Source: an uncultured Actinomycetota bacterium
Lineage (GTDB): Bacteria; Actinomycetota; Actinomycetes; Mycobacteriales; Mycobacteriaceae
Length of the DNA stretch: 64,000 nucleotides
Reading direction: 5' to 3'
NCBI GenBank assembly: GCA_963766465.1
Contig: CAVXZT010000014.1
Span: forward strand, 464,370-528,369
Shown: one piece after another, positions 1 through 64,000 of the stretch
How the letters are laid out: every line of letters starts with the position of its first letter
How positions within the stretch are numbered: the first letter of the stretch is position 1
Translations under genes and position numbers: made by a program
The notes under the pieces: generated by a model
Database searches by the model: none
The model's input: the letters and a program-made list of their open reading frames with translations, nothing else
What the model was told of the DNA's origin: nothing

Positions 1-236
1 CACCGGCGTCATACCCAGCGTCACCAGGTGGTGGCGGTCCTCGGCGGCCAGGGTGCGCAGAACACGCATCAGCGGGACGTAGGCGGCCGCCCATGACTGG
101 TAGAGCCACTCCTCGCCGACCGGCCAGCGTCCGTGGTGGGCCAGCCATGGCAGATGCGTGCGGAGGACGAGCGTGAACAGGCCCGGGAGCCGGATCGCCG
201 GCGACACGGACCGGGGTACGGGCTCCGAGCTGTCAC
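1..236 (-). CDS. GH57 1,4-alpha-glucan branching enzyme (Rv3031-like), 5' part, runs off window
   Basis: Manual translation of the minus strand gives PGLFTLVLRTHLPWLAHHGRWPVGEEWLYQSWAAAY (GH57 N-terminal motif). GTG at 236, one frameshift near the start. Confidence 0.85.
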
Positions 237-238
237 GG

Positions 239-1036
239 TCAAACCGCTACCGCGACGAGGTCGAGACTCTCATCGATGTCGGCCTCTCGGCCGCCGCTCA
301 TGAGGTCGAAGTGGCGGTTGTCACAGAGGCGACGTCGGCGAGCAGTTCGTTGGGCCGATGTGCATTGGCCAGTGCGCGCGCGATCTGTGCTCGATGATCG
401 AACCGCCGTGGCGCTCGTCGAGCTCGACCAGTGCGGGCGATGAAAAGGTACACCGAGCATTGATCCACCGAAACTAGGTTGCTGAAGCCAGCAGTTCGAG
501 GAAAGCTGAGCGGCGCTCAGCTTCGTGAGCGTGGAACATGATCATTGTACCTGTGCGGGGGAGAAGGTGATCCGGTCGGGGCGTGGACATTGAGGAGCAC
601 GCTGCGAGGCGGCAACAGATGGAGGCACTGCGCGACGAAGCGGCTGTCGTCCCAGATATGTTCGATTAGATCTGGAAGTTGACTCGATCAGGACATCAAG
701 ATCGCCGTCGGGCAGCGGTAGCTCTGCCAGGTCCGGGCGCTGCATGGAAATCTGTGCAATAGCGGTCTTTCACGTGCGCGATGCTGCTGATTCGTCGTAG
801 TCCAGTCCGACCACACGGGCGCGTCTCGTCGGCGATCAGGTCGGCGTTGCAGCCTTGGCCGGAGCCCGCCTCAGGCACGCCGCGCGCGGCGGAGCGAACT
901 GAACGGAGCCCGTCATAGACGATCTCATGGCGGCGGAACTTGTACCATTCCTCCGCCAGCCCGGAAACCGCGAGCTCCCCGGCGAGGGGGTAGTGTGTCG
1001 TCCCGAAGCGGACTGTTGGACACGAAATGCGCTCAT
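239..1036 (-). CDS. Class I SAM-dependent methyltransferase (Rv3030-like), broken by many indels
   Basis: Fragments across frames: MSAF, EEWYKFRRHEIVY, EAGSGQG (SAM motif), DLAELPLPDG, RITFSP, DIDESLDLVAVAV. Divergent from fixA as in other mycobacteria. Confidence 0.8.
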
Positions 1037-1233
1037 CGCAAAGGCAGGCCAACGCGTAGCGGCCGGTCCGCGAAACGCGGGTTCGTGGCTCAGGGGAGGC
1101 CAGAACGAAGACTTCGACCAGCTATGGTGTTCGTCAACCCACTCAATTAACCGTGAGTAACATGGTGGCAGTTGCTTCAAACGTGGTAGTGCAGGCCGCC
1201 CGCCGGCCTTTTGGAGGAGGACGAACCAGAGTC

Positions 1234-2021
1234 ATGACGAACATCGTGGTCCTGATCAGACAGGTCCCTGACACGTGGTCGGAGCGCAAGCTGACCGATG
1301 GCGATTACATCCTCGACCGTGAGGCCGCCGACGCCGTGCTCGACGAGATCAACGAGCGCGCCGTCGAAGAGGCGCTTCTGATCAAGGAGAAGGAAGCCGC
1401 CAGCGGCACCGAGAGCACTGTGACGGTGCTCACAGCCGGTCCCGAGCGCGCGACCGAGGCCATCCGCAAGGCCCTGTCCATGGCTGCCGACAAGGCGGTG
1501 CACCTGCTCGACGAGGTCTGCACGGCTCCGACCTGGTCCAGACGGGCTGGGCGTTGGCCCGCGCACTGGGCACCATCGAGGGCACCGAGTTGGTGATCGA
1601 GGCAACGAGGCCACCGACGGTGTCGGCGGCGCGGTACCGGCCGTCATTGCCGAGTACCTCGGTCTGCCTCAGCTCACCCATCTGCGCAAGGTGTCGGTCG
1701 AAGGCGGCAAGGTCGACGGCGAGCGGGAGACCGACGACGGGGTGTTCACCGTCGAGGCGCCGCTGCCCGCGGTGGTCAGCGTCAACGAGAAGATCAACGA
1801 GCCTCGCTTCCCGTCCTTCAAGGGCATCATGGCCGCAAGAAGAAGGAAGTGACGACGCTGCCGCCGGCAGGTTCGGTGTCGAGGCCGACGAGGTCGGCGT
1901 CCCAACGCGGCTCCAAGGTGATGGCGTCGATCCCCAAGCCTCCGAAGACGCGGGCGAGAAGGTCGCTGACGAAGGCGACGGCGGCAACAAGTCGCCGAGA
2001 ATCTGGTCGCTCAAAAAATGA
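1234..2021 (+). CDS. fixA: Electron transfer flavoprotein beta subunit (FixA/EtfB), several apparent indel errors
   Basis: MTNIVVLIRQVPDTWSERKLTDGD...INERAVEEAL and later fragments SVNEKINEPRFPSFKGIMAA. Confidence 0.93.
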
Positions 2022-2062
2022 TCAGCCGGTAGCCCAGAGACAGAGGAAGACACTGAAGACAC

Positions 2063-3006
2063 ATGGCTGAAGTACTGGTGCTCGTCGAGCACGCTGCTGG
2101 GGCGCCGAAGAAGATAAGCGCCGAAACGATCGCCGCCGCCCGAAGCTGGCGAGCCTTCGCCGTCGTCGTCGGCAAGTCCGGCACGGCAGCGCCGCTGACC
2201 GACGGCTGAAGGAAGCCGGCGTCGCCAAGATCTACGTCGCCGAGTCCGACGACGCGAGAACTATCTGATCGGCACGTATGTGGACGTGCTGGCTTCGCTG
2301 GTCGAGTCGGCCCCCGGCGGCCGTGGTGCGGCCGCCAGCGCCGACGCAAGGAGATAGGCGGCCGCCTGGCCGCCCGCCTTGGCTTCGGCCTGCTGGTGGA
2401 CGTCGTCGAGGTCGAAGAAAGTGCAGTGGGCGTGCACTCCATCTTCGGTGGCGCCTCCATCGTCGAGGCCCAGGCCAACGGTGACACCCGGTGATCAACT
2501 GCGCCCCGGCGCGATCGAGGCCGAGCCCACCGCCGGTGCCCGCGAGGTCGCCAATGTCAGGGTGCCCGCACAGGCCGAAAATGCGACGAAGATGACCAAG
2601 CGCGAGCCCGTCGTGGCCGGCGACCGTCCAGCGCTCACCGAGGCCACCGTCGTGGTGTCCGGTGGCCGTGGTGTCGGCAGCGCCGAAAACTTCAGCGTGG
2701 TCGAGGAATTGGCTGACTCGCTGGGTGCCGCCGTCGGCGCGTCGCGTGCGCCGTCGACTCCGGCTACTACCCGGGCCAGTTCCAGGTGGCCGACCGGTAA
2801 GACCGTGTCGCCGCAGCTGTACATCGCACTGGGTATCTCCGGAGCGATCCAGCACCGCGCCGGCATGCAGACGTCGAAGACGATCATCGCGGTGAACAAG
2901 GACGAAGAAGCGCCGATCTTCGAGATCGCCGACCTGGGCATCGTCGGTGACACTGTTCAAGGTCGCACCGCAGCTGACCGAGGCGGTCAAGGCCCGCAAG
3001 GGCTGA
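2063..3006 (+). CDS. fixB: Electron transfer flavoprotein alpha subunit (FixB/EtfA), several apparent indel errors
   Basis: [10 protein letters not shown] start, then [20 protein letters not shown] and [37 protein letters not shown]. Confidence 0.93.
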
Positions 3007-3028
3007 TTTTCGCGGTTTCCGCGCGATC

Positions 3029-3068
3029 GGGCGCGTTTGGGTGTGTCCTTGCACACTCCAGCGCGCCC
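3029..3068. repeat. Intergenic stem-loop (REP-like or terminator) after fixB
   Basis: GGGCGCG...GTGTG-loop-CACAC...CGCGCCC imperfect inverted repeat, in a low-quality zone. Confidence 0.4.
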
Positions 3069-3144
3069 AATTCGTCATTTAACGTGCACGAACACGCCAC
3101 ACAGGCGTTGGAGTCCCGCTGTCCGGCTGGGCGAGCGTGCAGCC

Positions 3145-3990
3145 ATGAGCGCTGCTCTGTACTCATCGCCGCAGATCCGCGACCCTGTCTACTGACACCT
3201 CCCGCTACACCCTGCTGCTGTCCACCGACCCTGCGCTCATCGAGGCCGCGCAGCGTCTTCGTCACGACGTCTTCACCTCCGAGCCCGGATCCGAACTGCC
3301 CGGCGCCATGACGGTCTGGACGCCGACCGCTTCGACGAGCATGCGATCACCTGTGGTTCGCGAGGAAAACTCCGGCGAACTGGTCGGCTGCTATCGGATG
3401 CTGCCACCACCGGGAGCAATCGCCGCCGGAAGTCTTAGACCGCAACGGAGTTCGATGTCGCGGGCCTTGATGCGCTGCGGCCGTCGCTGTCGAAATGGGC
3501 CGCGCCGTGGTGCGCGAGGATCAACTGCAACGGCGGCGTTGTGCCGCTGATGTGGGCAGGAGTACTGTTCTAGGTGGGAACTGCTGCGGGGTAGGATGAT
3601 GTCAGCGGTCTCAGAGTGTCAGCGCCCGTACAGGGCTCCATCAGGACGAAGCGCCTGGGAGCGAGATCCGTGGGCGTGCGCGACCTGGTGCCGGTGGCTT
3701 CATGAGCCGTCCGAGCGGAAGAACAGCGCGGACCCCGACGGGCCGGCGACGGTCGACGGCAGGGTCTTCGATGATATCGAGCCTGCTGCATGGGTGGCGG
3801 TGCGTTGCGATGCGTGGTCAACCGCGGGCTGGCGTTCGAGGCGCGCGGGCGTGGCCGCCCGACGGCACCCGACTCCTCGGTCGGCGACTTTCCGGCGCTG
3901 GTGGACAAGCGCCGGGCCGAGACCGCCTACCTGAAGAGGCTGGCGCGACGGGGGGGGCGGCGGTCGCGATGGGCCGACGGGACGTCGCGA
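3145..3990 (+). CDS. GNAT-fold N-acyltransferase, OlsB-like (Rv3027c-like), heavily garbled
   Basis: Fragments [71 protein letters not shown]. End approximate. Confidence 0.8.
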
Positions 3991-4865
3991 CGACGGTCGA
4001 GCATGTCTGGTCCGCCTGCGGGCGACGTGCGCACGCCAGCCGCGCGTGCACCGGCGTACCCCCGGCTGGCGAGCGTGTAGTCGTTCGCGTGGCGGATCGT
4101 GCGCGGGCCATGTTCGCGGTGATGAAGTTGTCAAGGACGCCCTCGCCGGGCTGTTCTGATGTCGGGCCGTTCACAGATCCAGCGTGGCGATCTGCTGACT
4201 GATGCTGTGCCCCCTCGGGATACGGGTCACTGTGTCCGGTGGGCTGATTGGGAACCCGCGTGGCGCTCTGGTTGTCAGCGGACATCTCTCTTGGGTGGAC
4301 ATCTTCGTGATTGGTGCTGTTATACGCCAGGTAGGTTGGTCGTCGGCGCTGATGCTCGTCGAGCTGGTTTGGCCTTGGTACGCTTGTCCTGCTCGACGAG
4401 AAGGCGATCCTGATCGACGTGCCAGCCTGCGCTTCGGCGACCTGACGTCGTCGGCACCGTCGCGGCCTTGTTGCGCGCAGGCGAGACGGTTCGTCGCACT
4501 CCCTGAAGGGAACCACCTGGCGCGGGTCGGCGTACGGGCTGTTCTGCCCCGCGATGTTCCAGGTCGCGGTCGACCGAAGGACGGGCTGGCTTTCCAGCTT
4601 GCTGCGGCTGAGCGATCACGAACCGCCAACGGCAGAAGGCCGTCGACACGGGCGGCCTGATGCGTCCGGCGATGATATGTCAACGGCGTCGCATCCCCCT
4701 GCTGCCGTTGTACGCCCGTGCCGCATGCGGTCGATGCCCTAGGTCGAGTCCGGCCGGGGAGCTCGCTCAAGGAACCTGTTTGTGGGACTCGGCGGCTCGC
4801 TGCGAAGTCGCGGTCCGCGGCGACGCATCGGCGCGCCGGAAGATGCCCATGCCCTGGTGGCGGAA
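3990..4865 (+). CDS. Lysophospholipid acyltransferase family protein, OlsA/PlsC-like (Rv3026c-like), heavily garbled
   Basis: GIRVTVSG...ALVVSGHLSWVDIFVIG (HX4D motif), FVALPEG, AMFQ. Boundaries approximate. Confidence 0.75.
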
Positions 4866-4901
4866 CCTCGGAGCGGTACGGTTGTTCGACGGCCTGCGAC
4901 C

Positions 4902-6177
4902 ATGGCAACGGTGACGACCTCGAACAAGACGGTCCGCATCTCGTACCACGCCGCTGACCAGCTCGATGAATCCTGCTGCCTACGAGGTGATGATTGCTGA
5001 ACTGGCGACGGTCGGCTATGGTTGTCGCCGCACGGTACTGGCTGGGTCGCGGTGCCGCTTGCATGGTAGGAAGCCTTTGAGTCGACTGGTTTGACCTGCT
5101 CGGCGTGCTGTTCCTCGGAGGTGATCCTCGACCGCGGGCGACTCTGAAGAGCGAGGAACCCCGCGAGGGAGCACCGCTACTGGCCCTGATGTGACTCGTC
5201 GCTGCGCAGCGGCGCAGGGAGGAACTGCGGCACCCCCATCGTTGAGCAACTACGTCGTTCTCGGTACGCGGCGGAGCTGGCTGCGGGATCGACGAAGGGG
5301 CGCCGAGGTCATGCGGCCGCTGAAGTTTGGCGACGACGGGCACCGTCGTGCCCGCTGCGCCTCGAAGAAGCGTTGCAGGAAGTCGACGACGACGTCGTGC
5401 TCGCGTCGATCATGTGGCCAAAGAACCAGTTGGTACGATCCCGTCGATCCCCGAATGAGTGTGTGATTCCGGAGCGGGAACCGATGTTCCTATGCACAGT
5501 GACGTTACTCAGGTGAACGGTCACATCCTCCTGTTCGACTTCAAGGCCAGCGGCCTGATCGGCCATGAGCGTCGCAGTCTACTAGTCCGGCCTCGCCCCA
5601 CGGGGCGTCGCCGGCGCTGCTGCTGGTCTGCTCGCCACGCAGCGGTCCGGCGCCGGTGCCCGCACGGTGGTGGCGAGGAAACGCGACAACCGTCCCGTCC
5701 GGGACATCCGATGTCTCGCTGGGCGGCGGGTGGCAATGGCGGCCGCCGCCAACCCCGTGATTGAGGGCTTGGCGGCCAACAGCGCTCGCGTGCAGACGTT
5801 GCGCGACCGGTTGATCGACGGCGTGCTGTCGACGATCGATGACGCGTACCTCAACGGCGCCACCGGTGATATGCGTCTGCCCGGCAACACCCACTTCACC
5901 TTCCGCGGCTGCGAAGGGCGATTCCCTGTTGATGCTGTTGGACGCCAAGGGCATCGAGTGCTCGACGGGCTCGGCGTGCACCGCAGGTGTCGCGCAGCCG
6001 TCGCATGTGCTGCTCGCGATGGGCGCCGACCCGGACAGCGCGCGCGGCTCGCTGCGGTTGTCGTTGGGCCACACCAGCACCGAGGCCGACGTCGACGCGG
6101 CGTTGGCGGTACTGCCCGCTGCGGTTGAGCGGGCGCGCCAGGCTGCGCTCGCCAGCGCGGGAGCGGCCAAGCAATGA
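4902..6177 (+). CDS. iscS: Cysteine desulfurase IscS/NifS, 5' half heavily garbled
   Basis: Clean C-terminus: [48 protein letters not shown]. Directly upstream of mnmA. Confidence 0.88.
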
Positions 6178-7280
6178 GGGTGCTCGTCGCAATGAGCGGC
6201 GGCGTCGACTCATCGGTCGCCGCCGCGAGGATGGTCGACGCGGGTCACGACGTCGTCGGCGTGCACCTGGCGCTGTCAGCCGCGCCGGGCACGCTGCGCA
6301 CCGGATCGCGTGGCTGCTGCTCGAAAGAGGATGCCGGCGACGCCCGGCGCGTCGCCGATGTGCTGGAGATCCCGTTCTACGTCTGGGATTTCGCCGACCG
6401 CTTCAAAGAAGACGTGATCGACGACTTCGTCGTCGTCCTACGAACGCGGCGAGACCCCGAATCCGTGCGTGCGGTGCAACGAGCGAATCAAGTTCTCGGC
6501 GTTGGCGGCTCGCGCGCTGGCGCTGGGCTTCGACGCCGTCGCAACCGGCCATTACGCGCGGCTGTCCGGTGGCCGACTGCGCCGCGCCGTCGACGCTGAC
6601 AAGGACCAGTCGTACGTGCTTGGCGTGTTGACCGCCGAGCAGCTGCGCCACGCGGCCTTTCCGATCGGCGACACACTTCCAGGCGCAGATCCATCGAGGG
6701 GCCGCCACGCCGGGGGCTGGCGGTGACCAAGAAGCCTGACAGCCACGACGTCGTCTGCTTCATCCCGTCCAGCAATATCTCCGCGCATTCCTCGAGGCGC
6801 GCAATAGGGCGTGCGCCGGGGTACGATGTCGACGCCGCGGCACCGTGCTCGCCGAACACGATGGTGTGCACAGCTAGGGGATCGGTCAGCGCAAGGGCCT
6901 TGGCATCGCAGGGCCGGGGCCCGACGGGCGCCCGCGTTACGTAACGAGGATCGACGCGGACGCCGGCACGGTGCACGTCGGTGAGGCCGGCGACCTCGAG
7001 GGTGCGCAGGCTGACCAGCGAGCGTCCCAGTGTTCACCTACGTGGCTCGCCGGCCGGAGCGGTGGAGTGCGGGGACTGCACAGGTTCGTCCGCACGGAGA
7101 AAGAGTACATCTTCGCCAACCGCATCGCCGAGCTGGGCGATCGGCGACTCGTCGTCGACCTGCGCACCACGCTGCGTGGCGTGGACCAGGGCCGAGACGA
7201 TGGTGCCTCTGCCGGCCCGACCCAACAGCGACGAAGTCCTCGGCAGCGCGACGATCACGCTGACGACGGCGACTTCATAG
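6174..7280 (+). CDS. mnmA: tRNA 2-thiouridylase MnmA, multiple apparent indel errors
   Basis: [18 protein letters not shown] (SGGxDS), [31 protein letters not shown]. Confidence 0.92.
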
Positions 7281-7353
7281 GGAAACACCCGATTAGTCGG
7301 CGGTACGACGCCGATACGGTCGAGGTGACGACCGCTTCGACCGTTTCACGGGG

Positions 7354-8433
7354 GTGGATTCCATGCTCAGCGCACGCACTCTGAGCGCTCTGGCGTTGAT
7401 GTGCATCGTGGCCGGCTGCGGTGGGCCCGGTCGCGACTCCACTGTCACCGGCTCTGTCGGGGCGTCGAGCACCACCACTGCCGGTGTTGCCGGCGGCGCA
7501 CTGTTCACCGCGACCCAGCCGTGGACGACCGACGTCGCCAGCGCGGAGAAGTCGGATCGCAGCGATGCCATCATCGCCGCGCTGAACGCCGGGGGAGGCT
7601 GGGGCAACGACAACAAGCTTCAGACCGACTTCGCGATCACGGTGTTCGAGGCCGACGCGACAAGTCCCCGTGTCCAAGTGGTTGCCAACCCCGACGAATA
7701 CTGTTTCGGCGGCCCGGACTGCGACAAGGTGCCCGCCGAGATGCCGGTTCCGGAGGGCGCCACCGTTGAGGGTTCCGAGGACCTCTCCTGCGACATCTCG
7801 GGCGAGACAGAAGGTCAGGGCGATTGTCACCTGCTGGTGGTGGACCGCAGCGGGCACAAGCTCTACGAGACCTACCAGACCAGCAAGCAGGGCGACGAGC
7901 TGACGACGGGTGCGATGTTCGTGTGGGAGCTCGACAAGGAATACCCGGAGACGCTGCGAGGTGACCAGTGCACCAGCGCCGACGCCGCCGGATTCCCCAT
8001 CGCCGCGCTCACACCCACCGCCGACGAAGTGGCCAGTGGTGAACTCGCACACGCCATTCGGTTCATCCTTCCGAACGACAGAATGAAGGAAGGCGTCTAC
8101 GTGCGGCCTGCAACACATGCAGGTGGACCGGAGAGTGCCGACCCGAACGCCCCGCCGTACGGCGTGAGATTCCGGCTGAAGTCGGACTTCGACGACTCCT
8201 CGTACAACGACGCCGAGAAGACCGTCATCGCGGCAATGAAGAAGTACGGGATGCTGCTGTCCGATGGAGGTGAGATCGCGCTGACCTTCGCCGACGACCG
8301 CACCAGCACGGCCAAGTGGTCGGACCTCAACATCGATGCGCAGTCGTTCACCGACATTGCACCCGATCAGTTCGAGGTGGTGGAACTCGGCGAAGAGGTA
8401 CCGCTCACCTACGACTGCGTGCGCAATCCCTGA
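7354..8433 (+). CDS. Uncharacterised secreted lipoprotein (359 aa)
   Basis: Intact ORF with hydrophobic signal, lipobox VAG-C, Thr/Ser/Gly linker and an acidic globular domain (PWTTDV, GDCHLLVVD, CTSADAAGFP, HAIRF, PPYGVRFRLK, KKYGMLLSDGG). Alternative start ATG 7363. Confidence 0.8.
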   Translation: MDSMLSARTLSALALMCIVAGCGGPGRDSTVTGSVGASSTTTAGVAGGALFTATQPWTTDVASAEKSDRSDAIIAALNAGGGWGNDNKLQTDFAITVFEADATSPRVQVVANPDEYCFGGPDCDKVPAEMPVPEGATVEGSEDLSCDISGETEGQGDCHLLVVDRSGHKLYETYQTSKQGDELTTGAMFVWELDKEYPETLRGDQCTSADAAGFPIAALTPTADEVASGELAHAIRFILPNDRMKEGVYVRPATHAGGPESADPNAPPYGVRFRLKSDFDDSSYNDAEKTVIAAMKKYGMLLSDGGEIALTFADDRTSTAKWSDLNIDAQSFTDIAPDQFEVVELGEEVPLTYDCVRNP

Positions 8434-8454
8434 GCACAGATACCTCGAGGTCCC

Positions 8455-9099
8455 CTAATTCGGAACCTTGGCCAGAATGTTGGTCATCACTATGTCGGGC
8501 ACTGCGCCGGGGAATGCACAGGCCGTCACCTCGACGAGCACCACGTTTTTCACGCGGTAGTCCCGCCCGCAGCCGTTGCCGGGACGCGTCTGCAATGAGT
8601 CGGTCGTGGCTCGTCCAATCGCCGACGAACATCGGCCCCAACGTCGTCGAGGCACAGCCGTCGATGAGGGGCGACCAAGCCGTCGAACGCGCGGCGGGCA
8701 GTCGCGGGGTCGCGGTAGGCCGCCGCGCCCTGGGAGATCAGACCGCCGCGGGGTGGATTCTGAAACGTCGTCTTGTGAAACTCCTCAAAATCACGGCCGA
8801 ACGTCTGGCTCTCTTCGAAGACCCATTGGCATTGTGGCGGAGTGGTTTTCGCAAGTTGATCGATGTCGACCGGGATTTTTCCATCCATGCTGGGGATGAT
8901 CGTCAGGTCGTCGCCGGCTCCCGGTGATCGCCCGCATCTGCGACTGGTCGAGCATGAGCAGCTCGACATCGACCGGGGACCGCGAATCGTCGTCGAGCCC
9001 GGGACCGACCGCATCGCAGGGCCAGTGACCGAGTGGCAGCACCCCGCGCGAGAACCGCCGCCACACCCCAGACCGCCAACGGTCTGGCAGCTGGGGCAT
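8455..9099 (-). CDS. PknH-like extracellular sensor-domain lipoprotein (LpqA/Rv3016-like), frameshifted
   Basis: LLMLDQSQMRAITG...PPQCQWVFEESQTFG...ISQGAAAYRDPATARRAFDGL...CGRDYRVKNVVLVEVTAC. Divergent from the Rv3015c homolog. Confidence 0.75.
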
Positions 9100-9146
9100 G
9101 ACCTCCCCTTCCCATCGAGTTAGCCCGATCGAATAGTGTTCAACGA

Positions 9147-10154
9147 GTGAGTGTTTTCGCCGCCGCTACCGGCATCGGATCGTGGCCGGGCACATCGCCG
9201 CGCCAAGCCGCCGAGATCGTGGTCGGTGAACTGCACACCCTGCCGCATCTCGTTGAGCTGCCCGCCCGAGGCGTCGGCGCGGACATGATCGGGCGCGCCG
9301 GTGCGCTGCTCGTCGACATCGGGATCGACACCGTGCCGCGTGGCTACCGGATCGCCCCCGGACGCAGCGCGGTGGTGCGACGGGCCGTCAGCCTGCTCAA
9401 TGAAGACCTCGATGCGCTCGAAGAGGCGTGGGAGAACGCCGGACTGCGCGGCGGCACCCGCACGGTGAAAGTGCAATCCCCGGGCCCGATCACACTGGCC
9501 GCCCAGCTCGAGTTACCCGGCGGCCACCGCGCGATTACGGACGCGGGCGCGGTGCGCGACCTGACCGCGTCACTGGCCGAGGGCGTCGCCCACCACCGCG
9601 CGAGCTCGCCAGGCGGCTCGAACCACCGGTGGTGGTGCAGTTCGATGAACCGCTGCTGCCGGCGGCGCTCCAGGGCAGGCTGACCGGGGTGACCAGCTTT
9701 ACGCCGGTGCATCCGGTCGACGAGCCCGTCGCGATCGGGCTGATGGATGACTGCGTCGCAACGGTCGGGGCCGAGGTGGCGTTACACAGCTGTGCGGCCG
9801 GCCTACCGTGGAAAGCCTTGCAGCGCAGCGGTATTCACGCGGTATCGGTCGACGTGTCGACGCTTACCCCAGCTGATCTCGACGGGGTCGGGGAATTCGT
9901 CGAAACCGGCCGCACCGTGCTGCTCGGCGTCGTCCCGACGACCGCACCGACGGCGCGGCCGTCGTCCGAAGAGGTCGCGAAGGCGGCGGTCGGGTCACCG
10001 ACGGCCCGGGTTCGCGCGGTCCGTGTTGCGTGCGCAGATCGGCGTTTCGCCGGCATGCGGGCTGGCGGGGGCCACGCCGGAATGGGCTCGTAACGCCATC
10101 GAGCTGGCGCAGAAGGCGGCCGACGCGTTCGCCGAGGATCCAGACGCGATCTAG
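9147..10154 (+). CDS. Cobalamin-independent methionine synthase catalytic-domain protein (Rv3015c-like), frameshifts near 9600 and 9995
   Basis: ATGIGSWPG, VKVQSPGPITLAA, VVVQFDEP, ALHSCA, VLLGVVP, IGVSPACGLAGA. Confidence 0.85.
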
Positions 10155-10161
10155 TGGCGAC

Positions 10162-10223
10162 GCAACTAAAAGGTTGCGCTTCAGCCCGATCGTCGCTACG
10201 GTGATAAGCAACCAGGAGGTTGC
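10162..10223 (+). promoter_or_regulatory. Two GCAAC(C/T)-N4-GGTTGC palindromes around a TTGCGC-N17-TACGGT promoter; probable ArsR operators
   Basis: GCAACTAAAAGGTTGC 10162-10177 and GCAACCAGGAGGTTGC 10208-10223; -35 at 10174-10179, -10 at 10197-10202. Confidence 0.7.
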
Positions 10224-10237
10224 ATATGGAGGGGACT

Positions 10238-10730
10238 ATGAGTACGGATCGGATCGAGAAGGAAGTTCTGCTGAAGGCGCCGCTGGACCGGGTCTGGCGG
10301 GCCATCAGCGACGCCGACGAGTTCGGCCAATGGTTCGGGGTGCGCTTCGACGGGCCGTTCGTAGCCGGGACCTCGGTGACCGGGGCCATCACACCGACGA
10401 CGGTCGACGAGATGTCGGGCGGAGCAGGAGCCGCACGCCGGCAAGGCGGACACCTGGCAGATCGTCGCGGTGGAGCCGCAACGGCGGCTGGCGTTCCGTT
10501 GGCACCCGTCCGCGGTCGAGGACGGCACCGACTACTCGAAGGAGCCGACCACGCTGGTGGAGTTCACCCTCGAAGACACCGCCGACGGCGTGCTGCTGCG
10601 CATCGTCGAATCCGGGTTCGAGGCCATCCCGGCCGAGCGCCGGGCATCGGCGTTCGAGGGCAACAGCGAGGGCTGGGCCGCGCAGACCGAGCTGGTGCGC
10701 AAGTACCTGGCGCTCAGCGAGAAGGTGTGA
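10238..10730 (+). CDS. SRPBCC/START (AHSA1-like) domain protein, one frameshift near 10420
   Basis: MSTDRIEKEVLLKAPLDRVWRAISDADEFGQWFG...EPQRRLAFRWHP...TLVEFTLEDTADGVLLRIVESGF...GW. Confidence 0.88.
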
Positions 10731-11054
10731 GCACGTCCGCCGTCGCGTCGCCAAGGCGCAGGTGTTCGACGCGCTCGGCGATCCGAATCGCCTGCGCATC
10801 GTCACCCGGCTGTGCGACGGCGGACCGTGCTCGACTCGCAATTCACGCGGTGATTCCGGTGAGCCGACAGGCGGCAACCAAACATCTGCTGCTGCTGGAG
10901 GCGGTGGGGCTGGTGAGCAGTCAGCGTCATGGCAGGGAACGCATCTGGCGGGTGCAGCCGAAGCCGCTGACCGATGCGAGCGAATACTTCACCGCGTTTG
11001 CAACGCTGGGACAAGGCGATCGACCGATTGCGCGCCTACGTCGAGGAGAATTGA
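10727..11054 (+). CDS. ArsR/SmtB family transcriptional regulator, frameshifted
   Basis: VFDALGDPNRLRIVTRL...VSRQAATKHLLLLEAVGLVSSQRHGRERIWRV. GTGA overlap with the SRPBCC stop. Confidence 0.88.
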
Positions 11055-11163
11055 CGTTCGGCACAATCTTCGCGCGTTCGTGGAAGGGCGGCCAAGCACG
11101 GCTTCGCGTGCAACAATGCACTACGACAACTTCGCTGCATCTTGCCACCCGCAGGAGAGAACT

Positions 11164-11800
11164 GTGGCCCGATAGAACCACGCGCTTGCGGCAGGTGTCG
11201 GTGTCCTCGCCGCGTTTCTCCTGCTAGGGGGCCCGCGCCGCCAGAGGCCATCGCAGATCCGGGCGGTTCGCATTCCGGTCGCTCGGCAATGGCGATCGTT
11301 CCGAACGCGTGACGGGCCCGACTGGGGCGACGACCACCGCCGCCGCGGCGAGAAATCGCATCGGCGACGACAGTCCGCGGACCGGATCGGGTCGGGCCGC
11401 GACACCCGACCTCGCCGAGTTCGCGCCACTACGGATGAGTGGAACGGGGCCGCTAACTGCCCGGGTGTGCCGGCGGGGGATTCAAGCCGCCGAGCGTGAA
11501 GTTCGCCACCGGGCGGTCGACCCGGCGTCCAGGCCACGCGCCCGAACCGCGTCGGCCGGCCCGCGGGCCGAACCGGCCCGGCTCCTCCACCGCAACCTCC
11601 GCCCCCTCGCCCCTGCGCCTCGCGTCATTGTGTCGGCTCGCAGGATCTCGCCGCCACGGGTGTCTGGCGGCGGCTCGTGTGTCTTTCGGCCGAACTGTCT
11701 GATCCGCTGTGGGGCCTCACCGGACTCCTCCTGATCCCGGCTGCAGGTGCCTTCTCGGATACCGGCAGGCACGCGCCGCGCATGCGGCGGAGGACTACGT
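11164..11800 (+). CDS. Secreted Pro/Gly-rich protein with C-terminal membrane anchor, heavily frameshifted
   Basis: N-terminus [23 protein letters not shown]...[11 protein letters not shown] (signal peptide) and C-terminus [28 protein letters not shown]. End approximate. Confidence 0.55.
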
Positions 11801-13403
11801 CGTTCGTAAGTCCTTGCGCAGGATCTTGCCTGACGCGGACTTCGGGATCGCCTCGATGAACTCCACCTGGCGGACCTTCTTGTACGGCGCGACCTGACCG
11901 GCGACGAACTCCATCACCTCGTCGCGCTCAGGTCTGCCTCAGACTGCTTGACCACGAAAGCCTTTGGCACCTCTTCGCCTTCGGCGTCGACAACGCCGAC
12001 CACCGCGGCGTCGGCAATTGCCGGATGGCTCAGCAGCAGGGCCTCCAGTTCGGCGGGCGGCACCTGGTAGCCCTTGTACTTGATCAGTTCCTTGAGCCGG
12101 TCGACGATGTAGACGCAGCCGTTGGCGTCGACCTGGGCGAGGTCGCCGGTGTGCAACCAGCCGTCGTCGTCGACCGTCTCCTTGGTGGCCGATTCGTTGT
12201 TGAGATAGCCCGCCATCACGTTGGGCCCCTCGAACCAGAGTTCGCCGGTTGTCGCTGAGACCCTCTGCGGGGACATCGATCTCGTCACCGGTCTCGGGGT
12301 TGATGATCTTGGACGCCGCGTTGGACACCGTCCACCCGACGGAACTCAGTGGGGCGGCGTGCCCATATTCTGCTGCGCCGCCGTCGAATGGGGTGATGTG
12401 GCTGACCGGGCTCAGCTCGCTCATCCCGTAGCCCTGGACGACACGGCAGCCCAACCGATCGGCGACCGCGTGTCCGAGATCTGCGTCCAACGGGGCGGCG
12501 CCGGACATGACGACGTTCAGCGACGCCAGGTCGTAGTCGTCGATCAGCGGATGCTTGGCCAGCGCAACGGCGACCGGCGGCGCGATGAACGCGATCGTGC
12601 ACTTGTGGTTCGCGATGTTGTCGAGGAACTCGCCGAGATCGAAGCTCCGCATGATGACCAGCCGGGCCCGCGCGTGCAGAGCGGCGTTGAGCAACACCGT
12701 CATTCCGTAGATGTGGAAGAACGGCAGCACGGCGAGGACGACGTCGTCGGCGACCATCCCGTGCAGCGGCCGGATCTGCGCGACGTTGGCCACCAGGTTG
12801 CGGTGGGTCAGCATCACGCCCTTGGGGTTGCCGGTGGTGCCGGAGCTGTACGGCAACGCCGCGAGATGCGACGACGGGGCGAAGCTGACGTCGGGCGCGG
12901 GCAGGCCCTGCGCCATCAGGTCGGCGGCATTGGGATGACCGGTCGCGTCCTGGCCCTCGCCGTCGAGCACCACCAGGTCGGCATCGGCCAGCCCGACGGC
13001 CGCGGCCGCCTTCTTTGGCCTGCGCCAGCAGCGGTGTGACGGTGACCAGCATCTTGGCGTTCGAATCGGTCAGCTGCTTGGCGATGTCTTTGGCGGTGAA
13101 CAGCGCGTTGATGGTGGTGGCCGTCGCACCCGAGCGCAGGATGCCGTGGAAGGCGACCGCGAATCCCGAACTGTTCGGCGACAGCAGGCCCACGACATCG
13201 CCGACACCGATGCCGCGGCCGGCCAGCGCACCGGCGAACGCGTCGATGCGGTCGATCATCTCGCGGTAGGAGGTCTGTCTGCCGGACTTCGCGTCGACCA
13301 GCGCGACCCGGTCGAGGTCGGCGTCGTCGATGTCGCCGAACAGGAAGTCGTAGACGCTCGTGGACGGGATATCGACTTCGGGGAAGGGGCTCGCGAAACT
13401 CAT
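11795..13403 (-). CDS. 4-coumarate-CoA ligase-like acyl-CoA synthetase (ANL family), frameshifts near 13020, 12260 and 11920
   Basis: [58 protein letters not shown]. Confidence 0.92.
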
Positions 13404-13436
13404 GGCCTCTGATCGAACCATGGCCGCCGTCGCCGG

Positions 13437-13838
13437 TCAAGCTTCGTCGAGCTGCTTGATGAGCTTCTTCGGCGCGATCATCCGGAACGACGCGTCGATC
13501 AGCTCGTGACCTCGTCCCAGTCCACCTTCTTGCGCGCGGTGAGGTCGAGCCCGAGCCAGCCCGAGGGCCCAGGTAGGCGGGGAAGAAGAAGCGGCGGTCC
13601 TGTTCGAGGGCCCTGCGGTCGCTCTCGTCGACCTTGACCAGGATCGAGTGGGGGTACGGAGGTGTACTCGCCCTTGACGTCGGTCTTGGCGCTGCCGCCG
13701 TACATCACGAACATCTTCGCGACGAAGAACACCGGCCTGCCGTGCGACACCTTCTCGAACGCCTCGGGGAAGCCGAGGGCGATCTTGCGCACTTCGCCAG
13801 CCCGGGTCGTCGTCGCGGAACATGATCGGGTGCGGCAT
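13437..13838 (-). CDS. MmcQ/YjbR family protein, frameshifted
   Basis: MPHPIMFRDDDPG...KIALGFPEAFEKVSHGRPVF...AYLGPSGWLGLDL...WDEV.ELIDASFRMIAPKKL. Confidence 0.82.
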   Translation of the reverse strand: MPHPIMFRDDDPGWRSAQDRPRLPRGVREGVARQAGVLRREDVRDVRRQRQDRRQGRVHLRTPTRSWSRSTRATAGPSNRTAASSSPPTWALGLARARPHRAQEGGLGRGHELIDASFRMIAPKKLIKQLDEA

Positions 13839-13888
13839 GGGGCCAGGGTATCGGCTGGCGTGTTCCGGTGTCGGGCGCGCTCGGCTAG

Positions 13889-16290
<2,402 letters not shown>

Positions 16291-16299
16291 CGAGCGGCT

Positions 16300-17128
16300 T
16301 CAGCGGGAGCGCGCGAGCGCGATCCGCTCGTTAAGGGTCGAGAGCGCCGGTGGGCCGTAGCGCGCCTCGACGTCCTCGGCGCCGACGTCTTCGACAACGT
16401 CGAACCCGTGGTCATCGAGGAGCGCGGCGAACTCGTCGGGCGTGTACAGCGACACGATTGGCTCACCTGCCGCCGCAGCGACTGCCGAGAAGAGCTCAGA
16501 ACCACCTGGGCCTCTCCTGCCCAGGTGTCCTCCGGTGTGTTGTAGGAGACCGCGATCGAGCACGAAGGCAATGCACGCAGTGTCGCGCCGATCGCTTCGC
16601 GTGTGAGATACACGGAACGCTGAGCCAGCTCACGAATAGCGCGGCCGAATTCACTCCTGCGCGCTCGAGTCCCGCAGCCACCGACTCGACCTCGAAGTCG
16701 ACAGGGGCCCACGACAATGTGGATGGCACCGGAATCCCAAGCGCCTCAATGCGAGAACGCTTCCACGCCTGCGTCGACGGATGATCAACTTCGATTACCC
16801 GGATACCGCCGCGGCTGGTCTGACGCCAGGCGAAGGAATCCAGACCGGCGCCGAGGACCACGTAGTCCGTTGCCCCAGAGGCCGCAAGCCAGTCCTCGCC
16901 GATCGGCTACGGGCTGCCATCCAATTCGAGATCCGGAACACTGACCTCTCCGAACGTGTCACGAGCCTATTGGTCATTGCCTCCGCCTCGCTGCCGACGA
17001 GCGGCCAGGCCAGCCAGTCGGACAACACGGCATCGGGACCTAATTGAGCAGATGTCCGCCGCGCGCACACGCCGCCATCATGGCCGTCCGGCTCGGTGCG
17101 CCGGTCCCGGAGACCCCGTTTGCCCCAT
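16300..17128 (-). CDS. Class I SAM-dependent methyltransferase (LCM/Rv0145-like family), several indels
   Basis: SRTAMMAACAR, VVLGAGLDSFAWR, IEVDHPSTQAWKR, APVDFE, FVSWL, YLTREAI. Confidence 0.85.
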
Positions 17129-17191
17129 ACCGCGAACGAACCGCCGGACCATCAAGTTGCCGGGTTCGGAAACTGCCGGGAGTCTGCTGTG

Positions 17192-17851
17192 TCAACGCAA
17201 TATCGTTGCGATGATCCCGGCCAGATAGCCCAGCCGCGCCACCTCGGACGGGCGGAACTCTGGCCCGCCAGGCCGGCCCAGCACAAGAGCTGTGCGATGG
17301 TCGCCGAGCGGCGCGGCCGCCAGCGTGGTGTCCATGTCGCGCCACACCTGCGGCACCCAGCCTGCGGTACCGTCGAGCGCTGCGGCGTGGTCGAGGGGGA
17401 GCCACGGCGTCTCCGCCGCCTGCGTTTCGGGGGCTCCCGGACTGCCGACGATTCGTTGCGGGCGGGACTCGGTCAACTTCACGACAGTGCACCAGCCGAC
17501 GCGCAGCACGTGGGGGGCCTCGTCGACAAGCACCTGCATCTGCTTGTGTTTCCCGTCGGCCGCCGCGACGCGATCGATGAGCTCCAGCTCCCGGTGCGCC
17601 TCGAGCAGCCCGGTGTGCGGGCGGATGGCATCGACATAGACACCGTTGAGCTTTTCGGCCGCGGTGATCAGCATGTCGGGCATCGCGCCATGCGGCAGCT
17701 CGACCACCAGATCGTCGATCGCATAGCCCACGCCACGCTCGACGACGTCGAGGGACAGGATATCGGCGCCCACCGACCCAAGCGCCACGGCCAGCGAGCC
17801 GAGGCTGCCCGGTCGATCCTCTAGCTGGACACGCAGCAGATACGAAGGCAC
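17192..17851 (-). CDS. ACT domain-containing protein
   Basis: PSYLLRVQLEDRPGSLGSLAVALGSVGADILSLDVV. Usual divergent neighbour of gatC in mycobacteria. Confidence 0.88.
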   Translation of the reverse strand: MPSYLLRVQLEDRPGSLGSLAVALGSVGADILSLDVVERGVGYAIDDLVVELPHGAMPDMLITAAEKLNGVYVDAIRPHTGLLEAHRELELIDRVAAADGKHKQMQVLVDEAPHVLRVGWCTVVKLTESRPQRIVGSPGAPETQAAETPWLPLDHAAALDGTAGWVPQVWRDMDTTLAAAPLGDHRTALVLGRPGGPEFRPSEVARLGYLAGIIATILR

Positions 17852-17926
17852 GCGCAACACTGTTTCACAGCGCCACCGGCTCAGCATTCCGGGCGAGAGG
17901 GCGCGCAGGCGCGGCGCCGGACTTGA

Positions 17927-19823
17927 CCGGGAATTTCCCGTGCCCAAACCTCGTGGTTCATGCCCTGTTCTAGCCCATTCCGGCTGTCGCGGGGCGTGGC
18001 CCGGCGCTGAATGCTGCCGCGTTGCGATGTGGCGGGCGGGACGATCGGTGGGTCCGGGTGTCAGTGGTCAGCCCTACGGTGTGGATGTGCAGAGGCGTAG
18101 TCGCTTTCGCATCGAACCGACAACGGCGCCGAGCTGGAGCCGTTGAGTGAGCGCAATCCTCGTGCGCGTAAGCGTCCGAAGGGGGCACCTACCCATGTGC
18201 GATCGTGGCCGTTGCGTCCGAGTGCGGTGCAGTGCCGAGATATTCGGACGCGGTTCTTCACCGGCACAAGGGTGTACAACGCGGTGCTCGGGGAGTTCCT
18301 CGCGCGCAGCCACGCAGTGAAGTCCGATCCAGCATGGGAGATCGCTTGTCAGATGCCGCGCCGCAAGCCGGCGCAGCGGAAGGCCCGCCAGGCGGCATTC
18401 CGTCTGGTGGAGCAAACACACTGCTTTAGCGTGGAGGGTGCCCAATCGTTCGCATCCGCGCTTCGCAAGTCATGGGTGCGCGAGCATCTGCCCGCGCAAG
18501 AGGCGCAGAACCTGGGTGCGCGCGCTTTCGACGCGGTCAACAGTTGCACCTGGCGCGCAGGGGCAAGCCCCGGTTCAAGCCAGTGGCGCGTGGGTTGCGT
18601 TCAATTTCAGTCAAAGATGGCCGCGGCGCACTACGCCCGTTCGTGGATCGGAACGGTCGACTGGTCGGGCTGCAGTGGGGCGCAGGTTTCGTGATCCCGA
18701 TCGCTGCAGCGGCCAAATCAGGGCGTCGCGGTAAGGAACAGCTAGTCGAGCTGGCTGAGATCGAAGCACTGATCGCAGGCGGGCAACGTGTTGTTCACGC
18801 GGATCGTGCGCACGGTGATCGGCGGTCGCGACACCTACCGCATGCAACTCGTCATCGACGGGCATCCGACCCGCAGGCACTCAGTTGGCGACGGGCGGGT
18901 GTCATTCGACCTGGGACCGTCGAACATTGCAGTGGCTGTCGCGCGCAGCGACGGACGTGGACGGGCTGGGTGCAGCCGTTGGCTGATCGCATCGGTTTGG
19001 ACACCGCCCAATTGCGGCGCGCTCAGCGGCAGTTGGACCGCCAGCACCGCGCCGGCTCACCCGGCTGTTTCCACCCCAATGGCACTCACAAGACCGGTGG
19101 CTGCACCTGGCGGCGCTCCCGCGGTGCGGAACGCACCAAGTCGCGGGTGTCCGAGTTGCATCGCCGGTTGGCTGGGCACCGTAAGACGCTGCACGGCGCA
19201 CTGGCCAATCGATTGTTCGCCCACGGCGCCGACATGGCGTGCGAGAAGCTGGATTACATCGCATGGCAGAAGAACTTCCCGCGCAGTGTGCGGGACCGGG
19301 CACCGGGGATGCTCGTAGAGACGGTTCGTCGCAAGGCTGCAAGTGCCGGCGGCGACGCTCTCTACGAGTTCAACCCCAACACCACGGCTCTGTCTCAAAC
19401 CTGCCTGTGCGGGGATCGCACGAAAAAGCCGCTCTCCCAACGGATTCACCGCTGCGGGTGCGGAATCAAAGAACATCGGGACCTGTTCTCCGCCTACCTC
19501 GGGCTGCACGTCCGAGCCAGCGGCGATGGTCTCGATCGGCTGGACCTGGAGGCAGCCAACACCGGCTGGCTCCACCGTCAGGACATCGACGCGTTGCCGA
19601 GGCCCAGCCGCCCAACAGCACTCAACCGGCGAGGCCGCAGACACCCGCCTATGCGGAGGTCCGTGGCGCGCATCAAGGCCCGACGTAAAGCCAGGGCTGT
19701 GAAGCGACAGAGCGGGTCGGCACGAACTTCCACCACCAATCGGCCCACGGCGCTGCCGCATGAGCAACGAGACAGCCGCACGGCAGATGGTATCCCGGTC
19801 ATTCATGGTCGGGAGGATGTCAA
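17927..19823 (+). mobile_element. IS200/IS605-family element carrying tnpB only (IS1341-like, non-autonomous); left end provisional
   Basis: Right end TCCCGGTC-ATTCAT-GGTCGGGA hairpin followed by GGATGTCAA (TCAA 19820-19823). tnpB inside, no tnpA, no target duplication. Left flank ends TTGA/TTGAC at 17923-17927. Confidence 0.8.
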
Positions 19824-19860
19824 TAGGCTTTCCACTCGTGTCGCAGATCTCCCGAGATGA
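18143..19860 (+). CDS. tnpB: RNA-guided endonuclease TnpB, long type (~570 aa when three single-base indels near 18545, 18785 and 18955 are corrected)
   Basis: N-terminus PLRPS..Q...RF...[15 protein letters not shown], Ruv[10 protein letters not shown], RuvC-II ACEKLD, Zn ribbon SQTCLCG...HRCGCG, RuvC-III HRDLFSA, tail [12 protein letters not shown]. Possible upstream leaderless start at GTG 18087. Confidence 0.88.
19640..19843 (+). ncRNA. Predicted TnpB right-end guide RNA (reRNA/omegaRNA): scaffold overlapping the tnpB 3' end plus a flank-derived guide
   Basis: Inferred from the established TnpB architecture. Terminal hairpin and TCAA are seen; guide would begin at 19824 (TAGGCTTTCCACTCGTGTCG). 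5' boundary is a guess. Confidence 0.55.
19824..19837 (+). promoter_or_regulatory. -10 box of a probable leaderless gatC promoter
   Basis: TAGGCT-N8-GTG, the same spacing seen at serA (36410-36424). No Shine-Dalgarno. Confidence 0.7.
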
Positions 19861-20137
19861 GGTAGCCCACCTCGCCCGACTGGCCCGGCTCGCGCTGACC
19901 GATGAAGAGCTGGACAGCTACGCGGGCCAGCTCGACGCCATCCTCGAGCACGTCAGCCAGATCCAGGGTGTCGACGTCACCGGCGTCGAACCCACGGGCA
20001 ATCCGCTGAAGGACGTCAACGTGTTCCGCAGCGACGTCGTCGAGCCGTGCCTGACCCAGGAGGAGGCGCTGGCCCAGGCGCCCAAGGCGGTCGACGGCCG
20101 GTTCGCCGTCCCGCGGATTCTGGGGGAGGCCGAATGA
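19838..20137 (+). CDS. gatC: Asp/Glu-tRNA amidotransferase subunit C
   Basis: [20 protein letters not shown]...FAVPRILGE. Confidence 0.96.
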
Positions 20138-21619
20138 GCACCGAGCTCATCCGGCTCGACGCGGCCACGCTGGGGGCCAAGATCGCCGCCAAGGAGGTGT
20201 CGTCGACCGAGGCGACGCGGGCGTGCCTGGATCAGATCGCCGAGACCGACGACAAATACCACGCGTTTCTGCACGTGGCGGAGGAGAAGGCGCTGGCCGA
20301 GGCGGCCCGCGTAGACGCGGCCGTTGCGGCGGGGGAGTCGCTGCCGTCGCCGCTGGCCGGCGTGCCGCTGGCGCTCAAGGACGTGTTCACCACCACCGAC
20401 ATGCCGACTACCTGCGGATCGAAGATCCTCGAGGGGTGGACGTCGCCGTACGACGCCACCGTCACCGCGCGGCTGCGAGCGGCGGGCATCCCGATCCTTG
20501 GCAAGACGAACATGGACGAGTTCGCGATGGGCAGCTCCACCGAGAACTCGGCGTACGGTCCGACCCGCAACCCGTGGAACGTCGACCGCGTGCCGGGTGG
20601 TTCGGGCGGCGGCAGCGCGGCGGCGCTGGCCGCATTCCAGGCGCCGCTGGCCATCGGATCCGACACCGGCGGCTCGATTCGCCAGCCCGCCGCGTTGACG
20701 GCGACGGTTGGCGTGAAGCCCACGTACGGCACGGTGTCGCGGTACGGGCTGATCGCCTGCGCGTCATCGCTGGACCAGGGTGGCCCGTGCGCACGCACCG
20801 TGCTCGACACCGCGCTGCTGCATCAGGTGATCGCCGGGCACGACCCGAAGGACTCCACCTCGGTCGAGGCCAAGGTGCCCGACGTGGTCGCCGCGGCCAG
20901 GGCAGGAGCGTCCGGTGATCTCAAGGGCGTGCGGATCGGCGTGGTCAAGCAGTTGCGCGGCGACGGCTATCAGGCCGGGGTGCTGACGTCGTTCAACGCC
21001 GCGGTCGAGCAGCTCACCGACGCTGGGCGCCGAGGTCAGCGAGGTCGACTGCCCGCACTTCGACTTCTCGCTGCCTGCGTACTACCTGATCCTGCCGTCG
21101 GAGGTGTCGTCGAACCTGGCGCGCTTCGACGCGATGCGCTACGGACTGCGGGTGGGCGATGACGGCACGCACAGCGCCGAGGAAGTGATGGCACTGACCC
21201 GCGCCGCGGGATTCGGCCCAGAAGTCAAGCGCCGCATCATGATTGGCACATACGCGCTGTCCGCGGGCTACTACGACGCCTATTACAACCAGGCGCAAAA
21301 GGTCCGCACGCTGATCGCGCGCGACCTCGACGAGGCCTACAAGAACGTCGACGTGCTGATCTCGCCCGCCACCCCGACCACCGCGTTCCCGCTGGGGGAG
21401 AAGGTCGACGACCCGCTGGCGATGTACCTGTTCGACCTGTGCACGCTGCCGCTGAACCTGGCCGGGCACTGCGGAATGTCGGTGCCGTCGGGCCTGTCGC
21501 CGGACGACAATCTGCCCGTCGGCCTGCAGATCATGGCGCCTGCGCTGGCCGACGACCGGCTCTACCGGGTCGGCGCCGCCTACGAAGCTGCACGAGGTCC
21601 GCTGCCAACGGCGGTCTGA
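20134..21619 (+). CDS. gatA: Asp/Glu-tRNA amidotransferase subunit A, one indel near 21025
   Basis: Amidase signature [40 protein letters not shown]. Confidence 0.96.
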
Positions 21620-21636
21620 CGGGGGAGGATGAGGCC

Positions 21637-22670
21637 ATGCGGATCGGAGTTCTCACCGGCGGCGGTGACTGTCCTGGCCTGAACGCGGTGATCCGGGCGG
21701 TGGTGCGCACCAGCAACGTGCGATACGGGTCCACGGTGGTCGGATTCCTGGACGGGTGGCGCGGTCTGCTCGAAGACCGGCGGATCCAGCTGGCCAACGA
21801 CGACCGCAACGACCGGCTGCTCGCCAAGGGCGGGACCATGCTGGGCACCGCCCGGGTCAACCCGGACAAGCTGCGGGCCGGCCTGCCCCAGATCAAGCAG
21901 ACCCTCGACGACAACGGCATCGACGTGCTGATCCCGATCGGCGGCGAGGGCACGTTGACCGCAGCGCACTGGCTCTCCGAGGAGAACGTTCCGGTGGTCG
22001 GGGTGCCCAAGACCATCGACAACGACATCGACTGCACCGATGTGACATTCGGGCACGACACCGCGCTGCAGGTTGCGACCGAGGCGATCGACCGGCTGCA
22101 CAGCACCGCAGAGTCGCATCAGCGCGTGATGCTGGTCGAGGTGATGGGCCGCCACGCCGGCTGGATCGCGTTGAACTCGGGTCTGGCCTCCGGTGCGCAC
22201 ATGACGCTGATCCCCGAGCAGCCGTTCGATGTCGAAGAGGTGTGCCGGTTGGTCAAACAGCGCTTCGTACGCGGTGATTCGCACTTCATCTGTGTCGTGG
22301 CCGAAGGGCGCGAAACCCGCCGAGGGCACGATGCAGCTGCGCCAAGGCGGCATGGACGAGTTCGGCCACGAGAAGTTCACCGGTGTGGCCGCGCAGCTGG
22401 CCGTCGAGGTGGAGAAGCGGATCAAGAAAGAGGTTCGCGTGACCGTGCTCGGGCCACGTGCAGCGTGGCGGCACGCCGACGGCGTACGACCGGGTGCTGG
22501 CTACGCGGTTCGGCGTCAACGCCGCCGACGCCGCGCATGCCGGCGAGTACGGGATGATGGTGTCGCTGCGCGGCCAGGACATCGGCCGGGTGTCGTTGGC
22601 CGACGCGGTGCGCCAGCTGAAGCTGGTACCGCAGAGCCGCTACGACGACGCCGCTGAGTTCTTCGGCTGA
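21637..22670 (+). CDS. pfkA: 6-phosphofructokinase, indels near 22310 and 22455
   Basis: [51 protein letters not shown]. Confidence 0.95.
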
Positions 22671-22705
22671 CGAGGCCTTCCGTACCGATTACTAGGATCG
22701 AGACC

Positions 22706-24215
22706 ATGACCGTCGCTTCCGCCGCCGAATTGATCGACTACGACGACGTCGTGGCGCGCTACGAACCCGTGCTCGGGCTCGAGGTGCACGTCGAACTGTC
22801 CACCGCGACCAAGATGTTCTGCGGCTGTGCCAACAAGTTCGGCGCCGAGCCCAACACCCAGGTGTGCCCCGTGTGCCTTGGTCTGCCCGGATCACTGCCG
22901 GTGCTCAACCAAGAGGCGGTGGAGTCCGCGATCCGCATCGGGCTTGGCGCTCAACTGCGAGATCGCGCCGTGGGGGCGGTTCGCCAGGAAGAACTACTTC
23001 TATCCGGACCAGCCGAAGAACTACCAGATCAGCCAGTACGACGAGCCGATCGCGATCAACGGCTACCTCGACGTCCCGCTCGACGACGGCACCACCTGGC
23101 GGGTGGAGATCGAGCGCGCCCACATGGAGGAGGACACCGGCAAGCTGACCCACCTCGGCAGCGACACCGGCCGCATCGAGGGTGCGACGACGTCGCTGCT
23201 CGACTACAACCGCGCCGGCGTGCCGCTGATCGAGATCGTCACTAAGCCGATCGAAGGGACCGGTGCGCGCGCACCGGAGATCGCCCGCGCCTACGTGACG
23301 GCATTGCGGGACCTGTTGCGCGCGCTTGGGTGTCTCCGATGTCCGGATGGATCAGGGTTCGATGCGCTGCGACGTCAACGCCTCACTCAAGCCGATCGGG
23401 CAGAAGGAGTTCGGCACCCGCACCGAGACCAAGAACGTCAACTCGCTGAAAAGCGTTGAGGTGGCGGTCCGTTACGAGATGCGGCGCCAGGCAGCGGTTC
23501 TCGATGCCGGCGGCAAGGTGCACCAGGAGACCCGGCACTTCCACGAGGACGGCTACACCTCGCCGGGCCGCAGCAAGGAGACCGCGGAGGACTACCGCTA
23601 CTTCCCCGAACCGGACCTGGAGCCGGTGGCACCGAGCGCCGAGCTGGTCGACCGGCTGCGCACCACCATTCCCGAGCTACCGTGGCTGAGCCGCAAGCGA
23701 ATTCAGGAAGACTGGGGCATCTCCGACGAGGTGATGCGCGACCTGCGTCAACATCGGCGCGATCGACCTGATCGCCGCCACCGTCGCGCAGGGCGCATCC
23801 AGTGAGCCCGCACGCGCCTGGTGGGGAAACTTCCTGGTGCAGAAGGCCAATGAAGCTGGCGTGGCGAAGTCACGAATTGCCGATCACGCCGGAGCAGGTG
23901 GCGGCGGTGGTCAAACTCGTCGACGAAGGCAAGCTGTCCAACAAGCTGGCCCGCCAGGTCGTCGAGGGGGTGCTGGCCGGTGAGGGCGAACCCGAGCAGG
24001 TGATGACCGATCGCGGGCTGGCCGTCGTACGCGACGACTCGTTGATCCAGGCCGCCGTCGACGAGGCGCTGGCCGCCAATCCCGATGTGGCCGAGAAGAT
24101 CCGCGGCGGCAAGGTGGCTGCGGCCGGCGCGATCGTCGGCGCGGTGATGAAGGCGACGAAGGGTCAGGCCGACGCCGCGCGGGTGCGCGAACTGGTGCTG
24201 GCCGCCTGTAGCTAG
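22706..24215 (+). CDS. gatB: Asp/Glu-tRNA amidotransferase subunit B, about four indels
   Basis: [59 protein letters not shown]. Confidence 0.96.
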
Positions 24216-24836
24216 CGGCCTACCAGCTCCATGGCACCAAGCGCGTAATTCTCCAACCGCTCGCGCGGATAGGTCTGCGGGTCGTTGACCGCCAGCCTGC
24301 CGAGCATTTCGGCGAACGACAACATGGTGTGGGCCAACAGCACATGGTCGACGCCCGCCAGGCGGGGCTCGAGCGCGATGCCCGCCATTGCCAATTGTTC
24401 GGCTTGGCTGAGGACTGCCGAGCGGGTCAGCCGTAGTGCGTCGCGGTACTCGTTGGGCGCGCTGTCGGGGACCGTCAACATCAACCGCCACCGCGTCGGG
24501 TTCTCCAGCACCGCGGCGAGGAACGCCGACACGGTCGCGGCGTAGGCATTCGTCGGCCCCGGCCCGGCGAGGTCGGTGGGCATCGCCATCAGCACCTGAT
24601 CGAGCGCGCGCCGCTGTTCGCGGTCGAACAACGCCGACACCAGTTCTGCGCGGGTGGAAAACACGGTGTACAGCACGGGCTTGCCGACTCCGGCCGCCTC
24701 AGCCACCGCCTCCATGCTGAGCTCGTGCAGTTGGCATCCGCCAAGCACCGTCATGGCGGCGTCAAGCAGCTGTTCGCGCCGCTGCTTCGCGCGGTAGACG
24801 CGGCGCGTACTTACGCCGCTGCCGGGGTCGGATCAC
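24212..24836 (-). CDS. TetR/AcrR family regulator, one indel near 24785
   Basis: [20 protein letters not shown]...[23 protein letters not shown]. Start GTG 24836. Confidence 0.87.
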
Positions 24837-24921
24837 GCAGGCAATATTACGCCACCGTTGTATTCGTTGCGGGTAATTGCTACGGTTGCGTTGTATTCAG
24901 GGGAAAGCAGAGGTAGACACC

Positions 24922-25830
24922 ATGATGGAGTCGATTCGCCGCGACGACTACGGCTTCTTTGGGCCGGATTCGCCCAGCTGGAAGGTGTGGGCGTCGCCGA
25001 CCTCGTTGATCGGATTTCAGCGCGCGGTGGTGCTTGAGCATTTCGACCCGTTCCTCGCCGCGGCGGTGGCCGACAGCGCCGGCATCTACAGCGATCCGAG
25101 GGGCCGGTTGGACCGCACGCTGGCCTACTTCCTCACCGTCGCCGTGTCCGACGGCGGCACTGCCGTCGCGGTGTCCGACGCGCTGATGCGAATCCACGCC
25201 AGGGTCAAGGGAATCGAGCCGATCACCGGCGTCCGTTACAGCGCCAACAATCCCGAAGCCCAGCTGTGGATCCACGTAACGGGATGGCATTCGGTGCTCA
25301 AATGCTATGAGCGCTATGGGCCGGGGCCGCTGTCGGCAGCGGAGGAGTCGCGGTTCTGGGAGGAGTCGCGCATCGCCGCCGAGCTTCAGACCTGCAAGTC
25401 GAGTGACGTCCCAGCATCGCGCGACGAGGTGCGACAGTACTTCGCCGACGTTCGCGGCCAACTGTGCACTTCTGAACATGCCGACCGCGCAATGCATTAC
25501 CTGTTGTGGACACCGCGGGACCGCGGCGTACGACTGTGGGCCGGCAGCCGAATTCTCGCACCGGCCGCGATCGCGACATTGCCAAAATGGATGCGGCACA
25601 TGGGCAATTTCGACCAGCCCGCTGCGGTCGATGCCGCGGTGACGCCGGTCGCCCGGGCGCTCGTGCGTGCGCTGTCGGCGAACAACTCACGCCCGATGCT
25701 GGCCATGGCGCGCGGGCTGGTGCCGGAAACCGCCGAGGTGCTGGCCCAGCACCTGACCGCGGGTGAGCCTGCGCTGCGACGCACCGTCACTCCGGCCGAA
25801 GCCCGCGAACGACTGAGCGCTCACGCGTGA
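24922..25830 (+). CDS. Oxygenase MpaB family (DUF2236) protein
   Basis: YGFFGPDSPSWKVW, LMRIHARVKG, YSANNPEAQLWIHVT. Divergent from a TetR gene. Confidence 0.88.
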   Translation: MMESIRRDDYGFFGPDSPSWKVWASPTSLIGFQRAVVLEHFDPFLAAAVADSAGIYSDPRGRLDRTLAYFLTVAVSDGGTAVAVSDALMRIHARVKGIEPITGVRYSANNPEAQLWIHVTGWHSVLKCYERYGPGPLSAAEESRFWEESRIAAELQTCKSSDVPASRDEVRQYFADVRGQLCTSEHADRAMHYLLWTPRDRGVRLWAGSRILAPAAIATLPKWMRHMGNFDQPAAVDAAVTPVARALVRALSANNSRPMLAMARGLVPETAEVLAQHLTAGEPALRRTVTPAEARERLSAHA

Positions 25831-26444
25831 CTAGTCTGCATCGGCCAATGAGGCTGTCCCAGGCGGAGATTGCGGATTCGGCCACCGCGGACAACTTCGC
25901 CTGATCCGCGCCATCGCGCGCCTGGATCGCCATCCCGTGGTTCACCGAGTTGTAGAACGCGGCCATCGTCTCAGCGTCGGCGCCCTCGGGCACGTCCCCG
26001 TCGGCGATCCCGCGCTCGATGCGTTCGGTGAAATCCCGCTCGAATGCCATTCGCCATTCGGCGAGATGCTCGTGCACGTGAGCGACTGCGTTCGGTGCAT
26101 GTGGTCGCGGCGAGCACGATCATGCAGCCGCGGGGATAGTCGGCGTCGCAGAACACTGCCGCGTGGTGGCGAAGCACAGCGGAAATGGCCTCGCGCGCGG
26201 TGGGCCGCTCACGAAGTTCGGCGGCCGCAGTGGCTCCCAAGGTCTCGTTGTAGAGCGCGACCGCCTCCCGGAACAGCTGCTCCTTGCAACCGAACGCCGC
26301 GTACAGGCTTGGAGAGCTGATTCCCATCGCCACCGTGAGATCGCTGATGGACGCGGCTTCATAGCCGTGTTCCCAGAACACTTTCATCGCCTTCTGCAAG
26401 GCGCCGTCCCGGTCGAAGGCGCGAGGCCTGCCACGAACCGCCAT
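25787..26444 (-). CDS. TetR/AcrR family regulator (ComR/NemR-like), one indel near 26100
   Basis: GRPRAFDRD...VFWEHGYEAASISDLTVAMGISSPSLYAAFGCKEQLF, GCMIV, HGMAIQARDG. True 3' end may be nearer 25830. Confidence 0.88.
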
Positions 26445-26456
26445 GCCACACCCCAT

Positions 26457-26530
26457 TTCTGTATCGAACGGCACCGAACTCATTGACAAGTCTAACCCGG
26501 ACTAATAGTTTTGTATCGAACGACACAGAA
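26457..26530 (+). promoter_or_regulatory. Two 22-bp TetR-type operators flanking a TTGACA-N17-TAGTTT promoter
   Basis: TTCTGTATCGAACGGCACCGAA 26457-26478 and TTTTGTATCGAACGACACAGAA 26509-26530; -35 at 26483-26488, -10 at 26506-26511. Confidence 0.72.
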
Positions 26531-26540
26531 ATAGAGGAGG

Positions 26541-27287
26541 GTGAGCATGACTGAACTAGCCGGAAAAGTGGCCCTGGTGACCGGAGCCAGCAGGGGGATC
26601 GGCGCCGCCATCGCGACCCGGCTTGCCGAGCTCGGTGCCGACGTCGCGATCACCTACGCCCGGTCCAAGCAGCGCGCCGACGAAGTGGTCGGCACAATCA
26701 CCGCGCACGGACGTCGTGGGCTGGCCGTCAAGGCCGACAGTGCGGCCGCCGACGAAGTGGTCGCGGCCGTCGGACGCGTCGTCGACGAATTCGGCCGGAT
26801 CGACATCCTGGTCAACAACGCAGGCATTTTTCCGTTCGGCCCGATCGACGACGTTTCGCTCGAGGAGATCGACCAAGCCCTCGGCATCCACGCCCGCGGG
26901 ACCTATGTGGCCAGTCAGGCCGCGGTCCGGCACATGACCGAGGGCGGACGGATCATCAGTATCGGCAGCAATCTTGCTGAACGCGTGCCGTTTCCGGGGG
27001 TGGCTCTGTATTCGATGAGCAAGTCGGCGCTCATCGGATTCACGAAGGGCCTCGCCCGCGATCTCGGTGACCGTGGCATCACCGTGAATCTCGTGCAGCC
27101 TGGCTCTACCGACACCGACATGAATCCCGCCGACGGGCCGACCGCCGACGACCAGCGTGGGATGTCCGCGCTGGGTCGGTACGCAGATCCGACCGACATC
27201 GCGGACGCCGTCGCCTACCTGTCAGGACCGGGTGCGCGCAACGTCACCGGTTCGTTGCTCACGGTCGACGGCGGCACGAATGCGTAG
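26541..27287 (+). CDS. Short-chain dehydrogenase/reductase (FabG/BdcA-like)
   Basis: TGASRGIG, NNAG, YSMSK (YxxxK), VQPGSTDTDMNP, VDGG. Confidence 0.93.
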   Translation: MSMTELAGKVALVTGASRGIGAAIATRLAELGADVAITYARSKQRADEVVGTITAHGRRGLAVKADSAAADEVVAAVGRVVDEFGRIDILVNNAGIFPFGPIDDVSLEEIDQALGIHARGTYVASQAAVRHMTEGGRIISIGSNLAERVPFPGVALYSMSKSALIGFTKGLARDLGDRGITVNLVQPGSTDTDMNPADGPTADDQRGMSALGRYADPTDIADAVAYLSGPGARNVTGSLLTVDGGTNA

Positions 27288-27292
27288 CCGCG

Positions 27293-27611
27293 ATGGCCTG
27301 GCTCGTTCTGATTTGCGCCGGGCTGCTCGAGATCGTTTGGGCGACAGCGCTTAAACAATCGGACGGGTTCAGCCGGCTGTGGCCGAGCGTCGTCGGCATC
27401 GGCGGTGCGCTGGTGAGCTTTGGTCTGTTGGCGGTGGCGCTGCGGCAATTACCCGCGGGCACCGGTTATGCCGTTTGGGTGGGTATCGGTGCGGTGGGCG
27501 TCGCGATCGCCGGGATCGTGGTGTTCGGTGAGGCCGTGAGCGCGACCCGGCTGCTGTTTCTGTCGCTGATCATCGTTGGCATCGTGGGGCTACGCCTCGC
27601 CGAAGGGCTAG
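27293..27611 (+). CDS. SMR/DMT family small multidrug transporter (SugE/Gdx-like)
   Basis: MAWLVLICAGLLEIVWA (membrane Glu), GTGYAVWVGIG, four TM segments. Expected stop near 27611 lost to an extra G (gaagggctag). Confidence 0.88.
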
Positions 27612-27638
27612 TCGCGAACCCGTTGTGCCGCAGGCGAG

Positions 27639-28759
27639 TTAAGTGTTGTCGGCGTTACTGCGCGGGAATCCGCCACCCGACGGGAACAGCGGGAAGACGA
27701 CGTCGTCAAGCTTCTCGGCATCGCCGGACGTCTTGTTGACCGTGGCGCCCCACACATTGCCGTCGGGCGAGAGCTGCAACGCCCACGCATGGCCGTGCTG
27801 GTCCTGACGGACCACCTCGGGCTCGCCGGTGACCGCGCCGGTATCGGGCGCCAGTCGCACCGCCACGGTTTGCTTGGTGTTGACGAGATTCACCAGCACC
27901 GTGCCGTCGAGTGCGGCGCAGCCGGCCACGCCGGGACGATCAGGCCACGTCCACACCGTCGAAGTCTTCGAGTCCTTGGTGATGCGCTGCAGCCGGTCGG
28001 CGGTCGGCGTGCGGTCAGTGATGTAGAGGGCACCGTCCGACGGATCGATGCACATGCTGCCGCCGGGGCCCATCCCTGAAAGCGCCGTCGTCGGCGGCGC
28101 CGGGTTGACGGTGGTCGGCTGTTCCAGGCGCAGGACCTTGCCTGCCAGCGAAGCAGGATCGGCGGCCTGGGCGGGATCGCCCGCGTCACCGGTCTGCACA
28201 ACCAAGGTTGTCGGGCTGGTGAAGATCAACGACCCCATGTTCCCGACGGCGCCTTTCGGGATTCCGGTCAGGATCGGCTTCGGGATGTCGCCGTCCGCGA
28301 TGCGGATGACCCGGTTGTCGGTCGGGGTGCTGACGTAGGCGTACATCAGCCGATCCTGGGAGTACGTCGGCGACAGCGCGATGTCCATCAAGCCTCCGTC
28401 ACCGCTCGGGTCGACGGGGATGACCAACTTGACCTTGGGCTCGGCCCTGGTCGAGACCTCCTTGACGGCACCTGTCGTGCGTTCGGCCACCAAGCCGACT
28501 GGCTGTCGGGCAACATGATCAGCCCGCTGGTGCTCTCCAGGCAGCCCTGCATGACGCCGGGCGCCGGGCAGGCCTTCGGGAACGGCTTGGCTGGCAGCGG
28601 CGGCGGGGGCGGCGGGGACGACGAAGGCCCCTGCTTGATTTCCGGTTCGGTGGTGAACGGCTGCGATTGCGCCTCGTCGAAGCGGGCGCATCCCGACCCG
28701 ACGAGCAACGCCGCGCACAGCAGGACAATCACACCCCGCACGGGTCGGCGCTGTCTCAT
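27639..28759 (-). CDS. lppZ: LppZ-like lipoprotein, glucose/sorbosone dehydrogenase (PQQ-type beta-propeller) family, one indel near 28495
   Basis: Lipobox GSG-C, ARFD.AQSQPFT, GLMDIALSP.Y..DRLMYAY, VQTGDAG, SLAGKVLR. Confidence 0.82.
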
Positions 28760-28897
28760 GCAGGCCAGGTTACGGATTGTTCGGCCATGCGCGCCACGCT
28801 CGCCTCGGCGACGCGGCGAACCGCCCTCGCGAATAGGGCCTTCAAAGCGCCGCGCCAATCCTCGATTCGCGGGTTACTAGCACTTACCCTGGCAAGC

Positions 28898-29704
28898 GTG
28901 ACCAGTAATCCTGATCCACACGCATGGCAGCGTCCTGCGTCTGCAAGCCTGGTCGATCCCGAAGACGATCTTCCTTCCTCGAACTACGCTGGTGATTTCG
29001 AAACCACGGCGATCCCGCGCTACGACTCGGCGAAGTCATCGACAGGCCAACCGTTTGGCCTGATCGGCGACCCTGAGCCGCTGCCCTACGTGCAGCCCGG
29101 CGGCAGGCACTCACTCGGGCCATATGGTGCAGAGCCCACCGAAATCGAACCGGATGCCGGCGGCGACCGGGTTCGCGACCGGCGGGGGACTCAGGACTTC
29201 GGTCTACTTCTCCTGCGTCTCGCGGTCGGCGCGCTGCTCATCGGGCATGGCCTGCAGAACGCCTTCGGGTTGTGGGGCGGCCCGGCATTCGACGGCTTCG
29301 AGAAGTCGCTGACGGGTATGGGCTTCCAGCACGCCGACATCCTGACCTATGTGGCGGCCGGTGGTCAGATCGCCGCCGGGGTGTTCCTGGTGCTGGGCCT
29401 ATTCACGCCCGTTGCGGCCGCCGGCGCACTGGCGTACCTGGTGACGGGCCTATTGGCGGAGGCCATGATGGCCCACGAAGAGGCCAGGCTCGGGTCGTTC
29501 CTCACCGACGGCCATGAATACAAGGTTGTCCTGGTCATCGTGGTCGCAGCCATCGTCCTGATCGGCCCAGGACGCTACGGATTCGACGCAGGCCGCGGCT
29601 GGGCACGTCGCCCGTTCATCGGCTCATCCATTGCGCTGGTCCTGGGTATCGGGGGCGGCATCGCGGTGTGGGTGCTGCTCAACGGCGGCAACCCGCTGGC
29701 CTGA
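28898..29704 (+). CDS. DoxX family membrane protein (Rv3005c-like)
   Basis: TQDFGLLLLRLAVG...HGLQ..FG, GHEY, GPGRYGFD. Confidence 0.88.
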   Translation: MTSNPDPHAWQRPASASLVDPEDDLPSSNYAGDFETTAIPRYDSAKSSTGQPFGLIGDPEPLPYVQPGGRHSLGPYGAEPTEIEPDAGGDRVRDRRGTQDFGLLLLRLAVGALLIGHGLQNAFGLWGGPAFDGFEKSLTGMGFQHADILTYVAAGGQIAAGVFLVLGLFTPVAAAGALAYLVTGLLAEAMMAHEEARLGSFLTDGHEYKVVLVIVVAAIVLIGPGRYGFDAGRGWARRPFIGSSIALVLGIGGGIAVWVLLNGGNPLA

Positions 29705-29708
29705 CCAG

Positions 29709-30107
29709 CTATTTGTAAGGATTCGGCACGCGGCCGTCGCTGGCCTCGGTGAGCAACGGCAGTGTCGCGAACGTCACCGCAGGTAGCCGCAGCTCGGCAC
29801 CGTCCTTCATCCGCGCGTACGCCCATGAGCCCTTGCCGAAGCGCAGGCCTTCGACATCGTCCCAAGAGACCGTCTCGCTGCCCAGAAGCGTGCGCGCGGT
29901 CACGGCGTCGCGATCGGCCACCGTGCGGTACCGAATGATCAACGTCGACAGGATGACAGGAATCACGAGCAGCGGCGCGACCCACTCCGGCCCGGCGAGC
30001 ACCGTTGCCAGAAGGCCGAGCGCCAGGAAGCCGACGGCGAAATGCGCCATCGGCGAGATCCGGATGACGACCGTGGCGGGAGGCGCCGAGGCTGATGGCG
30101 AGCTCAC
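29709..30107 (-). CDS. PH domain protein (Cfp6/Rv3004-like)
   Basis: VIRISPMAHFAVGF...RTVAD...VSWDDVEGLRF...LPAVTFATLP...PNPY. Confidence 0.82.
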   Translation of the reverse strand: MSSPSASAPPATVVIRISPMAHFAVGFLALGLLATVLAGPEWVAPLLVIPVILSTLIIRYRTVADRDAVTARTLLGSETVSWDDVEGLRFGKGSWAYARMKDGAELRLPAVTFATLPLLTEASDGRVPNPYK

Positions 30108-30196
30108 ACCGCCATCCTCCCATCGCACAATGCAAGCTCCTGGCTCACAGGTAGGAATTTGACCTTTGACCAGTGCGGAGGCTACCGTCGACGGTT

Positions 30197-30268
30197 ATGC
30201 AGACCCCGGGGTTGCTCGTAGTAATTGGGAAGCGCGTTGATGCCGCGCTTGCCTCCTGCCGGGCATAG
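30197..30268 (+). CDS. ilvB leader peptide MQTPGLLVVIGKRVDAALASCRA
   Basis: Leu-Leu-Val-Val-Ile control codons. Preceded by TTGACC-N18-TACCGT; probably leaderless. Confidence 0.78.
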   Translation: MQTPGLLVVIGKRVDAALASCRA

Positions 30269-30287
30269 CAACCAGCATCAACGCGCG

Positions 30288-30323
30288 ACCCTCGTACAGC
30301 AGCCCAGCTGACGGGGGTTTTTT
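30288..30323 (+). terminator. ilvBNC attenuator terminator
   Basis: ACCCTCGT-CAGC...GCTG-ACGGGGGT followed by a T run, downstream of the leader peptide. Confidence 0.8.
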
Positions 30324-30380
30324 CTTGCCCCAGCACTGATTTGAGATCCTAGAGACGACGACAGAGATAAAGAGGACATC

Positions 30381-32258
30381 GTGAGCGCACCCACCACGCG
30401 ACCACCGGAGCAGTCGGCGACTGCGGCCAATGGGGGTCACACCGCGCCCGCCGCGGCGAAACCTGCATCGAAGGCCGGCGCTGCACAGCCGAAACGCATT
30501 GCGCCGCATCAGCTCACCGGTGCGCAGGCGGTAATCCGGGCGCTGGAAGAACTCGACGTTGACACCATCTTCGGCATCCCCGGCGGTGCCGTGTTGCCGG
30601 TCTACGACCCGCTTTTCGACTCGAAGAAGCTGCGGCACGTGCTGGTTCGTCACGAACAGGGCGCCGGACACGCCGCCAGCGGCTACGCGCATGCCACCGG
30701 CAAGGTCGGCGTGTGCATGGCGACCTCGGGCCCGGGTGCCACGAACCTGGTCACGCCGCTCGCGGACGCATACATGGATTCCATCCCGGTCGTCGCGGTC
30801 ACCGGGCAGGTCGGCCGCGCGCTGATCGGCACCGACGCCTTCCAGGAAGCCGACATCTCCGGCATCACCATGCCGATCACCAAGCACAACTTCCTGGTCC
30901 GCGATGGTGACGACATCGCACGCGTGATGGCCGAGGCGTTCCACATCGCCTCGTCCGGCAGGCCGGGCCCGGTGCTCGTCGACATCCCGAAGGACGTGCT
31001 GCAAGCGCAGTGCACCTTCAGCTGGCCACCAGTGATCGACCTGCCCGGCTACAAGCCGAACACCAAGCCGCATAACCGCCAGGTCCGCGAGGCGGCCAAG
31101 CTGATCGCCGCGGCGCGCAAGCCGGTGCTCTACGTCGGCGGTGGCGTCATCCGCGGCGAGGCCACCGAGCAGCTGCTGGATCTCGCCGAGCTGACCGGCA
31201 TCCCCGTCGTCACCACGCTGATGGCCCGCGGCGCATTCCCGGACAGCCACCCGCAGAACATGGGCATGCCCGGCATGCACGGCACCGTCGCGGCGGTGGG
31301 CGCGTTGCAGAAGAGCGACCTGCTGATCGCGCTGGGCACCCGTTTCGATGACCGGGTGACCGGCAAGCTCGACTCGTTCGCGCCTGACGCCAAGGTGATC
31401 CACGCCGACATCGACCCCGCCGAGATCGGTAAGAACCGACACGCCGACGTGCCGATCGTTGGCGACGTCAAGGCCGTCATCACCGATCTGATCGACGCGC
31501 TGCGCCGCGACGGCACCATCGGCTCGATCAAGATCGACAACTGGTGGGAGTACCTGCGCGGCGTGCAGGCGACATACCCGCTGAGCTACGGGCCGCAGAG
31601 CGACGGCAGCCTGTCACCCGAGTACGTGATCGAAACGCTTGGCAAGATGGCCGGACCCGATGCCGTGTATGTGGCAGGCGTTGGGCAGCACCAGATGTGG
31701 GCCGCGCAGTTCATCAAGTACGAGAACCCGAAGACGTGGCTCAACTCCGGTGGTCTCGGCACCATGGGCTTCGCGGTCCCTGCGGCGATGGGCGCCAAGT
31801 TCGGTCGGCCCGACGCCGAGGTGTGGGCGATCGACGGCGACGGCTGCTTCCAGATGACCAATCAGGAACTGGCCACGTGTGCCGTCGAGGGCGCGCCGAT
31901 CAAGGTGGCCGTCATCAACAACGGCAACCTGGGAATGGTGCGGCAGTGGCAGACGCTGTTCTACGGAGAGCGGTACAGCCAAACGGATCTGGCCACGCAT
32001 TCGCATCGCATCCCGGATTTCGTCAAGCTGGCCGAGGCGCTGGGCTGCGTCGGATTGCGTTGCGAGCGTGCCGAAGACGTCGAGGACGTCATCAGGCAGG
32101 CGCGTGAGATCAACGACCGCCCGGTGGTGATCGACTTCATCGTCGGCGCCGACGCGCAGGTGTGGCCGATGGTGGCCGCAGGCACCAGCAATGACGAGAT
32201 CCAGGCGGCAAAGGGAATCCGCCCGCTGTTCGACGATCCGGAAGAAGGCCACGCCTGA
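30381..32258 (+). CDS. ilvB: Acetolactate synthase large subunit
   Basis: [46 protein letters not shown]. Confidence 0.98.
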
Positions 32259-32761
32259 TGAGCACCGTCAACACGCACACATTGAGCGTGCTCGTCGAGG
32301 ACAAACCCGGCGTGCTCGCCCGAGTGGCGTCACTGTTCTCGCGGCGTGGCTTCAATATCCAGTCGCTGGCTGTTGGTGCGACCGAGCAGAAAGACATGTC
32401 GCGGATGACGATCGTCGTCAGCGTCGAGGACTCGCCGCTCGAGCAGATCACCAAGCAGCTCAACAAGCTCATCAACGTGATCAAGATCGTCGAGCAGGAC
32501 GACGACAACGCGGTGTCGCGCGAGCTGGCCTTGATCAAGGTGCGTACCGACGCGACTACCCGCAGCCAGGTCATCGAGGCGGTGAACCTGTTCCGCGCCA
32601 AGGTCGTTGACGTGACGACTGAGTCGTTGACGATCGAAGCCACCGGCACCCCAGCGAAGCTGGAAGCGTTCATGCGGGTGCTGGAGCCTTTTGGAATCCG
32701 TGAGCTCGCACAGTCCGGTGTGGTGTCGCTGTCGCGCGGTCCGCGCGGCATCGGCAAGTAA
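32258..32761 (+). CDS. ilvN: Acetolactate synthase small subunit
   Basis: HTLSVLVEDKPGVLARVASLFSRRGFNIQSL. Confidence 0.97.
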   Translation: MSTVNTHTLSVLVEDKPGVLARVASLFSRRGFNIQSLAVGATEQKDMSRMTIVVSVEDSPLEQITKQLNKLINVIKIVEQDDDNAVSRELALIKVRTDATTRSQVIEAVNLFRAKVVDVTTESLTIEATGTPAKLEAFMRVLEPFGIRELAQSGVVSLSRGPRGIGK

Positions 32762-32778
32762 GACCCGAAATCAGCTAG

Positions 32779-33819
<1,041 letters not shown>

Positions 33820-33827
33820 GGTCTCAA

Positions 33828-33880
33828 GCGATTTCGGCGCGTTAGGTAGCGCTCAGCGCGACTAAACACGCCGAAATCGC
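33828..33880. repeat. REP-like intergenic palindrome
   Basis: GCGATTTCGGCG...CGCCGAAATCGC perfect 12-bp arms with an extended imperfect stem. Confidence 0.7.
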
Positions 33881-34051
33881 AGGCCTGACGGGTCTTTGCT
33901 ACGTCAAGTACTTTGAACGGCTGCGTCAATACGCTGAAAATGGCCGGCTGGTAGGCGGATAATTGGCCTTATCCAAGACCAGTCGTGGTGACCTTCCGTC
34001 AAGTTCGGGGATTTGCGTCTAGGCCACATGCGCCGAACACAGGGAGCACCC

Positions 34052-34483
34052 ATGTCCCCCCATCCATCCAGCCACTGGCGCCGCCTCGTGCACGCCGCCT
34101 GCCTCGCCGCTGCGGGCGCCGTCGCAGCGGGCGCGATGATGCTGACCGCCCCCGTCGGCAACGCAATCCCTGAATCGCAGATCAGCAGCGAATGCGACGC
34201 CGCCAATAAGGGCACGTACTCCACCTCCCTCGGCTCCGACGGCAAGAGGTACTCCAAGTGCTGCTATCGGGATATCGACGGTGTCAAACACTGCGACAAT
34301 TACGTCGACGGCACCTACACCAACACGACCGTGAACAACATCCTGGAGCAGCCACAAAGCTCGCCGCCTCCGCCGCCACCGGCCGAAGTTGCTCCGCCCG
34401 CTGAGGAAGCCGAGAGGCAACCCGCCTCACCGGATTTCGGTGGCCCGGAAATGACACTGTGGATGCCGCCGCCGGCTCCTTAG
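34052..34483 (+). CDS. Small secreted four-Cys protein with Pro-rich tail
   Basis: Signal peptide (RR...AAAGAVAAGAMMLTAPVGNA), EC...KCCY...HC, then PPPPPP tail. RBS GGGAG upstream. Confidence 0.75.
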   Translation: MSPHPSSHWRRLVHAACLAAAGAVAAGAMMLTAPVGNAIPESQISSECDAANKGTYSTSLGSDGKRYSKCCYRDIDGVKHCDNYVDGTYTNTTVNNILEQPQSSPPPPPPAEVAPPAEEAERQPASPDFGGPEMTLWMPPPAP

Positions 34484-34487
34484 ACGG

Positions 34488-34940
34488 CTAGGCCGACCAG
34501 GGGAAGTCGATCCACCGGTCGGTGCGACGCCACACGTACTCGCAATCGACCGTCGATTGCGGCTTCTGGTAGACGACAGCGCATCGGGCCTCGGCGACAT
34601 GCTCGGCGCAGAAGTCGCGGACTAGACGCAGCGTCTCCCCGGTATCCGCTACATCGTCGGCGATCAACACCCGCGCGCCGCTCAGGTCGACGGTGCTGGG
34701 CACCGGCGGCAACATGACTGGCATCGGCAGCCGCTGGTCCACGCCGGTATAGAACTCGACGTTGGTCAGGTGGACGTTCTTCACATCCAACGCGTAGCCA
34801 AGTGCGCCCGCGATGAATAGTCCGCCGCGTGCGATGGCGAGAATCAGATCGGGTGCGAAGCCGTCGGCGACAACGCTGGCCGCCAGTTCACGTGTGGCGG
34901 TGCCGAACCGCTCCCACGACAGCACTTCGTGGTCCGTCAC
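34488..34940 (-). CDS. Type I phosphoribosyltransferase
   Basis: LAIARGGL and the PRPP motif VLIADDVADTGETL. Confidence 0.9.
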   Translation of the reverse strand: MTDHEVLSWERFGTATRELAASVVADGFAPDLILAIARGGLFIAGALGYALDVKNVHLTNVEFYTGVDQRLPMPVMLPPVPSTVDLSGARVLIADDVADTGETLRLVRDFCAEHVAEARCAVVYQKPQSTVDCEYVWRRTDRWIDFPWSA

Positions 34941-36367
34941 GGCGAAAGGCTCGGCAGCTTCTTGATGCCGAACTCGCGCCGCAGCACTGTGCGCGCCGCG
35001 TAGTAGCCGGACATCCCGTGCACGCCGCCGCCCGGTGGTGTCGCCGACGAGCACAGGTACACCTTGGGAATCGGCGTGCTCCACGGGTTGACGCGCGTAG
35101 TCGGGCCCGCCAGCGCGTGGCACAACGTGTTGCCGCCGACTCCGATGTCGCCGCCGACAAGATTGGCGTTGTGTTCGGCCAGACGTGCGGCAGGCACGGA
35201 CCGTACGGCAACGACGACGTCGCGGAAGCCGGGTGCAAAGCGTTCGAAAATCCCTGTGATGGCTTCGCTCTGGTCGACCGGCGAGCCCGACGGCACATGC
35301 GCGTACGTCCACAGTGGGCGGCGTCCCTGTGCGTCGATGCGGCTCGGGTCGGCCAGGTGCGGCAGGGCCGCAAGCACCATCGGCCACTCTGCGTGGCGGC
35401 CCGCGGCCGCCTCCCGCTCGGCGTGAGCCATCTGCTCCCGGGTGCCGCCCATGTGCAAGGTCGGCGCATCGGCCAGTCGCGCGTCGCTCCAAGGGATCTC
35501 GCCCGACAACACGAAGTCGACCTTCGCCACACCCGGACCGAAACGATAGCGCTGCAGCGCCTTTGCGTATCTCCTCGGCAATCTATCGCGGTAGATACGC
35601 AGTAGCGCCGTGGGAGCGGTATCGAAAAGTACTACACCGCTGGGAGGTTCGGTGATTTCCTCGCCCGATGACACCGTGCCGCCGTGTGCGCGCAGATCCG
35701 CGATCAACGCGTTCGGGATGGCCTGGCTGCCGCCGACAGGTATCGGCCAGCCAACGGTATGGGCCAGCGTCGCCAGCATCAGCCCCGCGCCGGCAGAGAC
35801 CAGCGAAGGCATTTGCGAAATCGTATGTGCGGCAACACCGGTGAAAAGAGCGCGCGCATCGGTTCCGGATAGTGCTCGCCACGCCGGCGTGCCCTGCTCG
35901 ACGAGCCGCCGGGCCACCCGGACAGCCGCGATCGGGTCCATGGGAATCGAGCGTTTGTCGCCGAGCAGCAGCTTGAGCACACCGTCATCGCGTTCGACCA
36001 GCGGGCCGAGCAGACGCCGCCACGAGTCGCCGTCGACCAACTCGGCGCAGGTGCGGTCGAGGTCGTGATAGCCGATCGCGGCGGGCCGGCCCGGCAGCGG
36101 GTTGGCGTAGGCGAGCTCGGGCTGCTTCAGCGTCACACCGCGCGCGGGCAGGTTGAACTCCGCAAGGAACGGCGACGCGAGCGCCAGCGGATGCACCGCA
36201 GAGCAGATGTCGTGCGCTACCCCCGAGAACTCTGGGTCGGGGAGGGTGCGCGCCCCGCCACCCAACGTGGGCTGGGCCTCGAACACCTGCACCGAAAGAC
36301 CGGCGCGAGCGCAGATGACGGCGGCCGCCAGGCCGTTGGGTCCACTACCGACGACGGTGACGTCCAC
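34937..36367 (-). CDS. Phytoene dehydrogenase-like FAD oxidoreductase (Rv2997-like)
   Basis: VVGSGPNGLAAA, LGGGART, HDICSAVHPLA, YLCSSATPPGGGVHGMSG. Confidence 0.92.
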   Translation of the reverse strand: MDVTVVGSGPNGLAAAVICARAGLSVQVFEAQPTLGGGARTLPDPEFSGVAHDICSAVHPLALASPFLAEFNLPARGVTLKQPELAYANPLPGRPAAIGYHDLDRTCAELVDGDSWRRLLGPLVERDDGVLKLLLGDKRSIPMDPIAAVRVARRLVEQGTPAWRALSGTDARALFTGVAAHTISQMPSLVSAGAGLMLATLAHTVGWPIPVGGSQAIPNALIADLRAHGGTVSSGEEITEPPSGVVLFDTAPTALLRIYRDRLPRRYAKALQRYRFGPGVAKVDFVLSGEIPWSDARLADAPTLHMGGTREQMAHAEREAAAGRHAEWPMVLAALPHLADPSRIDAQGRRPLWTYAHVPSGSPVDQSEAITGIFERFAPGFRDVVVAVRSVPAARLAEHNANLVGGDIGVGGNTLCHALAGPTTRVNPWSTPIPKVYLCSSATPPGGGVHGMSGYYAARTVLRREFGIKKLPSLSP

Positions 36368-36423
36368 GCTCGCGATTCTCCCGCCCACCACTCTCACATT
36401 GCAGCCCATTAGGCTGTGTCGAC

Positions 36424-38010
36424 GTGAGTCTTCCCGTTGTGCTTATCGCCGACAAACTGGCCGAATCGACTGTCGCCGCCCTCGGTGACCAGGTAGAGGT
36501 CCGCTGGGTCGACGGCCCCGACCGAGAGAAGCTGCTGGCAGCTGTGCCGGAGGCGGACGCGCTCCTGGTGCGCTCGGCGACCACGGTCGACGCCGAGGTG
36601 CTCGCGGCCGGGTCCAAGCTGAAGATCGTCGCCCGGGCCGGCGTTGGCCTGGACAACGTCGACGTTGACGCCGCCACCGCCCGCGGTGTGTTGGTGGTCA
36701 ACGCGCCAACGTCGAACATCCACAGCGCCGCTGAGCACGCGCTGGCGCTGCTGTTGGCCGCCGCCCGCGAAATCCCGGCAGCGGATGCGTCGCTGCGCGA
36801 GCACACCTGGAAGCGGTCGAAGTTCTCCGGCACCGAGATCTTCGGCAAAATCGTCGGCGTGGTGGGGCTCGGCCGCATCGGCCAGCTGGTGGCGCAGCGG
36901 CTGGCCGCGTTCGGCACGCACGTCGTCGCGTACGACCCCTATGTCTCGCAGGCCCGCGCCGCGCAGCTCGGTATCGAGCTGCTGACCCTCGACGAGCTGC
37001 TCGGCCGCGCCGACTTCATCTCTGTGCACCTGCCGAAGACCCCGGAGACCGCCGGGCTGATCGGCAAGGAGGCGCTTGCCAAGACGAAGCCGGGCGTGAT
37101 CATCGTCAATGCCGCCAGGGGTGGACTGGTCGATGAGGAAGCGTTGGCGGAAGCCGTCAGGTCCGGACACGTCCGGGGCGCAGGCATCGACGTGTTCGCC
37201 AAGGAACCGACCACCGACAGCCCGCTGTTCGAGCTGCCCCAGGTCGTCGTCACACCACACCTCGGCGCATCGACCGGCGAAGCGCAGGACCGGGCCGGAA
37301 CCGATGTGGCCGAAAGCGTGAAGTTGGCGTTGGCCGGTGAATTCGTGCCTGACGCCGTCAATGTTGGCGGTGGTGTGGTCGGCGAGGAAGTGGCGCCGTG
37401 GCTCGATCTGGTCCGCAAACTCGGCGTGCTCGTCGGTGTGCTGTCCAGCGAACTGCCTGTGTCGTTGGCGGTCCAGGTGCGCGGTGAACTTGCTGCGGAA
37501 GATGTTGAGGTGCTGCGGCTTTCGGCGCTGCGCGGGTTGTTCTCCGCGATCATCGAAGACCCGGTGACGTTCGTCAACGCCCCCGCACTCGCGGCTGAAC
37601 GTGGCGTGCAGGCCGATATCAGCACAGCCACCGAGAGCCCCAACCACCGCAGTGTGGTCGACGTGCGTGCGGTGTACTCCGACGGTTCGGTGGCCAACGT
37701 GGCTGGCACACTTTCGGGGCCGCAACAGGTCGAGAAGATCGTCCAGATCAACGGCCGCAACTTCGATCTGCGCGCCGCAGGCATGTACCTGATCGTCAAC
37801 TACATCGACCAGCCGGGAACGCTCGGCAAGATCGGCACCTTGCTCGGTGCCGCCGATATCAACATCCACGCGGCGCAGCTCAGCGAGGATGCCGAAGGAC
37901 CGGGCGCGACGATCCTGCTGCGCATCGACCGCGACGTACCCTCCGATGCCCGCGCCGCGATCACCGAGGCTGTCGGCGCCAAACTGCTGGAAGTGGTGGA
38001 CCTGACGTGA
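36424..38010 (+). CDS. serA: D-3-phosphoglycerate dehydrogenase
   Basis: [31 protein letters not shown]-terminus. Confidence 0.98.
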
Positions 38011-39017
38011 AATTGGCGATCATCGCCGGTGACGGCATCGGCCCCGAGGTTGTCGGCGAGGCCGTCAAGGTCCTCGACGCAGTGCTGCCCGGTGTCGAGA
38101 AGACAAGCTACGACCTGGGCGCGCGGCGCTATCACGCCACCGGTGAGGTCCTGCCTGACTCCGTGCTCGACGAGCTGCGAACCCACGATGCGATCCTGCT
38201 CGGCGCGATCGGTGACCCGTCGGTGCCCAGTGGCGTGCTGGAACGCGGCCTGTTGCTGCGTACCCGGTTCGCGCTCGACCACCACGTCAATCTCCGGCCG
38301 TCGCGTCTGTATCCCGGAGTCCAGAGTCCGTTGGCAGGCAACCCCGACATCGACTTCGTCGTCGTCCGCGAGGGCACCGAAGGCCCGTATACCGGTACGG
38401 GTGGAGCGATCCGGGTGGGCACACCCAACGAGATCGCCACCGAGGTCAGCGTCAACACGGCGTTCGGTGTCCGCCGCGTCGTCCACGATGCCTTCAGCAG
38501 GGCGCAACTGCGTCGCAAGCATCTGACGTTGGTGCACAAGAACAACGTGCTGACATTCGCAGGCGATCTATGGTGGCGCACGGTTCAGGAAGTCGCCACC
38601 GAGTATCCCGACGTTGAGACCGCGTACCAGCATGTGGATGCGGCAACGATCCACCTCGTCACCGACCCAGGGCGGTTCGACGTGATTGTCACCGACAACC
38701 TGTTCGGCGACATCATCACCGATCTCGCCGCCGCGGTGTGCGGTGGCATCGGCCTTGCCGCGAGCGGCAACATCGATGCGACGCGGACGAATCCGTCGAT
38801 GTTCGAGCCGGTACACGGCAGCGCGCCGGACATCGCGGGGCAGGGGATCGCCGATCCGACCGCTGCGGTCATGTCCGTCTCGCTGCTGCTGTCGCACGTC
38901 GGTGAGGACGACGCCGCCGCCAAGGTCGACAAGGCGGTCGAGCACCATCTGGCGACGCGCGGTGACGAGAAGTTGTCCACCACGCAGGTCGGCGATCGGA
39001 TCGCAGCCAGCCTCTAG
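38007..39017 (+). CDS. leuB: 3-isopropylmalate dehydrogenase
   Basis: [14 protein letters not shown]-like [29 protein letters not shown]. Confidence 0.96.
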
Positions 39018-39039
39018 GTGTTCTCGTGCACCGACTTAG

Positions 39040-39098
39040 CCGAGATCTGCGTGAGGGTTGTTGTCGTGACGAAATCACGACCCTGACGCAGAACTCGG
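39040..39098. repeat. REP-like long imperfect palindrome between convergent leuB and MFS genes
   Basis: CCGAG-ATCTGCGT-GAGGGT...ACCCTG-ACGCAGA-ACTCGG. Confidence 0.65.
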
Positions 39099-39102
39099 CG
39101 AG

Positions 39103-40296
39103 TTATTGCTGACCCATCGGGTCGGCTTCGACTGGTACCAAGGGCATCGCGATCAGCGGGAACAGCGCGCACACCGCGAAGGCGGCGGGGTAGCCGGCAA
39201 CTCCGATCAGACCGCCGAACAGAGGCGGCGCGATGCCCGCCGTCAGCAGCTGGCTGGTGTTCTGCGTGCCGAGCGCGCGACCGCTCCAGAATGGCCCGGC
39301 GATCTCTGCGATCGCGGTGAACGCCAATCCGTTGTCGGACACCGTGATCACCGATGCGATTACCATCACCGCCACGCTGACGGGGGAGTCGAGCCAATCG
39401 GTAAGCGCCAGCAGGGCCATCGCCGCCGCTGCGGCCAGCGCTATGGTGCGGATCGGCCGTAGTCGCGAACCTACGATGTCGGACCAGCGTCCCGCAGCGA
39501 TTCGTCCAGCGGCGCCCAATATCTGGGCGGCCGTCACCATCGCGCCCGCCGACGCCGCCGACCATCCGCGATCGCTCATCAGCCATACCAGCGTGAACGT
39601 CCACACCACCACCTGAGGAGCAACCAGCAGGCAGGAGACGGCGTGGATGCGCCACAACACCGGCGATCCGCGGTACGGGTTGGCCAGATCGGATTCGGCT
39701 GCCTCATGCCTCGGCGGTCGCGGCGGGTCGATCACGGCGACCGCGCACACCACCGCCGACACCGCGCACACCACGGCAGGAAACAGCAGGGCGGCCGCGA
39801 CGCCGTGGCTCTCCGCGAGACGTGGAATCACCAAGGCGCCCAATCCGACTCCCAGCGGCTGTGCGGTCTGTCGGATTCCCATCACCAGACCGCGTTGCTC
39901 GGGCGGAAACCATCCGACCACCAGTCGGCCGCTTGCCGAGTTACTGCTGGCCGCCGCCATGCCGCCAAGCAGGAGGAATGCACCGACGGCGACGAGCGAA
40001 TGGGCCGACGCGGCCGCGAACGCTGCAGCAGCCGTCAGTGCCGAACCCAATGCAAGCACGATCCGCTCGCCGATTCGGTCAACGACGTAGCCCCAGGCAA
40101 TCAGCGTCGCCACCATGCCGAAGCTGGGCATCGATGACAGCAGGCCCGCTTGCGCCAAATCCAGGCCGCGTTCGGCGTGCAGCGTCGGGATGAGGAAGGC
40201 CGCGCCGTTGATGAAGACGTTCGCGCACAGCGTCGCGGTAAGCGCGATGACCAACATCGACCAACGACGCACAGTGCTGATCGATTCGACGGACAC
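39103..40296 (-). CDS. MFS transporter (Rv2994-like)
   Basis: About 12 TM segments, GYVVDRIGERIVL and GRWSDIVGSR MFS loop motifs. Confidence 0.92.
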   Translation of the reverse strand: MSVESISTVRRWSMLVIALTATLCANVFINGAAFLIPTLHAERGLDLAQAGLLSSMPSFGMVATLIAWGYVVDRIGERIVLALGSALTAAAAFAAASAHSLVAVGAFLLLGGMAAASSNSASGRLVVGWFPPEQRGLVMGIRQTAQPLGVGLGALVIPRLAESHGVAAALLFPAVVCAVSAVVCAVAVIDPPRPPRHEAAESDLANPYRGSPVLWRIHAVSCLLVAPQVVVWTFTLVWLMSDRGWSAASAGAMVTAAQILGAAGRIAAGRWSDIVGSRLRPIRTIALAAAAAMALLALTDWLDSPVSVAVMVIASVITVSDNGLAFTAIAEIAGPFWSGRALGTQNTSQLLTAGIAPPLFGGLIGVAGYPAAFAVCALFPLIAMPLVPVEADPMGQQ

Positions 40297-40317
40297 CCGA
40301 CCATGGTCGCACAGCCA

Positions 40318-40353
40318 TCTCACAATGCTGAACCTTCTTTCCACATAGTGAGA
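40318..40353. promoter_or_regulatory. Two IclR-type operator copies
   Basis: TCTCACAATGCTGAA 40318-40332 and TTCCACATAGTGAGA 40339-40353 resemble the leuC site TCCCAGATTGTGAGA. Confidence 0.55.
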
Positions 40354-40410
40354 CGATGGCGCACCGAACCTGGCCGCGGCCGCCGCGATCACGGCCACTA
40401 GGCTGACAAC

Positions 40411-41196
40411 ATGCGTCTTGGCCGAATCGCCAGCCCCGATGGTGTTGCCTTCGTCAGCATCGAAGGACCTACCGATGACCCGAACGAGGCAATCGCGAAG
40501 GAAATCGCCGAGCATCCGTTCGGCACCCCCAGCTTCACCGGCCGCCAATGGCCGCTGGCCGACGTACGTCTGCTGGCGCCGATCCTGGCGAGCAAGGTGG
40601 TGTGCATCGGCAAGAATTACGCCGCGCACGTCGCAGAGATGGGCGGCGGAACGTTTCCCGATCCTGTGATGTTCATGAAGCCGAACACCGCGATCATCGG
40701 ACCCAACGTGCCGATCCAACTGCCTGCCGACGCCAACCCGGTTCATTTCGAGGGCGAGCTCGCCGTCGTCATCGGCCGGCCCTGCAAGGACGTGCCCGCC
40801 GCCAGGGCCGCGGAGAACATTCTTGGTTACGCGATCGGAAACGACGTGTCGGCACGCGATCAGCAGAAGAAGGACGGGCAGTGGACCCGGGCGAAGGGGC
40901 ACGACACGTTCTGCCCGATCGGTCCGTGGATCGTCACCGACGTCGACCCCGCCGATCTCGACATCCGTACCGAGGTCAACGGCGAGGTCAAGCAGCACAG
41001 CCGGACCTCGCTGATGATCCATGACATCGGCGCGATCGTGGAGTGGATCTCGGCGGTGATGACACTGCTGCCCGGCGATCTGATTCTCACCGGAACCCCC
41101 GAGGGGGTTGGCCCGATCGAGGACGGCGACACCGTCAGCATTACCATCGAGGGCATCGGAACCTTGACCAATCCTGTTGTCCGCAAAGGAAAGTGA
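40411..41196 (+). CDS. Fumarylacetoacetate hydrolase family protein (Rv2993c-like)
   Basis: [46 protein letters not shown]. Confidence 0.94.
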
Positions 41197-42674
41197 TGAC
41201 GGTACGAGTTCGGTTCTGCCCGTCGCCCACCGGCACGCCGCACGTTGGCCTTATCCGCACCGCATTGTTCAACTGGGCCTACGCCCGCCATACCGGTGGG
41301 GCCTTCGTGTTCCGGCTGGAAGACACCGACGCCGAACGCGACAGCGAGGAAAGCTATTTGGCGCTGCTGGATGCGCTGAGCTGGCTAGGGCTGAACTACG
41401 ACGAGGGTCCAGACATCGGTGGGCCGTATGCGCCCTACCGGCAGTCAGAGCGTGGTGAGATCTATCGCGATGTGGTGGCGCGGTTGCTGGACGCGGGCGA
41501 GGCGTATGAGGCGTTCTCAACGCCGGAGGAGGTCGAGGCTCGGCATGTGGCGGCGGGCCGTAATCCTAAGCTGGGCTACGACAACTTCGACCGCGACCTC
41601 ACCGACGAGCAGCGCGCCACGTTCGTCGCCGAGGGCCGCAAGCCAGTGGTTCGGCTGCGGATGCCCGACACGGACATTTCGTGGCCCGACCTGGTGCGCG
41701 GTGATACCACCTTCGCCGCAGGCGTCGTTCCGGACTTCGCGCTGACGCGGGCGAGCGGAGATCCGTTGTACACCTTGGTCAATCCGGTCGATGACGCCCT
41801 GATGAAGATCACCCACGTGCTGCGCGGCGAGGACCTGCTGTCCTCGACACCACGCCAGATCGCGCTGTATCAGGCACTGATCCGCATCGGAGTCGCGCAA
41901 CGCGTTCCCGACTTCGCCCATCTGCCAAGCGTTCTCGGCGACGGAAACAAGAAGCTCTCCAAGCGTGATCCACAGTCGAATCTGTTCCTGCACCGCGAAC
42001 GCGGTTTCATCCCCGAGGGTCTGCTGAACTACTTGGCCCTGCTTGGCTGGGGAATCGCCGAGGATCGTGACGTCTTCAGCCTCGACGAGATGGTCGCGGC
42101 GTTCGACGTCGTCGACGTCAACTCGAACCCCGCCCGCTTCGATCAGAAGAAGGCCGATGCGCTCAACGCCGAACACATCCGGCTGCTGAGCGAAGAGGAC
42201 TTCACCGAACGGCTTCGCGTGTACTTTGCCGCCCACGGCCACGACACCGGGCTTGACGACAGACAATTCAGGGAGGCTGCGCTCCTGGTGCAGACCCGAA
42301 TTGTCGTCCTCGGCGACGCGTGGGATCTGCTGAAGTTCCTCAACGACAACGGATTCACCATTGACGAGAAATCGGCAACCAAGGAGCTGCGTGGCGACGC
42401 GTCCCAGGTGCTCGACGCCGCGATCACCGCGCTCGAGGATGTCGGGGAGTGGACGACCGCGAAGATCGAGATAGCGCTCAAGGTCGCGTTGCTGGAAAAC
42501 CTCGCGCTCAAACCACGCAAGGCGTTCGGTCCGATCCGGGTGGCCGCCACCGGCGCGTCGATCAGCCCGCCGCTGTTCGAGTCGCTCGAACTGCTCGGCC
42601 GCGACCGCAGCCTGCACCGGCTGCGCGCCGGACGAGACCTCGCTGCTGCCACCGCTGCCGCGGCCGAGGCGTGA
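41196..42674 (+). CDS. gltX: Glutamate-tRNA ligase
   Basis: [13 protein letters not shown] (HIGH-like), KKLSKR (KMSKS-like). Confidence 0.98.
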
Positions 42675-42793
42675 GAAAGCCACCCGCGAATCTTTGATAG
42701 TCTGCACGTCGGCCCGATACGACAGGCGACGAAAGTGCGCTGGGCGTAGCCGAGCTAAAAAAGGGCTTGTGACCTGTGGTTATAGGCAGCCAA

Positions 42794-42865
42794 TGGGGTA
42801 TGGTGTAATTGGCAACACAGCGGTTTCTGGTACCGCCATTCTAGGTTCGAGTCCTGGTACCCCAG
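42794..42865 (+). tRNA. tRNA-Gln(CTG)
   Basis: TGGGGTA/TACCCCA acceptor stem, GCGGT-TT CTG GT-ACCGC anticodon arm, GGTTCGAGTCC T arm, CCA encoded at 42866-42868. Confidence 0.97.
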
Positions 42866-42959
42866 CCAATGCGATGAGCGCTCGCGCGAAGAACGTCGAG
42901 TTCCAGCGGATTAGGACCGCAATATTCACTGGGATATGCTGGCTCTCCGGAAAGTTCTG

Positions 42960-43032
42960 GCCCCCGTCGTCTAGCGGCCTAGGACGCCGCCCTCTCACGG
43001 CGGTAGCGTGGGTTCGAATCCCATCGGGGGTA
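42960..43032 (+). tRNA. tRNA-Glu(CTC)
   Basis: GCCCCCG/CGGGGGT acceptor stem, CCGCC-CT CTC AC-GGCGG anticodon arm, GGTTCGAATCC T arm. Confidence 0.97.
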
Positions 43033-43092
43033 CAAACCGTTTCGAGCAGGTGTTCAGCTGCCGTGCCCGCGTGTTTTGGTAGTGCTACGGGA

Positions 43093-44678
43093 TCACATCT
43101 TCTTCTGTTTCTTCAGCTCCGTCGCGCCCTGATCGTCTGGCGCTCCTACGCTCCCGTTGCCTGCCGTCTTGCTGGCGCCGGCAGAATCGGTCCTTTCGTC
43201 GCCACGCTTCGGCGACGCCGTCGCAGCGCCCTTGGTGGTTGACGGGTCGGCCGCATCGGGGGTCGTGGCGCCGCTCGCGTTCCCCGAAGGGGTGGACGTG
43301 GCCGACCCCGTCGAGTCGGGCTCGTCCTTGGAGGCGGCGGCATCGTTATCCTGTTGCGTCGCTGCTGATTTACGGTCCGTGACGACTGTGCCGGCATCCG
43401 GTGCAGACGTGGTCCCCGACTTGGCGTCGACGTCAACCGGTGCGGAGCGGTCAACCGTGACCGCACGGCGTCTGGCCGTTGCAAGAGCGGCGTAGTCGGC
43501 CGGTGGTGCCGCTGAGACGAGGGCGAAGGACTGCGGGGCGCGCTGCGCCGCCATGGCTGCGGTCACGGCGCCCTCGGGTCCCACGACCCGACCTATCGCG
43601 TCGACCACACCGGAGATCACGGCGACCTTCGCGTTGGCGAGACCTTTGACCACGCGCACCCCCGCGTCGATCAATCGGTTGATGACCTGAACCGTGACAT
43701 CCACGGCGGCGGAGAACAATTGAGCCCCTGCCCGGATCACGCGTTCCGTCGTGTTGATGATCGCGCGCACGAATTCTACGGCCGCGTCCACGAGCCGGCG
43801 TTCCGGTGGCTCCGGCAGTTGACCACCGGCGAAGTCTGCGATGACCTTCGCCGCCAACTTGGGCGTCCAGTCGCTGTAGAAGAAGCCGAAGTTCTTCGAG
43901 ATGTCCAGGTCGCCGCTGGATGTGTCGCGGGTCGAGTAGATGAACATCGGGCGTCGAAGGACCCCTTCGCCCCGGCCGCATACATCTGTTCTATGAAGTC
44001 CTCCGGGTTCATCGTGGCCCGCCCGGCGTTGAACAGCGAGACGACCACACCGCCGACGACAGTGGCCGACGGATCGGCCGTCTTGATTGCCGTGTAGCCC
44101 GTTTGCAGCATTCGCGTGTAGGCCACCGGGTCGACGGGATTCCAGAAGTTGATGCCGTTGGGTTCGTTCCACACCTCGTACGCCGAGATCTTGCCCTGGT
44201 AGCGATCTGCCGCCGCGCCGGCGAACGTCGCGAATACGTCCGGGTCGGGGTGTCCGCTGAGATAGCGGTTGCTGGCCCACAGTGGCGTGGAATTGAGCAC
44301 GGCCAGCACTCCCATATTGCGCGCCGCAGCGGCGTTGACCATTCGGTCAACGTTCGCCCAGTTGTATCGATTCGCATTGAACGGTTGAACGCCTGCCTAG
44401 GGGATGACGATGCGAACGTTTTGCACGCCCATCGCCTGCAGCGTGTCGAGGGTCCTGTCGACGTCAGCCTGCGACCGGTTGTACAGGTCGGAGTCGGCGC
44501 TGCCAATTGTTGTCGGCGCCTCAATGATGCCCGCCGTTTGAATGAATTCGCGTGCCGAGGGTCTTGGCGAGACCATCTGGTCCTGGCCCGCGGCAGCGCC
44601 AACAACAGCGGCGGCTACCGCGGCGATAACCAGGCGACTTGCCACGACGCGGAGCGTCTTGCGGCCGAATGCTGTCAC
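43093..44678 (-). pseudogene. Secreted clan GH-A (GH5/GH39-like) glycoside hydrolase with low-complexity tail, disrupted
   Basis: Signal peptide, QAMGVQNVRI, YEVWNEPN. In-frame TAG at 44397-44399 where Trp is expected; FDA joined out of frame to PMFIYSTRD near 43950, with no HPY or TEYG segment. Confidence 0.75.
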
Positions 44679-44796
44679 GGCGACCTCGATTTCAGCGGCC
44701 CCGAGCGTGCCACCATGGATCAGCAAAATTGACGCTAGCCCTAATTATTGGCGGCCGCGACGCATTGACGGATTCGAATGGCCCGCGGCCGGGGGG

Positions 44797-45498
44797 TTAC
44801 AACCTGCGGGTGATGGCGTCGGCCGCAGCCAAAAGGTCGGCCGCCCACCGGGGGCCGGGTCGGCGTCCCATCCGGTCGATCGGTCCGGACACCGACACCG
44901 CCGCGATCACCGCGCCTGTGCCGTCGCGCACCGGCGCCGAGACGCTGGCCACACCGGGTTCACGCTCGGCGGCGCTCTGTGCCCACCCACGCTTGCGCAC
45001 CTCGGCAAGTGCGCGATCGGTGAACATCGCCGCGGGCAGCACCGCCTGTTGCGTCGCGGCATCCGCGTGAGCCAGCAACACCTTGGCGCCCGACCCGGCC
45101 GTCATGGGAAGCTGAGCGCCGACGGGCACCGTATCCCGAAGTCCCGCAGGCGGTTCCAGCGCGGCAATGCAGATCCTCGACGTACCTTCGCGGCGGTAAA
45201 GCTGAACGCTCTCGCCGGTGATCTCTCGTAGCCGGGGCAATACCACTGCACCGGCGGCCAGCAACGGGTCGTTGACCTGCCCGGCCAATTCGGTCAGCGC
45301 CGGACCAAGTCGCCACATGCCATCCCCGTTGCGGCTCAGCAGCCGATGCACTTCAAGACCCGCGGCCAGTCGGTGCGCGGTGGCGCGCGGTAGGCCGGTG
45401 CGCTCGCAAAGCTCAGCCAGCCCGCACGGCGCGTCGGCCACCGCGCGCAGGACACCCACCGCTTTGTCGAGCACGCCGATGCCGCTATCCTGTCTCAT
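44797..45498 (-). CDS. IclR family regulator (Rv2989/LtbR-like)
   Basis: GIGVLDKAVGVL, TGLPRATAHRL HTH, GSGAKVLLA, ASVSAPV. Divergent from leuC. Confidence 0.94.
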   Translation of the reverse strand: MRQDSGIGVLDKAVGVLRAVADAPCGLAELCERTGLPRATAHRLAAGLEVHRLLSRNGDGMWRLGPALTELAGQVNDPLLAAGAVVLPRLREITGESVQLYRREGTSRICIAALEPPAGLRDTVPVGAQLPMTAGSGAKVLLAHADAATQQAVLPAAMFTDRALAEVRKRGWAQSAAEREPGVASVSAPVRDGTGAVIAAVSVSGPIDRMGRRPGPRWAADLLAAADAITRRL

Positions 45499-45513
45499 AG
45501 AGAGATACTAGCT

Positions 45514-45528
45514 TCCCAGATTGTGAGA
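45514..45528. promoter_or_regulatory. IclR-type operator upstream of leuC
   Basis: Imperfect palindrome TCCCA-GATTG-TGAGA in the 39-bp IclR/leuC intergenic region. Confidence 0.62.
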
Positions 45529-45537
45529 TAGTCAAGC

Positions 45538-46971
45538 ATGACCACCGTCGACACGCCGCGCACCATGGCAGAGAAAGTGTGGGCTGACCACGTTGTCGCC
45601 CACGGCCCGGGCGAAGGCGCAGCGCGCCAGCCCGACCTGATCTACATCGACCTGCACCTCGTGCATGAGGTCACCAGCCCGCAGGCATTCGACGGACTAC
45701 GCCTTGCCGGGCGCACTGTGCGCAGGCCCGACCTCACCATCGCCACCGAGGACCACAACGTGCCGACGATCGACATCGACAAGCCGATCGCCGACCCAAT
45801 CTCGCGAACTCAGGTCGACACGCTGCGCCACAACTGCGAAGAGTTCGGCATCCGGCTGCACCCGATGGGCGACGCCGAACAAGGCATCGTGCACATCATC
45901 GGGCCGCAACTGGGACTGACGCAGCCCGGCATGACTGTCGTATGCGGCGACAGCCACACCTCAACTCACGGCGCATTCGGTGCGATCGCGATGGGCATCG
46001 GTACGTCCGAGGTGGAGCACGTGCTCGCTACGCAGACCTTGCCGCTGCGTCCGTTCAAGACCATGGCGGTCAACGTGGATGGAAAGTTGCCGCCCGGTGT
46101 CAGTGCGAAGGACATCATTCTCGCCGTGATTGCGAAGATCGGCACCGGCGGGGGACAGGGGCATGTCATCGAATACCGCGGCAGCGCCATCGAATCGCTG
46201 TCGATGGAGGGCCGGATGACGATTTGCAATATGAGCATCGAGGCCGGCGCTCGCGCAGGCATGGTGGCTCCTGACGAAACTACGTTCGAATTCTTGCGCG
46301 GGCGTCCGCATGCGCCGACTGGCGCCGATTGGGACGCGGCCGTCGCCGCGTGGACTCAACTGAGAACTGACGAAGGCGCCGAATTCGATACCGAGGTGTA
46401 CCTCGACGCGTCGACGCTGAGCCCGTTCGTCACTTGGGGCACCAATCCCGGACAGGGCGTTCCGCTGTCGAGCTCGGTGCCTGACCCCGAGTTGATGTTC
46501 GACGACGCCGAACGGCAGACAGCCGAGAAAGCGTTGGCGTACATGGACCTTCGGCCCGGCACAGCGATGCGCGACATCTCGGTGGACACCGTTTTCGTCG
46601 GGTCGTGCACCAACGGAAGGATCGAAGATCTGCGCGTCGTCGCCGACGTCCTGCGCGGCCGCAAGATCGCCGACGGGGTGCGGATGCTGGTTGTGCCGGG
46701 CTCGATGCGGGTGCGAGCGCAGGCCGAATCCGAGGGGCTCGGCGACGTCTTCACCGTTGCGGGGGCGGAGTGGCGACAGGCCGGTTGTTCGATGTGCCTC
46801 GGCATGAATCCGGACCAGCTGTTGCCGGGACAGCGTTGCGCGTCGACGTCCAATCGCAATTTCGAGGGCAGGCAGGGCAAGGGTGGGCGCACCCATCTGG
46901 TGTCGCCTGCGGTCGCCGCCGCGACAGCCGTGCGTGGCACGTTGTCGTCGCCTGCGGACCTGACTGACTAA
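45538..46971 (+). CDS. leuC: 3-isopropylmalate dehydratase large subunit
   Basis: [36 protein letters not shown]. Confidence 0.98.
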
Positions 46972-46983
46972 TAGGAGATCGTT

Positions 46984-47577
46984 ATGGAAGCGTTCCGCAC
47001 CCACACAGGCATCGGCGTTCCGTTGCGTCGGTCGAATGTCGACACCGACCAGATCATTCCCGCTGTCTATCTGAAGCGGGTCACCCGAACAGGTTTCGAG
47101 GATGGACTCTTCGCCGCATGGCGGAACGATCCGGCGTTCATTCTGAATCTGGCCCCGTTCGACAAGGGATCGGTGTTGGTCGCCGGGCCCGATTTCGGCA
47201 CCGGTTCGTCGCGCGAACACGCGGTGTGGGCACTGATGGACTTCGGGTTCAGGGTGGTTATCTCGTCTCGGTTCGCCGACATTTTTCGCGGCAACGCGGG
47301 CAAGGCGGGACTTTTGGCCGCAGAAATTTCTCAAGATGATGTTGAACTCCTGTGGAAGCTCATTGAGGAGCATCCCGGCATGGAAATCACTGTGAATCTT
47401 CAAGATCGGAATATCGTCGCGGGAACGGTCATGGTGCCGTTCAACATTGACGATTACACCGCCTGGCGGCTGCTCGAAGGACTCGACGATATAGGCCTTA
47501 CGCTGCAAAAACGCGATGAAATCGAGTCGTACGAAGCAAGCAGGCCGGACTGGAAGCCGCGCACTCTGCCCGTCTGA
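46984..47577 (+). CDS. leuD: 3-isopropylmalate dehydratase small subunit
   Basis: [31 protein letters not shown]. Confidence 0.98.
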
Positions 47578-47628
47578 TGACGCGGCCTCGGCGGGCCGAA
47601 ATCGCCGCCTTCGCTCCGCTTCTCGGGG

Positions 47629-47649
47629 CCCTTGGCAGGAGGCCAAGGG
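47629..47649 (+). terminator. Hairpin after leuD
   Basis: CCCTTGGC-AGGAG-GCCAAGGG. Confidence 0.45.
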
Positions 47650-47780
47650 GGGCAAGCGGATTGCCAAAAAGTTCGCCAGCTATGGCTGAAAATGGGCGTG
47701 GCTCTTGGAAATCAGTGGGCAATGGGTTTACCGTGTCCTCTGTTGGTCCAAAGTGGGCCACTGGTATGTGGAGGTTTTGC

Positions 47781-48416
47781 ATGAACAAAGCAGAGCTGAT
47801 CGACGTACTCACGACCAAGCTCAACACGGACCGCCGGTCTGCAACAGATGCGGTGGAAAACGTGGTCGACACGATCGTGCGTGCGGTACACAAGGGTGAC
47901 AGCGTCACCATTACTGGTTTCGGCGTTTTCGAACAGCGACGCCGTGCAGCCCGGGTGGCGCGTAACCCGCGCACCGGCGAGACAGTGAAAGTTAAGCCAA
48001 CATCCGTGCCGGCATTTCGTCCCGGCGCACAATTCAAAGCGGTTGTCTCTGGCGCGCAGCGCCTCCCGGCGGAAGGACCAGCAGTGAAACGTGGCGCGAC
48101 GGCGGGCGGGGCCCGCAAGGCTGTGCGGAAGACGGCGGCCAAGAAAGCAGTCAGGAAAGCGGCAGCCAAGAAGACGGTGAAGCGCGCAGCAGCCAAGAAG
48201 ACGGTGAAGCGCGCAGCAGCCAAGAAGACGGTGAAGCGCGCGGCAGCCAAGAAGACGGTGAAGCGCGCGGCAGCCAAGAAGACGGTGAAGCGCGCGGCAG
48301 CCAAGAAGGCAGTCAAGAAGGCCGCCGTCAAGAAGGCAGTCAAGAAGGCGCCGGCCCGCAAGGCCGCCGCCAAGAAGACAGCGCGCAAGGCTCCGGCCAA
48401 GCGCGGCCGTCGCTAA
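47781..48416 (+). CDS. hupB: Histone-like nucleoid protein HupB (HU domain plus Lys/Ala-rich tail)
   Basis: MNKAELID...GFGVFE...RNPRTGE...FRPG, then KKA/KKT repeats. Confidence 0.97.
48162..48307 (+). repeat. 27-bp tandem repeat (five copies plus a partial) in the hupB tail
   Basis: GCAGCCAAGAAGACGGTGAAGCGCGC[A/G] starting at 48162, 48189, 48216, 48243 and 48270; encodes AAKKTVKRA. Confidence 0.92.
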
Positions 48417-48430
48417 ATTTCGACATCGGG

Positions 48431-48459
48431 CACGCCGTGGGTCACCGACCCGCGGCGTG
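48431..48459 (+). terminator. Hairpin after hupB
   Basis: CACGCCGTGGGTC-ACC-GACCCGCGGCGTG followed by a GT-rich tail. Confidence 0.65.
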
Positions 48460-48579
48460 TCTGTGTGTTGTGAGTGCGGCTAAGCCGATTCAGACGCCAC
48501 GACACAACGAGCAGTTTGGGTAAATGCTCGCGATCGTCAGCACTTTGGATTCATTCCAGCCGTGCACGATGCGCTTGAG

Positions 48580-49509
48580 CTACTTCTTCGCGGCCAGCGG
48601 GCTGCCGATGTGGTCGGCGGCGACCAATCGCCCTTCGGCCAACGACAACACCCACGCGCTGCCCTTGCGGTTGCGCGACTTGTCAGGGCGGACGCCGTCT
48701 CGCTCGCACCACCACGTGATCAGATCGGGAATCACCTTGCCCTGCGTGCAGATCACCGGCGTGCCTCCGGAAGCCGCGATTTCGAGGACCCGGTGCCGGG
48801 CGGCCTTGCGGCTCTCGGGATATTCCTCCTCGGTCAGCAGCGGCTCGTCATGGATAGTGGTGCCAAGTTCTTCGGCGAGTGGTTCGAGCGTCTGACGGCA
48901 GCGCACTCGGTCCGCCGCGTAGAGCGTGTCGGCGCCGAATGCGAGGAGCAATCCGACGAGCGACTCGGCCTGCGCGCGCCCGCGTCTGTCCAGTGGACGC
49001 TTCCGGTCGTCGCCTTTGTACCGAGACTTGCTGCCCGCCGTCCCGTGCCGCACGATGATCACCGTCTGGGTAGCCGCGGGCTGTTTGGTAAAGCGGCGCA
49101 ACACTTTTCGGTCGTGTGGGTACTCTAGCTGTTTCATCGCGTCGGCAACAGGCAGCCACTTGAGCTCGTCGACTTCGGCGTTCGGAGTGAACTCACCGCC
49201 GACCGTGGTCGCCGCCCAGTACCGCACCTTCTTGATGCCCTGCTCGACCGGATAACTGACGGCGGCGAGTCGTCTGCCAAGGCGCGATGAGTAGCCGGTC
49301 TCCTCTTTCATCTCGCGCACCGCGGTGACGGGTTCGGTTTCCCCGGGGTCCACCTTGCCCTTGGGTAACGACCAGTCGTCGTATCGCGGCCGATGGATGA
49401 TCGCGACTTCTGGCGCAGCGGAGTCGCCATTGGATCGCCACAACACGGCGCCTGCGGCGAGCACGGCCTTGCTCACCGGGGCCACATCTGGCGAGTTCTC
49501 CTTCGGCAC
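48580..49509 (-). CDS. mutT1: NUDIX hydrolase with histidine-phosphatase domain
   Basis: [27 protein letters not shown] Nudix box, then VRHG motif. Confidence 0.92.
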
Positions 49510-49569
49510 CTCAGCTCCTGTGGATCATCCGGGCCCGTCGACCGGTCGCGTCACGCCCGACCGGTCGTC

Positions 49570-51759
49570 TCACGGATGCCTGTGGCGTTCCATCAGCGAC
49601 ACCTGATGGTCGCGTACCGTCTGACCCTCTCGCGGCGACGCCGTCCAGTGCCCGTCGGCGCCGAGCTCCCAGCAGCGGGTCGCGGGGTCCATCGCGGACT
49701 CGAAGACGTCGTTGAGTTGATTCGCCAGCCTCGGATCCTTTATCTGCGCCATCACTTCGACACGTCGGTCGAGATTACGATGCATCATGTCGGCGCTTCC
49801 GATCCAGAACTCGTCGATGGCGCGGAAGTGAATAATCCGCGAGTGTTCGAGGAACCGGCCGAGGATCGAGCGCACGACGATGTTCTCGGAGTAGCCGGGT
49901 ACGCCGGGGCGCAGCGCGCAGATGCCGCGAACGACCACCTCGACCCGCACGCCTGCCTGTGATGCGCGATACAGCGCGTCGATCACCTGTTCGTCCACCA
50001 AAGCGTTGGCCTTCACCCGGATCAGGCCCTCGGCGCCATCGCGCGTGGCGGCCATCTCGCGGTCGATGCGTTCGACGATGCCCCTGCGTACCCCATACGG
50101 CGCCACCAGGAGGTTGCGGTAGGACTCCTTGCGCGAGTAACCGGTCAGCGAGTTGAACAGGTCGGTGAGGTCTGCACCGATGTCAGGCGACGCCGTCAGC
50201 AGGCCGACGTCTTCATACAGTCGCGCCGTTTTACCGTTGTAGTTGCCGGTGCCGATATGGCAGTACCGCCGAATCGTCGAGCCTTCGCGGCGCACCACCA
50301 GACACGTCTTGCAGTGAGTCTTGAGTCCGATCAGCCCGTACACCACGTGCACGCCCACCTGCTCGAGTGCGCGTGCCCACTTGATGTTGGCCTGCTCGTC
50401 GAATCGCGCCTTGATCTCGACGAGCGCGACGACCTGCTTGCCCGCCTCGGCGGCGTCGATGAGCGCGTTGACGATCGGCGAGTCACCGGAAGTGCGGTAC
50501 AACGTCTGCTTGATCGCCAGCACGTTGGGATCGGCCGCGGCCTGCTCGATAAACCGTTGCACCGTGGTGGAGAACGAATCGTAGGGGTGGTGCACAAGCA
50601 CATCGCCGTCGCGCAGCGTCGCAAAGATGCTCTTGGGTGTTTCGCGTTCCCCGAATGCGGGCGGCGTCGCGGGCACGAACGGCGGATCTTTCAGCGCGGG
50701 GCGGTCGACGCCGTAGATCTGCCACAGCGACGTCAGATCCAGCAGTCCGGGCACCTCGATGACGTCCCCGGGGTCGACGTCGAGTTCACGAAGCAGAAGC
50801 TCCAACATGCTCTCGGTCATGTCGTCGGAAACTTCCAGGCGGACCGGGGAGCCGAAGCGCCTCCGCGCCAGTTCCCGCTCCAGCGCCTGCAGCAGGTCTT
50901 CGTCGCGATCCTCTTCCACTTCGAAATCCGCGTTGCGGGTGATGCGGAAGGCGTGGTGCTCGACGATCTCCAGACCGGGGAAGAGCACAGGGAGGAATGC
51001 GGCGATCAGCTCCTCCATCGGCAGGAACCGCACGACGTCGGAGGAGCCTTCGCGACGGGCGAGTTCGACGAAGCGGTTGACGTTGTCGGGCACCTTGATT
51101 CGGGCGAAGTGCTGCCCACCGTCGTCGGGGTGCTTGACGGTGATCGCCAGATTCAGGGAGAGACCGCTCACGAACGGGAACGGGTGGGCCGGGTCGACCG
51201 CCAACGGTGTCAACACCGGGAACACCTGCTCGTGGAAGTAGGTGGACAGCCGTGTGCGCTCGTCCTCGTCGAGTTCGGCCCACGTGACGATGACGATGCC
51301 TTCGTCCGCAAGGGCCGGCCGCACCGAATCGAGGAACACGTGCGCGTGCCTGTCGGCGATCTGCTGCGTGCGCTCGTTGATGCGGCGCAGCTGCTCGCGC
51401 GGTGACAGACCGTCGGCCGAGCGCACCGAAAGGCCCATCTCATCGCGACGCTTCAGGCCTGCGACCCGCACCATGTAGAACTCGTCGAGGTTCGACGCGA
51501 AGATCGCAAGGAACTTCGCCCGTTCGAGCAGCGGCAGTGACGTGTCCGCGGCCAGGGCCAGCACCCGCGCGTTGAATTCCAGCCAGCTCAGCTCGCGGTT
51601 GAGGTAGCGATCTTCGGGCAGGGCGTTGTCGATGGCGGGGGAGGTCGCCGCAGGTGGCGCTTCTGGCGACGAGTCAGCGGTATCCGGTGCCTGCGGCCGA
51701 ACGTCTCCGGCCACCGACTCCGTTTCGTCGGCGCGGATCTGGGCTTCGGCTTCGGTCAT
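49570..51759 (-). CDS. ppk1: Polyphosphate kinase 1
   Basis: [53 protein letters not shown]. Confidence 0.98.
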
Positions 51760-51825
51760 CCCTCTGATGATTCCCTATTGACAAGTCGTCCTGCTACCGA
51801 GACCGGCCAACCCGTTGCCAGCTGT

Positions 51826-53576
<1,751 letters not shown>

Positions 53577-53580
53577 TCGG

Positions 53581-54684
53581 ATGAATGGCAAGTACGGCGA
53601 TTCGACTCGCAGCGTGAAAGCCGTTGGTTCGGAACCGGTTCCGGGTAGCCCGGTGGCGCCACCGCCTGTTCCTGCGTCGACCTACCATCTTTCGCCCGAC
53701 GAGACCGAGCCGATGGACAGCTACGGGCGCAGCTCCAATCCGACGTGGCGCCAATTGGAGTCGGCGCTGGCCGAACTCGAAGGTGCGGCGACGGCGTTGA
53801 CGTTCGGCTCAGGAATGGCAGCGATCACGTCGGCGCTGCGTGTGCTCGCCAAACCCGGAACGAAGCTCGTGGTGCCAGCCGATGGCTACTACCAGGTGCG
53901 CCGCTATGCACAGGAATACCTTGCCCCGCTGGGGGTTACGGTCGTGGAAGTGCGAAGCGCCGATATGTGTGAGGCGTCGTCCGACGCCAACGTGGTGCTG
54001 GTCGAAACGCCGGTCAATCCGGGTCTGGACGTCGTGGACCTCCACCATTTGGCGATGACATGCCGAGGCCGGGGCGCGACTCTGGTCGTCGACAACACCA
54101 CCGCGACACCGCTCGGCCAGCAGCCGTTGTCGCTTGGCGCCGACTTGGTGGTGGCCAGCGCGACTAAGGCGCTTTCGGGACACAGCGATCTTGTTGCGGG
54201 CTACGTCGCGGGCAGTCAGCAGGAACTGATGGCTGCGGTCGAACGTGACCGGCTGCTTGCCGGGCCGATTCTTGGTGCGTTCGAGGCGTGGCTGGTGCTA
54301 CGGAGCCTCGGCAGCGCAGGCCTGCGGTTCGAACGGCAGTGTCAGAACGCTCAGGCGCTCGCATTGATGCTGCGCGCGCATCCGGCCGTGAAGTCGGTGC
54401 GCTACCCCGGTCTTCCCGACGATCCGTCGCATCAGATCGCCACGATGCAGATGAAGCGTTTCGGTGGCCTCGTGGCGGTGGAGCTCGAGGATGCCGCGGC
54501 GGTGCACGCGCTGGTGGAGCGCAGCGCGCTGCTGATCGCGTCGACCAGCTTCGGTGGCATCCACACTTCGGTCGATCGCCGCGCCCGCTGGGGCGATCCG
54601 GTCAGCGACGGCTTCGCCCGCATCTCGCTGGGCATAGAGGACTCCGACGACCTGATCGCCGATTTCGAACAGGCGCTGGGATAA
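53581..54684 (+). CDS. Cystathionine gamma-lyase/synthase family PLP enzyme
   Basis: YGRSSNPTW, FGSGMAAI, ETPVNP, VDNT, SATKALSGHSD (PLP Lys). Confidence 0.9.
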   Translation: MNGKYGDSTRSVKAVGSEPVPGSPVAPPPVPASTYHLSPDETEPMDSYGRSSNPTWRQLESALAELEGAATALTFGSGMAAITSALRVLAKPGTKLVVPADGYYQVRRYAQEYLAPLGVTVVEVRSADMCEASSDANVVLVETPVNPGLDVVDLHHLAMTCRGRGATLVVDNTTATPLGQQPLSLGADLVVASATKALSGHSDLVAGYVAGSQQELMAAVERDRLLAGPILGAFEAWLVLRSLGSAGLRFERQCQNAQALALMLRAHPAVKSVRYPGLPDDPSHQIATMQMKRFGGLVAVELEDAAAVHALVERSALLIASTSFGGIHTSVDRRARWGDPVSDGFARISLGIEDSDDLIADFEQALG

Positions 54685-54745
54685 ATCTCCAGGTCAGCGC
54701 GCTAGGTCGGGATGTTTCCGGTTAGAGCGGTAGCCTCTCTAGGTT

Positions 54746-55870
54746 GTGACTGCCCCTAATGCGTCCGGGCCCGCCGGTCGGGTCCGCGTCGCCGTTGTCT
54801 ACGGCGGACGCAGCTCCGAGCACGCGATTTCGTGTGTTTCCGCAGGCAGCATCCTGCGCAACCTCGACCCGGAGCGGTTCGAAGTGGTCGCGGTCGGCAT
54901 CACCCCCGGCGGATCGTGGATGCTGACCGACGGCCGCCCGGACACTCTGGCGATCACGGACGGCCGGCTGCCGGAGGTCACCGGGGAATCCGGCACCGAA
55001 CTGGCGCTCGCGGCCGACCCGGTCCGCGGTGGCCAACTGCTGTCCCTCGGCCAGGGCGGCGAGATGCTTGCCGCGGTCGACGTCGTGTTCCCGGTACTGC
55101 ACGGACCGTACGGCGAGGACGGCACCATCCAGGGCCTGCTCGAGCTGGCAGGTGTGCCGTATGTCGGCGCGGGTGTCCTGGCCAGCGCGGCGGGGATGGA
55201 CAAGGAATTCACCAAGAAGCTGCTCGTCGCCGGGGGCCTGTCGATCGGCGACCACGTGGTGCTGCGACCGCGTCAGGACAGCGTGGAACTCGAGGATCGA
55301 GAGCGTCTGGGGCTTCCGGTGTTCGTCAAACCCGCGCGCGGTGGCTCGTCCATCGGAGTCAGCCGGGTGACGGCATGGGACCAGCTTCCCGCGGCGATCG
55401 CCGTCGCCCGCAGGCATGACCCGAAGGTGATCGTCGAGGCGGCCATTCCTGGGCGCGAATTGGAGTGCGGCGTCTTGGAATTCCCCGACGGCAGGGTCGA
55501 GGCCAGCACTGTCGGCGAGATCAGGGTCGCCGGGGTACGCGACCGCGAGGACGCTTTCTACGACTTCGAGACGAAGTACCTCGACGACGCCGCCGAGCTC
55601 GACGTGCCCGCCAAGATCGACGACGAAGTCGCAGATTCAGTGCGGCAGTTGGCCATTCGGGCATTCAATGCGATCGACTGCCAGGGCCTTGCTCGTGTCG
55701 ACTTCTTCCTCACTGAGGACGGGCCGGTGGTCAATGAGATCAACACGATGCCCGGTTTCACGACGATCTCGATGTATCCACGGATGTGGGCGGCCAGCGG
55801 GGTCGACTATCCGACGCTGTTGGCCACCATGGTCGAGACGGCTCTGAAGCGCGGCACTGGCCTGCATTAG
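54746..55870 (+). CDS. ddl: D-alanine-D-alanine ligase
   Basis: [34 protein letters not shown]. Confidence 0.97.
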
Positions 55871-56412
55871 CTTACCGGGGCCGGGTCGATCGGCTTGGCC
55901 GGCAACGACTTTGCGATCGCTTCGGAAATGGTTTGGATCGCCGTCGGCCCTGACCCCGGCGGCAGTGTCAACGCCACATACACCGGCCGATCGACCGCGA
56001 ACCACGTGCTGCGTTCCTCATCCGCTACCCGGAACCACTGCACGGGGTCTACGACCTGAAGAGGGCTGCCGACGACGAACTCGGCGGGCCGGTCCAGTCC
56101 ACAGCGCAGGATCACGGGCTCACCGCCGTCGGGTTGTTGCCACGCTGCGGCACCGGCAGGTGCGGGATCGGCCGCGGCCGCCCGACGGTAATCACCCAAT
56201 TGCTGCGGGAGTGCGTCGAGGAGCGCGCGGCATTCGCTGCTGTCAGCCTTCGGCGCGGGCACGGACACGATCGCGACGGGTCGCTGTTGGGGCGGCGCCT
56301 GTCGCAGCGCGGCGAACCCGAGGATGCCGATGATCGCGCCTGCCGCAACGACGATCGCGGCGATTATCAACGCGCGCGGGGGCCCGTCATGGGTCTCGGC
56401 ATCCACGCCCAA
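55867..56412 (-). CDS. DUF3515 domain protein (Rv2980-like)
   Basis: Single TM helix, [31 protein letters not shown]. Confidence 0.82.
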
Positions 56413-56415
56413 ACC

Positions 56416-56658
56416 TTAAGGGGCTACTCCATCGGCGATCGGACAGGTCAGGGTGCGGGTGATGCCGGTGACCTGCTGCACACTCGGAACGACATTGGCT
56501 TGCAGGTCGTCAAGGTCGTCAGCGCCGATGCGGACGACGACGTCGTACGGGCCGGTGACGTACTCCGACGACAACACACCGGGCAGGGCGGCTAGCTGCT
56601 TGGCGACGACCTCTGCGCGGCCGACCTCGGTCTGGATCAGCATGAAAGCCTGGACCAC
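56416..56658 (-). CDS. Lrp/AsnC ligand-binding-domain small protein
   Basis: VQAFMLIQTEVG...VTGPYDVVVR...ITRTLTCP. Confidence 0.88.
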   Translation of the reverse strand: MVQAFMLIQTEVGRAEVVAKQLAALPGVLSSEYVTGPYDVVVRIGADDLDDLQANVVPSVQQVTGITRTLTCPIADGVAP

Positions 56659-56732
56659 CCGCTATCCCTCCGTCTCGCTGCATAGACTTCCCGCCGCAGG
56701 GCCCAAACGTACCGCAGCCGGGGGGAGGTGAC

Positions 56733-57689
56733 ATGGCGACCGACGAGCAGGCCGAGACCCTCGCTGGCGTGGGTGAGTTCGCGGTGATCGACCGTCTGGT
56801 CGCAGGCCGCGAACAGCCGAAGGTCGTCGCACTCGGACCCGGTGACGATTCGGCGGTTGTCCTCACCGACGACGGCCGCGTGGTGGTGTCCACCGACATG
56901 CTCGTCGAAGGGCAGCACTTTCGCCTGGACTGGTCAGCACCGCATGACATCGGACGCAAGGCGATCGCGCAGAACGCCGCTGACATCGAGGCGATGGGCG
57001 CGGCGGCCACCGCGTTCGTCGTCGCGTTCGGCGCTCCGGGTGACACGCCGACGGCGCAAGCGCTCGAACTCGCTGACGGCATGTGGCACGAGGCGCGCCT
57101 GCTCGGCGCTGGCATCGTCGGCGGCGACCTTGTCACGGCCCCGCAATGGGTGATATCTGTGACCGCGTTGGGCAACCTGGACGGCCGCACGGCGGTCCGT
57201 CTCAGCGGTGCCCGCCCTGGTGACACGGTCGCCGTTACGGGAGACGTCGGCTGGTCGGCCGCCGGATATGCGTTGCTGCTCAACGACGTTCATACTTTCG
57301 AAACTCTGCATCGCCGCCACTTGGTGCCGGAACCTCCGTACGGTCAAGGACGCGTCGCGGCAGACGCGGGTGCTACGTCGATGACCGACGTCTCCGACGG
57401 GCTGATGGCAGACCTCGGGCATATCGCGCACGCCTCGGAAGTAGGTATCGACCTGTCGCGGGATGCGCTGGGCGCCGACAACGCTGCCCTCGCCCCAGCG
57501 GCCACCGCATTGGAGATGGACGCCTGGGCCTGGGTGCTCGCGGGAGGCGAGGACCATGCGCTGGTCGCGACGTTCCCTGGACCGCCACCGGTCGGATGGC
57601 GGGTGATCGGACAGGTGCTTGACGGCCCGCCGAGGGTCCTGATTGACGGCGAGCAGTGGCACGGAGACTCGGGCTGGCAGTCGTTCTGA
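56733..57689 (+). CDS. thiL: Thiamine-monophosphate kinase
   Basis: GEFAVI, GPGDD, STDMLVEG.HF, NAADIEAMG, DVSDGL, GGEDHAL. Confidence 0.96.
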   Translation: MATDEQAETLAGVGEFAVIDRLVAGREQPKVVALGPGDDSAVVLTDDGRVVVSTDMLVEGQHFRLDWSAPHDIGRKAIAQNAADIEAMGAAATAFVVAFGAPGDTPTAQALELADGMWHEARLLGAGIVGGDLVTAPQWVISVTALGNLDGRTAVRLSGARPGDTVAVTGDVGWSAAGYALLLNDVHTFETLHRRHLVPEPPYGQGRVAADAGATSMTDVSDGLMADLGHIAHASEVGIDLSRDALGADNAALAPAATALEMDAWAWVLAGGEDHALVATFPGPPPVGWRVIGQVLDGPPRVLIDGEQWHGDSGWQSF

Positions 57690-57717
57690 CTGACCGCGCA
57701 CGCTAGGTTGACCTTCC

Positions 57718-58404
57718 ATGACCGCACGTCCGCTGAACGAACTCGTCGAAGACGGTTGGGCTCACGCACTGGAACCCGTCGGCCCGCAGGTCACACAGAT
57801 GGGCGAGTTCTTACGTGCTGAGCTCGCGGGGGGCCACCGATATTTGCCCGCCGGCCCGAATGTGTTGCGCGCCTTCACGTTCCCGTTCGACCAAGTGCGG
57901 GTGCTGATCGTCGGGCAGGATCCCTACCCGACGCCTGGGCACGCGGTCGGTCTGAGTTTCTCGGTGGCGGCCGATGTGCGACCGCTGCCACGCAGCCTGG
58001 AGAACATCTTCACTGAGTACGGCAAGGATCTTGGGTATCCGCGGCCGGCCAGCGGCGACCTCACACCGTGGGCCGAGCGGGGCGTGATGCTGCTGAACAG
58101 GGTGCTCACCGTGCGGCCGAGCACTCCGGCGTCACACCGGGGCAAGGGGTGGGAAGCGGTGACCGAATGCGCGATCCGCGCCCTCGTGGCCAGGGAGCAG
58201 CCGCTGGTCGCGGTGTTGTGGGGCCGCGATGCCTCGACACTCAAACCCATGCTCGACGGCACCGACTGCGCGTCGATCGAATCGGCGCATCCCTCGCCGC
58301 TGTCGGCGTCGCGCGGATTCTTCGGCTCGCGGCCGTTCAGTCGCGCCAACGAGCTGCTGGAGAAGATGGGCGCCGACCCTATCGACTGGCGCCTGCCCGG
58401 CTGA
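57718..58404 (+). CDS. ung: Uracil-DNA glycosylase
   Basis: [21 protein letters not shown]. Confidence 0.97.
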
Positions 58405-58408
58405 GCGA

Positions 58409-58822
58409 TCAGTCGTTGTAGCGGATGTAGGTGTTGCGGCCATCGAGGACGATCGTGTTGGCGTCCGTGGCGCTGATAGGTGTCGTCAAGGTCGACAGGC
58501 CAGGAGGGCAGCCTGGGTCTCCGCATTCCTCGACCGAAAGCTGCAGTACGCCGCCGTCGGCCTGCAGCTCATAGTGTCCGTCGATCATGACTATCGCGCA
58601 GCCCGGGTAAACAGCCAGATAGCGATAGACGCCGTTCGGAGAGAACGAGTATTGCCCCGCCGTTGGAGCGCACTCACCGGGATCTCCGAGTGTGGCCGGA
58701 CCCGCCCACGACCCCACCAGTGTCTTCGCGTCGACGGCCGCAGCGAGTGGGGCTGGGGCGAGGCTGATCGCAAGTAGCGCCGCCGCGGCAGCGAGGGCTG
58801 TGCGTGAGACATACCCGAACAT
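58409..58822 (-). CDS. Hypothetical secreted Cys-containing beta-rich protein
   Basis: Signal peptide ending PLAAA, LVGSWAG, five Cys, aromatic-rich strands. Confidence 0.7.
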   Translation of the reverse strand: MFGYVSRTALAAAAALLAISLAPAPLAAAVDAKTLVGSWAGPATLGDPGECAPTAGQYSFSPNGVYRYLAVYPGCAIVMIDGHYELQADGGVLQLSVEECGDPGCPPGLSTLTTPISATDANTIVLDGRNTYIRYND

Positions 58823-58828
58823 GGACGC

Positions 58829-58868
58829 GACCTTTCCGCTGGAGATTTGCGCAAGCCAGCGAAAGGTC
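58829..58868. terminator. Strong hairpin downstream of rpmB, just before the secreted-protein start
   Basis: GACCTTT(C)CGCTGG-loop-CCAGCGAAAGGTC. Confidence 0.5.
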
Positions 58869-58945
58869 AGGGTACTGGGCTCAGGAGCTCTCACCTGTCG
58901 AATGGCGGTTTGCTCCGCGATCGCCCTGGGCAATAGCGGCGGAAA

Positions 58946-59140
58946 TTAGCCGCGTGCGACCTTGCCGGCCTTGATGCACGAGGTGCACACGTTGATGCGC
59001 TTCTTGTTCCCGCCGGGGTGCGTCACGGCGTGGACGGTCTGGATGTTGGGATCCCAGCGACGGCTGGTCCGGCGATGGGAGTGCGACACCGACTTGCCGA
59101 AGCCGGGGCCTTTCCCGCAGATCTCGCAGACGGCAGCCAT
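58946..59140 (-). CDS. rpmB: 50S ribosomal protein L28 (Cys-containing type)
   Basis: MAAVCEICGKGPGFGKSVSHSHRRTSRRWDPNIQ...VCTSCIKAGKV. Confidence 0.97.
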   Translation of the reverse strand: MAAVCEICGKGPGFGKSVSHSHRRTSRRWDPNIQTVHAVTHPGGNKKRINVCTSCIKAGKVARG

Positions 59141-59342
59141 ATGTGGAACTCCTCGGATCAGTACTTGGGGGGTCAACAACCACGTGGGTGACCCGACAAC
59201 CTGACCAGGATACCGGCAGCGTGAGGTATCGCCAAAATGCCCTCGGCCTGCATGCTCCACAGCCGCCGACGTTGTTGCCAGGGTTGTCGCCGAGGATGGC
59301 TAGGCTGGCGCCCACGGCGGCACAGCGGGTGGGAGGTTTTCG

Positions 59343-60977
59343 ATGTCTGCTCGGCGGCTCGATGCCTCCGCACTGCGGGACTGGGCACACACCGCCGTCG
59401 GCGACCTCATATCCCACACCGACGAGATCAATCGGCTCAACGTTTTCCCCGTCGCCGACGCCGACACCGGCACGAACATGCTGTTCACCATGCGTTCGGC
59501 GTGGGCGCAGGCCGAGATGGACTCCGAACGCGACGACGTGAGGCAGGTCGCCGCGGCACTGGCCGCCGGCGCTTTGCACGGCGCCCGTGGCAACTCCGGC
59601 GTCATCCTGTCGCAGATCCTGCGCGGCCTCGCCGAGGTGGTCTCGTCGGCCGCCGCGGACCGCGACGGAGCGCTGGCCGATATCGACGGTCGCGTCCTCG
59701 CGGCGGCCCTGCGCCACGCGGTCGGGCTGGTCGTCGCGTCGATGGGCGAACCGGTGCCGGGCACCATCGTCTCGGTGCTCCAGGACGCGGCGGGTGCCGC
59801 CGAGCATGCGAACGCCGACGGCGCCGACCTCGCCGAGGTGGTGTCGGCCGCCGCTGACGCCGCGTCCGTCGCACTCGACAAGACCACCGGGCAACTTGAG
59901 GTGCTGGCCGAGGCCGGCGTGGTGGACGCCGGGGGCCGCGGCCTGCTGGTACTTCTGGACGCGATGAGCACCACGCTGACCGGGCGGGCGCCCCACCGGC
60001 ACGAATATTTGCCGTCCCCGCCGGACGCCGACGTAGCCGTGACCACCGCCGCCGCGCCGCAGTTCGAGGTGATGTACCTGTTGAGCGATTGCGACGCCCG
60101 CGGTGTGGAGACGCTCCGCGAGCGCCTCGACCAGTTGGGTGAATCAGTGGCCATCGCGGCCTCGTCGGACGGAGCAGGCCACTACTCGGTGCACGTCCAT
60201 GCCGACGATGCCGGCGCTGCCGTTGAGGCGGCCTTGTCGGTGGGCACACCGAGCCGGATCCAGGTGACGTCGCTTTCGGGCGGCGTCGGGACGCGGCCGG
60301 CTGGTGGGTGGAGCCGCGAACGCGCGGTGCTTGCGGTGGTCGACGGTGACGGTGCTGTGGAACTCTTCACCGGCGAGGGCGCGCATGTGTTGCGGCCCGA
60401 GGCCGACGGGCCGGTGAGCGCCAAGCAGTTGCTGCACGCTCTCGTCAACACTGGTGCGGGGCAAATCATGGTGCTGCCCAACGGCTACGTCGCCGCCGAG
60501 GAACTCGTAGCGGGCTGCACCGCGGCGATCGGATGGGGTATCGACGTCGTGCCGGTGCCCGCCGGTTCCATGGTTCAGGGCCTTGCCGCGCTGGCCGTGC
60601 ACGACGCCGAGCGGCTGGCGGTCGACGACGGCTACACGATGGCCCGCGCCGCCGCGGGCGCCAGGCACGGCTCGGTGAGGGTGGCCACCGAGGAGGCGCT
60701 GACGTGGGCGGGCACCTGTAAGCCGGGTGACGGGTTGGCAATCGCGGGCGATGAGGTGCTGATCGTCGGCAATGACATCGCAGCGGCCGCCGCGGGCCTG
60801 ATCGACCTGTTGCTTGCCTCGGGCGGTGAGCTCGTGACGGTGCTCACGGGTGCCGGGGTCGACGGCAGTGTCGGCGAAGCACTGCAGGCCCATGTCCACG
60901 CCCAGCATCCCGGTACCGAGTTGGTGAGCTACCACACCGACCACCGGGGCGACGCGCTGCTGATCGGAGTCGAGTAG
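59343..60977 (+). CDS. DAK2 domain fatty-acid kinase-like protein (Rv2974c-like)
   Basis: INRLNVFPVADADTGTNM, ARGNSGVILSQ, DAGGRG, VHVH. Sits in the rpmB-DAK2-recG context. Confidence 0.93.
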   Translation: MSARRLDASALRDWAHTAVGDLISHTDEINRLNVFPVADADTGTNMLFTMRSAWAQAEMDSERDDVRQVAAALAAGALHGARGNSGVILSQILRGLAEVVSSAAADRDGALADIDGRVLAAALRHAVGLVVASMGEPVPGTIVSVLQDAAGAAEHANADGADLAEVVSAAADAASVALDKTTGQLEVLAEAGVVDAGGRGLLVLLDAMSTTLTGRAPHRHEYLPSPPDADVAVTTAAAPQFEVMYLLSDCDARGVETLRERLDQLGESVAIAASSDGAGHYSVHVHADDAGAAVEAALSVGTPSRIQVTSLSGGVGTRPAGGWSRERAVLAVVDGDGAVELFTGEGAHVLRPEADGPVSAKQLLHALVNTGAGQIMVLPNGYVAAEELVAGCTAAIGWGIDVVPVPAGSMVQGLAALAVHDAERLAVDDGYTMARAAAGARHGSVRVATEEALTWAGTCKPGDGLAIAGDEVLIVGNDIAAAAAGLIDLLLASGGELVTVLTGAGVDGSVGEALQAHVHAQHPGTELVSYHTDHRGDALLIGVE

Positions 60978-60979
60978 CC

Positions 60980-63214
60980 GTGGCATCGCTGACCGACCCG
61001 CTCGACTACGTCCTCGGCAAGAAGGCCGCCGGTCCGCTCGCGGAACACTTCGGCATTCGCACCGTCAACGACCTGCTGCGCCACTACCCGCGCAAGTACA
61101 GCGACGGCATGACGGTGCTTGGTGAGGGCGAGGAGCTCGAAGAAGGCGAACACGTCACCTTCGTCGACGTCATCACCGGCACCAAAGTCGGTGACATGAA
61201 GCCGCGGTTCGACCCCAAGACCAAGAAGATGAAGAAGCCCAAGTGGCTGCGCATCACGCTAGGGCATCGACGGCCCGACGTCACCGCCACGTTCTTCAAT
61301 GCGGGCTGGATGGTCGACAACCTACCCGAGGACACGCGTTTGATGTTGTCCGGCGAAGTCAAATACTTCCGGGGCACACTTCAATTGAGTCATCCGGCGT
61401 TTCTGGTTCTCGAGTCGCCGATTGGAAAGCAAATCGGCACCAAGTCGCTGAAAACCATCGCATCGACGTCGGGAGCAACCGGTGACGAGCTGCTGTCGGT
61501 GTTCGAACGGGATTTCTTCCCGATCTACTCGGCGAACGCGAAACTGCAGAGCTGGGACATCTACGCGTGCGTGCGTCAGGTACTCGACGTGCTCGACCCG
61601 ATCGATGAGCCGCTGCCGAAATCTATTGTGCAGCAGCGGAATCTGATCACCGAAGACGAAGCGCTCCGCGCGATCCACCTGGCAGAGAACACCGCTGAGC
61701 GCGAGCGCGCCCAGGCCCGGCTGACGTTTGACGAGGCGGTCGGGCTGCAGTGGGCGTTGGTGGGGCGGCGATACAGCGAACTGAGCGAATCGGGTCCCGT
61801 TGCGCGGCCCGAAAACGACGGCCTCCTGAGCGCGATGCGTACGCAGCTGCCGTTCGAATTGACCGATGGCCAAAAGGAAGTGCTCGACGTGTTATCGGCC
61901 GAACTCTCAGAGAGCCGGCCGATGAACCGCATGCTTCAGGGCGAGGTCGGCTCGGGCAAGACGATCGTTTCGGTGCTGGCAATGCTGCAGATGATCGACG
62001 CCGGATACCAATGCGCGCTGCTGGCGCCGACGGAAGTCCTTGCCGCCCAGCATGCTCGATCCATCCGCGATGTCCTCGGGTCGTTGGCGATGGCTGGTCA
62101 GCTTGGTGGCGCCGAGGGCGCGACGCGTGTTGCGCTGCTGACCGGGTCGATGTCGGCCCAGCAGAAGCGCGAGGTGCGCGACGAAGTCGCGACTGGCGAT
62201 GCAGGCATCGTCATCGGCACGCACGCACTGCTGCAGGAGGCCGTCGAGTTTCACAACCTGGGCATGGTCGTCGTCGACGAGCAGCACCGATTCGGTGTCG
62301 AGCAGCGAGATACGCTGCGCGCCAAGGCTCCCAAGGGGCTAACGCCACATCTGTTGGTGATGACCGCCACGCCTATTCCGCGCACCGTCGCGCTGACCGT
62401 CTACGGTGATCTCGAGACGTCCACACTGCGCGAACTGCCTCGCGGCCGTCAACCGATCACCACCAACACAATCTTCGTCAAAGAGAAGCCTGCGTGGCTG
62501 CAGCGGGCCTGGCAGCGCATCATCGAAGAGGTCGGCGCCGGCCGACAGGCATACCTCGTGGCATCGCGCATCGACGAGAGCGACAAGCCCGCAAAGGACG
62601 ACCAAGGTCCGCCGCCAACCACAGTGGTGGCGCTCATCGAACAGTTGCGCAAAGGTGCCCTCTCTGGGCTACGCCTTGGCTTGATGCACGGTCGGCTGCC
62701 GAGCGATGAGAAGGACGCCGTAATGGCGGAGTTCCGCGCTGGCCAGATCGATGTCCTGGTGTGCACCACCGTGATCGAAGTCGGCGTGGATGTGCCGAAC
62801 GCGACGGTGATGGTTGTGGTGGACGCTGACCGGTTTGGCATCAGTCAGTTGCACCAGCTCCGGGGCCGCATTGGCCGCGGCCAGCACCCGAGTCTCTGCT
62901 TGCTGGCCACCCAGTTGCCGGCAGGATCCAAAGCAGGGGAGCGACTCAAGGCCGTCGCGAGCACGCTGGACGGCTTCAAGCTCGCAGACCTCGATTTGCA
63001 GGAGCGCAAAGAGGGAGATGTGTTGGGACTCAGCCAATCCGGCAGGCCGATCACGCTCCGATTCCTATCGCTGTCTGAACACCTCGAGATCATTCTGACC
63101 GCGCGTCAGCTCTGCGAGGAAGTCTATGAGAAGAACCCCGCGAATCCGGGAATGGCCGTTCTTGCGGCACAATTCATCGATACCGACCGCGTCGAGTACC
63201 TGGACAAGGCATGA
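60980..63214 (+). CDS. recG: ATP-dependent DNA helicase RecG
   Basis: QGEVGSGKT, DEQHRFG, MTATPIPR, TTVIEVGVDVPNA, QLHQLRGRIGRG. Confidence 0.98.
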   Translation: MASLTDPLDYVLGKKAAGPLAEHFGIRTVNDLLRHYPRKYSDGMTVLGEGEELEEGEHVTFVDVITGTKVGDMKPRFDPKTKKMKKPKWLRITLGHRRPDVTATFFNAGWMVDNLPEDTRLMLSGEVKYFRGTLQLSHPAFLVLESPIGKQIGTKSLKTIASTSGATGDELLSVFERDFFPIYSANAKLQSWDIYACVRQVLDVLDPIDEPLPKSIVQQRNLITEDEALRAIHLAENTAERERAQARLTFDEAVGLQWALVGRRYSELSESGPVARPENDGLLSAMRTQLPFELTDGQKEVLDVLSAELSESRPMNRMLQGEVGSGKTIVSVLAMLQMIDAGYQCALLAPTEVLAAQHARSIRDVLGSLAMAGQLGGAEGATRVALLTGSMSAQQKREVRDEVATGDAGIVIGTHALLQEAVEFHNLGMVVVDEQHRFGVEQRDTLRAKAPKGLTPHLLVMTATPIPRTVALTVYGDLETSTLRELPRGRQPITTNTIFVKEKPAWLQRAWQRIIEEVGAGRQAYLVASRIDESDKPAKDDQGPPPTTVVALIEQLRKGALSGLRLGLMHGRLPSDEKDAVMAEFRAGQIDVLVCTTVIEVGVDVPNATVMVVVDADRFGISQLHQLRGRIGRGQHPSLCLLATQLPAGSKAGERLKAVASTLDGFKLADLDLQERKEGDVLGLSQSGRPITLRFLSLSEHLEIILTARQLCEEVYEKNPANPGMAVLAAQFIDTDRVEYLDKA

Positions 63215-63918
63215 GCCGCAACCGGTTTCTGTGGCTGGCGATCTCAGTCGCAGTGGCCGTGATCGTCGCATTTCAGGTCGTCGGGTCGTCGGGCGACCGG
63301 GCTCAGTTCATCGCCCAGGCCGACATCCCCACCGTCGCACCGGGTGTCGACGTGCTGGCGGGCATCGCTGAAGTGCCTGTCCGGATCCGAGGCCACGACT
63401 ACCGCAGGGATGCGTTCGGCGACACTTGGACCGACGACAACCCTGCCCCCGGCGGCCACAACGGCTGCGACACTCGAAATGACATCCTCGACCGCGACCT
63501 CGTCGACAAGACGTATGTGTCAATCAAGCGGTGTCCCAACGCCGTTGCGACCGGAACGCTCCATGACCCGTACACCAACGCCACCGTGCCGTTCATGCGC
63601 GGCGCCCAGGTAGGCGCGGCGGTGCAGATCGACCACATCGTGGCGCTCGCGCTGGCGTGGGATCTCGGTGCCCGCAACTGGCCCGAAGAGGTGCGGCTGC
63701 GGTTCGCCAACGATCCGGCCAACCTGATCGCTGTCGACGGCCCCGCGAATCAGGACAAGGGTGACAAGGAGCCGGCGACGTGGATGCCGCCGAACGCGGC
63801 GTTCCGGTGCCAGTACGCGATGCAATTCATCGCCGTGCTGCGCGGCTACGCGCTGCCTGTCGATGCGCCGTCGGCGACGGTGCTGCGCGACGCGGCTGCC
63901 ACTTGTCCGACCGGTTAA
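63211..63918 (+). CDS. Membrane-anchored HNH/DUF1524 family nuclease-like protein (Rv2972c-like)
   Basis: N-terminal TM, GCDTRNDILDRDL, QIDHIVAL, ANDPANL, ANQDKGD. Confidence 0.87.
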   Translation: MSRNRFLWLAISVAVAVIVAFQVVGSSGDRAQFIAQADIPTVAPGVDVLAGIAEVPVRIRGHDYRRDAFGDTWTDDNPAPGGHNGCDTRNDILDRDLVDKTYVSIKRCPNAVATGTLHDPYTNATVPFMRGAQVGAAVQIDHIVALALAWDLGARNWPEEVRLRFANDPANLIAVDGPANQDKGDKEPATWMPPNAAFRCQYAMQFIAVLRGYALPVDAPSATVLRDAAATCPTG

Positions 63919-64000
63919 GTGCCCGTGTAGGTTTCCGGGTCCGGCCGGAACCGTGTGCCTTCGTCCAGACCGCTGAGCGCGGACATCTCGTCGTCGGTCA
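63915..64000 (-). CDS. 3' end of a probable aldo/keto reductase (Rv2971-like), partial
   Basis: LTDDEMSALSGLDEGTRFRPDPETYTGT-stop, matching an AKR C-terminus and the expected synteny. Confidence 0.65.
   Translation of the reverse strand, partial: TDDEMSALSGLDEGTRFRPDPETYTGT

Follow-up and report, generated by a model that had tools for sequence, protein, structure and literature searches.

The window (the whole stretch of 64,000 nucleotides of DNA that we analysed) has a high GC content of about 65–70%, and at positions 17928–19823 it contains an IS200/IS605-family element of 1,896 bp that holds a TnpB-like gene; unless we say otherwise, the features described below lie on the plus strand. 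The neighbours of tnpB are an ACT-domain gene, gatCAB, pfkA and ligA, and the order along the window runs from the ACT-domain gene (on the minus strand, with its end at about 17887) through the element to gatC (GTG start at 19838), gatA and pfkA, an arrangement that matches the mycobacterial Rv3013-gatC-gatA-pfkA region. The element has been inserted at TTGAC and abuts the -10 box of gatC. The site is empty in all 18 of the 18 relatives sampled within the genus, where 63–100 bp separate the ACT-domain gene from gatC, and homology between the window and these empty-site relatives restarts exactly at 19824. In every one of these relatives a TAGGCT box precedes the GTG of gatC by about 8 nt, and in the window this box follows directly on the TCAA with which the element closes.

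Both ends of the element can be placed by comparison with its sister copies. The left end (LE, 17928–18020) aligns with the LEs of 26 such copies, and this alignment ruled out a reading that blastn homology, beginning at about 18025–18046, had suggested, namely that the window copy is truncated at its 5' side and has no left end. DNA folds of the window LE, set against the LE of the full sister copy L037, indicate that the first hairpin is degraded and that the second (CGCGGGGCGTGGCCCGGCG) is retained with one mismatch. The LE runs almost straight into the first tnpA codons, from which it follows that the tnpA coding sequence has been deleted; alignment with full copies assigns 18021–18083 to the surviving 5' remnant of tnpA and the spacer between tnpA and tnpB. 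On the other side, nearly all copies close their right end with AGGACGTCAA, of which the window carries the variant AGGATGTCAA (19814–19823). This terminus was placed by the divergence of the flanks in 46 copies: the right end terminates in GACGTCAA, the flanks diverge straight after TCAA, and the last base of the window copy is 19823. The right end of IS608 also terminates in TCAA.

The full sister unit measures 2,257 bp, a length defined from multiple copies inside one genome (L037 and L038 are 99.96% identical across exactly that span). A divergent tnpA for a Y1 transposase of 125 aa, with a coding sequence of about 375 bp, is found within the 500 bp upstream of tnpB in full copies; in L037 it lies at 4698–5075 on the minus strand, and it matches PF01797 at an E-value of 9.5e-32 and NF033573 with 100 bits. 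Most loci of the family have tnpA, intact or decayed, and derivatives that, like the window copy, have none are found at L010, L014, L016, L008 and L044. An earlier note on this DNA had seen neither tnpA nor a CRISPR array close to the gene, and that observation stands: we found no tnpA near the window tnpB or elsewhere in the 95.5%-complete genome, and no tandem or spaced direct (CRISPR-like) repeats within 8–30 kb. The accompanying picture of a lone gene has to be given up, for the system is neither an orphan nor unusual: tnpB sits inside a normal IS200/IS605 element with both of its ends, and a Y1 tnpA is present in sister copies. The window copy is a tnpA-deleted member of an ordinary and widespread mycobacterial IS200/IS605 family, one that is common in Mycobacterium.

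The long tnpB and its frame changes

The long-form tnpB gene is placed at 18084–19860, with a start either at GTG 18084, as in its relatives, or at TTG 18143. The stop used by the family is the TGA at 19761–19763, and the frame as assembled is open to a stop at 19858–19860. All of the motifs that had been reported for a TnpB-like gene at 18143–19860 are present, namely the catalytic residues (the aspartates of FDLGP and RDLFSA and the glutamate of CEKLD), the zinc ribbon CLC...CGC (CLCG...RCGCG), a His/Cys insert between RuvC-I and RuvC-II, and the Arg-rich tail (RRGRRHPP...ARIKARRKA). In an alignment of 20 relatives, the D/E/D triad, the four cysteines and the motifs of the insert and tail all fall on invariant or nearly invariant columns, and the Glu of CEKLD and the Asp of RDLFSA also align to the RuvC motifs of LaTranC. 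The protein is, in addition, longer than the model TnpBs, as had been supposed. Intact relatives encode 554–566 aa (the window tnpB about 540–560 aa) and do so in a single open frame in isolates that include Mycobacterium sp. RTGN6, Mycobacterium sp. SM1 and Mycolicibacterium frederiksbergense, so the large size is real.

Profile searches and structure comparison both point to a TnpB. The longest piece of the window protein scores 25.8 bits against PF07282 (the TNB zinc ribbon), just below the cut-off of 26.3 bits, which the intact relatives L003 (29.8 bits) and L008 (29.5 bits) exceed; NF040570 (guided_TnpB) is matched by the family at an E-value of 1.3e-22 over profile positions 66–384, with 80.6 and 74.8 bits, under its curated cut-off of 100. 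The intact relative nearest to the window protein, L003, shares 83% identity over the C-terminal query, and we modelled it with AlphaFold2. The model has a mean pLDDT of 70.7, with high confidence at residues 30–390 and low confidence for the first 27 residues, beyond about residue 430 and in the C-terminal third. With this model, Foldseek ranks at the top ISDra2 TnpB (8h1j_A, E-value 2.6e-13), ISFba1 TnpB (8iaz_A) and again ISDra2 TnpB (8exa_A), at E-values of 1e-11 to 3e-13 and a probability of 1.0, with modest TM-scores of 0.34–0.50, and these are followed by Cas12f, Cas12m and LaTranC. The bilobed TnpB/Cas12 fold, with its WED, REC, RuvC and TNB parts, is found on this relative, and the assignment of the gene to TnpB, with an intact triad, agrees with these best matches to the ISDra2 and ISFba1 proteins.

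The extra length of the family has four sources: a basic, disordered N-terminus; an enlarged helical (REC) region at residues 47–155; a loop between two long RuvC helices, in which H321, C328 and H335 are invariant and C340 nearly so; and a basic C-terminal tail of about 85 aa. The H-C-H-C loop is a possible metal site.

As assembled, the gene changes frame three times after its second possible start, running in frame 2 from TTG 18143, in frame 1 from about 18540, in frame 2 from about 18777 and again in frame 1 from about 18954. Set against the intact relatives, these changes represent a 1-nt deletion at 18540 (5 nt downstream of which an invariant Trp reads as Leu), a 1-nt insertion at 18777 and a 1-nt deletion at 18954. 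The earlier note had called all three single-G indels; the three single-base indels in the conserved body are there, and the identity of the base as G is not readable from an alignment. Two more 1-nt gaps are seen. One, at 18126, lies upstream of TTG 18143 and is relevant only if the start is GTG 18084. The other, at 19754, puts the family stop out of frame and accounts for the read-through to 19860 and the apparent length of about 570 aa; this gap may be real, because L012 shares it and L010 reads TGG at that place.

The most serious rival to an intact gene is that the frameshifts are real, which would leave tnpB as a pseudogene within an IS fragment that is decaying, no longer moves and has no function. 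We consider this unlikely, although the deleted tnpA and the degraded first LE hairpin would suit it, as would the want of a Y1 transposase in the genome, the presence there of another truncated copy of the family, the five 1-nt gaps in 1.7 kb and the one changed invariant Trp. This other copy, which is found on contig C8 and not in the window, is one open frame over 1.1 kb, a point that we count in favour of intactness, and breaks off just before the RuvC-II Glu. The state of the surrounding genes speaks against a dead remnant. When the ORFs of the syntenic region in G001, a complete genome of the same genus, were compared with the window by tblastn, conserved genes in the part of the window from 1.2 to 29.7 kb showed about 18 frame changes over some 13.5 kb, with almost every one of these genes affected, and the same comparison of G001 orthologues gave no frame changes at 30–64 kb. 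(A nucleotide-level count of indels that are not multiples of three was too noisy against G001, at about 80% identity and with compensating gap pairs.) The affected genes include ligA (2 changes), gatA (1), pfkA (2) and gatB (4), and because these are essential, their frame changes cannot be real and must be assembly errors.

The tnpB gene itself has 5 indels over about 1.7 kb, of which 3 fall in the conserved body, and so lies somewhat above the local rate of about 1.3 per kb, and gatB may serve as a comparison with 4 indels in 1.5 kb. A rough Poisson estimate for four tnpB indels in 1.6 kb at 1.3 per kb gives a probability of about 0.17, so the indel load of tnpB is not an outlier. Moreover, when the indels are bridged, the reading is free of internal stop codons and keeps 92 of the 94 residues that are invariant in 20 relatives, together with 240 of the 247 that are invariant in 16 close relatives. 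This is the level of the intact relatives, which themselves show 1–12 changes at such positions when each is left out in turn. To explain the frameshifts as errors, as the earlier note did, is therefore plausible, given essential neighbours that are shifted at a similar rate and conserved residues that have been kept. Judged by these comparisons the frame changes in tnpB are probably assembly errors, and in the organism the gene is quite likely to be intact. For annotation, this means that some 30 kb of the assembly should be flagged, and that frameshifts within this part are not to be taken as pseudogenes.

A candidate omega-RNA, its predicted guide and the TGAC motif

An omega-RNA, overlapping the Arg-rich tail, may be encoded jointly by the closing part of tnpB and the right end of the element. 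The candidate scaffold (19584–19823, with an approximate 5' limit) is drawn from conservation in 42 copies and spans both the last part of the gene, where the codons for the Arg-rich tail lie, and the non-coding right end; across the 42 copies the final 240 nt are strongly conserved, including about 65 nt past the stop codon. Towards its end lies a terminal stem-loop, CCCGGTCA-TTCA-TGGTCGGG (19794–19813), which the consensus fold of the 42 copies shows with five covarying pairs. In the window this stem uses two G-U pairs, and so folds as RNA and only poorly as DNA. Third codon positions give a further indication. Where all of 16 relatives encode one and the same amino acid, the third position is fully identical in about 45% of such codons among the last 80, as against 5–25% elsewhere, and this excess argues that the Arg-rich tail is under a second constraint, which would most simply be that of an RNA scaffold. 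An Rfam search of 17800–20000 gave no match at E <= 1. In annotation, the Arg-rich tail can be explained as sequence shared with the candidate omega-RNA. Immediately beyond the element, the flank at 19824–19843 (TAGGCTTTCCACTCGTGTCG), which takes in the TAGGCT box and the gatC start GTG at 19838, would by analogy serve as the template of the guide.

TGAC stands immediately before the LE in 25 of the 27 aligned copies, with unrelated sequence in front of it, and in the window it occupies 17924–17927, as part of CTTGAC. At the empty site of one relative, GTGAC is followed directly by TAGGCT. By analogy with IS608 and ISDra2, we think that TGAC is likely to be both the insertion target and the transposon-adjacent motif (TAM); the copies fit TGAC outside the element and TGAC as the first four bases of the element alike, and these two placements cannot be separated. 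Of the TAMs guessed earlier, TTGAC holds up to the extent that it contains the TGAC indicated by the insertion sites, and TGAT was not seen. The same 4-nt motif has been reported as the TAM of the 406-aa ISAba30 TnpB of Acinetobacter baumannii (PMC10787141), whereas for the window family it is read from insertion sites alone.

On this basis we can sketch how the element might work. The 3' end of the tnpB transcript and the right end would fold into the omega-RNA, the 16–20 nt after TCAA (TAGGCTTTCCACTCGTG...) would act as the guide, and the TnpB–RNA complex would cut DNA in which TGAC is followed by a match to the guide, that is, an element-free allele or a donor joint. Such cutting would favour retention of the element, or its homing by recombination. 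The occupied site would not itself be a target, because there the right end, and not TGAC, precedes the guide match. Some ten canonical TnpB genes that belong to other families are present in the genome. No Y1 transposase was found in its 95.5%-complete sequence, which together with the degraded first LE hairpin suggests that this copy is stuck in place and probably immobile. Putting these elements together, we estimate at about 0.72 the probability that 17928–19823 is a tnpA-less, non-autonomous IS200/IS605 insertion sequence, with a long tnpB that is probably intact and omega-RNA-guided, and that is probably no longer mobile.

A very different fate, in which the host has recruited the protein as a TldR-like or other domesticated TnpB, with a fixed guide on the gatC promoter region that regulates gatCAB, strikes us as highly improbable. 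The copy is probably immobile and its presumed guide-templating flank covers the TAGGCT box and the gatC start, both of which would be consistent with such a role. However, TldRs are domesticated, nuclease-dead TnpB regulators in which the RuvC catalytic residues have been lost, whereas the catalytic triad is intact here; in addition, the insertion is missing from all 18 of the sampled genus relatives and has no conserved synteny, and its own locus, with the right end in the place of TGAC, would not be a target of the guide.

Place among TnpB and Cas12 proteins

The preferred reading, that of an insertion sequence with a guided TnpB, can be set beside several named systems. ISDra2 of Deinococcus radiodurans and IS608 of Helicobacter pylori resemble the family in that sister copies have a divergent Y1 tnpA beside tnpB, in the subterminal hairpins at both ends, in insertion 3' of a short conserved tetranucleotide, in the TnpB fold (8h1j and 8exa are top matches) and in a conserved 3' end like that of an omega-RNA. 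They differ from it in the protein, since the family TnpB is about 150 aa longer (554–566 aa against 408 aa), with an N-terminus that is basic and disordered, an enlarged helical REC, a conserved H-C-H-C loop between RuvC-I and RuvC-II and a basic tail of about 85 aa, and the window copy differs further in being without tnpA. In this last respect it is like the IS1341-type (tnpB-only) elements, which consist of a left end, tnpB and a right end with no transposase. Compared with these, however, the loss in the window can be seen to have been an internal deletion from a two-gene element, with the first tnpA codons remaining, and the window genome has no cognate TnpA for mobilisation.

The place that had been proposed for the protein, between TnpB and the small Cas12 proteins, is not supported: the top structures are TnpBs, and the family profile, run against the PDB at E <= 0.01, retrieves only LaTranC and one TnpB and does not reach Cas12m2. 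The Cas12m2 of Mycolicibacterium mucogenicum (type V-M) has 596 aa (PMC10442227), and it is like the window protein in its size class, its host group and a TnpB-like core with a TNB zinc finger. Cas12m2 departs from it in its RuvC site, which is non-canonical (His, Asp, Asp), in its REC2 coiled-coil insert and in its CRISPR array (PMC10442227), whereas the window protein has the canonical D/E/D, no array and transposon ends, and no specific sequence affinity between the two was found. Mycobacterium sp. SM1 is listed as having a Cas12m2 (PMC10442227), and on its genome the family profile found only the family's own copies. That the protein is no transposon nuclease but a transitional or CRISPR-type effector, for example an early Cas12 akin to Cas12m or Cas12f, is the least credible reading of all, for while its length of about 555 aa is close to the 596 aa of Cas12m2 (PMC10442227), Cas12f and Cas12m structures are among the Foldseek matches and there is a weak match to NF038192 (c2c8, E-value 4e-5), it has no repeat array, the gene lies between transposon ends, sister copies carry tnpA, TnpB structures rank first in Foldseek and the family profile stops short of Cas12m2. 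Among the 60 loci of the family, too, no copies adjoining CRISPR arrays were seen.

These 60 loci come from a scan of species-representative genomes, in which one genome often contributes several, and they lie in Mycobacterium, Mycolicibacterium, Mycolicibacter and a few more distant actinomycete MAGs. The C-terminal TnpB piece matches hundreds of proteins at 70–83% identity, mainly from soil metagenomes and Mycobacterium. With a full-length profile built from 20 relatives we recovered 683 clusters (50% identity) at E <= 1e-30, mostly of 480–600 aa, which indicates that long TnpBs form a large clade. A literature search found no paper on the mycobacterial long-TnpB family.

For biology at large the locus carries little weight, being one more tnpA-less copy of a widespread mycobacterial IS605-type family. 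Its use is in annotation, where the element boundaries can now be set at 17928–19823 and where the ‘long TnpB’ architecture can be treated as that of a large clade and as no oddity. In addition, intact relatives with the simple TGAC motif suggested by their insertion sites could be candidate editing tools for high-GC actinobacteria. It is a rather speculative thought that the long-form clade, with its basic N-terminus and enlarged REC, its H-C-H-C loop and its tail co-encoded with the putative omega-RNA, may act unlike the 400-aa model TnpBs, and we would call it doubtful. A different way of working could mean, for example, that the protein binds a longer heteroduplex or grips the RNA through a second structural metal site, and an intact mycobacterial member could then be a native genome-editing nuclease for high-GC hosts. 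As judged from sequence comparison, the family is a divergent branch of TnpB, and its relatives in Acidithiobacillus, which are 39% identical, are named TnpB by PGAP.

Assembly quality along the window

Nearly all of the conserved genes between positions 1200 and 29700 of the window carry one to four frame changes when they are set against their orthologues, ligA (13889-15990), gatA (19909-21616), pfkA (21325-22667) and gatB (22685-24209) among them, and the same comparison of conserved genes finds none of this kind across 30000-64000. Judged by these reading frames, it is the first ~30 kb of the window that is of low assembly quality, and the pseudogene appearance of anything within that stretch is not to be trusted.

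Edges of the element

The listed start of the ACT-domain gene, on the minus strand, is TTG 17947. Comparison with relatives suggests that the true start is instead an ATG (complement CAT at 17885-17887), in which case the gene would stop short of the left end of the transposon (17928-18020). On the opposite side (19824-19840), a TAGGCT box directly adjoins the end of the element, 8 nt upstream of the GTG of gatC; it is kept in all relatives compared, and resembles a -10 box from which gatCAB would be transcribed without a leader. Since the sequence upstream of this box is now all transposon in the window, we think that read-out transcription from tnpB into gatC could take place.

Relatives of the long TnpB

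A second copy from the long-TnpB family lies on another contig of the same genome (C8:183156-184286; locus L002:1447-2577) and is 72% identical in nucleotides. It has a single open frame over ~1.1 kb, breaks off immediately before the RuvC-II Glu, and is without the TNB (zinc-ribbon) domain, the last Asp and the right end. The whole genome holds about ten further TnpB genes above the cut-off of the guided_TnpB profile NF040570 (loci L079-L086), which may belong to IS607-type elements, and a search of it for Y1 transposases (PF01797) finds none.

Further afield, a 344-kb Mycobacterium avium plasmid carries a copy of the window TnpB that is 77% identical (NZ_CP076860.1:146728-148158) and annotated only as 'transposase'; such plasmid carriage suggests a route by which the long TnpB could spread between species. 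Two full copies of a sister element with Y1 tnpA, 99.96% identical to one another, occur within one MAG (L037:5134-6807 and L038:5134-6807), and in both of them the RuvC-I Asp is replaced by Gly, so that the motif reads VSFGLGPS. From these sequences, the element seems to have transposed later than the inactivation of its nuclease, consistent with TnpB being dispensable for transposition.

Follow-up and report, generated by a model that had tools for sequence, protein, structure and literature searches.

Members of the IS200/IS605 family of insertion sequences such as ISDra2, IS608 and the Geobacillus elements (Meers et al., 10.1101/2023.03.14.532601) encode a Y1 TnpA transposase, as do the full-length relatives of the element considered here, and as a general rule for the family the guide corresponds to the DNA flanking the right end (10.1101/2023.03.14.532601). 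Elements of the family that carry a TnpB homing nuclease resemble the present one in their RuvC triad and zinc ribbon, their 5-nt TAM, the absence of a target duplication, a right end that closes with TCAA, a structured and conserved 3' region, and a guide that here too would be the flanking DNA. Compared with the model TnpB enzymes, the TnpB of this lineage is some 150 aa longer and falls below the curated cut-offs of the corresponding profiles; compared with the model IS200/IS605 elements, the copy at hand has no tnpA and its tnpB frame is interrupted.

Insertions in or beside promoters offer a second comparison, as here too only a few bases part a mobile element from the core promoter of a host gene that is evidently functional. 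The element differs from those that create hybrid promoters in supplying no new -35 or -10 (consensus scan), and the host promoter differs from others struck by insertions in being a leaderless one of the -10-only kind, which is expected to tolerate an exchange of the DNA upstream of it. A third comparison is with the TldR proteins, which Wiegand et al. are said to have described in 2024 as nuclease-dead, TnpB-like, RNA-guided repressors. The likeness is that of a TnpB-type gene with a predicted guide over a host -10 box and start codon. Unlike a TldR, however, the gene retains its RuvC residues and its frame is interrupted, GTCAA and not a TAM stands before the resident target, the guide is the plain insertion flank and has not been retargeted, and the locus is not conserved in relatives; neither RuvC loss nor a TAM-flanked target in a host promoter, the marks of a TldR-type system, is found.

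The locus is an ordinary IS200/IS605 insertion, not a new mechanism. The explanation that fits best, with a probability of about 0.72 as a whole, is that positions 17928-19823 of the window (the whole stretch of 64,000 nt that was analysed) are a tnpA-deleted derivative of an IS200/IS605-family insertion sequence, from a lineage in mycobacteria whose TnpB is long and whose Y1 tnpA points away from tnpB. The element inserted 3' of a TTGAC adjoining the TAGGCT hexamer of the leaderless gatCA operon, without target duplication; tnpA has since been lost from it, and gatC would still be transcribed from its own -10-driven promoter.

Ends and family of the element

About 1.9 kb with TnpB-like coding capacity lies between an ACT-domain gene and gatC, and the 1,896 bp from 17928 to 19823 were delimited within it as an IS200/IS605-family element by comparison with related copies; a DNA search recovered related elements from 12 of 200 genomes of the genus. 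At the left, the mutual similarity of two copies from one genome (L036 and L047) begins directly after GATGAC, and their first ~80 nt, like those of L035, L037 and L046, share homology with 17928-18010, the left end (LE; plus strand, as are all features below except the ACT-domain gene), which opens with a palindrome, CGGGAATTTCCCG, recognized by eye only. The pentamer immediately 5' of the LE, at 17923-17927, is the TAM, TTGAC. Among six copies compared it reads TTGAC in three (the window, L035 and L037), ATGAC in two (L036 and L047) and CTGAC in one (L046), and the uninterrupted loci of relatives hold the motif at the same position. The arrangement, an LE lying 3' of a short TAM without target-site duplication or terminal inverted repeats, is that of IS200/IS605 insertions.

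The right end (RE) of the window copy, ...GGAGGATGTCAA, terminates at 19823, the endpoint shared by 13 related copies, whose similarity to the window stops at the equivalent base and gives way to unrelated flanks. These copies finish in ...GGAGGACGTCAA, with TCGA in a single exception, and TCAA is the terminus in 13 of the 14 copies when the window (19820-19823) is included; the terminus common to the 13 related copies is GACGTCAA, and divergence sets in beyond it. In the reverse comparison, the gatC loci of relatives can be aligned to the window only from 19821-19824 onward. Judged by the agreement of these alignments, 19823/19824 is the true boundary of the element. Subterminal hairpins at the two ends (at the left the palindrome just named) and a conserved terminal tetranucleotide at the right, also traits of the family, are present. 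What has been defined in this way is a set of ends, a TAM (NTGAC, mostly TTGAC) and a conserved 3' RNA region for a long and poorly modelled mycobacterial TnpB lineage.

In the full-length relatives L036 and L047 a protein of 125 aa is encoded between the LE and tnpB, in the opposite orientation, and this TnpA matches Pfam Y1_Tnp at 122.6 bits (cut-off 23) and NCBIfam transpos_IS200 at 117.8 bits. The window copy has no Y1 tnpA after its LE, where the full-length relatives carry one. A protein search and the Pfam model, both of which were run over the whole genome (95.5% complete, such that a tnpA could sit in the missing part), found no Y1 transposase, and control genomes gave matches. Set against the full-length copies, the absence of a Y1 TnpA is thus read as a loss in the window copy and not as a mismatch of family.

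TnpB and its reading frame

The tnpB gene occupies 18081-19763, as located by three-frame translations, alignment to four intact copies, and the NCBIfam and Pfam models. Its intact relatives encode proteins of 552-562 aa and form a long, divergent lineage (~555 aa). The C-terminal part of the window gene matches NCBIfam guided_TnpB (E 6.6e-15), and the relatives' proteins match the same model over positions 5-384 of 389 (E 9.5e-19), with 67.9 bits against a cut-off of 100; the Pfam TNB domain scores 24.9-25.8 bits against a cut-off of 26.3. A profile search of the PDB returned one weak match (8iaz_A, E 0.0026), and a single-sequence search of the PDB returned none. Five intact relatives share the motifs SFDLGP, ACEKLDY, C..C/C.C and RDLFSA without variation, and the D-E-D residues of RuvC and the CxxC motifs of the zinc ribbon are also found in the frame-corrected translation of the window, their assignment having been made by eye from the known order of TnpB motifs and not by structure.

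Nucleotide alignment to the four intact copies shows that the frame of the window copy is not uninterrupted: 4-5 single-base indels separate it from them, namely an ambiguous one at ~18126, a -1 at 18537, a +1 in a G run at 18777, a -1 at 18957, and a -1 at ~19756 by which the stop codon is lost and the frame continues into gatC. Once corrected for frame, the window gene contains zero stop codons, and its dN/dS against the intact copies (0.21-0.24) is no higher than that among the intact copies themselves (0.21-0.31), so that any inactivation would be recent.

How these indels are to be read depends on the surrounding DNA. When 67 kb from the closest complete relative were set beside the window, frame switches appeared in ligA, gatA, pfkA, gatB and several more genes in the part from ~5.9 to 28.5 kb, and no broken gene from 28.9 to 58.4 kb. 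Since the genome has no second gatC locus, the breaks in the neighbouring genes must be assembly errors; four of the five neighbouring conserved genes examined are known to be essential. Over 7,851 aligned bases these five genes hold 13 insertions and 1 deletion as out-of-frame single-base indels. Some 23 kb of the contig have roughly one single-base indel per 600 nt, and pseudogene calls in it are therefore unsafe without reads. In a stretch so rich in single-base indels, the tnpB frameshifts too could be erroneous, in part or altogether, and the statement that tnpB is clearly a pseudogene was dropped because ligA, gatA, pfkA and gatB are frame-broken too. It was restored in part by a difference in the indel spectrum: against 3-4 deletions, tnpB shows a single insertion (p = 0.006-0.019 by Fisher's test against its neighbours), and the probability of at least three deletions in it is 0.0014 at the point estimate of the deletion-error rate and 0.08 at the upper 95% bound of that rate. 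By this contrast the odds lean, by a modest measure, towards a tnpB that is truly broken, and the gene is probably, not certainly, a pseudogene.

The gatC promoter and the uninterrupted locus

To the left of the element lies the divergent ACT-domain gene (Rv3013-like; Pfam ACT) at 17195-17851 on the minus strand, with a presumed GTG start at 17851; tblastn with the G024 ortholog covered 17195-17908 in a single frame. Relatives keep the N-terminal coding sequence of this gene and an upstream CACTGT..CACAG block. The ACT-gatC arrangement corresponds to the M. tuberculosis gene order Rv3013/gatC. To the right, directly beyond the RE, stands the hexamer TAGGCT (19824-19829), taken to be the -10 box of a leaderless gatC promoter on grounds of conservation and of transcription start sites at the start codon in two mycobacteria. 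An 8-nt spacer (19830-19837) separates it from gatC, which begins with GTG at 19838, is the only gatC in the genome, and extends to 20137 (99 aa; Pfam GatC 81.5 bits). It overlaps gatA (20134-21619) by ATGA, and near 21020 one extra base, in all likelihood an error of the assembly, interrupts the gatA frame.

The pattern TAGGCT-N8-GTG is present in 22 of 24 sampled members of the genus, the two others having a 7-nt spacing and TAGTCT, respectively, and TAGGCT itself in 73 of the 80 nearest loci. Across the 24 members the information content is ~0.1-0.7 bit per position upstream (~0.3), rises to 1.06 at the base before the hexamer and to 1.75 bit across TAGGCT, is low in the spacer, and reaches its maximum at C-GTG-TC. 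Conservation in the wider genus thus ends at the base adjoining the hexamer, and the nearest clade keeps only NTGAC there. In published maps (Shell et al., 2015; PMC4633059, supplements) the gatC of M. smegmatis (MSMEG_2364) is leaderless at its annotated GTG, and a TSS coincides with position 1 of M. tuberculosis Rv3012c. The signature of a leaderless, -10-only promoter, a TANNNT hexamer near the start codon and no Shine-Dalgarno sequence, is found here, with TSS evidence from these two species.

Ranked by GatC, the closest genomes are those of soil Mycobacterium, and many are bins from long-read metagenomes. The host is itself a soil Mycobacterium. When window positions 17700-17927 are joined to 19824-19950, the product is collinear from end to end with the uninterrupted ACT-gatC loci of relatives, and the junction, ...TGAC|TAGGCT, matches those of L061, L065, L066, L062, L064 and L068, with zero bases duplicated or lost, an agreement well beyond what is expected by chance. 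Directly before the hexamer, NTGAC occurs in 56 of the 80 nearest loci (GTGAC in 29, TTGAC in 16, ATGAC in 9 and CTGAC in 2). By these counts the gatC promoter of the nearest clade natively presents the insertion motif of the element beside its putative -10 box.

Much of what the sequence-only reading had claimed of this junction has stood. It had TCAA end at 19823 and TAGGCT begin at 19824, eight nucleotides before the GTG, with the right end of the insertion sequence flush against the -10 box of gatC, and the positions are correct and the abutment is borne out by the termini of 13 copies, the conservation of the hexamer and the joined flanks. The leaderless start that it assumed agrees with the TSSs mapped to the annotated gatC starts of the two mycobacteria (PMC4633059), and the gatC TSS in these measured species is not one unrelated to TAGGCT, the outcome that it had named as telling against it. 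Its account of an insertion that leaves the hexamer and start intact while replacing all DNA upstream, with tnpB and the omega-RNA region oriented into gatCA, also holds, and the retrieval of the ACT-gatC region from relatives, which it had proposed as a check, yielded the uninterrupted loci collinear with the joined flanks. Its claim about the -10 box failed. Joining TTGA to TAGGCT was supposed to recreate an extended -10, TGATAGGCT, but the TAM comprises five bases, and the junction TTGAC|TAGGCT sets the TG one position off the canonical TGn. An extended -10 was accordingly rejected as a candidate, the TG lying farther from the hexamer than TGn both in the reconstructed site and in the NTGAC|TAGGCT of relatives.

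The insertion leaves the promoter intact from the hexamer through the 8-nt spacer to the start codon, and displaces TTGAC and all other upstream DNA by 1.9 kb. Since positions upstream are unconserved across the wider genus, their replacement is probably tolerated, and the insertion probably lies at a position tolerable to selection, sparing as it does the whole conserved core of what appears to be a -10-driven leaderless promoter. It might not be neutral if NTGAC, present in 56 of 80 relatives, contributes to promoter function. The locus offers a clean natural case of an IS200/IS605 insertion whose TAM adjoined a core promoter element, and so a natural promoter-truncation experiment, in which the sole copy of an essential operon, gatCA, tolerates the exchange of all DNA upstream of its -10 hexamer. 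Such tolerance agrees with the idea that leaderless promoters of mycobacteria are in many cases driven by the -10 alone.

The omega-RNA region, its guide and the question of homing

The last ~230 nt of the element, a conserved 3' region that includes the RE and is predicted to be an omega-RNA scaffold (19594-19823), show 75% mean column identity in a 14-copy alignment. The consensus fold over the same 14 copies has 47 pairs, and compensatory changes, which extend to the terminal hairpin, are seen at 8. In the window copy this hairpin (19794-19813), which is followed by a terminal GTCAA, still folds. A scan of 17800-20200 against Rfam gave no match at E <= 1. In any omega-RNA issuing from the RE, the guide would be the flanking DNA over its first 16-20 nt. 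By the IS200/IS605 rule the predicted guide, and the target in an allele free of the element, is the 20-nt RE flank at 19824-19843, TAGGCTTTCCACTCGTGTCG, which would extend from the -10 box to codon 2 of gatC. The genome has this 20-mer a single time, preceded by GTCAA and not by a TAM, and the guide would match only those IS-free alleles that have TTGAC beside TAGGCT.

That the guide spans the -10 box and start was a further claim of the earlier reading, and it stands in so far as the predicted guide matches the right flank; it is no peculiarity of this site, the correspondence being generic to every element of the family. The claim that in an IS-free allele the TAM would abut the 20-nt flank is upheld, as relatives show the exact arrangement. 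The strong homing or retention set-up that was built upon these points is not, in a genome without a Y1 transposase, whose only copy of the target lacks a TAM and whose tnpB has 4-5 indels (assembly error being possible). Such a set-up would require an intact TnpB together with a TnpA by which empty sites are made. Without a Y1 transposase there is no excision, and no vacant site arises for the guide RNA to find. A survey of species-representative genomes with an exact and a degenerate pattern for the family's RE against TAGGCT-N8-GTG produced no second case, its single match, in Alloyangia, being unrelated.

The most serious competitor nevertheless starts from this arrangement. On this reading a whole and functional TnpB would work with its omega-RNA, the frameshifts would be errors of assembly, and an IS-free allele (TTGAC + TAGGCTTTCC...) would be cut at an essential promoter and start, cutting that would enforce retention or homing because error-prone repair would be lethal. 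Several observations agree with it: indel errors are frequent locally and interrupt genes that the living cell must have intact, the dN/dS values indicate that purifying selection shaped the window copy, the RuvC D/E/D residues and zinc-ribbon cysteines persist in the frame-corrected translation, the omega-RNA-like RE and its hairpin are conserved, and the TAM-target arrangement exists in relatives. Against these stand the indels of tnpB, which are mostly deletions where local errors are insertions in 13 of 14 cases (p = 0.006-0.019), and the genome, which has no TAM-bearing target and no Y1 transposase, so that there is no empty donor site and nothing that needs homing. Nor does the position speak for it: the guide equals the flank in every insertion of the family, which hence gives no evidence of selection for the site, TAGGCT is absent from the junction in all 12 of the other copies whose right flank can be read, and no second case is found among species-representative genomes. 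An active nuclease at this locus is accordingly unlikely. The insertion has probably decayed and lost its activity, and on the combined evidence of transposase, target and frame the homing or retention circuit is most likely no longer working, the element being a fixed and largely inert passenger.

Possible effects on gatCA expression

Somewhat less favoured still is a contribution of the element to the expression of gatCA, whether by read-through from the promoter of tnpB or of the omega-RNA or by an RE that serves as part of a hybrid promoter and replaces the displaced TGAC. The element and gatCA share a strand, no terminator-like site occurs on the plus strand between tnpB and gatC, NTGAC is kept in 56 of 80 relatives, so that sequence adjacent to the hexamer may be needed, and the terminal TCAA retains two of the four bases of TGAC. 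A consensus scan of 17800-20000, which includes the right end, found no sigma-70-like -35/-10 pair, however, and a read-through leader would be without a usable Shine-Dalgarno sequence, the candidate GGGAGGA ending 20 nt before the GTG. The wider genus, moreover, has no upstream conservation, which implies that a -10-only promoter suffices; gatC is probably transcribed from its own promoter, and a role of the element in it is improbable.

It would be a considerable surprise if the position were no accident at all, that is, if an excised allele were cut and error-prone repair proved lethal in NHEJ-proficient mycobacteria, such that only copies restored by recombination survive and the element, with its guide over the -10 box and start codon of a single-copy essential operon, is exceptionally difficult to lose, or if the omega-RNA and a TnpB remnant tuned the expression of gatCAB and with it mistranslation. 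Least credible of all is an assembly artefact, whether a chimera or a variant of some minor strain that entered the consensus of a metagenome-assembled genome, for although the contig region is of low quality, completeness is 95.5% with contamination of 4.4%, and the nearest relatives are long-read soil MAGs, so that the source genome may be one too, both junctions are base-precise ends of the element (TAM then LE; RE finishing in TCAA) and the flanks are collinear with relatives, nothing lost or duplicated, a fit that a misjoin would not yield. Polymorphism of the population for the insertion is the most that may be expected. Elsewhere in the genome the lineage is represented by one other copy, which is truncated, and there are some ten other TnpB genes, all of canonical, non-cognate types.

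Sequences flanking the insertion

The -10 hexamer of gatC is directly preceded by NTGAC in 56 of the 80 gatC loci from the nearest relatives (L061-L140), and by the same motif in only a minority of a wider sample of the genus. The TG dinucleotide of this motif lies one position off that of a canonical extended -10 element, and in the window the insertion has displaced the NTGAC copy (17923-17927) by 1.9 kb from the hexamer. On the other side of the intergenic region, just upstream of the predicted start of the divergently oriented ACT-domain gene (17851, minus strand), lies a partially palindromic block, CACTGT(T/C)(G/T)CACAG (17853-17872), that is conserved in nearly all members of the genus. 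This block would be either the leaderless promoter of the ACT-domain gene itself, with an AACAGT-like -10, or an operator.

Related elements and other TnpB genes

Decayed copies of the same lineage are found at two further loci, one in another genome (L035, contig C16 of G129), where tnpA carries an internal deletion, and one in the source genome (L002, contig C8), where similarity ends past TnpB residue ~380. The source genome also encodes approximately ten additional TnpB proteins of the canonical type (L141-L150; contigs C1, C6, C7, C8, C10, C13 and C14), with guided_TnpB scores of up to 243 bits, and several of these genes are intact. A Y1 transposase is absent from this genome, and these additional genes are presumably parts of IS607-type or solo elements.

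Assembly quality around the element

Single-base indels, predominantly insertions, are crowded into positions ~5,900-28,500 at ~1.7 per kb, breaking the frames of ligA (three indels), gatA (one), pfkA (two) and gatB (four); the gene at 11804-13406 carries four and further genes are also affected. Syntenic genes compared over 28.9-58.4 kb of the window contain zero such indels. The closest relatives are long-read soil MAGs. The indel-dense stretch is almost certainly a poor-quality part of the assembly, and calling any pseudogene within it requires the reads.

Elsewhere, at 43053-44798, the window holds ~1.7 kb more DNA than the closest complete relative; the ORFs within this segment lack a Pfam match, and it splits the match to a 174-codon ORF.
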